A stretch of 64,000 bases of DNA from NCBI GenBank assembly GCA_016906335.1, contig JADEYG010000004.1:372001-436000 (forward strand), given 5' to 3'. Positions 1 through 64,000 of this stretch are shown here, piece after piece (within the stretch, counting starts at the first letter, position 1; every line of letters begins with the position of its first letter). The position numbers were made by a program, and so were the translations under genes. Below the pieces are notes generated by a model, which was not told the origin of the DNA, did not search any database, and worked only from the letters and a program-made list of their open reading frames with translations. Source of the DNA: Novakomyces olei (Eukaryota).

Positions 1-1056
1 TATACATGATATCAGCCTTTCCTTGATAAAATATAATACACTTCGCCCGCCGACATATCAAATAAAATGGTCATAATCACTATCCTAATAATATTAAAAT
101 GCAGCTTATCTTACTTGTAATATACCGTATCAATGGTCGCTTGAACGCGACGGGGATAATTTCCTATCTAATCGCAGCTCTAAACGATCATTTGGGTTAC
201 GTGATTGCATCATAATCAAGATTGACTCGTTTTAATCGTCATCGGCAAAAGATTAGTAGAGCTTTCGTGTTGCATTGCACACTTGTATATGGAATTTATA
301 CAGAAGTACGTTTTCCGCGTCGCGAAATGGCACATACACGTTTCAGTTCTACGACAAGACAGAGTGTGCTAATGAGAGTGCTTGCCTGCTTTACTCTAAA
401 ATTCATAGTCTTTTTTCGAGCAAAAATTTTAACTTATTAATTGATAAAGCCACCGTGACTAGTTTAATGAACTTTCGAATTGAATTGTAAACCGCTCATA
501 TTACGCGCAGCATCGAAAGACATTTTACGCTTTGCTTTTTGAAGCATTGTGTGCGTTCTCCACGAGGGCCTCTAATGAAAACAGAAATTGTAGATCGAAA
601 TCAAACTTGCCCACGTCGTCATCTATCTCATCGTCATCGCTAAACGAACTGCGTTCTGCCGAACTTTGTATTTCAATTGTTTGTGTCTTTTAATTTCTCG
701 GGCCGGGAACCCGATCAGATCAAATAAATTATGAGCGTAGACGCGATAAGGGGCTCTCATTTATAATGAAACTCCCGATATATCCAAAACGGGAGAGAGA
801 TGGGCAAAGCGAACAATCGTTTAATAAATTATTTTCATACGGAGACAGTTTTCAGGAATTTAAAAAACAAATCTGTAATATCAGCCGTATATTCATTGTT
901 GCTAATAATTCAAAAATCATTTAAATTACATTCTTTCGTTGCACTTCAAAGTAGTAATTAGTCAAGTTTCTTCCCTTTCTAATACAAATAACGAATCTTT
1001 AAAATCATTTTTAATACTGATTTAAAAATCTGCCATTATATAGAGGCATCAATAAT

Positions 1057-2109
1057 CTATTTAGCTTTTGCAGCGTCATATTGCTTTTTGTTAACAGGCG
1101 GTGTTACAAACACTCCCTGAGTTAAAAACGCGGTGATGTTCTTCATCGCATTTAACTCAAAATTCACCCATGTATCGACAGCACCACCAGCATTGTGGCA
1201 AGTCATAGAAACATTTCGCATACGCGCAAGTACAGGATTAACATTAGGCTCATCGTAGAAAACGTCCAAGCCAGCTGCTGCCAATTTCCCAGACTCTAGA
1301 GCCTTAATAAGTGCCTTTTCATCGACGGTTCGGCCACGTGACGTATTAATAAGACGTGAGCCCCTTCGCATTACGGCGAGAGCCTTCTCGTCCACAATAT
1401 GATGTGTAAACTTGTTGTACGGGACAGATAATATAACAATCTCAACCGTCTTCAACAAATCATAGAGATCTGAATGAAAAACGGCATTGTACTGATCTTC
1501 AAATTGCTCATCTGCTCTTACAATATCATAATAATGTACCTTGAGACCAAAAGCAGAATGCAGCTTTTTTATCGCAAGCTTTCCGATACTTCCTAATCCC
1601 ACAATTCCCACAGTGAATGAGGAAACGTTACGTGAGATAGGCGGAACATTGTTGTGAGCATCCAGAAATTGGTCCCGATCACAAGATTTTGCTGCCTCTT
1701 GCGACCAAGTGGTATTGCGGCAAACAGATATTAGATGCCAGATCATAAGATCCGAAACAGCATCGTCCGAGCAACTTGCCCCATTGCAATAAAAAATTCC
1801 TTGACGGGCAAGCGCATCTACATCGGCCCAGTTATATCCGGCGCCGGCAGAGGCAAAAATAGAAACAGACCGTGGAAGCAGAGATATCAATTCCTCGTCC
1901 CACATGCCCATCTCATCGCCCGAATTCCAGAAGGGACGGAAAATAGCACTAAAATCGCCAAATTTTTTGGACACCAATGCAGCTTTAAAGGATTCTCTAT
2001 TCGGACAATCATTGCGAACGACTTCAAAATGTGACAGGAATTCTTTAGAATAGTAATCAAGGTTGTAACGGACTTGGTCGCCAATGTGAAGCACAATTGG
2101 CTTTGCCAT
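1057..2109 (-). CDS. D-isomer-specific 2-hydroxyacid dehydrogenase (glyoxylate reductase/D-mandelate dehydrogenase-like)
   Basis: Intronless 350-aa ORF with GIVGLGSIG NAD-binding motif, INTSRG, AAGLDVFYDEP and catalytic H in TCHNAG. Confidence 0.92.
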   Translation of the reverse strand: MAKPIVLHIGDQVRYNLDYYSKEFLSHFEVVRNDCPNRESFKAALVSKKFGDFSAIFRPFWNSGDEMGMWDEELISLLPRSVSIFASAGAGYNWADVDALARQGIFYCNGASCSDDAVSDLMIWHLISVCRNTTWSQEAAKSCDRDQFLDAHNNVPPISRNVSSFTVGIVGLGSIGKLAIKKLHSAFGLKVHYYDIVRADEQFEDQYNAVFHSDLYDLLKTVEIVILSVPYNKFTHHIVDEKALAVMRRGSRLINTSRGRTVDEKALIKALESGKLAAAGLDVFYDEPNVNPVLARMRNVSMTCHNAGGAVDTWVNFELNAMKNITAFLTQGVFVTPPVNKKQYDAAKAK

Positions 2110-3036
2110 TGCTTGGGATTGGTAAGCTTGCTAAAGAAAAACGGTTCACACCCTCGAAGGGAAAGCTTCAGCCAAATAGACGAAGCATTTTCTCCTCATT
2201 TTACTAATTGCCAAACCCCAGCTTTGAAAGGTGGGATCCCCACGACGTATCCCACAGTCACGATTGCTTGTCGCTAATGCAAGGAACTTTATGGTTATGT
2301 TTTCGCACGATCATACTACTTGATGAGATATGTGTATTCTGGACAAGTAAGTGTCTTCGGCAGTTGAGTAGACTACAAATATCGCTAATGTAGATTTTAT
2401 TTAAGAAATTTTGATGAATTTGCGTTTTTCGCACTGCAGCATAATAATAGACGCTATTTCATAGCTTTGATTTGACGATCTTTTCTGCATTTTTATTGCA
2501 TTTAGATATTATGCTACCCGATGCTCAGTGTATTGTAGTGAAATGAACTTGCTAATTTCTATTATTATATTGGAGATTACTGGTAGTATTATTTACGTAG
2601 GGGCAAATATTTGCTGGACCAATTGTGAAAATCTCACTGAACGGCCTGTTCTAGTGATCTTGTGAGCTTTCTCTATTGTGCGCGCTGGCAGACTATATAC
2701 AGCCTTTTAATGCAACCGCTTATTATTTTTGTCCAATGCGTACGTACTATACGAGAGAAAACGGGCCCGACGACGGCTCTAACTCTGACTATGCTCAAAT
2801 AGAGATAAATTAGTGTTAAATTAAGTGTTAAATTAAATGAGAACAGTTACGCAACCATTTTCGAACGACTATATCGAACCGATAATTATACAAATCTGAC
2901 AAAATCAAATCCACTATACCATATTGACTATAAAAAGTGCTGAGCAATAAACGGAAACCCCGGTGAAAAAGAACACATACATATATTTATTTGAATATAT
3001 ATGTAGAAGATTAAAATAGAAAAACAAAACCTTAAA

Positions 3037-5621
3037 CTACCCTCTCATTTTGCGTTTCTTAGTAGGTAAGGAATCCCGTAAATTATTCGTCTCCCCGTTA
3101 ATATAATTGGGTGATGCCAATGATGAAGATGAGGATGATGAAGAAGATGGCGGAGGTGGTGAAGCCTCTGCTGATGCTCCTGCAGGCAAAGAAGCACTGG
3201 AAACTTGTGGAGAAACTGTAGTCTGCTTTGATGTCCTTGTTGTTGTATTTTCACTCGTACTTTTGACATCATTATTCGTACTATTCTCGGGTGAAGAGTG
3301 CAGGGATTCGAACCGGTGTCGAGCCGTTAGCGAATCGTCTTCCTGAGCAGCATCGGAACCTCCGGGTCCGGGCCTTGGTGAAAGGTTGGCAAAATCACTG
3401 TACATATCCCCATTTCCTCCATATTCTGAAAGAAGTCAGTAAGAAAATACAAATACAAATACAAACATATATACAAATAAATATTTATAAATAAAGATAT
3501 AGTATATTTGATAATCAAATCTTACCATTCATATTAAAAACATCGTCCATATTTTGCTGAGCGTCGAGCGGCTCAAACCGTTTTGCTGCGTCCACCATGT
3601 TCCCGTTATTATTGCCAACATCCTCAAGATCTGTGACATCCACACCCAATAATTGAGCAAGGCTCTCAAGACTCTGCTCACTATCAGCCAGCCGTGATTC
3701 TATATTCTCTAGCGTCATATTTGGATTATATTGCAAAAGCCAGTCTGGCTGTACCTGACCATTTTCCGTGCCAGGAACAGGTCCCGGAACAGACCCCGGT
3801 GTAGAGCCGGGAACGGATCCGGTTACGGATCCGTACCCGTTGACCTGCTGTGTGGGATTTGCTCCGTACGTGGGCTGAGAACCGATTGGGGCAGAAGCAT
3901 TGCCGCTCTTCAAAGAAGACTGTGTGGACGGTTTGCTGTTAGCATAAATACTTTTCGCTGATGGATGAGGCCGTCGATGAGACAAAGTTAAGGCAGAATT
4001 TGTGCGTGCCAAAGGCGGTGGAGGCGGAGTAGATGGATTGTACACAGGACTCTGTTTCCGAGGTGTCCGGTTACCGTTTCCAAATTGACCCGTATAATTT
4101 AATAATTCTGAGAAATCTGTATCGTTGTCTCCAGCGGCTCCTGATGGAGTCGCTATTGCAGGAGAGCCGGCGGAAGAATAACCGGAGCCTGTTGAATTTG
4201 GAACGGGAGAGAATCTTCCAGCGGAATTGGCATCCGAACTTCCAGGAGCAGCAGCCAGCAGATGGTTCCGATGTTTTCCCTTGTCGTACATGCCAGCAAG
4301 AAACTTTATAATTCGATCAATTGTCTGCTGCTGTTGTTGCTGACGTTCTCTAGCAGACAATTCTTCTCTCCACATGGTCTCGTTGTCCTGCTGGACTCTC
4401 CGCAAATCTGCCGACAGAGTCATTTGATGTTTCCGAATAGCTTGAATCTCGCTCATAAGAGCAGCGATATCCAGATTGTTCGTGTCCTGCGGGCCACCTC
4501 GTTTCCTTGTTACTAGACACAGCAGATCAGGCTGATCTCGGATAAAGTTTGGGTTAGAGAATTCCAACATTTCCGTAGGACTGTCGGATTTGAGCACGCC
4601 CTGTTGAATATGAGGGACTTTATGGAAACCGTACACTGATATTAGAATGTTATATAGAAATAAGATAAGAAAGAGAGAAAGTAAGAAATAAAATAAGAAA
4701 TAAAATAAGAAATAAAATAAGAGAGAAAGAGAGGCTTTGCATTGTTTCTTGAACTGTTAAACACAAGCGATTACGTTTTAAAAGGTTTTAAAGATTGATT
4801 ATTAACGTATAAAAGTAGAAGTTAACAAAAATCAATTAAAGAAAAAAAAAAGAATAAGAAAAGCTTCCAAAAAGTACAAATCCAAAAGTCAATTTCCACA
4901 ACTTACTATTTAGTTGGCGCACAAATGACGAGAAGTTGCTGTGCTTAAAATAATACGGCAGCACTTGATTCGTAAAGCTCTCCTGTCCGATAACTAATAT
5001 TAGAAAATTCACAAAAAAGTGCTTACCCAAAAAAGATTCTCCAGAATCGGACCACTTGATCATTGGATCAGTACCAGGATCATTAACCATTCTGTAATTA
5101 GCACAAGTAAGACAGAAGACTCGTAGAGAGTCAATTGCTAAAACGCAGCCATAGTGAACCCAAACAAAAATTGCCAAGATTAAAACTTGAGCAGATCATA
5201 TCAACAGCGATAAACTCTGAAACCCTAAATCAAAAGCGCAAAAGAAACCATTTCAGCGGTGCCAAACCTACGTGTATAGCTTGTTTAAAAACTGTGGAAC
5301 GTTCTTCAAATTAGGCGTCGGTTTGCTCGGACCCGCGGTACCCGCAGATCCTAAAAATTCACTGTTTCGGAAATCATTACTGCGATCTAATGCCGAAGGC
5401 GGCGGCGAAGCTTTTGATCGCGGTACCGTCAAGTGCCGCGATAATGGAACCAGGTCTTGCGACATGTAATCCGGGACCACCGCTTCTGAGTCCGGAATCG
5501 CCAAAGGCTCTATCGCGTTTGTCGCATCATCAATTGCTGAATTCTCTGTAGCAGACGTCACATTCGGCAAGTCGCTCAAGTCCACGTCTAACCCATCATC
5601 CTCTGTTTTGACACCGGACAT
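3037..5621 (-). CDS. HSF1: Heat shock transcription factor (5 coding exons)
   Basis: HSF DNA-binding domain across exons: [25 protein letters not shown]|..[35 protein letters not shown]; heptad region follows; GT-AG introns (first 5271-5092). Confidence 0.95.
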
Positions 5622-6233
5622 ATTGCTACGTTAGTAGTGTGTAAGCGGGTCGCCTGTCGCGCTGCTGCTGCTGCAGACGCGATTCTGGCTTTGTAGATTG
5701 CTGCACCCAAAGGCTGCCGAAATTTATATACGCCAAATTTATTGTGAATAATTTAATGTAACACAACACCTAAAATTATTTCGCCAATGTCGCTGTGTAT
5801 ATAATCTTGCACACACACTGCGATAAATACACGGGGCCCGTCTTCTTATTGGCAGAGCCCTCGCACATAAAATGTGGCATATATATCTGCGTAAGGAATA
5901 ACAGTATATAATGTACTATAGAAAAGATAATAGTTTCTTCGTTACTTGCTCATCTGCTAATCTCTTCAAGTTACGAACAAGTAGATATTTACTTTTTATT
6001 TTATTTTATTTATTTTTATGTATTTATTGGATTATCGGTTTCGCAGATTGTCGCTGGCTCTGGTTGTGGACGCGTCGTTTGCATCTTTGTCCCTTTTCTT
6101 CAGCAGAAGCAGCAAAACATCGTAAAAGAGACTTTGGAAAAAGCAAAGTCAAGAGAGCCCTACATTTCTTTTGTTATCACGTTTCTTTAATAATTAAAGA
6201 GCAGCGCAAGATTCGGGCCTGAAATCACAGTGG

Positions 6234-7182
6234 ATGGAAATTGATATTGATGAGCTGCTGAGGCAGGTCAATGGCTCGGATACAGACAAGGACCAATCAT
6301 CAGTAGAGGACGATGACAATGATGTACGGCTGGTGTGTCAAGCTTGGATTGCCGAGCGAGGCACGCCAGAATTGCAGCCTTATGAAAACGAGTTGATGAG
6401 AAGGTTACAGGCAAAAATACAAGTGCAGGTACGATAGTTAGTCAGAGGCCAAATTTGTTTCTTTTTCGACTCAATTCTACTCGCAGTTTGCTAATCAAAG
6501 ATTGAAACAATCGACACTATGAACGCTCGTGGTGAAAACGCGCTGGCTCTGACGGTTGTCTTGATGCAGACGGAACTGGAACGTGTGAAGTTCCTTGTTC
6601 GCTCTTACCTGCGGACACGAATCCATAAAATTGATCAATTTCCTGCTTATATTGCGCGTACAGCCGAGCAACTGTCGCGTCTCTCTTCTTCAGAGAAGCA
6701 GTACCTCGATCAGTAAGGAACAAACGAGATTAGTGATGCATTTACTAGCAAAAGCATTAGTATTTTTTTTTCAAAAGTCAAGATAGAAAAATGCTGGGGA
6801 CTAATGATTATATAAACGACATTTTATCTTTGAAAGAATTGAATAAAGCTAACAGAAAGGCACCAACGCATATTGAACCGTCATTTCTCAAGCAGTGTTC
6901 TTGTTGAATTACCGGAAAAGCACCGTCAAATGGATGACAATGATTCGGGCAATGTTTCGATGGTTGGCGGGCCTGACTTGGACAAAGCAGTTTTCTGTCG
7001 CATTGTACGTGATGTTCCACAGCCCATATCTACGGAAGCAGGGTAAGGACCGATATAGTCTGTGGTATTCAATTTACTAAGTGCCTAGCGACTCTATCCC
7101 ACTAAAGGCAGGCAGTTTATTTTTAATCCGCTATTCGTACGTGCGTGTTTTGGTCCTTAGTGGAAATGTTCAGGTGATTTGA
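6234..7182 (+). CDS. SLD5: GINS complex subunit Sld5 (4 exons)
   Basis: QAWIAERGTPELQPYE, MQTELERVKFLVRSYLRTRIHKID, PDLDKAVFCR, LIRYSYVRVLVLSGNVQVI*; GT-AG introns. Confidence 0.93.
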
Positions 7183-7713
7183 AAGGCAGTCAAAATGAAA
7201 TCGAGCACAACAAGTCGTTACTCATTGATTTTTCTTTTTATTTCTGTGTAAAAAGGCGACTATGATATGTATGTATGCACATATATACAAATATGCGTTT
7301 TCCCTCTCGCGAATGGGAGAATTGGCTGCTTACAATTTTCTCTTTTAGCAACGCATTTGTATGGAATCATGTACATTTATAAGGATTATCTCTTATAAAA
7401 TGCCGTTACAGCCGATGAGAAAATGCATAATGTACGATGAGAATATTGCGTGGATGGACGAAATTTTGGCGAGAAGCCGGATAAAACGCTATTTGTAAAC
7501 CGGTCAGCGCTCGTTTTGTGTATATCGCCGAAGATATAGTGGAACGAATCTAAACTAAAAAAAAAAAAAGGAAGAAAAAAAGAAACAAAAATTATTTTAT
7601 ATTTGTCATTTTTTGTGATTATATAAATAATTTGAACGAACGAATAGAGATGAAAACGTTCCTCATTTGACCTGACTGTCGTTAACCGCTGACCAATACA
7701 GCAATCTTTAGCG

Positions 7714-9243
7714 ATGACTGATCTGCAGGTACATGTCGATCGTACAAATATAGCGGTTGGAGATGCAGTGACAGGGCAGGTCGAGCTTTACTTTGCTGAC
7801 TATGACCCAAGTGTCAGGACCGTACGAATCACTTTGGTCGGCACAATTATAACAACGATCAGGGACCGGCATTATCGCCACGGACTTCATGATCCCTACT
7901 GTCATTATGGCCATGGATTCCAAAATCCTGTAATAAATGATTTCGACCATGTTTTTAACAATCACTATGATCCTTTTGGTTATGCCGGCCATAACCATTA
8001 TGGTGACAATTTTGATAACGCTTTCGCGCACGGAGGACGGTTGAGTGAAACTCACAAGTTTTTAAAAATAGGTGCTATTGCGTATGACTCTGCGATGGCT
8101 TTGGGAGGTCAAGAATCTTTCAGGCCCGGCCTGTACGTTTTCCCTTTTGTCCTTCGAATTCCTGAAATGAGTATCTGCGCTTCCTGTGGCCGCGAATGCC
8201 GACCTTGTCGGACCATTAATACGGGAATCTTCGGTTCTATTTCCGTCCAGTACGTGCTTAAAGTCAAGCTTAGACGTGAAGGCGTGCTTAAGCTTAATCA
8301 GAAAAGGACAGTGGAGATTTTAGTCCGGAGCAAATCCGTCCCCGACAATCTCGGCAACAACAGATATCCAAGGTCGGCCGATAGGGCGGTATCTGAGGGA
8401 GAGACGAGTAAAGAGACGAGTAAAATGTTTGAGCAGAGAAGCAGTGGCCTGGGCAAAGATAATGATGGTTACAATCATGATTACAATGATGATTATAAAG
8501 ACACCGATAATAGATACGTGCAAGAGAAAGAAGCCGGGACTAGCGAGCAAAAGGCGAAATGGTACAGCCAAGACAAATCTAATCAAACTGAAAATGATGC
8601 AGAATCAAACAGTAAAAAGCCTAATGGCAAAGACAAAGATTTGCGTGGGCACTCTGGGCCGGCAGTGATAATGCCAGAAGCAGTTCCCTACTTGCCAAAC
8701 TATTCAGAAAGTTGCAATACAGCTCTTGTCTATTCGCCTGAAATGGCCCAGCAAGACGGAGTCGGAGACACAAGGCCGATGGCATCGTTGGAGCAAGTAC
8801 TCGACCTCAAACAGTTTCTTGTCTTTTCTTTATGCAGTATCTTTGTCAGGATTTCTTTCCCTGAAATTGACCCCACCGACCGTCTAGTGCCCCGTAAAAG
8901 CTCACAGAGAATAATACTGAGTTTGAGACTGGTAGGCGGATATCAGAATGCTCCAATTTTACAAAAGTTTTCGGTGCGAATGTTCGAGCGCACGACCATG
9001 CGTACACGTTATGACGTATCAACTTTTTCAAAAAAGACACCAGCCCTTTTGACTTCTAATGACCGATTTCCCGTGTATGGTAACGAGGATTACAAGCTGG
9101 ATAATTCTTTCTTTTGTGAAAGTGGCGATTTTGATTCCGTTCAGTTGTGTACGCTCACAACTGACCATTTTTTCCGGATTAAACTCAATTTTAAAGGGCT
9201 GCGCAACACCTTTTGCATCGATTACCCTATACGATTGTGCTGA
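7714..9243 (+). CDS. Arrestin-fold (alpha-arrestin-like) protein, paralog A
   Basis: Intronless 509 aa; GDAVTGQVELY, VRITLVG, PGLYVFPFVLRIP, SVQYVLKVKLRR are arrestin-N-like; LPNY PY-type motif. Confidence 0.7.
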   Translation: MTDLQVHVDRTNIAVGDAVTGQVELYFADYDPSVRTVRITLVGTIITTIRDRHYRHGLHDPYCHYGHGFQNPVINDFDHVFNNHYDPFGYAGHNHYGDNFDNAFAHGGRLSETHKFLKIGAIAYDSAMALGGQESFRPGLYVFPFVLRIPEMSICASCGRECRPCRTINTGIFGSISVQYVLKVKLRREGVLKLNQKRTVEILVRSKSVPDNLGNNRYPRSADRAVSEGETSKETSKMFEQRSSGLGKDNDGYNHDYNDDYKDTDNRYVQEKEAGTSEQKAKWYSQDKSNQTENDAESNSKKPNGKDKDLRGHSGPAVIMPEAVPYLPNYSESCNTALVYSPEMAQQDGVGDTRPMASLEQVLDLKQFLVFSLCSIFVRISFPEIDPTDRLVPRKSSQRIILSLRLVGGYQNAPILQKFSVRMFERTTMRTRYDVSTFSKKTPALLTSNDRFPVYGNEDYKLDNSFFCESGDFDSVQLCTLTTDHFFRIKLNFKGLRNTFCIDYPIRLC

Positions 9244-9636
9244 ATTGGAGGAGAAGGCAGTATCCTAATAAGGATGATTCTGTAAAATTGGTCAGACAGG
9301 AAAGAAACCAAGCACGGATAATGGTAACCATGAGAGAAAACAAATAAGAAAAATTATAAAGGCTAAAACGGTTTTCAAAGCGTCAAAAACAGTGGACCGC
9401 ATGGGAAAAGGGAGTACAATCATATTTGCAATTATATTCGCATTGTTTTGCCGTGGAATTTTAAAGCTTTATTTCATTTCTATACATTATCCAGCATATA
9501 TAGCGGCGAAATTGTTCCGTTTAAAGTCAAAGGCATTTCATTCAATAAAACCTTAGCGTTCTTTGTCACACGTTCTGTCACAAAATACAATATCCTAAAT
9601 GCATTTGTATGCGTACACCACTTTATTTATTACTCG

Positions 9637-10127
9637 TTACTTTTTACCATAGATCCAGTCATTAAGACCGCGGCGATTGCGGGCAATTTCTATAGCGAGA
9701 AACTGCATTCGCGGAACAAACATTGTAGTCTTCTCCTCGTACTCTGCTCGGGCGCTTGTCCGTAATAATGTTCCAAATGAATAATCTTTAATTTCTTCGC
9801 GATTAGCGTATCGCATCATAAACTCTCGCCACCGCCTTTTGCCTTCGGCCGACTTCATATCGTCCTCATTAATCTCATCCACAGCTTCGCGTGGTACTAA
9901 CTCTGGGAAACTTTTCTCCAAGTCTTCCATGATCTCGTCGTCAATCTTTGTCAGAGTAAGCTCCGAGCCTTTGCGCATCTGCAGCAATGCCCAATATATT
10001 TGAGCATGTTCAACGGCTTTCACTGCAAATTGCATTTCAATCTTGATTGTGAGAACGTACACTGATAAAATGCGATTACCTCTTGCAAGTTTTCCGCCTC
10101 ATCGGCGTTGAATGTCTGTGCGCTCAT
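9637..10127 (-). CDS. PBDC1/YPL225W-family protein (2 exons)
   Basis: MSAQTFNADEAENLQE|IEMQFAVKAVEHAQIYW..LTKIDDEI..MKSAEGKRRWREF..DYSFGTLLR..FVPRMQFLAIEIARNRRGLND. Confidence 0.9.
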
Positions 10128-10822
10128 ACTAAAAAGGCACTGGAGTCTGATTTAAATTTATTTTCGTGAATTTTCAGCACGTTTGCTATATATTGCTTGT
10201 AAACACATGCATCATTTTCTCCATTGAATCAGCGATAGCGTACTGATTAGGGTTAGGGCTAAACACTCTAATTGCACTCGACGAAATGCCGGGGGACAGT
10301 GAAGGCATAACGAGACGCGATCCCGTCGATTGCCGCAAATCAAACACGGTCTCGAACTAATCTTATAGAGACTATCGTTTGTAATTTCTGTATTCCAGAT
10401 TACTGAAACAGGCTACTTTCCCAAGGCTGTAGCTTTAGAAGCGTGCAAGCTTCTCATCTTACAGATCAAGCATGTAAATACTATTTGGCGCGTACCGCGT
10501 ACACTTTGCTCACAAGCTCGCACAGCCTTGTTTCCATTTAATCATTGAGTTTATACTATGCTGAATCCTTGCATCCATGTTCACATGATCATACTAATGA
10601 GACGAAGACCACGTGACAAGGCAGTAGGCCAAAAGCAAAAAGAATGAAAGTAAACAGCTTCCTTTGTGGAACAGAAAAAAATCAAAAATAAAAACTAATT
10701 TTAAACAAACAAAACTGAGCAAAAAAAACGTATGGAAATGAATCGAAATCTGAACGAAATCTAAACGGACTAGACTATCAAACTAGTCGAAAATAAAAGC
10801 ATAGCCAAGAAAGCAATTGGCA

Positions 10823-12427
10823 ATGCCATACCTCACTGTTCGGCTCAAATCTTCAGTTATTAGAATCGGTGAAACTCTGAAAGGGACTGTGGAAGTGTAC
10901 AATGAAGACATGGACTCAATCGACAGTATTCGGGTACAGTTACTGGGCAATTGCTACACGACTCTCTCCACAGACACTTCGAGATTCGGTGAGTCTGATG
11001 CTTTTGCGATGACAAGCAATAACAGCGAGAGACATACGTTTTTGAAGCGAAGCTTGATCGTTTACGACCGACTTTTGCAATACGGCACAGGAGAGCAAAG
11101 CCCTAAGCTGCCAACATCAGCGCCGATTTCTGTCAGACCAAACGTGTGGGCTTTTCCCTTTGCTTTGGCAGTGCCCATTGAATCTACGTGCTCTTATTGT
11201 CGGCAGCCTTGCTTGGTCGCTCCTTCCTTTTCGACTCTGACTCGAAGCGCTTACGTGTTTTACCGCGTTCAAGTGGATCTGAAAAATGGATGGTTACGAC
11301 GCGATCGTAAAAGTTGCCCCGTTTACGTGCTGCCCCCAATCATGAAGCGTGCGCAATATAACGAGCGGCTTTTGACGGACAAAAATAAAGCGACAAGAAA
11401 GGGTAAAGCAGTCAAACGGTGTGATATAGAAAGAGATGATGTGGACATGAGAGCTGGTAATGGAGACAGAGAAAATGTCACTTTAAACAGACGACTAAGA
11501 GCCAAAAGTGATGAGGGAAATTTGGCCAGACCTGATGACGAACCTTTGCCGCCTTATACTCCAACTTCATCAGCAAGCGGCGATGATGAAGCTCATAGCG
11601 TCACAAATGGACCCTTACTTTCTTCGCCTTCCACAGACTATGCTAGTTCTTCCTCGAATGATGCAGCAGCAAGAGAAGGCAAGGATAAGGGCAGAGACAT
11701 GGACACGGACATGGACACGGACAGAGACATGAACATAGCGGCAGTAAGAGCAATTGCCAGCTCTGCCGGTCTATCTCCTGCAATTGCACCCTTTGAACAG
11801 CAGCCGTCGTCTCTCTCTTCGCGTTATGTGTACGAAGATACGCAAGTGCCGGACGAGTATGTTTGTCAAGCTCGGCCGAGTATTACGTGGGACCTTATGA
11901 GCCTGACTGGAGCAGAAGCAAGGCAAGAAACAGGAGAACAAATCTCAAACGGGGCAACGGCAATAAACATACTTTTAAAACTGCACTCCTATTTCTTTTG
12001 GACTTGGTGCTACGTCAAAGCGATTGTCGACCTGCCTTTAATACAGCAAAACGGACAAATAGCAGAGCGCGCTAGTATTCAGCCTATTCAAATCCGGCTT
12101 CGCCTCGAGGCTTCAGGATTTCGTAAACCCTTCCCAGTGCTGCTAAAAATGACTCTAAAGCTGTATGAAATAACGACAGTGAGAGCCAATACGGAATACT
12201 CTACAATCCCTCACAAATCAGACCGTCTTCTCTGCAGTCTGGAGAGACTCGAGCTCGTACCGCTGCAGCATTATATTATAAATCACACGTTCGGTCTTCC
12301 ACAAACGGCTTTTCAGAGTGATATGAAGCTGTGCAACATCCAGTGCTCGCATTATCTTTGTGTTAAACTCGAATTTGAAGGCTTTCGGAATACTTTTCAT
12401 CTCAAGCACCCGATAACGATTGTGTAA
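10823..12427 (+). CDS. Arrestin-fold (alpha-arrestin-like) protein, paralog B
   Basis: Intronless, first ATG 10823; GETLKGTVEVY, IRVQLLG, WAFPFALAVP, VFYRVQVDL; LPPY motif; C-terminus similar to paralogs A and C. Confidence 0.7.
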   Translation: MPYLTVRLKSSVIRIGETLKGTVEVYNEDMDSIDSIRVQLLGNCYTTLSTDTSRFGESDAFAMTSNNSERHTFLKRSLIVYDRLLQYGTGEQSPKLPTSAPISVRPNVWAFPFALAVPIESTCSYCRQPCLVAPSFSTLTRSAYVFYRVQVDLKNGWLRRDRKSCPVYVLPPIMKRAQYNERLLTDKNKATRKGKAVKRCDIERDDVDMRAGNGDRENVTLNRRLRAKSDEGNLARPDDEPLPPYTPTSSASGDDEAHSVTNGPLLSSPSTDYASSSSNDAAAREGKDKGRDMDTDMDTDRDMNIAAVRAIASSAGLSPAIAPFEQQPSSLSSRYVYEDTQVPDEYVCQARPSITWDLMSLTGAEARQETGEQISNGATAINILLKLHSYFFWTWCYVKAIVDLPLIQQNGQIAERASIQPIQIRLRLEASGFRKPFPVLLKMTLKLYEITTVRANTEYSTIPHKSDRLLCSLERLELVPLQHYIINHTFGLPQTAFQSDMKLCNIQCSHYLCVKLEFEGFRNTFHLKHPITIV

Positions 12428-12612
12428 CGTCGATCATTGATATACATAGATAAATTTTGATCAATAACATCAAAATCAATCTTCATTAAACCCAATATTC
12501 ACATTATGGACAGACCGGCTGAAACCCTGGTCAGCATATTTGGGCATAGATCTGGACTGCTTTCTCCAACGATCCTATTACTTTTCGCTGTGCGACCGTT
12601 ACAGGATCATAA

Positions 12613-13563
12613 TCAGGGAGGAACAATCTCGCCCTTCCAGTCCCAACAAGACCCCCGATCTTGCGCATTCCGGCTCGCCACAACCGACAGTAATCGTTCT
12701 GCTGTGAAATCTGCAGTAAACAATTTATCTTCACGAACATTGGACCAGAAATCTCGGCTCAGATCTGTTTTCACCGTCCCCGGATGAAGAGTGTAAGCAA
12801 TCGCATTTTGGCCACTGTAAGTTCGTAGATAATTGTCAAACGTTTTCACTGCTTGATTAAGAGCAGCCTTGGATGAGCGGTAGGAGTACCATCCGCCCAG
12901 CTTGTTATCGGAAATACTTCCGACCCGTGCAGATATGGCGGCCAATGTACTGTGCTTTGCGACTCCTCTGCTTTCGCCGGCATTAAGCAGCGGCAACTGT
13001 GCTGCTTTCTTTGGTAAAAAAGGCGCAAGGTACTTGATCAGCATCATCGGGCCAATAGTATTAATGCGAAAACTGTCGAGTGCTGACGCGTACTCAATCT
13101 GGCCGGGCACTTTTTCCACGTGCAAGACTCCCATCATAATCATCGCCAAATGCAAGTGAGAATCAGGGAACCATTTCTTACAGGTCTCTGCCATTTCTTT
13201 CACACTTTGTTCATCTGTAATTGATCAGTACTTTACGTAAATCTTCTTTATATCTGCGATGTTTTGAGTGGGATTTGGTTGGATTAATTGCTAAATTTTT
13301 GCCCTCTAAATTTCAAATTTGAAGAGGCTTCTCCACGGCAATAACCCTCTTGTTTACGCATTGCTACCTGTCACATCGAGATGTACCATACGAAGCCGAT
13401 GTTCATATTGTCTGGTCTCGTCACGCAGAATTTCACGTCGAGCATTATCAAGATCGCCGCGAGCAGTGGCTACTATGGGCAAACTCGTATCCCGCAGCAA
13501 TTTTCTCGTTACTGCAAGACCAATGCCTCGCGAGGCAGGAGCTGCCAGGATCCATGGTGGCAT
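12613..13563 (-). CDS. Short-chain dehydrogenase/reductase (CsgA/C-factor-like), 2 exons
   Basis: PASRGIG Rossmann motif, ISARVGSISDNKLGGWYSYRSSKAALN (YxxxK), LHPGTVKTDL. Confidence 0.92.
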
Positions 13564-13940
13564 ATTATCGGGGCAATTCAGAGTATAATATACTGTTAAA
13601 TATAACGTTTAATATAATGTTTAATATAATTGTACAATATTAATGTATAATATAAATGGGCAATATAATCCTGGAGAAAAAAGATAATTAGGACCGTGAA
13701 TATACAAATACAAATACTTTATAATTTACCAAATTCTGTATGATTACCTTTACCCTAACTAACCCTATAATTATCTCTGTACTCCTGACCAACAATCCCA
13801 AGGCACCAACTAGTCTTCCCAGCGCGACACAATATACAGTCTGAGCAGCAATTTGAAAAGGAGAATAAAAAATGAAAAAAAAGAAGAGCAGATAAGCGAT
13901 CAAGCAAGGAGGAGCGCAGTTATACGGCGACGGTAAGTGA

Positions 13941-15407
13941 ATGGCTCAAGCGGGTTTGCAAATACAATCGGCCACGGTAGCTCTCGGATCGGTGATTGAG
14001 GGCGCTGCTATAGCAGACATTAAAGAATACGATCCACATTTCAGCAGTCTGGTGGTCAAATTTGTGGGCAAATCGTTCTCGAGGCAAGTCCGGAGTCGGG
14101 GTCGCCATTCTTTCGTGTACACGGAGACACACAAGTTTATAAACCGCAGATGGATTGCGTATGACACGGCAGCGAATGGCGGACGCAACTTGCGAGCGGG
14201 TCGGTACACGTTTCCCTTCCGTTTTGTGCTGCCGTTTGTCGCACAGTGCGATAAATGCGGCTGCAAGCTGCCTCTGGCACCGTCGACAAGTGTGAGCGAC
14301 GGATCGATAAAGTACAAAATTTGTGTTAAAATCAAACGCTCCGGGTTCCTGCGACGTGATTCACGTCAAAAGCGGGTACTGACAGTTGTGCAGCAACTGC
14401 CACCGCTCATAGGTTGCTACAATATGACGCTGCCGCAGACGCCGTCAGTGGATATGGAGGGGTTCCACGAGAGAATGGACAGCATGATACTTGACGGTAC
14501 AAGCAGTGCACAGCGCAGTTTTGATTTGGACAAGGCTGGTCGCTGGGCCGCTGCTGCGTCTAGAAAGACGCTGCCTTACAAGGATTATTCTGAGCATGTG
14601 GAGCATGTGGACGGTGAGTACGGAGACGGTAGCACAAGCGGAGGCAGCACAGAGAAAAAGTGGGCTGGAAGCAAAAGTACCGTCAACATAAAGAGCACTG
14701 GAGAGCATAATAATCAAGAAAAAAGGGGAAAGCAAGAGAAGGGGGAAAAGCAATACTCTGGCAGTTCTGGCACTTTAGGGTTTGTAGACCAGCAATTGAG
14801 CACTCAACCCGGAGCCGTTACGGTCACATTGGACCAGGCACCAGCAGAGTATCGTGGAGCAGATGATATCTACTCTCCGTTCCTTGTCCCGGCTCTAGCT
14901 GCATGGGACAGTGAACGTGTTCACTGCTGGGATGTAACGCCAACTTTCTTGGAGACGGGAGTCAGTCAGATATTTGTGCTGAGACGTAGACTGTTCAACA
15001 CCTGGTGCTCGATGTACGTGCATGTGATAGTGACTCCCAAACGGTTCCATGTGCCTGGAACCTGGCAGCGTATCGTCATAACCCTAAAAGCGCTCAATTC
15101 ATGTATCTCGGAGACGCCAATCCTGCAAAAGCTATCCGTTGATGTTGTACGGCAAACAGTGGTCCTGGCGGAAGGCTATTCGGATAAAAGCTCAAAGCAA
15201 TATGGGCATGTTCTTTCTCTTAAGGACTTGAAATTGCCCATCACCAATCACACGATTGATGAAACGTTCATTTTGCCCACGGGACTGGGCGGTTCAATAT
15301 GCCACTGCAATATCTCGCGATTTCATTATTACCGTATCAAGCTTGATTTCAAGGGAAGCAGAAATACGTTTTACGTTTACTATCCTGTGTATGTGCTCGA
15401 CACTTGA
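13941..15407 (+). CDS. Arrestin-fold (alpha-arrestin-like) protein, paralog C
   Basis: Intronless 488 aa; GSVIEG, LVVKFVG, ETHKFI, AGRYTFPFRFVLP, LAPS, SIKYKICVKIKR. Confidence 0.7.
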   Translation: MAQAGLQIQSATVALGSVIEGAAIADIKEYDPHFSSLVVKFVGKSFSRQVRSRGRHSFVYTETHKFINRRWIAYDTAANGGRNLRAGRYTFPFRFVLPFVAQCDKCGCKLPLAPSTSVSDGSIKYKICVKIKRSGFLRRDSRQKRVLTVVQQLPPLIGCYNMTLPQTPSVDMEGFHERMDSMILDGTSSAQRSFDLDKAGRWAAAASRKTLPYKDYSEHVEHVDGEYGDGSTSGGSTEKKWAGSKSTVNIKSTGEHNNQEKRGKQEKGEKQYSGSSGTLGFVDQQLSTQPGAVTVTLDQAPAEYRGADDIYSPFLVPALAAWDSERVHCWDVTPTFLETGVSQIFVLRRRLFNTWCSMYVHVIVTPKRFHVPGTWQRIVITLKALNSCISETPILQKLSVDVVRQTVVLAEGYSDKSSKQYGHVLSLKDLKLPITNHTIDETFILPTGLGGSICHCNISRFHYYRIKLDFKGSRNTFYVYYPVYVLDT

Positions 15408-15724
15408 CGTTTTGTAGCGCTTGTTCAAGTACTCATCTACAGCGATTGCCATTTCGGACATTTGTTTTATTTTGGACGTGTTTTTTGATTGGGACGAAGT
15501 TTTCATTTAGCCCGGAGTTTTCATCTAGGGCAAAGTTTTTGTTTGGTTTGTGGGTTTTGTTTGGGACGTGGTTTTTAGTTTAGTTTCTTTTTTCTTTGAT
15601 TTAATAGGGGAAATACTTGGATGATTTATTTTCAGCAGCTTTAACAGTTTTATTCTTGTCGGTCGATCAAGCAAATTTAATGTCTAGAAAACATCTAGAC
15701 TTTTGCTTAAACAATTTTAAATCT

Positions 15725-16939
15725 CTACATCTCTCTATTCTCATATATCTGGCCGAGGTAATCGCAGTAATGCGTGGGAACAATAGGCGCTTCTTCACAC
15801 AAAATTTCTTCCTCTGTTGATATGCCAGAAAGCACCATTAGGCTTCCACCGAGATTCGAATTGGCGGCAAACTGAATATCAGTATCAAGCCTATCTCCAA
15901 CAAAGCATGCGCGTTTTCGATCAAAATGAAACCGAGCAACAATTGCATCCAGCATGGCAGACGAAGGTTTTCCCAAGATTTCAGGTGTGCGTTTTGTGCT
16001 GTAAATGAGCGGATAAGAAATGGCACCCGCACCAGGGAATTTGCCGTTGTGGGTCGGATAGGTTGAGTCTTGGTTTGTCAGCAAAAAATGGCAGTTTTTA
16101 TCCAGCAGATAAGCGTAAGCTCGTGCAAGTTTCAAGTAGCTAATATCGATATCGATGCCACAAAGAACAGCTCCCACTGTGGGATCCGGTTTGATTGTTG
16201 CCCAATCGGAATCCTCGACTTTGCGGAAAGCTTCTGGATCCTGTGAGTTTAGAAATTGTAATCGTAACAGACAAGAGAGATATCAATCACGAATATCTTT
16301 TTAAACATGGTGAACTTCATCTGAAAAAAAATTTAATTAAATTGATAAATAAATAAACAAAATAAACAGCTTTTACAGATCAAAACCAACGTAGAGACAA
16401 TGCAAGACCAGCAAAACATACAGGACCACCAAATGCTTCAATATTCTCCGCGGCAAGTTCCTCCATTATACCCTCACCGCCGATAACGTAAACGCGCTTG
16501 TCCTTGGGCAGTTTAATCACTCGGCTCAGGTACACAGCGCTCGAGTAGCTAGAAGGAAAGATTTCGTCCTTTGATTCTGTCAGTGATTCTCATTCAAGCA
16601 GGGAAGGCATACAATTTCGACGGGAATACCCATTGATTCTAATTTTATCTTGTATGTGCGTCGCGATTTGGCGGAGTTGTTTGTGACAAAGACGAGCTGT
16701 TTGCCTTTTAAATTGTAAGTTTGCTTGCTTAAATCGCATTACCTTGATCTCGCAAGTAGTGGATCGTCTCGCGCGCATTTTTTAAAAGGTCGTTTCCGCT
16801 CCAAAGAACGCCTGCAAATGGTCAGATCAGCTATTTAAAGCGAAGGAGTAGCAGTACCGTCACAATCAAAGAGAAACACGTCGTATGCGTGCAGTAACTT
16901 TTGGAATTGGGACTTTTCCGTAAGCTTTTCCGGCTTCAT
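15725..16939 (-). CDS. PHO13: HAD IIA 4-nitrophenylphosphatase / phosphoglycolate phosphatase (multi-exon)
   Basis: FLFDCDG|VLW, VFVTNNSAKSR, FLLTNQDST, LGKPS, FVGDRLDTDI. Confidence 0.92.
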
Positions 16940-17341
16940 GTTGGTCTGTATATGCTTCGGGACAGATTTTATTGTATTTAATCACCGATTTAAATTTATA
17001 TGGCCACCAAAGATCGATTTAGGAAACAATTGGCGAAGGCACTATTGATGAAATTGATGAAACATTTACGTGTTCTGTTCACACTACACAATCCGCTTTT
17101 CGCTGCGATTATCTACGGTTAGAGTCAAGCGGCAAACGGGTATTGCCGGCCTCCGTGTCTAGCGGAGCAGTGTTTTTTTGCTTATTTATTCGAGATTGTA
17201 GGTATATTTGCATATTATTTGCATATTTTTGTAAATTAATCGAAAATAAATCGCATATTATTTGCATATTATTTAATATCATTTGCATATTTGTATACAA
17301 AATTTTCCATAAAAGCTGACGAGTATCAGCGGCCAACCGCA

Positions 17342-18288
17342 ATGCCGCAGAACGAGTACATTGAGGAGCATACGCGCCGTCACGGCCGTCGGCTCGACTA
17401 TGAAGAGAAAAAGTAGGCGAATAAGCACAACTCAACTTTTACTGACCTTAAATCAGGCGCAAGAAGGAAGCCAGGGAGGCGCATCGAGCTTCGCAATATG
17501 CTCAAAAAGTTACGGGTTTAAGGGCTAAACTGCACCAAAAGAAACGTCACAATGAAAAGATCCAGATGAAAAAGCGTTTACGTGAGCATGAAGAAAAGAA
17601 CACGACGCAACGAACAGGGAAAGAGCCCGATACTAAAGGCGCCGTGCCAACTTATCTTTTGGATCGTGAGCAGGAGAAGCAGGCAAAGGCATTGAGCAGT
17701 CAAATCAAGGAGAAGCGTAAGGATCGGGCTGCCAAGTACAGTGTCCCATTACCAAAGGTTCGTGGTATTGCGGAAGACGAAATGTTCAAAGTAGTCCGAA
17801 CTGGTCCTACCAAGGGTAAAGCTTGGAAGCGGATGATCACAAAGGCAACATTTGTGGGTGACTCTTTCACACGTAGGCCTGTCAAGTACGAGAGATTCAT
17901 CAGGCCAATGGCTTTACGGCAAAAGAAGGCTAATGTTACACAGTAAGTTTGTTGTTGTTTGACTGATGCTCTGGTTTTTTTAATTCTCTTTTCATTGTCC
18001 TTTTATATTTTGAGGCAATCTACTGTTCCCTTCTTTGTTCAATCTCTTACCATATCTAGTCCTGAACTGGCGGTGACTATGCAATTACCGATACTCGGCG
18101 TGAAAAAGAATCCTCAGAATCCCATGTACACGCAGCTTGGTGTGCTTACAAAGGGAACTGTAATCGAGGTTAATGTTAGCGAGCTTGGCATGGTGACGGC
18201 GGGAGGCAAGGTAGTTTGGGGCAAGTATGCCCAGGTCACAAACAGCCCGGAGTTGGATGGCTGTGTTAATGCTGTTCTTTTAGTTTAA
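17342..18288 (+). CDS. NSA2: 60S ribosome biogenesis protein Nsa2 (3 exons)
   Basis: [69 protein letters not shown]. Confidence 0.97.
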
Positions 18289-18449
18289 TTCAGGTAGAAT
18301 GGGTATATAGTTTTAATTTATTGTTTATTTGAATTTGAAGTCCTTTCACAGACGAAATGTGGGATAATTAGAGACTCAATGTGCTTTTAAAAGACACTTA
18401 TATAAAGACGAAAAGTAGCCACATTTAGTATTTTGAAAAAGGAATCCGT

Positions 18450-19134
18450 CTACGATAATGAAGTGTGCATAAATTTCCGGCGGCTAAAACTTAGCCACCA
18501 CTTGCTCGGCACCGCGCTGTCAGAAGCGTACAGGTACTGATGAACCAGCCTGTACGCCAGCTCCTGACGGAACTGAGTAATGTATTGCTTAAGGAAATCT
18601 GACTCTGCCCGATTGGCCGGGGCCTGGTACATGGCATTAAGAGGAAATCCAGGAGCACCCGGAATAGCAAATGTATCGAGTGCCAGAGTGTTCAGTTGTC
18701 GCTCAGCCTGTCGTGCGTCGTAACCTCCACTAGCAACTTTGCTCAGGCAGTCGCTTATAAACAAGATTCCATAGATAAGAGTCCGGTCTGCGGGGCCTTT
18801 GATCTCAAAGTTGCGGAAGAGACAGTTTGCCCGGAAAAGTGTAAGACAGTCGTCGACAATATCTGGGGCCGATGAATCAGAAGCTAGAAAAGGTCAACTT
18901 AGAAAATTCATAATTTGTAAAAACTTACCCGGGTAAGCGGGGCCCTTAAAGTTCGTTTTAAGAGGCAAAACAGCGAAATTGCCCACGAGACGGGTCTCTG
19001 GATCGTCCAGAAAGGAAGAATGGTAAGCCTGAAGAGTTAGAAAGTTGGGGAATAGACTCGTAGAGGGTAGCAAGTGCCGCTCCTCTAATTGCTTTTCTAT
19101 TGCACTTGTTTCCGCATTCTTATCTTACCGGCAT
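18450..19134 (-). CDS. ARC18: Arp2/3 complex subunit ARPC3 (3 exons; exon 1 = ATG CCG)
   Basis: MP|AYHSSFL..FRANCLFRNFEIKGPADRTLIY..FAIPGAPGFPLN..PSKWWLSFSRRKFM. Confidence 0.96.
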
Positions 19135-19712
19135 TGTGAGCAATGTGTCTCTGTCCACTAAGCCGCCCGCTATTTGTGTCACTAAATAAAGCGCTGCTTG
19201 AGTCTGTTTGCTCAGCGCCGTATATTAATTACGACACTATATATCCGCACTATGAATTTGGAGCACGGAATACATATAATCTGTGCACCAGATACAACCA
19301 ATAATAATAAAAAATTAATGAAGTCAAAAGTTAACTAACCCTAACCCTCTTTTTATTCGCGATTGTAGTTGCAGGCATTAATTAATATGCGCAAACGACG
19401 CCAGGCTGTTTATAGCTGCAGCTTCGACATCCGGCAAGGTGCACGACGAGACTTTGTGGGAGCCAATCCTTTAGTCCTGTGCATTTCTATCAGCCTTTTT
19501 ATACACTAGGTTCTCAGTAGACTCGTCTACAAGGTACGAGACTGGTTTTGTCTGTCAGCCGCCGAGCTCGTTTCGAGAATGTCGATTTATTGAACGGCTT
19601 TGAAAAGGCACAAAGCGCCTTGCCGGCCTTGATTCTGGTAAGGAGACCGAGACGAGTTCAATCAAGCTTACTAGTTTGCTTAGCATTGCGCAAATTGCAG
19701 CTTTTCACGAAA

Positions 19713-22174
19713 ATGAACTACGAACAGACGCGTGCCGGATCAGACGCGGCCACGCTTCAAGGCATTGTTCGTTTCTTGCACACACAAGCGCGTCGCTACG
19801 AACGCGATCGTAATATATGGGAAATTGAGCGAGCGGAACTAAAGGTTTGCTTGCATGTTTTCTCTATTATTTCTCCTCGTGGCATTTGAGCTCTGCTAAA
19901 AATGAAGGCGCGTATTGCTCGACTTGAAGGTGAACGCGTTTCCAATAAGCGTACTATAGAGTTTCAAGACCACCGGCTTCGCATGCTCACGGAGACTCTG
20001 TGTCTGGAACGGTAAGGTTTTGGCAGTTTGCTTTGGACGCTTATAAGCAAAGTGAGAATAGAGGAGTCGAATCACAGGGCGAGGCACAGACACTGGCAGA
20101 ATATTACCCTTCACTGCCGCCACCGCCTCCAGCGGCCTCCAGTGCTTCTCGATTGCAATCAAAACAATTTTTAGAACGGTACAATACTGAAAATAAATCC
20201 TTTTTATTTTTTTTTTGGTTTTTTTGTATTGCTGCTTTGTCACAATCCTAATGCTTAGATGCCTACGGGAAATGACCTTTTTGCTCGAGGTTCAGCCTCA
20301 TTATCAGGCGGTGAACAAGTTTGTCGAAAACGAGCCGGAGAGCGCAATGTAAGTAGCAGGAGCTTTTGAAAGCGTTACATTGATTATTTGTCTATAATTT
20401 ATGATTTAGCTATTCGTTCATTAATATTCTATTATTTTATTATTTTATTATTTTATTATTTTATTATTTTATTATTTTATTATTTTATTATTTCTATTAT
20501 TTTATTATTTTATTATTTTATTATTTCTATTATTTCTGTTATTTCTATTATTTCTATTATTTTATTATCAACCCCGTCTAACAGCGTAGACCAGGGCTCG
20601 TTTCTCAACTGGAAAAAACGCGACTAGACTCTAATTCCGCCAAACCAGGCCTGGGCAGGACAGCTCCATCCTGGCCCCAAGATCCTGGCGAAGACATCAG
20701 CGACGCAGAAACGTCAACCTTCACAAACTCTGTCGGCCGGCGCCCCACAAACTCCGGCCTTACCTCTGTTCATGTGGAAGAGCGATCCACCGTGGAAGAC
20801 GATGAAGCAATGGAGAAGATTGACATTGCACTAGACGATGCGCATACAGTATCGCGACAAACTGCCGATGATGTAGAAGGCGGTCAGTGGGAGATCGGCC
20901 CGGCAGTCTCACCGACTTCGCCCCGGTCTCCTTCGTCGAGCGGTCTGCAAAGTAATGTAGAAGAGCGTGATGATACGCACTGGACGCATTTTGCCACCTT
21001 TGAGTACCACGGAAGCAAATTCAAAGAATTTTGCCTGTGCCGAGACGGCAAGGGCGCAGTGGCGGGTATTATTGCCTCGACAAAACAGCACATATTATTT
21101 TGGACTGTCGGTGAGCAGCAGCAGCAGCAGCAGCAGCAGAATCGGCACGAGCAGCGAAGGCTGCCTGCAGCGACTCTTGAGCTGCAGGAAGACGCCAGTA
21201 AACTGGCAATTTGCCAGCAAAGCCTTCTTGGGGAAAGCTCTTTTATCGCTTTTGTGGCTTGTGAAAGCGGTACTGTAATGGCGATACAAATTGACCATGC
21301 GCCCACTGGGACGGTGGGTGCTGGATGGGTTGTACGCGTCATTGGCCGCTTAGACCCTCAGGCTACTAATGCCTCACGGGCCCCGTGCCTCGATCTTACT
21401 TGTCAGGTTATGCAAGAGGCGGAGTCGGATGGGAGTAGCGCTTCTGGCCAGCGTAGTGCCAACGTTGTGGCAGTGGCAGCGTTTACGAACGGCTCAGTCT
21501 ATGTGCTCGAATGCTCAAGCACAGACAACAGGTTCCGAGTAGTAGGCAAATTGGCGTACGAGCCGGTGGTGAACAATGAGATTGACGAGATGGATATGCC
21601 GTTAGAACCACCCGTGCCTATTTACGTTTCCATCTTGGAAGACTCGGCAGCGCCAGCCGTCTTTGTCGCCTGGGAAATGGCCGCTTTGACCACATACGCG
21701 CTAGATACGCTCAAGCTGAGAAGCAAATTGCGACTGGACGCTGTTCACGGGCTCAATTCAATTTCGCGGGTAGTAAAAGCCGGGGTAGTAGGGCAAACGA
21801 ATAATCTAATATTCGTACTGGGGACGCATACAGGCGTTCTGCTGGAAGAAGGGCCCAATGGATCATTGGCACTCATCTCTGAGTTTGGCATTAATGTGGA
21901 CGGCATGATTAGAGACGCTGTTATTACTGGCAACGAATACTTTGTCATTCTGGAGGACCAAAGCGTCCTTGGCTTTGGGCTGAATGAGCCCTCACTAGTC
22001 GAGCAGTACCTAACGGGTCTGAAGCCAGCAATTTTAGGCTCGGAACTGCGTCACGTGCACTTGGAGGGTTACTGGGAAGGCGATAGCGTTACCCTTGTTG
22101 TTGCTGCACAATTGGCAGACAATAGCCATATTTCTTTCTGGTCAATCGCTCTCGGCCAGAACGGAGTAAGGTGA
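19713..22174 (+). CDS. Striatin-family STRIPAK scaffold (Far8/Csc3-like), multi-exon
   Basis: Striatin N-terminus TLQGIVRFLHTQARRYERDRNIWEIERAELK|ARIARLEGER and FLER|CLREM; beta-rich, highly diverged C-terminal exon; internal exon junctions approximate. Confidence 0.8.
20411..20570. repeat. Degenerate TTATTTTATTATT-type simple repeat inside a striatin intron
   Basis: Visible repeated ttattttattat/ttctattat units. Confidence 0.85.
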
Positions 22175-22389
22175 CGATTCATGTAATTGTATATACTATC
22201 CAGTTGCAATTATACTAAATAAAATAAAATACGATTGTTGATCATTGTCCAATTCTTGTGTGTAGCGTATAATTGTATAAATACAATTATTGTATAATCA
22301 TGTTTGACTGCAAGTTTATATTTAATCATACATCGAGACCGTCTATACGACTAGTACTTGTATACACCTCGGTTCATCTCGTACATAAA

Positions 22390-23567
22390 CTAACGGCGGT
22401 GCGTTGTCTGGTAATGCCATTCGGGATTACGTATATCCTTGCCAATTTCATACACGTTTTCCGCGTCCTTGAGCAGTTTTGGAAGATTGTCCAATTCAGC
22501 AATGAACATTTCTTCTTCCCCAGACTTTGCACCCGCAACTTTTCCATAAAACGGAGCACAAAACTGCGAGCATCCAATGTAGCCGTCCGCTGGTGAGCCC
22601 TATCAAGGTCAGTAATTTATTTAACTCATACATACATGTCTGTATGCACTCCTATTATTTTATTCATCCTTCTAGCATCCGTCACCTACCCCAGCGTTTG
22701 CCATCAGCACGCAAACACAGTTTTCAAATGCACGAGCAGGCAAAATGCTATTAAGAAAATTCGTTTCGCACTTGGGGTTGTACATGTCCGCCGTAGCTCC
22801 ACCATCGGTTCCGAGCCAGCAAGTCGGTGCGATGATCATCTATTGCCACGGCGTTAAAAAAAAATCATAATTGTATGAAAAGGCAGTTTATCATTACATC
22901 CACGCCCTGCAGCTTGAGCAGACGAAACGGTTCGGGGAAAGCCAAGTCCCAGCTTTTGTAAGCATTTAATGTTCCCGTCAAACCCTACCAAACCAGCATT
23001 GCAACGTTTCCGAACTCTGTCCGTATAACAGCGTGATCGGCAGTTCCAGCCTCGAAGTGATGACGTTCCGGTAACCATAAATTTCGCTGCTCTGTTAATT
23101 CGCATAGACCACAAAGGCATACTTTGCGGTACTCGCCGAGAATAGTACCCGTCCGATCGATAAAGTAGGCGGCATTTTGTACACGCTTATGCGACCCTTC
23201 TTCATGCTCAGACATTATCGTTCCCGGGACGATGTTTATGTGCTCTTCTTTAGCCAATTGCTGAAATTTACAGAGATAAGCGTGGCCTCGATCATAGTGG
23301 AGCACAGCAGTTTTAGGGTCTCCGCCACTGAGAAAGTACTCTTACAGTACGTCAGCAATGGGGCGTATGTAAGCACACGTACCAGGGAAAACAACGAGAT
23401 CGGCGTTTTGCTCTTTTGCTTGTTTGACAAACTGCTTTGCTTTTTCAAAATTTACAGAGGGCTCTGCCGGCTAAACGTAATCAGCATCGATTTCTTGTAA
23501 AAAAAGAGAATAAAAAGCATCATTTATCTACCTCTGAGCGCATCTGCACAATTGCGAATCGTACCAT
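22390..23567 (-). CDS. Nitrilase-superfamily carbon-nitrogen hydrolase (multi-exon)
   Basis: Catalytic triad after splicing: DLVVFPEYF (E), YRK|RNLWLPER (K), MLVC|WDLAFPE (C); ARAFEN; TAG at 22392-22390. Confidence 0.9.
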
Positions 23568-23981
23568 GGCGGCAATTATCTTTAATTGCCGTGTCTATAT
23601 TACAATCGATAAGGCTCACGCCGTATCGCTATGGCTTTTCATCTAATTAATTACCACTTTCCGGACAGAATTTGGCCGTAAGTATATAAATATATATACT
23701 ACGTGTAATATGGATACAACCAAAAGAATGAAATTATATACTGTAATCTGATATATATCTCATTCTCCATATCTCATTATCCATAGATTAATTTTGCTTA
23801 TTTTCCCAAATTTTCCCGGTTCAACAGATATATCCATTACTTCTTGATATTACAAGTAATCTCTGCCTTTCTCTCTCCTTCTCTGAGCAGCTAATTTTTT
23901 TGTGCATAAAAGGCACTTGCAAGTTTTGATCCTTCCATCTTTCACACTACTCTTCAGTCTCCCGCGGCTCTACTCGGCAAG

Positions 23982-25745
23982 ATGAACCGCTCAGCTATCA
24001 AGCAGCTAGTGAAACGTGCGCCGAATGCTACGTTGCCCCGTACTCCCGCGGGTCTGCGTCGGACTTTTGCTTCAAAAGATTTAAGATTCGGAGTTGAAGG
24101 CCGGGCTTCTCTTTTGCGAGGTGTCGATATCCTGGCAAAAGCAGTAGCGGTCACGCTCGGCCCGAAAGGCCGAAATGTCTTGATCGACCAGAGCTATGGA
24201 TCTCCAAAGATCACAAAGGACGGTGTAACAGTGGCAAAGAGCGTTGTGCTTAAAGACCGCTTTGAAAATCTCGGAGCCCGACTGGTTCAAGACGTTGCCA
24301 GCAAGACGAACGAAGTAGCGGGTGACGGAACGACAACGGCTACAGTCTTGGCTCGTGCAATCTTTACCGAGTCTGTAAAGAACGTGGCAGCGGGCTGCAA
24401 CCCGATGGATCTTCGTAGGGGTACTCAGGCGGCCGTTGATGCGGTAGTGGAGTACTTGGACAACAACAAGCGTGACATTACCACGAGCGAGGAGATTGCT
24501 CAAGTAGCTACAATCTCTGCTAATGGAGACCAGCATATTGGCCGGCTTATTGCTAATGCTATGGAGAAGGTGGGCAAAGAAGGTGTAATCACTGTCAAAG
24601 AAGGCCGTACTATCGAGGACGAATTGGAGGTCACTGAGGGCATGCGCTTTGATCGTGGCTTTATCTCTCCCTACTTTATCACCGACACAAAGACGCAAAA
24701 GACAGAGTTTGAGAAGCCGCTGGTTCTCTTGTCGGAAAAGAAGATCTCTGCCCTGCAAGATATCTTGCCCTCCCTCGAGATCAGCGCTACCCAGCGTCGC
24801 CCGCTCGTTATTATCGCAGAGGACGTTGATGGAGAGGCTTTGGCTGCCTGTATCCTCAACAGGCTGCGTGGCCAGTTGCAGGTAGTTGCAGTTAAAGCTC
24901 CCGGCTTTGGTGATAACCGTAAATCTATCCTCGGCGATATTGCAATCCTCACGGGTGGTACTGTATTCTCGGATGAACTGGACATCAAGCTGGAAAAGGC
25001 GACGCCCGACTTGTTTGGAACCACGGGCAGTGTAACCGTGACAAAGGAGGACACCATCTTTTTGAATGGCAGTGGACAGAAAGATATGATCAACCAGCGC
25101 TGCGAGCAAATCCGGGCGGCAATTAATGCACCAGACACGTCCGAGTATGAGCGAGAGAAATTGCAAGAGCGGCTGGCAAAGTTGAGCGGAGGTGTTGCTG
25201 TCATTAAAGTCGGAGGCAGTAGCGAAGTCGAAGTCGGAGAGAAGAAGGATCGCTTTGTTGACGCACTGAACGCGACGCGTGCTGCCGTGGAAACGGGCAC
25301 GCTTCCTGGCGGTGGTACTGCCCTGCTCAAGGCCTCCTTGGCTCTTGACTCTGTGAAGGCAGAGAACTTTGACCAGCAACTGGGTATAAAGATCGTCAAG
25401 GCTGCCTTAACGCGTCCCACACGTACCATCGTGGAGAATGCAGGTGGTGAGGGCTCTGTCGTCGTTGGCAAATTGCTCAGTGAGCACGCTAACAACTTCA
25501 ACCTTGGCTACAATGCTGCTTCTGGAGAGTACGTTGACATGATCGAGGCCGGTATTATCGATCCGCTCAAAGTTGTGCGAACTGCCCTTGTTGATGCCAG
25601 TGGAGTAGCCAGTCTTTTGGGTACAACCGAGGCAATTATTGCCGATGAGCCGGAGAAGGAAGGTGCACCCGGGCCCGCTGGTATGGGCGGAATGGGTGGA
25701 ATGGGCGGAATGGGCGGAATGGGCGGAATGGGAGGGATGATGTAG
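23982..25745 (+). CDS. HSP60: Mitochondrial chaperonin Hsp60
   Basis: Presequence, [33 protein letters not shown]-terminal (GGM)n. Confidence 0.99.
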
Positions 25746-26543
25746 AATCTCTCCTTTTATTCAAGAAAACCTGTTTAAAAGAAAAAGGAAAAAATTAAAT
25801 CAAGCTCGGCCTGTTCTCTTCACGCCACCATTTAATCTGTCGTATGATCTCGAGAGCGTTCCCCTTGGGATCTTGGTAGTATTATCCTGCAATCAAACTA
25901 AATTTTATCATTTTTATTTTTTAATCCATGTTTTAGCGATATTTTCTAGTCACGTTGTCGCTTTGGTTTTTAACCTTCATATGTCTTTTTTAAAAACTCA
26001 GTTTCCATCCCATTATCTTTTCATGAGTAATCTTTTATATTTTATGGATATCGCGGCTGAATTAACCGTACGATCAAAGGGGCAGTAAAATTGGAATTTG
26101 GCTGTGTCCTTGAGTAATCTATGGGCAAAAAGGGAAAGAAAGGAAAAAGAACTTGCAAGGAAAAGAATGAATGAATAGCTTTTTCAGCTAGACACGATAA
26201 ATCAACTCATTTCTCTGATATAGAAGACCTATAGAATAGAGCATTAAAAGTATTTACTATAAAAGATGCAATCTTGTATAAAAGAGGCTTCAAGATTGCA
26301 CTGCACTGCTTGGAACAGATATCGTATCTTTATTATTGCTGTTGGAAGGACAAATGTTGCGTGTGCAGGCATACCCGTTTGCATCATTTATTTATTCAAT
26401 TTAATTTAATTATTTCAATTGTTTACATATTTAATTATTCTTTTTATTTTGTATGTATTTAATTAATTTGTATGTCACACACTATACATACAAACACTGA
26501 ACTAGTGCAAACTCCGCAATTTTGAATCTCAAACTCAATCAAT

Positions 26544-27989
26544 CTATATATCGGTGGGCGACTTTTCCCGCACAGTAGTGACAAGCGCCGGGACTTGATG
26601 AGCACTATTCTTATCCTTTGCCGCAATAGCTGTAGCAGCTGCGCTAGCACCTTCGGAACCACCACTGCCGACGCTGTTGTGTCTACCCCGGATTTTCCCG
26701 AAAATATTACGTAATCTCAACGCGTTACGCGTGCCCACAATGGCACGTGAAAATCGGGTATTTTCGTGATCCTCCACGTATCGCATAGTGACAAAAGTGG
26801 CAGCAACAGCCCACCAGTAGAGAATGTAAGAGATAACGGTGGCATAGTAGCCCGTGTTGCTCCATCCCAGAATGGCGTTAAACACGCCCCATCCGGAATT
26901 GTTGTTCAGCTCTGGATTGCCATAGTTTACGTGCCAAATGGCTTTACGGAAATCATAAGTGCCAAAGCCGGAGCCGAGTTCGGCCACGTCTCCGCCCACG
27001 AGTTTATTCCACTTGTACTGCTCAAAATACCCGCAAGCCTTGGAGAAAAGACCCGCTGAAACGAGGTACAGGATACACGTTGAGGCGATAAGGAACCATT
27101 GCAGGCGCATTACGTCACCGCCCTTGTAGATAAAGTATCCGATAAGGCAGCCCACGATTAATCCCACCACGACAGCGAGCGGGAAACTGCGGGCCGGTTG
27201 GGATAGGCCCACACCGCCAACAAACACAATTGCTTCCAGGCCCTCACGCAAAACAGTGACAAAAGGCAGCAGGAACATTGCGTATTTTTGTGACATGTGG
27301 GCAATATAGCCTGTGCTGCGTTTCTTCTCCTCCATGACGCGCTTTAGTTTTGATGTCCATTTGCCCTTTAGTTTAGAGACGCGTAGCATTGCCACACCCA
27401 TAAGAGTAATCAAGATTGTGGCAATCAGGGAGAAGACGCCCTCCCATATTTCCTCACTCTTGGACCAAATATCGTTACGCAACCCGTAAAAGGTACCGAT
27501 AAAGGCTCCACCAAGAATAAGACACACGAGCAGGCCTAAACCGGCGCCCCACCAGACTTGACGAACTAGGCGTTTATGCAAAGCAAAGTCTGTAAGCGAA
27601 GGCGACGCAGGCGGAACAGTAGCTTCCGCTTCGGCGGCGTAGCTTCCAGGCGCGTTTGATTCTGGACCCGAGTTACCGGTCGCATTAGGAGTCTCGGGTT
27701 CGATTCCCGATGCTTTCTCATTTCCTGACTCTGACGCCACAGGAGCAGGCTGAGATTTGGCGGCGAATACATTGCCCGTCTCGCTAGTGCCGCCGAGGTT
27801 TCCCGGATTACCGCCGCCGCCGCCAACGCCTTTCTCCGAGACTTCAGTATTGCCAAACGAGTCCGAGTCGCTGTTTACTTGCAGCAATGATTGCTTTAAA
27901 AACGCCAAAAGAACAGAGACAATAATAGAAGCTTCCAGCGTCTCACGAAGAACGATGAAAAACACAGGCACGGAAAACACGTCCGGCAT
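26544..27989 (-). CDS. FTR1: High-affinity iron permease
   Basis: Two RExxE motifs (FFIVLRETLEA, VTVLREGLEA), multiple TM segments; divergent from the ferroxidase gene. Confidence 0.97.
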   Translation of the reverse strand: MPDVFSVPVFFIVLRETLEASIIVSVLLAFLKQSLLQVNSDSDSFGNTEVSEKGVGGGGGNPGNLGGTSETGNVFAAKSQPAPVASESGNEKASGIEPETPNATGNSGPESNAPGSYAAEAEATVPPASPSLTDFALHKRLVRQVWWGAGLGLLVCLILGGAFIGTFYGLRNDIWSKSEEIWEGVFSLIATILITLMGVAMLRVSKLKGKWTSKLKRVMEEKKRSTGYIAHMSQKYAMFLLPFVTVLREGLEAIVFVGGVGLSQPARSFPLAVVVGLIVGCLIGYFIYKGGDVMRLQWFLIASTCILYLVSAGLFSKACGYFEQYKWNKLVGGDVAELGSGFGTYDFRKAIWHVNYGNPELNNNSGWGVFNAILGWSNTGYYATVISYILYWWAVAATFVTMRYVEDHENTRFSRAIVGTRNALRLRNIFGKIRGRHNSVGSGGSEGASAAATAIAAKDKNSAHQVPALVTTVREKSPTDI

Positions 27990-28658
27990 TGTGTTTTTGC
28001 AGTAATTATTATTCTTCTCGTCCTCTTGTCACCTCGTTACCTTGCAATCAGATACAGGAATTAAAGCCAGTGGCGGCAATTGAAATGCTGAATATTCGCT
28101 TCAATGCTTTCCACAACGAGTGCCGCTTTTAATGTTCCGTGGAAACTTCAATTGGCCTCAATAGTCCTCGCTTTGGTACACTTGATGGCCAAAAGAGTGT
28201 CGCCTCCGTGTCGCTCTATATATATTTTTTCTCGTGCATTTTATTGTCTTTCCACCATTCCCAATTAGGCAAGAGTTGTTGTGCGATACAATTCGCTGGC
28301 TAAATTAGCCTTTTTCACGATTCTGGAGTTTTTTTCAGAATACACGTTATACTTGAAAGGTTAACAGGTTGCCGGGCGAGCAAAAGTGGCAACTAGACCA
28401 GTGTCGTGGAAAAGGTAGAAATAGATTTTGGACCGCAATTGGAGGAACTTTATGGTACTTCTATCTCTATCCCGGCTCACTCACTCTCTACTATATTTTA
28501 CAGGCAAGCTTTAGTGTAGTCAGTACCAGCTTCGAGGCCCGTCGTCTGCCATTTGCAAACGGAGCTGTGTGCGTGGAGCAATGGATGTGCGTAGCGGATC
28601 AGATACCGACGTCGCCGCTTATTGGTACCTTTACTGGATATGGGAAAGGGTCTCGCCA

Positions 28659-28760
28659 TTATCTGATTTGATTATCAGATGTCGAACTTGGCCAATCACA
28701 GCAGCTCCTCGGTCTTATCTGATGGGTGGATGCTTTAATGGGCCCACTTTCTCCCCCAAT
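28659..28760. promoter_or_regulatory. Iron-repressor GATA sites (ATCWGATAA x3) plus two CCAATCA boxes in the FTR1/FET3 bidirectional promoter
   Basis: TTATCTGAT 28659-28667, TTATCAGAT 28672-28680, TTATCTGAT 28715-28723; CCAAT at 28692 and 28756. Confidence 0.8.
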
Positions 28761-29313
28761 CACGTACGTCCGTGCACTATAAAAATTAGTCTACCGTGAA
28801 AAATTCGTTAAAACAGACTCGTCATATATACAGGAGAGCATAGTCGATAAGTTACTTTTAGATCTTGATAAAATAGTGCTTTTCGCACACCTGCCTGTGT
28901 GCTTTCTCTTTATTTTATTTTTTTCCTTCTCGGTACGTCCCTTCCCCTTCTGGACCAAAAGGCAATGGGTATATATGTCGGACTAGCGAGCGAGGAATAG
29001 TTTGATATTAATAGACGAGAAATCTGGGCTCTGACTGACTTTCAAACTCATTTTTATTTTCCGTTGCACTTAATCGTTCCCAGTTGATTTTGGCTGTGCG
29101 ATTGTTTTGGCTTTCAGCAGTCTGCCGTTGCTTTCATACCCAATTCCAATCTTGTTGAGACAGCAACAGAATTGAAATGAGGCATTGAGTTTACAAAAGT
29201 CTACGGTTGGCATTGAAAATAAAGGAAAAGGAGAAAGAAGGATCTGACGATCCGGTTCCACAGTCACGAAATTTTGTTTTATTCAAAATAAATAAATAAT
29301 CAAATAAAAAATA

Positions 29314-31412
29314 ATGCTCCAGATTTTATCACTGATAGCGTTACTCGCAGCGCATGCGCTTGCAGCTACTCGTGAATACCATTGGAATATCACAAATGTA
29401 CCAAACATTGATCCATTGGGTCAAGGCCGGCCACGTACGGCAATGGGCGTCAATGGCCGGTGGCCGCCTCCTCCAATTGATGATCTCGTTTACGGCGATC
29501 GTGTAATTATCTATATGAACAACCATCTGGACGACGGTCGACCCACAACCTTACACGCTCACGGTATCTTCCAAAACGGAACCAATTGGGCTGATGGACC
29601 CTCTATGGTCACACAATGGTACGTCTTCAGCTTGAAATAAAACGAGACAGACTCGGAAAGGAGAACATAATTAAGCGCTCAAACCGGGGAATGAAATGTT
29701 TTGTTTTTGTTCGCTACTTTTCGTCCTTATTTTTTTTTTTCTGTTTTTTTGGCTCTAATTTTTATTTTTTTGATTTTTATTTTACAATTTCAACCCCAAT
29801 TTGTCTTGCTTCTTTTTGCTTAATATCCGCTCTACACGATTTACTAATATACAGCGGTGTCCCTGTCGGTGAACAGTTTGTGTACAACTTCACGGTTAAT
29901 CAGAACGGCACTTACTGGATCCACAGCCATGTAATGGGCCAGTACCCCGAAGGCTTAAGGTCCCCCTTCATTATCCACGCGACGGAAGAGCCCTTCGAGT
30001 ACGATGAGGAGTACACGATTTCCCTGTCTGACTGGTACAATGACAATATCGACATGCTTACGACGCAAGTATTTCAAAACATAAGAAATCCCACTGGAGC
30101 GGAACCCGTCCCGGATGGAGCGTTGATGAGCGATACACAAAACGCTACTTTTGCCTTCACTCCTGGCCGAACTTACCGTCTGCGTTTTGTTAATATGGCC
30201 GCTTTTGCTGCCTTTCACGTATGGATTGAGGATCATGAAATGACGATTATCGAGGTGGACGGAGAGTATACGAACCCGCACCGTGTAAGCGACGGTTTCA
30301 GTATAACAGCGGCCCAACGCGTAAGCGTCCTGGTAACGGCTAAAGATCGACCCGATCGTAATTACGCGATCGTAGGGTCAATGGACACGGACATGTTTGA
30401 CACGGTTCCGGAGGGCCTTAACCCTAATGTCACGAGTTGGCTTGTTTACAATTCCTCCTGGCCAAGAGAGCCGGCCGCCCCGTTGGACGAGTTGCCAGTT
30501 ATTGACGAAATGGCTCTTTCCGCACTTTACCCAATGGGGCCGATTGTTCCAGACTACACTTTCAACATGGACGTGCTGTTTGATTTGCTCGGAGACGGTC
30601 AAAATCACGGTATGTTTAACAATATCGCCTACCGTGCGCCCAAAGTGCCCACGTTTGTCACCATGAGAAGTGCTGGTGCGCTGGCAAGTAACCCTACGGT
30701 ATACGGAGCGCCCACTCAAGCCAGGATCCTTCCCCATATGGGCCATATCGAAATGGTTATTAATAATTTCGATCCGGGCAAGCACCCTTTCCACGTGCAC
30801 GGCCATACGTTTCAGATTGTGGCAAAATCGGAAGAAGACAGTGGGCCCTATAACGGGTCCGATGTATTCATGGGGCCTGTGAATCCAGTCCGGCGGGATA
30901 CGGTACAAGTACCGCCGAATGGTTATGTCATCGTAAGGTGGGTGGCGGACAATCCGGGAATCTGGTTCTTCCACTGTCACATTGAGTGGCATATTGTATC
31001 GGGTCTTATCTCCACTTTTGTTGAGGCACCAGAACTCGCTTCCCAGCAGCATGTGCCTGATTACGTGTACGAACAATGCGCTGCTCAGGGGATTGCTACA
31101 TCGGGAAACGCCGCTGGTAATAATGTAGACTATCTCGATCTCTCGGGTGCAACTGAGGAAATTCCGCCAATGGTTCATGGCTGGACACCCAAGGCCAAGG
31201 GCGTTCTTGCCCTCTGCGTTATTTCTGCACTGGTTGGGATGGCAAGCATTACGTGGTACGGAATGAGCGATCTCAGAGAGCCTGTTGTCAAACGTAGTGT
31301 TGTCACTCACGTTGAGGAGCTAGAGGATAGGCTATTGCATGATCAGAGCAATCTAAGGCACCGGACTGTCGAGTCTAGACTGCAGGATGAGGACACGATA
31401 CGCCTGTCCTGA
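29314..31412 (+). CDS. FET3: Multicopper ferroxidase (2 exons)
   Basis: Signal peptide, TTLHAHG, YWIHSH, NPTGAEPVP, HPFHVHGH, WFFHCHIEWHIVSGL, C-terminal TM helix. Confidence 0.97.
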
Positions 31413-32145
31413 CGTGAGCAGTCGGAGTCAGTTTGTGCATTCAATTGATGCCTTTTCGATTTAAATCTTCATTCGTATATTTAGTCTTTTTGTAATCTTT
31501 ATTCTTTTTATATTTATTTTTATTTTTATCTGTATTCTTATTTTTTTATTTGTATTTTTTTATTTATATTCTTCAAATCATAATTATTCTTCAATCTGTT
31601 TTATTCCTCGAACAGCCCTTTTCTTTTGTGTGAATACAATAATAGCCTTAATTATTAAAATAAAACAATAAAAAAAGGTAAAGAAAAAATAATGATTTAT
31701 ATTGTCTGATAGAGAATACAAATATGGAACCCAGAACTGCATTCTTAACACTTTAATCATATTATAAACATTTGTGGTGAGTAAATATTGTCCTTTATCC
31801 CCACCGTTATTCAGGCACGTTTAAAAATAAATGGCGTTAGTGCCTATTATTTGTGTGTGTGTTGATCAATGGCAATTGTTCATTTATTGGTTTATACGTT
31901 GCACGGGGATGAAAACTTCGTTTGTGATAGAACTGTGTCCTGAAAACCCCGACCGATATACCGACTAATACCCCTGACTCTGGACTTTATTATAGACAAG
32001 TATCGATTGATTATTAATGCTGCTTTGCGTAAAACGCGTAATAGTATTCCCCTAAATAGTCCGTACAATTCTCCTCTTCGGCATTTCCTTTGAAACTGCT
32101 GAATAATACCTTTCCAATTGTGAAAGCCTTCTATCGCTGAGCCCA

Positions 32146-33074
32146 CTATCGCAGGTACATGTAGCCTATCCCACCAATAGCCGTCATAACAACACCCGTC
32201 CACCAAACGTGATCAGGGTCGACTTTTCCGAGAGCAACTCCCAGGGCCGTACTCAACGAATTATCGATGCCAAGACTGCGTTTACGGTGCTGAGTACCAC
32301 TTGACGCAGCTGCCGCTGCTGTTGGATTGAGAGTAATAGTAGGAAGCATTTGTGGTGGTCTGTATGCAAGGTACAGAGGCTGCAATGGCGACCCATCAAA
32401 CTCGTACAGTTGCAGTGCGTACTCTGACCTGTACCGGTCCACGTAAATTTCATAGCTCCTCATAAGCACAAACGTGCTCCAGCGCGTATACTGGCCATAA
32501 TCGTATGTGCATGGTTCGCTCAGTAATTGTCTACCATCAACTTCGATGGGGAAAAGGCACAGTGAGCCATTGTCTGGGGCAGAGTACGTTCCATGCTGCC
32601 ACTGCATTACTCCAGAAGGGCACGAAGGGTCTCGAGCTAGACAGTTGGTACGTTTAAAAAACAAAAATCAATAGAGACTGTTAAATGACCAATAAGGAGC
32701 AAGTGAGAAAGAAAAGCCAGATAGATATGTGAAAGCATTTTGGCAGTATAAAGCCACATAGGGTGTAATTACGATTTGACAATAATCTGTAATAAGCCAT
32801 TTCAAAATGGCCATCGTCTGTGAAGCTGAATGAGATTCCCGCCAAATCAGGCTCGAGAAGTGTCTCGTTCACCGGGTTGTAAAAGCCCTGTCACAATCAA
32901 TGGTTAGAATGGATCCAACAAGGCAATTGTCAGGGGAAGGCGGCCACGAAAACAACATACCGGTCCCGTAAAGACGCGCTTTGATTTGCTCGTCCATGTT
33001 CCTGTAAGGCTAGTAGCTTGGCCTAAGGCTCTGGCCGCCATCAGGGCACTCGCCAGTACTAAAACTTTCCACAT
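32146..33074 (-). CDS. ROT1: ER membrane chaperone Rot1 (3 exons)
   Basis: Signal peptide, LTGTWTSKSKRVFTGP|GFYNP..EPDLAGISFSFTDDGHFE..MQWQHGTY..DGRQLLSEPC..LYLAYRPPQMLPT, C-terminal TM. Confidence 0.95.
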
Positions 33075-33862
33075 TTTCGCGTTGGTCGAAGCCACCCGGT
33101 TGTGGGTATACGAATATTTTAGTAGAGTATAAAACTACAGGTGTCTATCTGTCTGTGTTTATTATATGTAACTTGTGCTACATAATGGAATACATTTCTT
33201 GTCCTACAAACTTATATGCAGTTCAAATAAAAGGTACAAAAAATACGGACATGATTACACACATTATTTGTGATGTATAATATTTGCACTACCTTTGAAC
33301 CGATATCATTTACCTTGGCATTTTCAGTGTCTCTTGTGCTGTTTTTGTCTCGCAGAGTGCGTAGTTGTAGGCCGCTGGCGGCGTTATATGTAAGTCTGCG
33401 TAAACGTTGAGATCGCTCAACATTGTTGATTGTGTTGTGTATAAATGTATATACCAAATCGATATTCTGCCGTACTGCCGCAGTTTTTGTGTTCGCATTG
33501 TAACGTTGTTTTTCCGATCCACAGTTACAGCTTTAGAAAATTTATCACTGAAATGACAGAAAGGTCATGTTTTTGGTTGGCCATTAAACTGCCCAAGTAC
33601 ATATGGGTTGCTGCATCATTTTCTCGGTCGAAGGTATAGAAATTTATTGAACAGAGCAATTGATGTCGGAATTTTGTGTTTGCCTACACCCCCGGATTTC
33701 TGATCTATGGTCCATCAATAAATATTCAGCAAAGCTCTGAACAGCAAAGCTGTAGAATATATTGACAAAAACGAAAAAAAACACACATATAATATTTCTT
33801 TTGGAATAGAGTAGTAATCTATTTCATTGCAAAAATGAAAACAAAAAAGAATCCAAATAGAC

Positions 33863-33936
33863 TGCTCTCCGCCGGAATCGAACCGACGACCTCTTCATTA
33901 CTAGTGAAACGCTCTAATCCACTGAGCTAGGAGAGC
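33863..33936 (-). tRNA. tRNA-Thr(AGT)
   Basis: GCTCTCC/GGAGAGC acceptor stem, TAGCTCAGTGG A box, TTTCA-CT-AGT-AA-TGAAG anticodon arm, GGTTCGATTCC B box. Confidence 0.96.
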
Positions 33937-34047
33937 CTCGAACAGACCATGCTACTGGAGGGACTGACATTAAGGGAACTTTGAGGTATATTATGTACAA
34001 TACTGATAATTTCGTTACATCTATTTGCCATTTTTTTATTATTGCTG

Positions 34048-37000
34048 ATGGATGCAAAGGCGGTGCAGGGCACGAATGACGCCTCAATTGTATCAAAGCG
34101 GTCAGCTGAAAAAGCAGGATACCTCCCTGACGAAGGTCTTTTGCGCCACTTTGTGCGTAAGCCGCAACGGCGGGCCGCCCTAATAAATCGCGGCTACTAT
34201 GTCCGCACTCAGGCAATTGACCAAAGTGTACGGACAGCCTTAAGCCAAGGGTCACGCGCTGTGATAAATCTTGGATGCGGCTTTGATCCGCTGCCATTTC
34301 GGCATTTACGTACAGAAAATATTAAAAGCGATGACAATAAATTTGTCAATCACATTGAAGCAGTCTTTGTAGATGTTGACTTCCCCGAGCTCATTGCACG
34401 TAAAGAGGCAATTGTAGACCAAAATTTGCAAAATGGAAATGCTGCCACTAATCGTTACTTTACAGTGGGATGTGACCTTGCCGACCTCGCAAGCTTGCAT
34501 GAAAAGCTGGCTTCGATCGTCGACCTGAACTTGTGCCGTCCAGTGTTTGTGATGGAGGTTTCCTTAACATACGTGCCGGCAAAAGCAGCGTCACAGCTTA
34601 TTGAGTGGATGTCACAGTTTGAAGGAGCTACTTGTATTGTCTTGGAGCAGTATTTACCATTTGGTGAGGAACATCCTTTTGCTCAAACAATGCTTCAGCA
34701 TTTTGATCGGCTTCGATCGCCTCTTCAGTCTCTTAAACGATTCCCGTCTTTGCAAGCTCAATGCGCTCGCTTTGACGCAAAGAAATGGCCACAAGTTGAT
34801 GCTGAAAGTCTGCATGCACGGTGGAACAAACTGCCTGCTGCCGAACGACGGAGGGTTCAAGCCCTTGAAGCCTTTGATGAATGGGAAGAGTTTTTTTTGT
34901 TTTTGCAGCACTATTTCGTCCTAGTAGCTCATGCTACCAGTGGGCAGCGTACAAATGAGGAGTTGAAAAAATCTGAAATTGACAACCAAGACCAAAAGTC
35001 TAAATCATTACAAATTGATGACAATAAGAATTGCAATTCACACACAGACACTATCATTCAATCTTTTGATTTCTGCCTTTTCCCCCTGAGTCCTGTCAAG
35101 CATGGAGCAGCTTCTTGTCTTGGGGACAGTGATTCATATCCTATTTTCTTACATGGCGGAGTAGCAATAAAGGGCAGAAGCGACAGATCCGAGCTTCTTT
35201 ACGGGGAACAGGCACAAGACGAAAAAGAAACAGATATCGATAAAAAATATTTAAATTCTCTGGCAGCAGCCCCAATTAGCGCTCGCCAGAATCATGTTTG
35301 TGTGCAAAACAAATACGCTGGTTCACTACTTATCTGCGGTGGCCGGGCGTCTCCGACGGCGTTGCCCAGCGACGCCTGGATGCTGGACTCCGCATTGGTA
35401 TGGCAGCGCGTGGGGAACATTGAACGGTTCCGTCATTCTGCTGTTGCCACGGCAACCGGGTTCTTGGTGTATGGTGGAATGACAGCCAACGGAACAGTTT
35501 TGGATTCCTGGTTGCTTGTAGAAAAGTCACAAGTCAAAACTTTACCTTTTGTCTTTTCGTCATTGTCAAGGGTTAGAAACGGCCCACGGCTCTTTGGTGC
35601 TTGTATGACTGTTGATGAAGATACAAAAAAATATTTTGAAAATGAGGATGTGTCGCAGGGTTACCTGTTTGGTGGCCTTGATGGTGATTTTAGTCCAAAT
35701 CGTTTTCTGTACAAGTGGAACCTTGTTCGTCCAGTCGGCCAGGACACTTTTTGCAACGACAGGTGCGAGCCAAACCAAGAACAAGGCAGTTTTCACGTCA
35801 GGATCAGCCTTGTTGCAGAACTGCCTTTGGACTTGTGCCGGTTTGGTGCTCAGTGCTTCCCTTGTGAGCAAGACAATACAGCATTGGTACTTGTGGGCGG
35901 TGTTGGTACAGTGGGTCCGGTATCATCTCAGGCTGCTGTCTTTGAGGTTTGCGAGAGACAAGAAGAAAAGAGTTTTAGTAACAACATAAGCGAAGACTCA
36001 ATTACTCGATGGTGTCGTGCTCAGACTTTCAATATAGACAACAAGCTTTTGCTTACGGGTCATCAACTAGTTTCACTGGGCAAAACTTTTGTTGTAATAG
36101 GTGGAGGAGCAGTTTGTTTTAGTTTTGGTTCGTATTGGAACAAACACGGGGCCAGTTTTGGGCTCAATGGGCAGAGTTTGATAAAGTATCAAGAAAAATT
36201 ACTGGCTCCAAAGCCAAATTTGCCTTTCATACAGAGCACAAGCCATTCAAAGTATAGTACTTTCTCGTCTATCAGCAAACCTGGACAGACTTGCTGTGCA
36301 CAGCCGAAACAATCGCCACCGCCTTTTCGTCTGCTCTTTACGAGTCTCGGTGGCGGAGAAGGAGAGCTTTTACAATTATTGGACAGAAAAGCACCAGCTG
36401 TCTTTACAGAGCAGCAAATCGGCTCCTGTTCTTCACTTTGGACTAGTGAATATTTACAGCAAAAAATTGGCGACCAGCGACAGGCCGTTATCCACAAATC
36501 TGATGCAAAGGACCTTAGTTTTGCCCACAAAAACTTTGAGTACAAGTCTATGGGCTTTGCACAGTTTATTAAGCAAGTCTTTGATCCAAGCAATAATGAA
36601 AGCCTTTACCTTCGGTCACTTTCGCAAGAGGCCCCTAATGGCCAACCCGCCGATTTCGCAAGAGATTATCCTGAAATTGCTGATGATTTCCGTCTCCCGA
36701 AGCCTTTGGATACTGTGTCGGAAAAGCTTTTCTCTACGCCATTAAGGATATCTTCTAAGGAGACATCGATCTGGCTTCATTATGATGTAAGTGATACTCT
36801 GCTATATCAAGGGATTTACGTATATGCTCCCGAAAGTTTTTATTTTGGTCAGTTTTCTTTATGTGTAATTTTGTCTTAACCTTTTGGTTTGATACTTTCC
36901 CCCCTTTTTTTGGTTAAAAGTTTTTCCTTGATCTTTTAAAAAACATTTTCTTAACCTATTCATAAACCTCCTCTCGAGTCCTCACTTTTATCTATATTCT

Positions 37001-37433
37001 AACTGTCTAGGTAATGGCCAACTTTCTCATACAAGTACGAGGACAAAAGCTGCTCTACTTGTTTTCGCCCGAGCAAGTATCAGCTCTCCAATTCAAACCG
37101 GGTTCTACTGTAAGCGAGATTCAAGCGGCAGATCTCAACCTCACTGTCCCCCACAATAAAGTCATTCTCAAACCTGGTGACATTGTATACATCCCTCCTC
37201 TTTATCCTCACGCAGCACAAGCTCTTGAGCCTAGTATTAGTATCAACGCGTTCTGGCGCGATCTCAGTCCAGCCTGCTATGATCAGGGACGCGATATATA
37301 CGGCAATAAGGATTTGAAAGGCTACGATCGAGCACGGGGTTATATTGCAAAGGCCAAGCAAGCGATCCAACATTTACCGAGCCAAGAAAGAGAATTCTAT
37401 CTTTGCCGGCTCGCGGACGAGCTGCTACTATAA
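34048..37433 (+). CDS. PPM2: tRNA wybutosine-synthesis methyltransferase (LCMT2/Tyw4) with Kelch repeats and C-terminal JmjC domain (2 exons)
   Basis: VQGTNDASIVSKRS, INRGYYVR, VINLGCGFDPLPF, FDEWEEF; Kelch GG repeats; WLHYD|VMAN..PPLYPHA JmjC; intron 36787-37010. Confidence 0.93.
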
Positions 37434-37474
37434 TCGACAGAGTTAGCAATGGCAGCAATATGAAATTCACCTGA

Positions 37475-37476
<2 letters not shown>

Positions 37477-37513
<37 letters not shown>
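37477..37513. repeat. (TA)n microsatellite
   Basis: Uninterrupted AT dinucleotide run. Confidence 0.95.
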
Positions 37514-37519
<6 letters not shown>

Positions 37520-37543
37520 TAAATATAAATTAAAAGCAATGAC

Positions 37544-38790
37544 CTTGGACACAAAGTCAGATAGAGAAAAATTATAGAACCGTCATTCTATCGCGGGTTA
37601 CGGCTTGCATGGAACCAGTTACGCATAATCTCACCGACTGCTGCATTGTACGTAATTCCCACATAGACATGAATTAATTATATGTATGTATAATTCAAGG
37701 CACACAGGACTCGGGCACAAAACCCATGATGACAATGCATCCCTATGACGCGACAAGTTATCCATTGTTTTGTGGAAAAGACGCCTTTGCTCCAGGACAA
37801 GTCGAGTAAGAAATAAAACTGCACAAATGTCCATTTTTTTAATGCCGCATACAACCCTGATAGGCACAGTTATGGTATACTCTCTTGATGGAAATTGCAC
37901 ACGTAAGGCAGCCCGACTAGCATTATAATGGTTTCTTCTACTTTAACAAGCAATTCCTGAAGGGCCATGTAGAAATGACTGGCGAAAATGCAGGCCAGGG
38001 AAGCAAACCATAAAAGAAGCCGGCCAAGAATTGCAGTCCGTGATTCAGTCTTGATACTGAGTTGGCGAAGAGCAATTCAGGTGGCCTCCTGCTGCCAATT
38101 ACAGCAGGTTGGGCCTTTTACGGGAGTCCACAAGATTGTTCCATTTGCAACATTCCTTTCAAGTCAAACAGACAAATGCTATACGCAAACGGAGCAAGCC
38201 TTGTTATATGGACTCCTACGGGCCATCTCAAACGCCTCACACAAAAGCATGGCCGGCCAAAAGTCTGCCGGCACTACTCTCAAACTGCCATTCTTATTCC
38301 GAGACCCGTGACAGCCCGTGAAGCAAAAGACCCGGTAGATTATTAGAAGTAATCAGCAGCCTCGGTCTGTACGGAAGGGCGTTGGGGAAGCACAATGAGT
38401 ACACACTGGCCCCTACTCGGGTCAAGGCCCTAAAGAAGGCAAAGAGATGTGGCTGGTGAGATAGAGCCCTCGTACAAGGAAAATGTCAGGGTTATGTATT
38501 GTCTTCTACACTCTGGGCTAAAGACAGTCCGTATAAAGACCGTCTCGTTGCCATGCGACTCCGAGACGCGCCCTTGCCCTCCTCTTTTATATACGGCGAT
38601 TGCGTATGAAGCACCATGTTCAAGTCGGAATTCAGCCGCACAAGTCTAAAGCGCCAGAGTGCTTTGATAGAAAACAGAGTAGACGCCATAAAGGCACATG
38701 CTAGTCGAGCGGGTCCAGAGCAGAAATTTGAGCTGGATTGTGTGCAATTGGCACCAGTTTGTATATCCTCATTGTGCAACGGTGGAAGTT
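37544..38790 (-). ncRNA. Putative telomerase RNA (TER); ends approximate
   Basis: No recognisable protein gene. Ordered elements on the minus strand: core-enclosing helices (38698-38710/37911-37923; 38740-38749/37893-37902), template-boundary arm (38500-38676), template UAACCCUGAC (38494-38485), triplex pseudoknot (38026-37928), P6 (37765-37726) and P6.1 GGGU-UUUGU-GCCC (37725-37713). G-U pairs work only on the minus strand. Confidence 0.87.
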
Positions 38791-39208
38791 TTACGCGTCG
38801 GCGTTGTTTTTATGTAGGAAATAAATCATATATAAATAATATATGAATATAAATTATATATGAATATAATAAACATGAATAAATTAGTACTAAAAATACA
38901 TATAAAACTACGCGTCAAAATAATACATATAAAATTACTTTTATAATATAACACATAAAATTCATATATCCAACTACAATTCAAGATACTGGTGAAAATT
39001 GTGGAGGAAACGGTATATTTGCTGCGCGAATAGGGTAAATACGATTATTATGGTAGAATCCAAAGCCACTGTGTACCGTCCATGCACATACATTATTAAA
39101 ACATAAACATAATTATTACAATAATTAATAAACAAACGCATCAATCACGTACACAAAGAGATGAACGGTCGGCGAACTATCGAGTCATAGTACTAAAGAC
39201 GACGGAAA

Positions 39209-40054
39209 ATGCTACTTGATCCGCAACCGTAAGTCGGGATAGCAGTATAGAAAATAAAGCTGACAAAGCAGCGACTATGTGCGAAAGTTGGTGGTAGTGG
39301 GCGATGGTGGCTGTGGCAAGACGTGCTTGCTCATGGTTTTTGCAAGGAAACCGTTTCCAGAGGTACTCAAAGAGATAGGTGTGCACCAGCGCTGACATTT
39401 GAATAGAACTATTGCCCCACTGTGTTTGAAAATTACATTACCAATGTACGGCGCGGGAGCAAGATGGTGGAAATGGCTTTGTGGGATACAGCTGGGCAGG
39501 AAGAATACGACCGATTGCGACCTCTATCGTATCCAGAATCTGACGTGGTTTTAATCTGCTTTGCTATTGACTCGCAAAGCAGTCTTGCAAATGTACAGGA
39601 CAAATGGTATCCTGAAGTACGGCATTTCTGTCCGCACACGCCTGTGCTACTGGTCGGCTTGAAGAATGACTTGCGCAAAAGTAGAAAGGCCATTGATATG
39701 CTACGTGCTCAAGGCGAGTCGCCGGTGACGTTTCAGGAGGTAATTTACTTGTCTATGTGTCGAAGCTGTTTGCCATGAACTGTGGATCTTGCATGGATTT
39801 GTTCTATTTTTATTTTAGTATTTTCTAATGCTTTTCTTTTGTTCAAGAATGCATTAGCTATAGAGCGCCAATTCTGAATGTCGAAATGATTCTAACATCA
39901 GGCTTCTTCGGTCGCAAATTCGATTGGGGCGAAATACGTTGAATGTTCCGCAATGGAGAACCAAGGTGTGGACCGGGTATTTGAGACAGCAATTGACCTT
40001 GCCATAAACGCAAACTTCCACAAATTTAGGCGGAAATATTGCACTATTATCTAA
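39209..40054 (+). CDS. RHO4: Rho-family GTPase, Rho4-like (4 exons)
   Basis: [63 protein letters not shown]. Confidence 0.9.
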
Positions 40055-40540
40055 TTCTTTCTGTCTTTTCTGCCAGCCATGACGAAGCCAGGCCCTATGA
40101 TTCTTGCCTAACATGGAGTATATAAGTACATATATGCACATATCGCAATGCCGTACATAATCATCATGAATTCACAATAATTAGTTCTTTTGCAACTAGT
40201 CATTATTACGATGTAAGCAGAAAGCATCGTTCGCATACTGTATTTATGTTTATAAACGTGAACAGCGCCCGTATTTTTACAAGCACAGGATATATTCGAG
40301 ACGCCGTTCACATAGTAATTGCGCATGAAAACTTGAATGATTCTTCATGATTACTAGGTAGCAAGCAACAAGCATCGTTAGTCGTAGAATATCGCCTGAA
40401 ACATGCTTCTACTGTATGCAAAAAGTTTCAAGCACGTTTCTGCATTGCGAGTCATAAAACAAAAAATAAAGACAATAAATTCATAACAATACCACAGATT
40501 ACTGATAATAAAATATTAATCTAATTAAATTGCGAAAAAA

Positions 40541-40624
40541 TGATTCCGGCGTGATTCGAACACGCGATATTCTCTGTGCTTACATAATGTAAAAGAGACA
40601 TCCTAACCACTAGATCACGGAACC
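40541..40624 (-). tRNA. tRNA-Val(TAC) with an 11-nt intron (40587-40577)
   Basis: GGTTCCG/CGGAATC acceptor stem, TCTCT-TT-TAC-A-[TTATGTAAGCA]-C-AGAGA, GTTCGAATC B box, T6 terminator immediately downstream. Confidence 0.93.
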
Positions 40625-40759
40625 ACTGCTAACCGACTATTACACGGTACAGAGTATAGTGATAGGTCAATTTTAAATATATAATATCGATTATTATTGG
40701 ATAAGCTCTATCGCGTCTTGTAATACAGCCAACATCATCATTACGCGTGGCGCGCGACT

Positions 40760-43134
40760 ATGGGCTTCGAGTCGCTGCTGGTTGGATTTGATGGGAGTAA
40801 TGAGCCTGTTAATGTCTCAAGACTGAAAGCGGACGGATATGATTTTCAAATGCAATATGTTTGTGAACAGGACGACTATACTCACAAACGTCTCACGCCC
40901 TTTGGTACCTCCAAAAGAATATAGATGATTGCACCAGGAACTAACCACTAGATCGTATCGATTACGTGCTGGCAAAATGCCGTGGTCCATCAGAGTCGGC
41001 GTCATTGTTTGAATTAGAGCAGGTAATTTCTCTATTTTTCCTACTCATTCAAACAGCTCTTGCTCCGCTCAAACGACAACCTCACTGACAATTCAGGCGC
41101 TAAGGTCCGACGTATCGTACGCGTCATTTTGTGGTATCGATTCGATAGTGCTCCCGGCTCTAGATTCTGCTCTGCCGGACGATCAAGTTGTACGATATGG
41201 CCGAATGATTAGAAGGCTGCTTGCTCTGTCATCCCACATTGTTCTCACTCTGCCAGTGTGGATGCACGCAAAGCACTCACATCCATCATTAACCTGGTTA
41301 CAGTGGAATCGCATCCGGAGTATATGTGATTACCACGTACGTCTTACTTGTACTCTAAAAATATCGCCCCATTGTCCACACGAAATAGTCGCGGAACGAT
41401 GGTACGCTGAGCCTGTAAAGGCAATCATTCTACACACAGGCACTTTTATACCTAATCAACGAAACTACCCTGTGCTTTCAAAAATGCATCAGACGGTGTT
41501 TTTAAAGCTTGCATCAGTATGTATCTGCTTGCCATTTATTTGTCTTTGCCGTGCATTGCTAGGTCCATTTATTCTACTTTGTTTGCGCTCTCCAATACCC
41601 GACTTCTTATTTGGTTTTTCTTTAGCCCTTGCCTTATTCCAAGCTGACCGAAAATAAAAGCTCAATCCTCTTATTATTCTCTCCAAATCTGGGAGCATGG
41701 CCTTTAGCGGCGACGAGCATGCTTATTTGAAATACGTACGCTACTTGGAAAAACTAAGACCGAATCCGACTGTACTTGACAAATTTGGAGATGGCTACCA
41801 GGACTATTTACAGACGCCTTTGCAGCCTTTGCTACATAACCTGGAAAGCCTTACTTATGAGGTGTTTGAACAAGATCCTGTGAAATACGACCTTTATGAG
41901 AAGGCCATTTTTGCAGCTTTGTCATCTTGCCAAGACAATAGCCATCCGTAAGAACGCCTTTTAATTTTGTCGTTTCGTTTCACTTCTTTTTATTTCTTCT
42001 TTGATTGTATGATATACACTCTTTCTTTTGCATGCTTATACAACCCATTTCAAGCTTATTTTACCCTTCTATTCTGACACCTGGTTTAGCATAATGATTG
42101 CCGTGATAGGTGCAGGCAGGGGCCCTCTAGTAGACAGGACATTGAAAGCTTTATCTCGAGCCAAATTAAAAGCAAAGATAGTTGCAGTCGAAAAGAATCC
42201 AAATGCAATCCCGGTCTTAGAGGCGCGCAACCAAAAAGAATGGAGGCAGGAAGTGAGTATTGTGGAAACCGATATGAGATCGTGGGAGCCGACTTGTAAA
42301 TTTGATATACTTGTCAGCGAGCTTTTGGGAAGTCTTGGCGACAACGAGTTGAGTCCTGAGTGTGTCGAGTCTGTCATGTGCCATTTAAAAGGTAGTTTTA
42401 TTTTCGTCTTTGTTATTTTATGTAATTCTAATTATAAAGATGGCGGAGTTTCTATACCCGAATATTACGAAAGTTTTATTACACCGATAATGTCGCCCAA
42501 ATTGCACCAAGAATTGCAGAAAACCGGAAAGCCAGCGTCGTGGGAGCTTCCGTACGTTGTTTTCCTAAAATCCTACTATTATATTTGTGCGGAGGAAGAA
42601 AGGTTCAAGCCAATATGGTCCTTCTCACATATACAATCTTCACAGCCCACAGCACCCAGCTTCACTAGGTACAATTCTCTGGCCTTTGTAAGTGAGTCGG
42701 ACGGGATTCTCACAGGGTTCGGTGGCTACTTTGAAGCAAAGCTATTTGGTGACGTTTGGTTGAGCATTTTGCCGACGACAAAGGATAAGAAATCGCCTGA
42801 TATGTGCTCATGGCTGCCTTTTTATTTCCCTCTGAGGGTAAGTTACAGCTCCAGATTCAAGAGCATAGCTCAACTTTATTCCCTTTAACTTTTGGCTCAT
42901 TGCTTCAATAATTTTGCTTAAAATTTTGACCTTAATTTGGGAATTCTTACACCACAGGACCCCTTAATCGTATCGGAAGGCTCGAAAATCGGAGTACAAA
43001 TCTGGCGAGAACAAGACAGCCGTAAATGCTGGTACGAATGGGTAGCTGACGTAAAAAATGCAAATGAAGCAGTGACTGGAACATCTATTCTGCATAATGC
43101 TGATGCTGCACAGTACAGCATTCAGCTTCATTGA
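40760..43134 (+). CDS. SKB1: Protein arginine methyltransferase 5 (multi-exon)
   Basis: RWYAEPVKA, NYPVLSKMHQ, YQDYLQTPLQPLLHNLESLTYEVFEQDPVKY, VIGAGRGPLV, VSELLGSLGDNELSPEC; start exon less certain. Confidence 0.94.
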
Positions 43135-43152
43135 AATACAACATTCGTCTGA

Positions 43153-43974
43153 TTATTTCTCTCGGCCAATTGAAAATCCCAAACCTGTGATGGAGACTTG
43201 TTGCTGTGCCTAGAAAAAGTTAATTTGCAAATTTAGTTTTTTAATAATATTTAAAATAAATAAATTGCCAATGACTTATGACTTTGAAGCGTACCTTTTC
43301 GTCATAATCGTACCACTCGCCTTCAGCCAGATCAATTTCGGCAAACAAGGCATTATTTGCCGCGCTCTTACACTCCCAGGCGCTCTGAAAACGTCAATAA
43401 ACCAATAAACAATAAGCTTACATCAGGCCGGAATTCTGTAAATTCACATCCTCGGCATTCAAAGGTTAAAATTGGCTTGAATTGAGGCGAGTCGTCGATG
43501 CTGTAGGCAATTGGCGCCTCAAGAACAGCTAAAATTAATACACCAACCGCGACCAGGGCTTACATGCTGAAGATTCCCGCTATTCCAAATTAGACGTACA
43601 ACAAGAATCAAAGACAATGAAGGCCCAAAAAAGGCTTTGGTGATTAAAAAAATAAATCAATTATTGCACAGATAAATAGACTCAAATGAAGCAAAAGCGA
43701 GACCAGAGACTGAGAACGATTGAACTATGTTGTAACAAGCATCCAAATACCATACCGAACAGTTTTTACAGCTCCATACAAAATTGGCCTCGCCGCGGCT
43801 CTTTGACAAGGGCACTTTATCTGCACGGTTGATACCGATAAAGCTGGGGTTTGTCTCATGGCAAGAGTTGCAGACGACACGAAAAGAGTAGTAATAATCG
43901 CCTTCAGTGTCACTTGGCTTTAAGGCAGTTACACCTTCAAGTTCTGCCTTGACAGAAAGTGCAAATTTGGGCAT
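43153..43974 (-). CDS. DUF866/CZIB (C1orf123-like) CxxC zinc-binding protein (multi-exon)
   Basis: MPKFALSVKAELEGVT, CNSCHE, SRGEANFVWSCKNC, FECRGCEFTEF, GEWYDYDEK. Confidence 0.92.
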
Positions 43975-44042
43975 GACGCAACTGGGTTCAAAGCAGCAAA
44001 AAAGTCAAAAAAAAAAAAAAAAGTGCACTTTTAGCGATATTA

Positions 44043-44162
<120 letters not shown>

Positions 44163-44326
44163 TTATATCTATAAACCGTGCTCATAATAACATATGATTA
44201 ATTGAATGGCAATTGCACGAGATGCGTGCCTGCAAATGACCAATGTCGGAGCCACGTTAACCAGTCAATGGCTCTTCCCTTGAGCCAAAATTTTGCGTGT
44301 TAGTCTGTACAAGTTTGCTGGAGGCA

Positions 44327-46015
44327 ATGAGGCTTTTGCCCCTTCAAAGTCGGACGGCATTACCCGTCCAGCGTGGATCCTGCAAGGCCCGTCGTCTGTC
44401 GGCTGCGGCAAGGAGATGCCCCCCACACGCTCACGCTCACGCTCACGCCTGCCGATCCCAGCTGCCTTCCAATTTTGAAATGAAGATTAAAACCCCAAGG
44501 CATGAGCAATTGCAGTCGCGCGACTACCGCAGCCTGGCTGTGCCCTCAATGGCACCAGAATCTGATTCGTCCTCAAGAACGGTGGCCAGGGCAGATGCAG
44601 ATGATAATATCAGTATCGACTATGATGAGCTTTTACGCGATCCGATGGATGGCGCGAGTCTACGCGTACGCAGAAACGCGGTCTTGATTACGCGCGCAGA
44701 GGAGAAGGCGCGAGATTTACTGAGGAGCCTGAGCGTCTACCCGAGACAGGAACTGGAGACACTCGAGCGGGAAATAAGTGTGAGGAATAACAAACGAGAC
44801 GCGTCCCACCGCCCATTTTTAAATAGGTCTTTTAATAGGTCCTCTACGCTAGAGGGATCCGCAAAAGTAGACGGGGACCGTTTGGCAGCCAATTCTGCTT
44901 TGGCTCTTTCCGAGGCGGGCTGCCGCCTTTTACAAACTGGGCTTTGCAACGGCCAAGGCAGCTATGAAATGATCACCTGTGCTGAGTACAGGCGAAGGGT
45001 CAAGGCATTGCATGATACATTGAATGGGGTCCTACGGTACCCGAGCGAATCTGTCTTTGAGGATATTGCATCGGCCTTGGAAAAGTATCAAATCGTACCG
45101 AGAAGACGCACTTTTGCCATGCTGATTGCCCGGCTGTCAAGGTTCCGGTTCTTTCGACTCGCACGGACGGCAGTCTATAGTATGGAGTACAGGGCAAAGC
45201 ATGAACAGAGCAATGATACCCGCACGGCTATCATAAAACTGTACGCTTTGACTAAAGATTACCAAAGGTTTGACCGGTTTCTATACCGAATTCGCTGCGA
45301 ATTGAACCGTGGACCCATGGCGAGAGCAGTTTATGGTGCAGTCATCCACGCCTATGTTAGATTTGGACGTTTAGACCAGGCGGAAATGTATTATAAATCT
45401 TGCTGTGAAGAAACTGGGCCCAACGATAAAATCCTGACACAAATGCTAAACTTGTACGCATTTCGACGTGACTGGCAGTCTGGTATCAGAGTATTGGAGT
45501 TATTGAAGGATTACTGCAGAGCCAATGGCAGATCGATGGATGACTGGGGCATTTATCACGCTATTATCCTGTGCGAAAGGTGCCATCGCTTTGAACTCGC
45601 TAATGAAATAAGAGATCTTAATGCGGGTAACCCGCTGTTCAATCATTTCACTACTCCGCGTCCATTGAAACGCTCTTCAACCGTGTTTTTTCCGTGGGAC
45701 TGCTTGCCACAGCCAATTTTTATGGAAAATCCTCAGAGGTTCAATAGGCCATACGCCCATTTTGATCGGGACCATATATTCAATGTTCTGGGGTACCACG
45801 ATATTCCCGCTTTGGCGATTGGGATGCGACGTGTTCCTTTTTGGAAACGGATAAGGCAGTGGAAACGCAGTGCGAAACTTCGTAAAGACGGAAGCATAAA
45901 GCTCGTTCCTCTTTGGAGAAGGGTACAGCGGTGGAAAATGCATCCTGCCAGGCGAAGATTGCTTTTGCTATATTCTAAAGGTGGCGGCGATACACAGAAA
46001 AGGCGAGTTCTTTGA
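44327..46015 (+). CDS. Mitochondrial pentatricopeptide-repeat-like protein
   Basis: Arg/Ser-rich presequence; PPR-like helices TFAMLIARLSR, VYGAVIHAYVRFGRLDQAEMYY, PNDKILTQMLNLYA. Confidence 0.7.
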   Translation: MRLLPLQSRTALPVQRGSCKARRLSAAARRCPPHAHAHAHACRSQLPSNFEMKIKTPRHEQLQSRDYRSLAVPSMAPESDSSSRTVARADADDNISIDYDELLRDPMDGASLRVRRNAVLITRAEEKARDLLRSLSVYPRQELETLEREISVRNNKRDASHRPFLNRSFNRSSTLEGSAKVDGDRLAANSALALSEAGCRLLQTGLCNGQGSYEMITCAEYRRRVKALHDTLNGVLRYPSESVFEDIASALEKYQIVPRRRTFAMLIARLSRFRFFRLARTAVYSMEYRAKHEQSNDTRTAIIKLYALTKDYQRFDRFLYRIRCELNRGPMARAVYGAVIHAYVRFGRLDQAEMYYKSCCEETGPNDKILTQMLNLYAFRRDWQSGIRVLELLKDYCRANGRSMDDWGIYHAIILCERCHRFELANEIRDLNAGNPLFNHFTTPRPLKRSSTVFFPWDCLPQPIFMENPQRFNRPYAHFDRDHIFNVLGYHDIPALAIGMRRVPFWKRIRQWKRSAKLRKDGSIKLVPLWRRVQRWKMHPARRRLLLLYSKGGGDTQKRRVL

Positions 46016-46529
46016 GTCGTTTTTAATTTCAGATGTAAAGACACGGTTTATAATTTTCCATCCAGCGTGGACTGAAGGAATAGCGACACTTAAAAGCGCA
46101 TAACAAGCTCACGAGTTTTGAATAAAATTGCATTAATTTATTTCGTTCATGACGAATGTGTTCCGTATCTCCTTTTGTCGTGTAATATCCGCCCAGCTGC
46201 TTTGTGCCTTAAGACCAGCCGTGGCCATTGCAGAAATATTATAAAGCGAAAAGATGTATTTAAAATAAAGCAAACGAACAGATTGTAACAAAAAGATTGT
46301 AACATATAGATTGTAATATATAGAGAAACCATAAAATCTAAGCAACGAAGCAACAATTCTGAGACTGAACAGTGGAACTATCGAGCCAGTTGTGATAGTG
46401 AAGTTGAGTTCCGGGTTTGTAAAGCAGCCAAAATATTTGGATACATGTAAAAAAATAAAGCGTATCATAAAGTTTCATAATGAAAATGAAAAGTAAGAAT
46501 TTAGTGAAAATACATCACGGGAATTAATA

Positions 46530-48675
46530 TCAGATATACGTAGAAGAATCCGTATACACCGAACGTGATAAAAAACTGGTCAAGCCAGGTGTTACACAGA
46601 CTCCAATAAACCCAATTCCTGCATAAACGATAAGTTTAGTAACCACTTCCACATCGTATCGCACACGTGGCGTTGGAACTGCAAATAGCAGAGAATCAAG
46701 ATCTTGCACGGATACACCACTTTGATGAGCGTACTGAGACAAAGCTCTTTGCCTTGATTTTTGAGCCATGCTCTCATAATAATCAGCATGAGACTGTGGA
46801 CCAACAGAGTCTGATCTTTTCCGGCCCATTATTGCCGGCAAGTCTTTCAAACGGCCCAACGGCTGGTCGTCTTTAAGATCAGGAACACTTGAGTACTGGC
46901 TGACGGACAGGTAGCCGAAACGCGGTAAAAGAATGCCAAATTTTGATAGGTAACGGTAAATAGGAGGAAGCACTCGCAGACTAGTTCGTTTGGCAATTTT
47001 TCTCCATAACAGAATCATTGGTATACCTAAAAAATATTAGTTTATTTCAAACCAAAAAAAAAACAAGAAATTTAAATAGTAAAGGTTAATTATAAGAAAG
47101 ATTTAATCTTGAAGAACCTGATAACATAAATTAAAAGCAATGATTATTATTATTGATTTAATTACAATCGTAATCAAATCAACAAACCAATAAATTAAAT
47201 GGTAAAATTATTGAAATCGGTCCACGATCTCTCCCGACGGAAATACCTAGTGCAATTTGAATTAAGAACCTCTGAGAGCCAGAGAGTGGCAGGGGCTCAT
47301 GAACAATAATTCTCTTGGTCGTCACTAGTGCCAGCATAAACCCTATCTTAACAGCAACAAAAGCGACTGTGTCTTCAAAGCACGGGCAAGGATCAGCCGG
47401 TTCCGGATGCAGGCCGATAAAGGCAAGAAGAGAGACAGACATGATAAGAAATTCTATGAGGTTAGATAAAGCTTTGAAAGAAACAAGATAATTAGAATAT
47501 TAAACACACGACACAATATGTTTTTTAATTTATGTTTAATCAGAAAAACTGAATGTATACTTACGTGCCGGGGAGATATCGTCTGCAAATACGTCAAAGT
47601 ATTGACGAAAATTCCATCGCACCCAATAAATACCGTACCCAAACATGCAGCCAACCAAAACATCTTTATTGTTAAGCAAACGTGATGTAGATATAAATAA
47701 GTTTTTGATTGCAGAGCATTATAGATCGCTTACCCATAAACCCGTGCATGCCGCAATAAACACGTCCAAGAACGACACTAATAACGTAAAACCAAGCAGC
47801 AGCTCGATAAAGGGCAAGAACACTCGGGTTAAAAGTTCCTTCTGGTTTTGCGTGCAGTATCGAAAGAACATAGAGCGCCGTAGAAACAGCATTGGCTGAA
47901 TGAGTGCTAGGAAATCCGTATTCAAGTGCAGCCGAGCCAGAAAGAGTTAGACGATGAAGAGGGGGCGATAGAGGCCGCGGCAAGCAAAAGAAATCTTTGG
48001 CCACGCCAGTAAGAGCGACTCCAGTGGCGAGCAGATCAACCATCCTAAAAACAGTTAAACATACTTGTTTTGCAATAAAACAAGGAGACTAGAATTGACA
48101 TAAACTTACGCAGTGGCATCATAACCATGCCCTGACCAGGCCAGAATGGGTAAGAATATCATAAAAAAGTTGTGTGTTCCTGACTTGATTAGCGCAGGCC
48201 ATAGTCGAAACGAATTAACCACGCAGATGAATAGCAATAAAGCTAGAAAAGAATAGATTGTTTAAGGAAGCAATAAAAATTCGAATAAAGACGCGTAAAA
48301 ATTGTACAATATGGTCAATCAAATAATATAAACAACGCGGGGAAGCAATGATGGTTGGCACAACCAAATGCAAATCCAAACTTACCCAATACTGCGGTAT
48401 AGGAGAAAAAAACATCGAGCGGTGGCCGTCGTATTGAAGCCTATAAAAGTCAGAATACGACTAGTAATCTGACGTACCTGGACCCGAGCGAGAATAGCTG
48501 TTTCATTTCGAATCAAGTGGAGAAGCCCTTGCCGCATACGGTAGCGAAGTCTGTTGTGCAAGCGCGAAGTATAATGGTCCTCTGGCCGTACGCCAGCATC
48601 AATTTTACACATTTCGACCTCCGCCGGTGGCACCGTTTCGCTCACCGAGTAGCCCGAGGCTTTGCTGCTGGCCAT
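46530..48675 (-). CDS. LCB3: Dihydrosphingosine-1-phosphate phosphatase (PAP2 family, multi-exon)
   Basis: KDFFCLPRPLSPPLHRL, EYGFPSTHSANA, GRVYCGMHGF, HPEPADPCPCFED, PRVRYDVEVVTKLIVYAGI. Confidence 0.93.
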
Positions 48676-49404
48676 TGTGCCCAATCACGTCTTCACGACT
48701 GTTGCCTTTTATAATCGCGGTTAATTGGGAAACAATTACACTAAATAAGCAGACTCCACTTGTTTTCGCTGCTATTTCTCGTGCTCTGCTCAGCTGGTCA
48801 AGTGCAAAACTGGTGGGACATTGGTCTCTATCGCCTTCGGCGTTCCTTCCTTGTATTATAAATGTAATCGATTGTACTTGCTATTTGCACGACATCGATA
48901 AATACATATGGAAAATATAATATTTGTGGCAATAATATGGGGAGAACAATATATAAAATATAATATAAAATATATAAATATATAAGAGTATTTAAGAACA
49001 TAAATATAAGAATATATAAAGAACAGACATGAACGAACAGATATAAAAGAATATTGTTGAAATATGAATCTATTATACCATCATGTTGTCTCTAGTTTAC
49101 ACTTGATTCGGACCCATCTATCGCGCGTGTCTATTGCGGACTTTAGCTTTATTGGATTTCCAGTTTAATAATACATTTTTTGGAGGACTCAGCTGAAGCT
49201 TTGGTGAGTCTAATTAATTATTCATCCATAAGAACCACGAAAGAACCATCATCTCCAATCATATAAGAATGGACATGTACGAATAGAAGTAAAAGATAAA
49301 TATAAAATAAAAGATATCAGATATATATTGTTAACAATTAAGTATACGCATGCATCATAATACAACGGCAACCGATCCGACGTACTGCTGAGCATTCGAT
49401 CAAG

Positions 49405-50863
49405 ATGGTCAACAGTCTTCCGCCCATTGTCATGGACAAGTAAGGGTTCTTGCTCTGTGTCTACTAACGCATTTCTAGTGGTACAGGATACTCAAAGCTG
49501 GGGTACGATCTAGACTCGTTGATTTGAATTGCTAACAAGACAGGTTTGCCGGCAACGATTCGCCCAGTTATGTATTCCCCACCGTCATTGCCACTCGATC
49601 TGCCGCACGTTCGTCCGGCCTTGCTGGGAAGTCACTTGGAGCCTCATCGAATCTGGCGTCCAAGCGAGGCACAGAAGACCTGGATTTCTACATCGGCTAC
49701 GAGGCTCTTCAGCATGCTTCGGGTGGCGGTTACGGACTCAATTATCCTATTCGGCATGGCCAGATAGAGAATTGGGATCATATGGAGCGATTCTGGCAGC
49801 AGTCGCTTTTCAAGTACCTTCGGTGTGAACCAGAAGACCATTATTTCTTAATGGTATAATAATCAAGAGTGTTCAAACGCAATTCTAACCCTGTCCAGAC
49901 GGAGCCACCGTTGAACCCGCCCGAGAACCGTGAAAATCTTGCTGAAATTATGTTTGAATCTTTTAATTGCGCTGGTCTCTACATTGCAGTACAAGCTGTA
50001 CTTGCATTAGCAGCTTCTTGGACGTCTTCCAAGGTCACAGAGCACTCGCTCACCGGCACAGTGATTGACTCTGGTGACGGTGTGACGCACGTTATACCGG
50101 TGGTAAGCAACTGATTATATATATATATATATATATGTTACTTTAAACATTAATCGCTAATAAACAGGCGGAGGGCTATGTCATTGGATCGGCCATCAAA
50201 AGTGTTCCCGTTGCTGGTCGCGATATAACCTATTTTGTCCAGTCTTTGTTACGTGACCGCAATGAGCCTGACTCTTCGCTCAAGACGGCTGAACGTATTA
50301 AAGAGGAATACTCTTATGTCTGTCCGGATATTGTAAAGGAATTTTCCCGCTATGATCGGGAGCCTGATCGTTTCCAAAAATGCCAAGTCTCTACTACAAA
50401 TGGCCGTACCGTAAGCGTTGATGTTGGCTATGAGAGATTTTTGGGCCCCGAGATATTTTTCAATCCTGAAATCGCGAGTTCTGATTTCTTAACACCGCTT
50501 CCAGACGTAGTTGATGGTGTCATTCAACAGTCACCGATCGATGTTCGACGTGGCCTATACAAAAATATTGTTCTGTCGGGTGGAAGCACAATGTTTAAAG
50601 ACTTTGGACGCCGGTTGCAACGTGATTTGAAGCATCTCGTAGATGAGCGAATCCATCGGAGCGAACTTCTTTCGGGTGCGCGTAGCGGAGGCTTGGAAGT
50701 TCAGGTAATTACGCATCGGAAACAACGTAATGCAGTATGGTTTGGAGGCAGTTTAATGGCTCAAACACCGGAATTCTATTCTTATTGCCATACAAAGGCA
50801 GACTATGAGGAGTATGGAGCGTCGATTGCGAGAAAGTACCAAATCTTTGGCAGCTCGCTTTAG
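49405..50863 (+). CDS. ARP3: Actin-related protein 3 (multi-exon, including a ~24-nt micro-exon)
   Basis: [68 protein letters not shown]. Confidence 0.98.
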
Positions 50864-51060
50864 AAATGTGGCACGCACGTCGGGTAGACTTTTTGAATAA
50901 TTTGACAAAAGCTGGTATAATGCAAGACAATGTTTCAAGTAGATTGCAATATAGGATTAGAGCACATTCTCGAATGATTTTAGTAGAGATGACATGCATT
51001 TTATAGTTTGATGGTATTATTTATAATTATATCATATTATGATATTTTATCATCCATTGC

Positions 51061-53042
51061 CTATCTCTCGTTTGCAGGGCTGACTTCGACTATCTCCTCA
51101 TCTTTCCTCAAGTTTTGTAGCCTTTCTAGAGCAATGTTAAGAGGCGCTCCCAAATTATTCCGCCTAAATATCCGTACAATTTCGTGTGGTATAACCTTTT
51201 CCCCCCTCCTATTGTACCGATCGCAATACCTTACAATCAAATCCGCCAGCCATTCATAAAGCTCTGCGGTAGGTTGTTTATTCCCAATGCTTTTAATCAG
51301 CATGTACCAGTCAGTTTCGTGTTTTCTCGCTTGACTAAACGGAGCACAAGCGTTTCTATCCATGAGCTGGTCGAAAACCTTTGCAATAATATCCAGAGAC
51401 ATGGGAAGGCCGCCAAACGATTTGAGCAGCGATCTGTATGTGATAGCATCCGGGTAAAGCCGTGAGCTATTCAGCTGGTTTAAAGCATCGTGTACTTTTT
51501 CCATTGAGTGAAACATTCCGTATCCGCAGATAAGAGCATTGAAAGTCTCTGTCGTATTAGCGAAGCCCAGCTCGTGCATTGCATCTATATACTCCTTTAC
51601 AACAGACGAGACCATTGCCACTACACGGCTATTAAAGTCCGATCCGGACAGTAAAGGGTTGTCTCCACCTTGATCCTCAAACTGTTTAAAAGTGGACCTG
51701 GCAAAGGCACTAAAAATCGAACTGATAACAGAGTTCATTATCCGTGAATCCGCAATCCCGCCAGCCTCAATGTACCTCTGCAGTAGATCGACAATAATCT
51801 GCAAGTCATTTCGGTGGTGTCGCACGGCAGTAATCAAGCCAGTCATGACCGCCGGTGACGGTACCCGGCCCTGGTAAACAAACATAGTGAAAATCTCAAA
51901 GGCATTTTCGATCTGGTTCCAAGCACAGAGCCTTACAACAAGTGAAGACCACCATCTACTCGACATTCGCCCATGGAAAATACGGCACGAGACTTTAACC
52001 AGGTCAAAGGCCTCAGCCGGCTTGTTGTACCAGAAGAGAGCCAGTATTAAGCTGAGATAAATATCACGATGGGGCACAATACCCCGCTGGATACACTCAC
52101 GAAGGTAAGACTTGCACTTTTCAAGGCCTTCATCCAGCTCGATACCCAAGTTTATAGCGACAGCATAAGTGGAAGAGTCAACTGCGGGCACAAATTCTCC
52201 CTTCCCCCACGGCGCTTCCAGCTTGAGGTATCGAATATGGTCCCATGTAGCCTTGGCTGCCTGTAACTGTCCGACCTGGAGTAGAACTTTAAGCAGCCGA
52301 GTCCAGACGTCTGTACTTGCTCCTGTAAGGCTGCCCCTGACCAGCCGTCCGTTTATGTCCAGCAACAAGTTTATTGCGTCATTATACGCGCCAATAGTAA
52401 TCAATTCCTGGTCTGCCAAGTACCTCTGCAGGAAATGTATGGCGGCCAAGAGGTCTTTTGACTCAAAGCAATCGAGCTCACGAAGCGAGCGGTACAGTGG
52501 TATCGCTTCAGAAACACTGTCGGCATTGCACGCCTCTCTGAAACTCGCCCTCTACCAATATTAGATCATAATACCGTGGAGTTTGAAACTGACACTGAAC
52601 ACTAAAAGAATACGAAATAAAAGCAGTAAAACCTAGATTAAAAATATTGGAAACAAAATGGAGAAAACAGAAAAAATTAGAAATTTAAAAAAAAATAAAA
52701 ATAAAAAAATAAATTAAAAAATAAATTAAAATTAAGAAAAAAAAGGAAAATACAAAAGTGAAACCAAAATCAGTTTGAATCATACACATTCAGCCACAAA
52801 CATGAGCAAACAAAAAAATTATTGGCAGACGCCACGCTTACCTCTTGATCAAACGCTTCTGGAATAGCTCGTGAAGGGAGTAACCTGTCAATAGTATTGT
52901 GAGCGACAGGCCGGGCACCTTGGCGCGGCCATGGCGAGTAAGAAAATTGCCGTAGCCGGTACGGCGGCACTCTGTTGAACTGTGCGCGAAACAAGCACCG
53001 CAGGCAGTTCCTAGCCGATCCTGGCTGGACTCTAGTTGTCAT
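51061..53042 (-). CDS. Mitochondrial pentatricopeptide-repeat protein (2 exons)
   Basis: Presequence exon ending AFDQE|GTAAGC; PPR motifs TETFNALICGYG, YPDAITYRSLLKSFG, PSPAVMTGLITA. Confidence 0.8.
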
Positions 53043-53212
53043 TGCCAAAATATTTTGTCTATTTAATTATTCTTATCGTAATCTTTTTTGTACATTATGG
53101 ACGTTATACGCACCATTAATTATTCCTTTACGAATTATATACACTACAAAAACTTTTGTCACTGTCGAGCCTTAAAATCTGCGCTAAAATTATAATAAAT
53201 AAAATACGAGCG

Positions 53213-56153
<2,941 letters not shown>

Positions 56154-56394
56154 ATGATAGATGTATAAACAATCTGAATTTCTGCTAAGCTCGATATAAA
56201 CTGGGTAATTGCAAAGTAGAGAAAGCAAAATACTCATATATGTATGAGATAATATGAATTTTGTATGTTTATTAGTACATTGTTTATTCAATATTTTCTA
56301 TTCATTTTTTAATATGATACTATGATTGAAGAAAAAACTTCTGTGTTGATCATAAATCTGATTGTTATTTTTTATTACGATAATATAATTATTC

Positions 56395-57357
56395 TTATGA
56401 AGATAGCCACCGCACTTGCGGCTCTTGTGTCGACTGCGCGTTTTGAGTCCGTTCCCGTTTAACCATATCTGCAAGCGTAAGAATAATGCGATCAAATCCA
56501 ATGCCTTCTTTGGCACTCATTGGAATAACAAGAGTTCCGGGCAGAGCATTATTGACTGCAGCAATAAGCTCAGCCATTTTATCCTCTGTTCCCTCAATAT
56601 CGGCCTTGTTGGCCAGTACAATTGCTGGTTTAGCTATCAAATGGGTATCATGCAATTTCAGCTCTTTAAACAATGTTGAAAAGGTGCTGGCGGGGCTTCG
56701 ATCAGCATCAGCCAAATCAATTACAAAAGCCAAAATGGAAGCCCTTTCGACGTGCCGAAGAAACTCGTGACCAAGGCCTCTTCCCTCATTTGCGCCTTCT
56801 ATTAGCCCGGGAATATCGGCCACTGAAAATTTTATTTCATTATGTCCCGGAATCGTTACCGTACCGATATGAGGGTTTAGTGTGGTAAACTGCCATCCTT
56901 CTACCCGCGAATTGGCACGAGAAATGACGTTGAGAAAGGTGCTTTTGCCTGCGTTTGGCATCCCGACCAGGCCAATATCTGAAATGGATTTAAGTTCTAC
57001 TCGAAACACTCGTTCTTCTCCGGGGAGACCCCGTGTCGCTATTAGTGGAGACCGACTAGTCTTGGAGACAAACATGGAATTTCCAAGGCCACCGACCCCG
57101 CCTTCACACAACAGAATTGGTGCCGCAGTTGGAGAATCAAGATCCTCATTGATCTGAGGTCTTGTGCCTCGGAAGAGAGGGACGTAATGCCGAATTGCTG
57201 TAGTGACAGCTTCCCTTTGCTGCTTTTTTTCCGATGCAGGGTTTGATATATCCCCAGGATAATATCTCCATTTAATCATGTCCTTGTAAAAGCGTCTGCC
57301 CGTTATTTCAGATACTTCTCTTACCACACTTCCAACGGGAACCTGTAGTAGCATTAG

Positions 57358-57424
<67 letters not shown>

Positions 57425-57987
57425 ACATATATGTATATACTAAATATACTAAATTATAGCTCTGGCGAATGGAGACCGTAAAAATAGAGGATATGAAAAG
57501 ACTTAAACAGCCTAGTATCCAAAAGCCAAATAGTCAAACAGATAAGAGATCATACCTCAAGGTGGATATCGCGCCCATACTTCCCATTAACGGCAGACCC
57601 CCGGCCGTGGCCACCCCGCTCAGATCGAACGAATGAGGCTATATTAGCGAGACTGCCCGACTCGCTGGCAACAATATAAATATTTCCTCCACGGCCTCCA
57701 TTGCCTCCGTTTGGAGGCCCGCGTGGCGTAAGGGCGTCGCGAAGAAAGGAGACACAGCCATCGCCTCCTGTACCGCTTACACATCTTATAGTAATTGCGT
57801 CCACAAACCGACCAGACCTTAGCTTTAATTGGATTAGCACGTGAATGAAATCACAGATAGACACTACCTTTGCCTCTGATTTCGGCTTGTGTTGTAAATT
57901 CAAAGCGCTATAATTTTGCATAGACTGGAACCGTCGGCCGCAAACTTTTGCGGCCAAAGGCGCCGCCGTTATTGGTCGTAATATCAT
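56395..57987 (-). CDS. MTG2: Mitochondrial Obg-family GTPase (3 exons)
   Basis: GTGGDGCVSFLR..GPPNGGNGGRGG Obg fold, GLVGMPNAGKST, FTTLNP, DIPGLIEGA, ANKAD. Confidence 0.93.
57358..57425. repeat. (TAAA)17 microsatellite in an MTG2 intron
   Basis: Perfect tetranucleotide run abutting the branch point/3' splice region. Confidence 0.96.
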
Positions 57988-58242
57988 TGTTACCCAATCC
58001 ACCAACTCCAGTCAATTTCATGCCTTTTGCCAGATAATTATAATCTTCGACGAAGATTGTTATGTAAGACTAATTTTGTAGAATTGTGCATATTCAATTA
58101 TCCTCCATTATATTACAGTTTGTTTATTAGTGAATTACAATATATTAAATTAGAAATTAAATTAAACATTAATTTCATAATATTGTGCCGTATGGTATCA
58201 TAGCGTTCAGGATTCGTCGGCAGGAGACTGTAATGATCTCGC

Positions 58243-61200
58243 ATGGATTTGACTTTGGTAAACCGTTTGCCTTGTTTTTCAGCACGTACTAACTGCGCTC
58301 TAGTGGCGATCATTTAATTTCTTTGAAGCTCGCGAAATCGATGCTGCCGATACAAACATCAAAGTATAATTGTCGCAATCTCCATCTTTACTAATAGCAA
58401 ATATAGACTGGAGCGAATTGCCTCGCGAGCAGCAGCGGGTACCTTTTCGTCGGCTACAATGACGGAAAGGTTGAGCAGCTCGACAGCTCACGGCAGCTGG
58501 TTTACTCGTTTCAGGCGTATGACGGCGACTGTTCCGTGACGCATATGGCTTTTGTGGAGAATTCTCCATACCTCTTTACTCTAGGCGTAATCGTTTAACC
58601 GTATTCTATCAATGCTAACGTACTTCCAGACTGACGCGTCTCTTGGGGCATTGCTTAAACTATGGTCTATGGATGGGGACAAGGCGAATAAGGAGCCCTC
58701 TCTTTTAACTACGTACAGAGTCATTGGCGGGCTGAAGCCTTTTCCGGTGAGATATTCCTCGCACCGTCATATTTATTTATTTTTCGTTTATAGTCATAAA
58801 TCTGTTGCTTATTTGGCATTTCTCTAATTCTCAGGTATCGGCGTTTGCCGTGTTTGAACAGGCCAACCAGGTGGCAGTCGGCTTTGCCGATGGAGTTGTT
58901 GTGCTTGTTCGGGGAGATTTGCCTCGTGATCGTGGTGCTAAACAGCGAATCATCTACGAGTCCACCGATCCAGTCACGGGTCTCTACTTTGGCGTTCAAG
59001 GACGCCGTCGGCATTTATTTATCGTAACAACTGGCCGAGTCCTTACTTATCCTATTGATGTATGGGGATCACATGCGGCTGCAGTGCTCGATACGACGGG
59101 TGCCGCTCTAAGATGCTCGAGCGAGACTTCTTCAATGAAGCAGATTTGTGTAGCGCGCAACGACTCTATTCATTTTTACGGAAGGGACGGGAAGGGTGAA
59201 TGTTATCCTGTATCAGGTATGAAATTGAAGAAGACAAAATTTGAGACATCTTGATTTTTTTTTATTAATTTATTTATTTATTGATCAATTATTCAATACG
59301 ATGACTTCTAATTTCTCTAGGATACAAGAGCATGATTCTTGTGTATGGACGGTTTGTCGTGCTAGAGCTCACACAAGCGCCCTCGCTTTTGCCATTTTCT
59401 GGCATGAATGATACCCCTGGTTTCTCTGATTTTACCACGGTTTACGTACTAGATTTGCGATTGAAAATATCAGTGTTCAAACGGACTCTGAGCTCCAGCG
59501 TGAAGTATGGTGTGGTTGCCTTCAACAACCTGTACCTTTTACTGGCTTCCGGCAGCGCTATAGAACTCGAGCTATTACCCGTTGAGCAGCAGATTTCTGC
59601 GCTGGTAGATAAGAACTGTTATGCTCTAGCGCTCAACGTGGCCGGCTCTGAGCGGGGTCGAGGCGGTGCTAGTACGGACAGGCAGATCGTCCGTATTTCT
59701 GCCGGCTATGCCGACTATTTATTTGCAGAGGCAAAGTACCATGAGGCAATTGGGCATTATGTCCGTGCTGCCCAGCAAATAAGTCCAACGACAGTGATAC
59801 GAAAGTACCTGCAGGTCCAAAGGATCGGGGACCTTTTAGAGTATTTGGAGGAACAGGACGCTCGGGGTTTGATCTCTATTCATCACCGGACACTTATGGT
59901 GAGCTGCTATATAAAAGTTGGCGATATTGCCAAGCTGGACGCCTTTCTGCGCAACCCTGATCTTGCCATCGATCTGGATACTGTTATCGCTATTTGCCGT
60001 GACGCTAAACTGTTCAAACAGGCGGCTTTTTTGGCAGCGAGGCACTCTGATTTCGGAGCCTTTTTAGACATTGTGTGCTATGACTTGCGCGATTTTGGTT
60101 CAGCGATGCGGTGCCTAACGGCACTGAAGCCGCTAGAGCTGGGCGACAGGATCTTTGACTTTGGTCATTTGGTGATGGAGGAGAGGCCGGAAGAGTTCAC
60201 GGACCTTGTTGTTGCGTACTATACGGGCAAGTATACGCCAATTACCTCTAATCTGGAGATAATACGGAACATGGAGCCGGGCCAGGGCCAGGACGAGGGT
60301 TCACGGGCAGTTTTGGTACAGTCTCCAGCCGATACAGCGTCCGTACAGAGGGAGAAGCCTTCTTACACTTCTTACTTGTCTCAACTGCCTCTGCTTTCAG
60401 CGCAGATGAGCCCGTCAGGAACCCCGACCCGCTCGGGCACAGGCGAGCCTGCCGTCGAGTCGCTTGTGGGCAAGTATAAGGTCCCCGAGCCGCGATCGGC
60501 ATTTGGGCTGTTTGTAGCCCATAATACTCAGCTTGTAAGGTTTTTAGAGGAAATTGCAGCCTACTATCGCTCGCTAAGAGCAAATAATACTGTCGTTGGA
60601 GGGCCACACGGTGACGCTGATGTATATGCCGACAGAGACGAAGACGAAGACAGAGACAAAGACGGTTCAGTGGCCAGCAACTTGAGACTGGTCAACACTA
60701 TGCTGTACGAGGCCTATCTGCGCCAGGCGAAGCAGTGCTTTGGGGAAGCAGAGAAGCAGCAAGTCACAGAAAAGGCTCGGAGACTGCTCTTTTCTGGAAC
60801 CCACAAACAAGATCGTGAGCAGGCGGCAATAGAGGCGGGCAGCGATTCAAGAAAAGGTCAGGCTGCCGCCCAAGCAATGCATCGTGCAGACGAGCTGGCA
60901 GCAGTTCGGCAGATGGATATTGCAAGTGTTTTAAACGCCTCATTCGAAGCTCTTTTTGAAGACGGAGTTGGATTAGCTATGGAGGCAGTTGGATTACAGA
61001 CTGACGTGTTCCGAATGCACTGTGCTCGAAAGGATACTCATGCCGTCTTTGAAGCGCTTGACTTGTACGGGAAAGAGTTTCCGGAGCTGTACCTCCTGGC
61101 TTTGTACTATTTTGCCGGGAACGAGGACGTTTTTGCCGGTTATGAGGAACAGTTTGAGACCCTGCTGAATGATATTCAGCGGCTGCGGATTATTTCCCCT

Positions 61201-61795
61201 TTACAGGTGATCCGTATACTGTCTACTTCGAGTATCGTCAACGTGGGCTCCGTTAAAAAGTATGTTTCCGGTATTTTTGACCGAGAGCAAAGGGATATTG
61301 ACAGTGTAAGTTTTCAAATAATAATATTTATATCTATATAAGTATCTTTTTATTCATTTATTTGTTATTAATCATTCCGTTGCTTAACAACAACAGTCGA
61401 CGCAACTATACTCAAGTTACAAGCAAGACGCATCAAAATACATTTCAGAGATAGACAATTTGTGTGGGAAAGCACAGGTTATTCAGGTCACTAGATGCAC
61501 GGCGTGTGGTGGCAATATGGAACTTCCAGTTGTGCATTATCTTTGCCATCATAGCTACCATCAACGTTGTCTTGAAGACGTTGAAGGAATCTACGAGAGA
61601 GATGGCAAGCACGAACAAGAAAGTCAGGTCTCTGAACAGTGTCCTAAATGCCGTAGCAGTTTTTCTGCCATTCGCACTCTACGACTCCAACGTGAAGACA
61701 GACCTGAACGGCAAGGTTTCTTCCGGGACGCTCTTGAAGCCTCAGAGGATAAAGTGTCCTTTGTCTTTAATTCCCTTGGTAGTGTACAGATTTAG
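58243..61795 (+). CDS. VPS11: HOPS/CORVET subunit Vps11 (multi-exon)
   Basis: MDLTL|WRSFNFFE, VAVGFADGVVVLVRGDLPRDRG, YADYLF..VIRKYL, C-terminal RING CTACGGNMELPVVHYLCHHSYHQRC..CPKC. Confidence 0.94.
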
Positions 61796-63102
61796 GGCTA
61801 ATGTCGAATATTTTTTTATTAAATTAAATTTATTACTATTCTGGAAGTGAAATTGGCTTCGGGAAACGGAAAAGATTGGGGTTTAGTAGGAATTTCACAA
61901 TTATATAGCAGAGTTGAAATAAGATGTGCGCTACTCTTCTAATCACACAATGCGATAAGTCGAGATTAGCATAATCTGGAGGGTCTGAGGAAACAATTTG
62001 GATATTGGTCTTAATTATCTATTTTGATAAAATAGGGTTTCTACGCTGTTAGGGTTTAATGACGAGCATCCTCTGCTGGTGTATCATTTAAAATTTAAAG
62101 TAAAATGTGGCAGATATTTTGCGTCATTTATAATTCAATACTATTGGTTCGTCTGGTCCCCTACTTGAAAGCCGTCACAATTTCTGCCAATCTTGTGCTC
62201 TTTCTATTAAACCAAAATATATTTAGTACAGAAACCCTTACAAATTTTAATCAGTGGAATTGATCGACAGCGATATTTGATAATATCAATTTAATATTAT
62301 TTGTAATCATACAAGCGGCGCGAAATTAGGTTGCAGTCTTTTGAGCAGTTTAGGGGTATACTGTTTCTGGCAAACTCTGAGTAAAATAAAAATAAAAATA
62401 CAAAACTTTCACATGGCGGTAAACTTGTAGGCGAATATGATACGAGCATCAGAAAAATGTGTCGTATGGGGGAGAAAAAAACCAAGTAAAAAAATGCTGA
62501 ATATTATTCCCATTAAGGTTAAGCGGGCAAACCATATTTGTCATTGTGTATAGTCAACAAACGCGGTGCCGCGTAAAGGTGGCAAACAAGCGTCAATTCT
62601 GTCAAACAGCTTGAAGTAGGTTAAAGTGTAAGCTTCATAGACCTGAGATAGCCGTACTCCGCACACACGATAATGACGCCAAAAAAAAAGAGGACTGAGA
62701 ATAATAAAAACGCGAGCACGTAAACAAATGAATTGCACCCTCTATAGTCTAAAAATCAGAAATGAGAACGGAATGACGGAGTATATACACAGAACATAGC
62801 GATCTTTTTTAGCGCGTAGTTGCAAATCGTGAACGGGAAAACAAGGAATCTAAAACAAATCGCAACCAAAATCCGCTTTTAAAAACACACAAAAGTCTAA
62901 ATTTTTAATGTTCGTCGGAACTATAGCGCACTGCGTAGGGCCACGTATGCCAACATGCAAAAAATGTTGAAAAGTAATTGCAGCCAAAGAGAGCCGAAGG
63001 AAGACGACGAAAGGAGGAGACAGACAAAGACGACAAAGGAGAAGCCAAACGGACAAGACGAAGGAGGAGGTGTTCATTAATTGGTTTTCTAAAAGCAGAA
63101 TA

Positions 63103-63221
63103 AAAAGAGCTGCAAAAGAGCTGCAAAAAAGCTGCAAAAAAGCTGCAAAAGAGCTGCAAAAGAGCTGCAAAAAAGCTGCAAAAGAGCTGCAAAAGAGCTG
63201 CAAAAGAGCTGCAAAAGAGCT
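63103..63221. repeat. 11-bp minisatellite AAAA(G/A)AGCTGC, ~11 copies
   Basis: Tandem units visible about 40 bp downstream of the stop of the terminal minus-strand ORF. Confidence 0.95.
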
Positions 63222-63260
63222 TCAGAATAAAACCGAAACCAGCCCTTGCAAGAACGCTTC

Positions 63261-64000
63261 TCAATTCATTTGCTGACGGTGATGGTTAGCGAGCTGGTTA
63301 GCAGCAGGCGAAGAAGGCGTATGCTGCCTGTGTGGCTGCAAGTTCATGACTGTGGCAGGCCCCCCCACCGTCTCGTACGGCGACCGGTAATTTGAGGCAG
63401 CAGAGAAAGCGGAAGAGGGCTCCATAATTCGACCAGAGCCAGTACCAAACCGGCTATCGCCAGCATTGCCAACACCAGGAGCACCATAGAACCCAGACAA
63501 GTAAGTACTGGCGGCTCCGTGAGGGTACAGAGAAGGCAGCGATCGTTGTGTATGGTCCTCAGTGGCAACTCCACTGCCAGCAGACTGGTCCGGTTGGTAG
63601 TACTGGCCGAGTTGCTGTGGGTAGTAGGCAACTGGCCGGAACTGCTGCAGAGGAAAAGACGAGTACTCTGGCCGAATAGAAGCAGCAGCAGCAGCGGCAG
63701 CAGCGGCAGAAGAAGAGGTAGACGAAGTAGAATCGGGTCTCGAGGCAGTAAGAGGAGCTGCCTGAGTATTCATCGTCTCTGGCCGGTAGTAATTGACAGC
63801 GTACCCTCCATTCATCTCGTACCCTTCGCCGGCAGCGGCAGAGTGGTAAGCAGAGGCCGGCTGCTGCATGAACGGTGAAGCGTTGAACGGTGTAGAAGCG
63901 GCAGTCGAGGCTGAAGGTGAAGGCAGAGCCGTACTGCCAAGGCCATTGCCAATAGCAGAGCCAATACTGCCAGCAGAGCCACTGCCAATGCCACTGCCAA
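63261..64000 (-). CDS. C-terminal part of a low-complexity Ser/Ala/Gln/Tyr-rich protein (5' end outside the window)
   Basis: Open frame runs off the window edge; poly-Ala and QYYQP composition typical of regulatory proteins; no recognisable domain. Confidence 0.65.
   Translation of the reverse strand, partial: GSGIGSGSAGSIGSAIGNGLGSTALPSPSASTAASTPFNASPFMQQPASAYHSAAAGEGYEMNGGYAVNYYRPETMNTQAAPLTASRPDSTSSTSSSAAAAAAAAASIRPEYSSFPLQQFRPVAYYPQQLGQYYQPDQSAGSGVATEDHTQRSLPSLYPHGAASTYLSGFYGAPGVGNAGDSRFGTGSGRIMEPSSAFSAASNYRSPYETVGGPATVMNLQPHRQHTPSSPAANQLANHHRQQMN

Follow-up and report, generated by a model that had tools for sequence, protein, structure and literature searches.

A probable telomerase RNA gene in the gap between PPM2 and a Rho/Ras-family GTPase gene

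Introduction

Telomerase RNAs diverge too fast for homology searches, and the telomerase RNA of each new lineage is therefore found by its structure. TLC1, the telomerase RNA of Saccharomyces cerevisiae, is about 1.2 kb long, lies in an ORF-free gap, closes its 5' and 3' parts into a terminal stem and carries an Sm site near its 3' end; the candidate described here is like it in size, setting and predicted terminal stem and has an imperfect Sm-like site, though it gave no match to the TLC1 family of Rfam (RF01050). The two also part at the distal junction: budding-yeast junctions, in the passages of Qi et al. that treat them (PMC3592445), are without P6.1, whereas the candidate has a predicted one. 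A 4-bp P6.1 with a NUNGN loop is described in the same passages as common to vertebrates, Pezizomycotina and Taphrinomycotina and absent in budding yeasts, and the CR4/5 domain of vertebrates, with its 4-bp P6.1 and 5-nt NUNGN loop, resembles the candidate in this feature (PMC3592445).

Among described systems, the TER1 of Schizosaccharomyces pombe falls in a similar size class and has the same domain order and spacing as our candidate. Its template-pseudoknot domain has been placed at nt 83-957 and its junction at nt 1029-1090 in the sections of PMC3592445 that map them; in the numbering of the candidate RNA, the enclosing helix spans approximately nt 85-885 and the junction approximately nt 1045-1096. 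TER1 of S. pombe, along with that of S. octosporus, S. cryophilus and S. osmophilus, has a vertebrate-like P6.1, as does the candidate, and the fission-yeast template, as outlined in parts of PMC10085805, likewise combines a templating part with a short annealing repeat. The repeats themselves differ, the 11-nt candidate repeat TTATGTCAGGG standing against TTGGGTTAC or the heterogeneous repeats of S. pombe. The TER of Neurospora crassa and other Pezizomycotina has a boundary helix, a core-enclosing helix, a pseudoknot and a junction, each with a predicted counterpart in the candidate, going by the portions of PMC3592445 devoted to it. N. crassa and other Pezizomycotina, like vertebrates, carry TTAGGG at their telomeres and often have a TER of about 2 kb, both unlike the candidate.

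A third point of comparison is Yarrowia lipolytica, whose TER has UAACCC in its template, a core-enclosing helix, a pseudoknot, a junction and an imperfect Sm site, all with a predicted or candidate counterpart here (described in part of PMC6746865). That RNA is approximately 950 nt long and has homologues of FRE2 and FRE3 as its neighbours (PMC6746865, same part), whereas the candidate is flanked by PPM2 and a Rho gene. The candidate repeat TTATGTCAGGG exceeds the repeat of Y. lipolytica, TTAGTCAGGG in passages of PMC7857110 and PMC6746865, by a single T. The host of the candidate is not a near relative of Yarrowia, with a best PPM2 identity of 33% and no Yarrowia among the 120 matches listed.

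Results and Discussion

Locus and host

Throughout, the window means the whole 64,000-nt stretch of DNA that was analysed. The candidate occupies an intergenic gap of 1.78 kb flanked by two genes on the plus strand, and its surroundings are as follows.

34048-36787 and approximately 37012-37433, plus strand: exons of the left neighbour, PPM2/TYW4
37545-38800, minus strand: candidate telomerase RNA gene, approximately 1.25 kb, both ends approximate and placed by inference
38826-38846, minus strand: AT-rich, TATA-like tract upstream of the RNA, GC 0.26-0.29
start near 39209, plus strand: right neighbour, an intron-bearing Rho/Ras-family GTPase gene

A sequence-only reading of this DNA had named the neighbours PPM2 and RHO4. 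The first name was borne out, as the left neighbour carries LCM, Kelch and Cupin_8/JmjC domains in Pfam and its top database matches bear the name PPM2 or that of tRNA wybutosine-synthesizing protein 4, at an identity of only 33%; the second holds at the level of the Rho/Ras family, with a Pfam Ras match at E 3e-26. Genes in the window have short introns with the signals GTAAGT...CTRAC...YAG. The TATA-like tract may be a promoter within a divergent region shared with the Rho gene, and the 5' end of the RNA would then fall between this tract and the outermost long-range helix.

Protein searches with PPM2, HSP60 and FTR1 returned no match above 81% identity. HSP60 matched Lipomyces, Pezizomycotina and Mucoromycota equally, at 81% or less, and the FTR1 iron permease encoded in the window had Schizosaccharomyces species at the top (53-61% identity), a slight lean toward this genus that was confined to FTR1. 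Judging from these sequences, the host appears to be an ascomycete-like fungus, and the collections searched contain none of its close relatives.

Non-coding character and copy number

GC content in the candidate stretch was 0.44-0.51, a coding-like level, compared with 0.26-0.38 in the AT-rich flanks and 0.26-0.29 immediately upstream. Coding signal was nevertheless low: the period-3 value was 0.49, eight coding controls ranged from 1.63 to 13.45, and no tile of the window scored below the one that begins at 37561. Stops number 11-20 in every one of the six frames, and the longest ORF encodes 107 aa; none of seven candidate ORFs (66-107 aa) gave a Pfam match at the curated cut-off. A search of the window for a second copy of the stretch found none, the best other matches being 31 nt or shorter with E of at least 0.81.

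At the gathering level, Rfam detected only two tRNAs in the window, and telomerase, U2, RNase P/MRP and SRP RNAs were absent from the results. When the threshold was relaxed to E up to 10 across 37000-39300, eight low-scoring matches appeared, mostly in a (TA)n tract, none of them to a telomerase family. The telomerase families considered were the vertebrate, ciliate and Saccharomyces covariance models, and a missing match is expected because the RNA is fast-evolving and belongs to another lineage. The case for telomerase thus rests on anatomy.

Overall fold and the terminal stem

Folding of the minus strand (1252 nt) gave a minimum free energy (MFE) of -412.9 kcal/mol and a z-score of -4.91 (25 shuffles), and the plus strand gave -376.7 kcal/mol and -3.32 (25 shuffles), a difference of 36 kcal/mol in favour of the minus strand. 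Five length-matched coding controls, each with 12 shuffles, had z-scores of -0.51, +0.80, -0.42, -2.03 and +0.43. The predicted minus-strand fold is dominated by three nested long-range helices, which lie exactly where the sequence-only reading had placed them.

38761-38777 with 37864-37880, minus strand: H1, outer helix of the terminal stem, bulged, -10.0 kcal/mol, pairing probability approximately 0.67
38740-38749 with 37893-37902, minus strand: H2, 10 perfect bp, -12.4 kcal/mol, pairing probability 0.93-1.0
38698-38710 with 37911-37923, minus strand: H3, core-enclosing helix, 13 bp with one G-U, energy -21.5, pairing probability 0.87-1.0

All three were recovered in both the MFE and the centroid folds of the minus strand. 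Stems of 13 bp or longer that contained no more than one G-U and spanned 300 nt or more arose in 28 of 1000 dinucleotide shuffles, and two nested co-linear stems of at least 10 bp in 7 of 1000. Several helices carry G-U pairs, which are A-C mismatches on the opposite strand. The helices are perfect blocks, and the loops between them are unrelated and unequal in length (11 versus 12 nt and 29 versus 8 nt). In the predicted fold, H1, H2 and H3 together make up a terminal stem whose innermost member, the 13-bp H3, encloses a core of approximately 775 nt and would serve as the core-enclosing helix of a telomerase RNA. The non-coding signal, the excess folding, the single copy and the form of the helices together argue for a stretch that encodes a structured RNA on the minus strand.

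Candidate template and boundary arm

Inside the core, a long arm precedes a segment with the layout of a telomerase template.

38500-38676, minus strand: long irregular arm, recovered in all three folds (MFE, centroid, local) and by its location a template boundary element
38483-38497, minus strand: candidate template ACAUAACCCUGACAU, 15 nt, with an 11-nt templating part and the 4-nt annealing repeat ACAU

The sequence-only reading had put a 10-nt template here, preceded by a long nested arm ending five nucleotides before it. The arm is present at 38676-38500, and its basal helix stops 5-6 nt before the decamer TAACCCTGAC and 2 nt 5' of the 15-nt template; this helix has a pairing probability of at least 0.85, with unpaired probabilities of 0.01 or less at 38510-38501, and from its position in the predicted fold it would act as a template boundary helix. 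The decamer itself stands at the proposed site (38494-38485, minus strand), where it occurs once in the window; a match arose in 5 of 100 shuffles. The length was revised, as the 15 nt at 38497-38483 suit a template better than 10 nt. These read ACAU-AACCCUG-ACAU, so that the first four letters return at the 3' end, in keeping with the division of telomerase templates into a templating part and an annealing sequence, the latter 3 nt long in S. octosporus TER1 according to parts of PMC10085805. The segment is unpaired in the centroid fold, with unpaired probabilities of 0.85-0.98 at 38499-38491 and 0.31-0.60 at 38490-38484. It thus offers a full repeat plus an annealing sequence in predicted single-stranded form, a 4-nt repeat being weak evidence when taken alone.

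The template contains UAACCC, which is conserved among the templates of Yarrowia-clade telomerases in the portion of PMC6746865 that compares them, and the decamer TAACCCTGAC corresponds to a permuted complement of the Y. lipolytica repeat TTAGTCAGGG. Read from the template, the predicted telomere repeat is TTATGTCAGGG, 11 nt long. A literature search with all 11 permutations of this repeat and one C-strand form listed only titles unrelated to telomeres, for example on primers. Within the running text of PMC7857110, the sole occurrence of the motif is the Y. lipolytica repeat, and the motifs of the predicted repeat are absent from the text of PMC12449055.

Arrays in metagenomes were also considered. 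At least 92 stretches have three complements of the decamer spaced 1-3 nt apart, and we judged them unrelated to this organism. Spacers of the GG/GG kind, which give 12-mers of the GGGTCAGGGTTA type, account for 84 of the 103 matches counted, a single-T spacer was seen in none, and the surroundings were G+C-rich in the four stretches with context.

A probable pseudoknot

The sequence-only reading had proposed a pseudoknot just before the enclosing helix, and we located an H-type candidate that ends 6 nt ahead of H3's 3' strand.

37930-38025, minus strand: H-type pseudoknot candidate
38020-38025 with 37993-37998, minus strand: stem S1, GGCCGG with CUGGCC
38010-38019, minus strand: loop L1, CUUCUUUUAU
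38000-38009 with 37930-37938, minus strand: stem S2, GGUUUGCUUC with GAAGAAACC
between S2 and S1, minus strand: loop L2, 1 nt

The CUUCUUU of L1 runs parallel to the purine strand GAAGAAA of S2, which would allow seven pyrimidine-purine-pyrimidine triples, five of them U-A-U and two C-G-C. We defined the triplex motif as a purine run, its Watson-Crick partner and a parallel pyrimidine run at most 8 nt 5' of the partner; this was found in 2 of 1000 shuffles, in a test designed after the motif had been seen. Across both strands of the window (128 kb), the motif was otherwise confined to a homopolymer site of A/T near 31.5 kb. Of 200000 random flanks, 1615 (0.8%) produced an S1 of at least 6 bp where the pseudoknot requires it, in a test that was likewise post hoc. 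In the MFE fold, the U-tract of the pseudoknot has a competing nested partner. Because the tests were post hoc and this nested pairing of the U-tract competes, we grade a triple-helix pseudoknot at 38025-37930 as no more than probable.

Predicted 3' domain, junction and RNA 3' end

Downstream of the terminal stem, the RNA would fold into a separate 3' domain that contains a three-way junction and is followed by a U-rich site.

37587-37863, minus strand: 3' domain, closed by CUAUCAGGGUU and AACCCGCGAUAG, duplex energy -13.6, in the MFE and centroid folds
37700-37751, minus strand: three-way junction inside the 3' domain, in the MFE, centroid and local folds (local energy -17.3)
within 37751-37700, minus strand: P5, GCG.CAUAGG with CCUGUGUGC
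within 37751-37700, minus strand: P6, the short hairpin GAUG-CAUUGU-CAUC
37725-37713, minus strand: P6.1, GGGU-UUUGU-GCCC, 4 bp with a 5-nt loop
37564-37575, minus strand: Sm-like U-rich site AUAAUUUUUCUC, unpaired in the folds, 12 nt past the 3' domain

The junction of P5, P6 and P6.1 that had been anticipated downstream of the core is present in all three kinds of fold, and its P6.1 has the 4 bp and, in UUUGU, the NUNGN loop expected of a distal junction in fungi other than budding yeasts. Statistical support for it is modest, with the pattern arising in 59 of 1000 shuffles and at six places in the 128 kb, two of which are overlapping alternatives at the candidate locus. By itself, the junction pattern is weak evidence for a telomerase RNA.

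Sm sites usually have a G at a position where the Sm-like site AUAAUUUUUCUC has a C, which makes it imperfect. The 3' end of the RNA probably lies just past it. In fission-yeast and Aspergillus TERs, as reported in sections of PMC4299874, a 5' splice site follows 1-27 nt after the Sm site, whereas the candidate has weak signals only: close after the Sm-like site we found no convincing 5' splice site, GUCAUU at 37543-37538 being a weak candidate. Approximately 95 nt downstream, a putative but well-formed intron-like unit of 43 nt (37470-37428) combines GUGAAU at 37470-37465, CUAAC at 37446-37442 and UAG at 37430-37428, and it runs antisense to the last part of PPM2.

Identification as a likely telomerase RNA

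Taken from 5' to 3', the elements run as terminal stem, boundary arm, template, pseudoknot, junction and Sm-like site, which is the canonical order of telomerase RNAs. The locus is likely a telomerase RNA gene of the fission-yeast and filamentous-fungus architectural type, at a probability we put near 0.78 from this one sequence. The sequence-only reading had reached the same identification; every structural claim it made held up, and further defining features came to light in the non-coding, over-folded minus strand, the annealing repeat of the template, the triplex motif and a P6.1 that fits the loop rule.

If this identification is right, transcription of the minus strand would start in an AT-rich promoter region common to this gene and the divergent Rho gene and yield an RNA of approximately 1.25 kb. 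Its 5' end (38777-38698) would pair with 37923-37864 to form the terminal stem, with the innermost 13-bp helix enclosing the catalytic core. TERT would copy the template ACAUAACCCUGACAU up to the long arm, which would serve as the boundary, and the 3' ACAU would re-anneal the product to give successive TTATGTCAGGG repeats. A pseudoknot with a triple helix, just ahead of the enclosing helix, would be placed next to the template, the P5/P6/P6.1 junction would provide a second TERT-binding domain, and the U-rich Sm-like site may stabilise the 3' end of the RNA.

A telomerase RNA at this locus belongs to a known kind and is not surprising in itself. If confirmed, it would add a deep-branching data point that combines a vertebrate-like P6.1, a triplex pseudoknot and a repeat of the TTA-N5-GGG type, and it would bear on how fungal telomere repeats have drifted from TTAGGG. 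The reading also predicts a telomere sequence that can be tested directly, and it would be useful for annotation of the organism.

Alternative explanations

Strong folding and a non-coding nature would suit any structured RNA, and a long structured non-coding RNA of some unknown class, in which UAACCC and the TER-like elements are coincidental, would also sit well with the lack of a telomerase match in Rfam, the imperfect Sm-like site and a 10-bp complement to the template at 37860-37851, which was equalled in 9 of 300 shuffles. We nonetheless regard this as unlikely. Five elements that define TERs occur together and follow the canonical order, two being rare among shuffles, and no other fungal RNA class of such size was catalogued here, where Rfam gave two tRNAs only. 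The pairing of the template with its complement would moreover cross H1-H3, and the complement has a nested partner of its own at 37601-37587 (-13.6).

At the DNA level, the three helices amount to an interrupted inverted repeat with arms approximately 780 bp apart, as might be left by non-functional DNA such as a decayed mobile element or an inverted duplication whose terminal inverted repeats mimic helices. We consider this very unlikely, given that the window holds no second copy, the ORFs encode neither a transposase nor any Pfam domain, and GC stands at a coding level with no coding signal. Perfect blocks separated by unrelated, unequal loops are also unlike a uniformly decayed repeat, and the 36 kcal/mol advantage of the minus strand counts against this origin as well. 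The exon-like GC of the stretch and the short introns of genes in the window could instead point to an overlooked protein-coding gene split by many such introns, yet a stretch with the lowest period-3 signal of the window, 11-20 stops in every frame and no Pfam matches makes a hidden gene of this kind exceedingly improbable. The telomerase RNA reading remains the one we prefer.

A possible template mask

The template complement mentioned above, UCAGGGUUGU, lies just outside the terminal stem, and its duplex with the template (38495-38486) was calculated at -14.5 kcal/mol. In the nested folds, it pairs instead with a second copy of UAACCC and so closes the 3' domain. Since the pairing of the template with UCAGGGUUGU crosses H1-H3, it lay beyond what the folding program could evaluate. 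The complementarity could be due to chance, could reflect a switch that masks the template or could be a sign that the supposed template is a helix strand. A built-in mask, in which UCAGGGUUGU alternates between the template, as a long-range pseudoknot, and the copy at 37601-37587, seems to us quite unlikely; if true, the three segments could work as a switch, with the template concealed or released while telomerase assembles.

Telomere-like sequence inside and outside the candidate RNA

The candidate telomerase RNA contains, in addition to its predicted template, a telomere-like segment able to pair with it:

37851-37860 (-), telomere-like segment UCAGGGUUGU

This segment is complementary to the template over 10 bp, and a template complement as long as this one was obtained in 9 of 300 shuffles. 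The other complement of the segment is a second UAACCC copy (37587-37601, -), which closes the predicted 3' domain of the RNA.

A search for spaced copies of the complement of the template decamer matched at least 92 metagenome stretches (L001-L092), in many of which 12-mers of the GGGTCAGGGTTA type form internal arrays adjoining TTAGGG-like runs. The context of these arrays was G+C-rich in the four stretches inspected. They are an interspersed telomere-like satellite of another organism, unrelated to the window.

Signals downstream of the Sm-like site

Three features lie on the PPM2 side of the imperfect Sm-like site:

37543-37538 (-), splice-like signal GUCAUU
37470-37428 (-), 43-nt intron-like unit, GUGAAU...CUAAC...UAG
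37477-37530, (TA)n microsatellite of ~50 bp, flanked by the 3' ends of the candidate RNA gene and PPM2, which are convergent

The splice-like signals at 37428-37543 (-) might reflect processing of the RNA 3' end by the spliceosome; alternatively, they may have arisen by chance. The last PPM2 codons are antisense to the intron-like unit. All of the spurious, low-scoring Rfam microRNA matches fall on the microsatellite.

Protein-coding genes and relatedness

Elsewhere in the window we detected the following genes and ORFs:

7714-9243, 10823-12427 and 13941-15407 (+), three tandem arrestin-domain ORFs
26544-27989 (-), FTR1 iron permease
29616-31412 (+), FET3-like multicopper oxidase
44327-46015 (+), 562-aa ORF

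The arrestin-domain ORFs probably represent a local paralogue family, and the divergent FTR1 and FET3-like genes are the usual high-affinity iron uptake pair of fungi. No close relative of the organism was found among the proteins searched (HSP60, FTR1 and PPM2), whose best matches reached at most 81%, ~60% and 33% identity, respectively, with Schizosaccharomyces providing the top FTR1 matches. The 562-aa ORF matches nothing in Pfam, and its period-3 signal is weak (1.63); it may be either a fast-evolving or a mis-framed gene.
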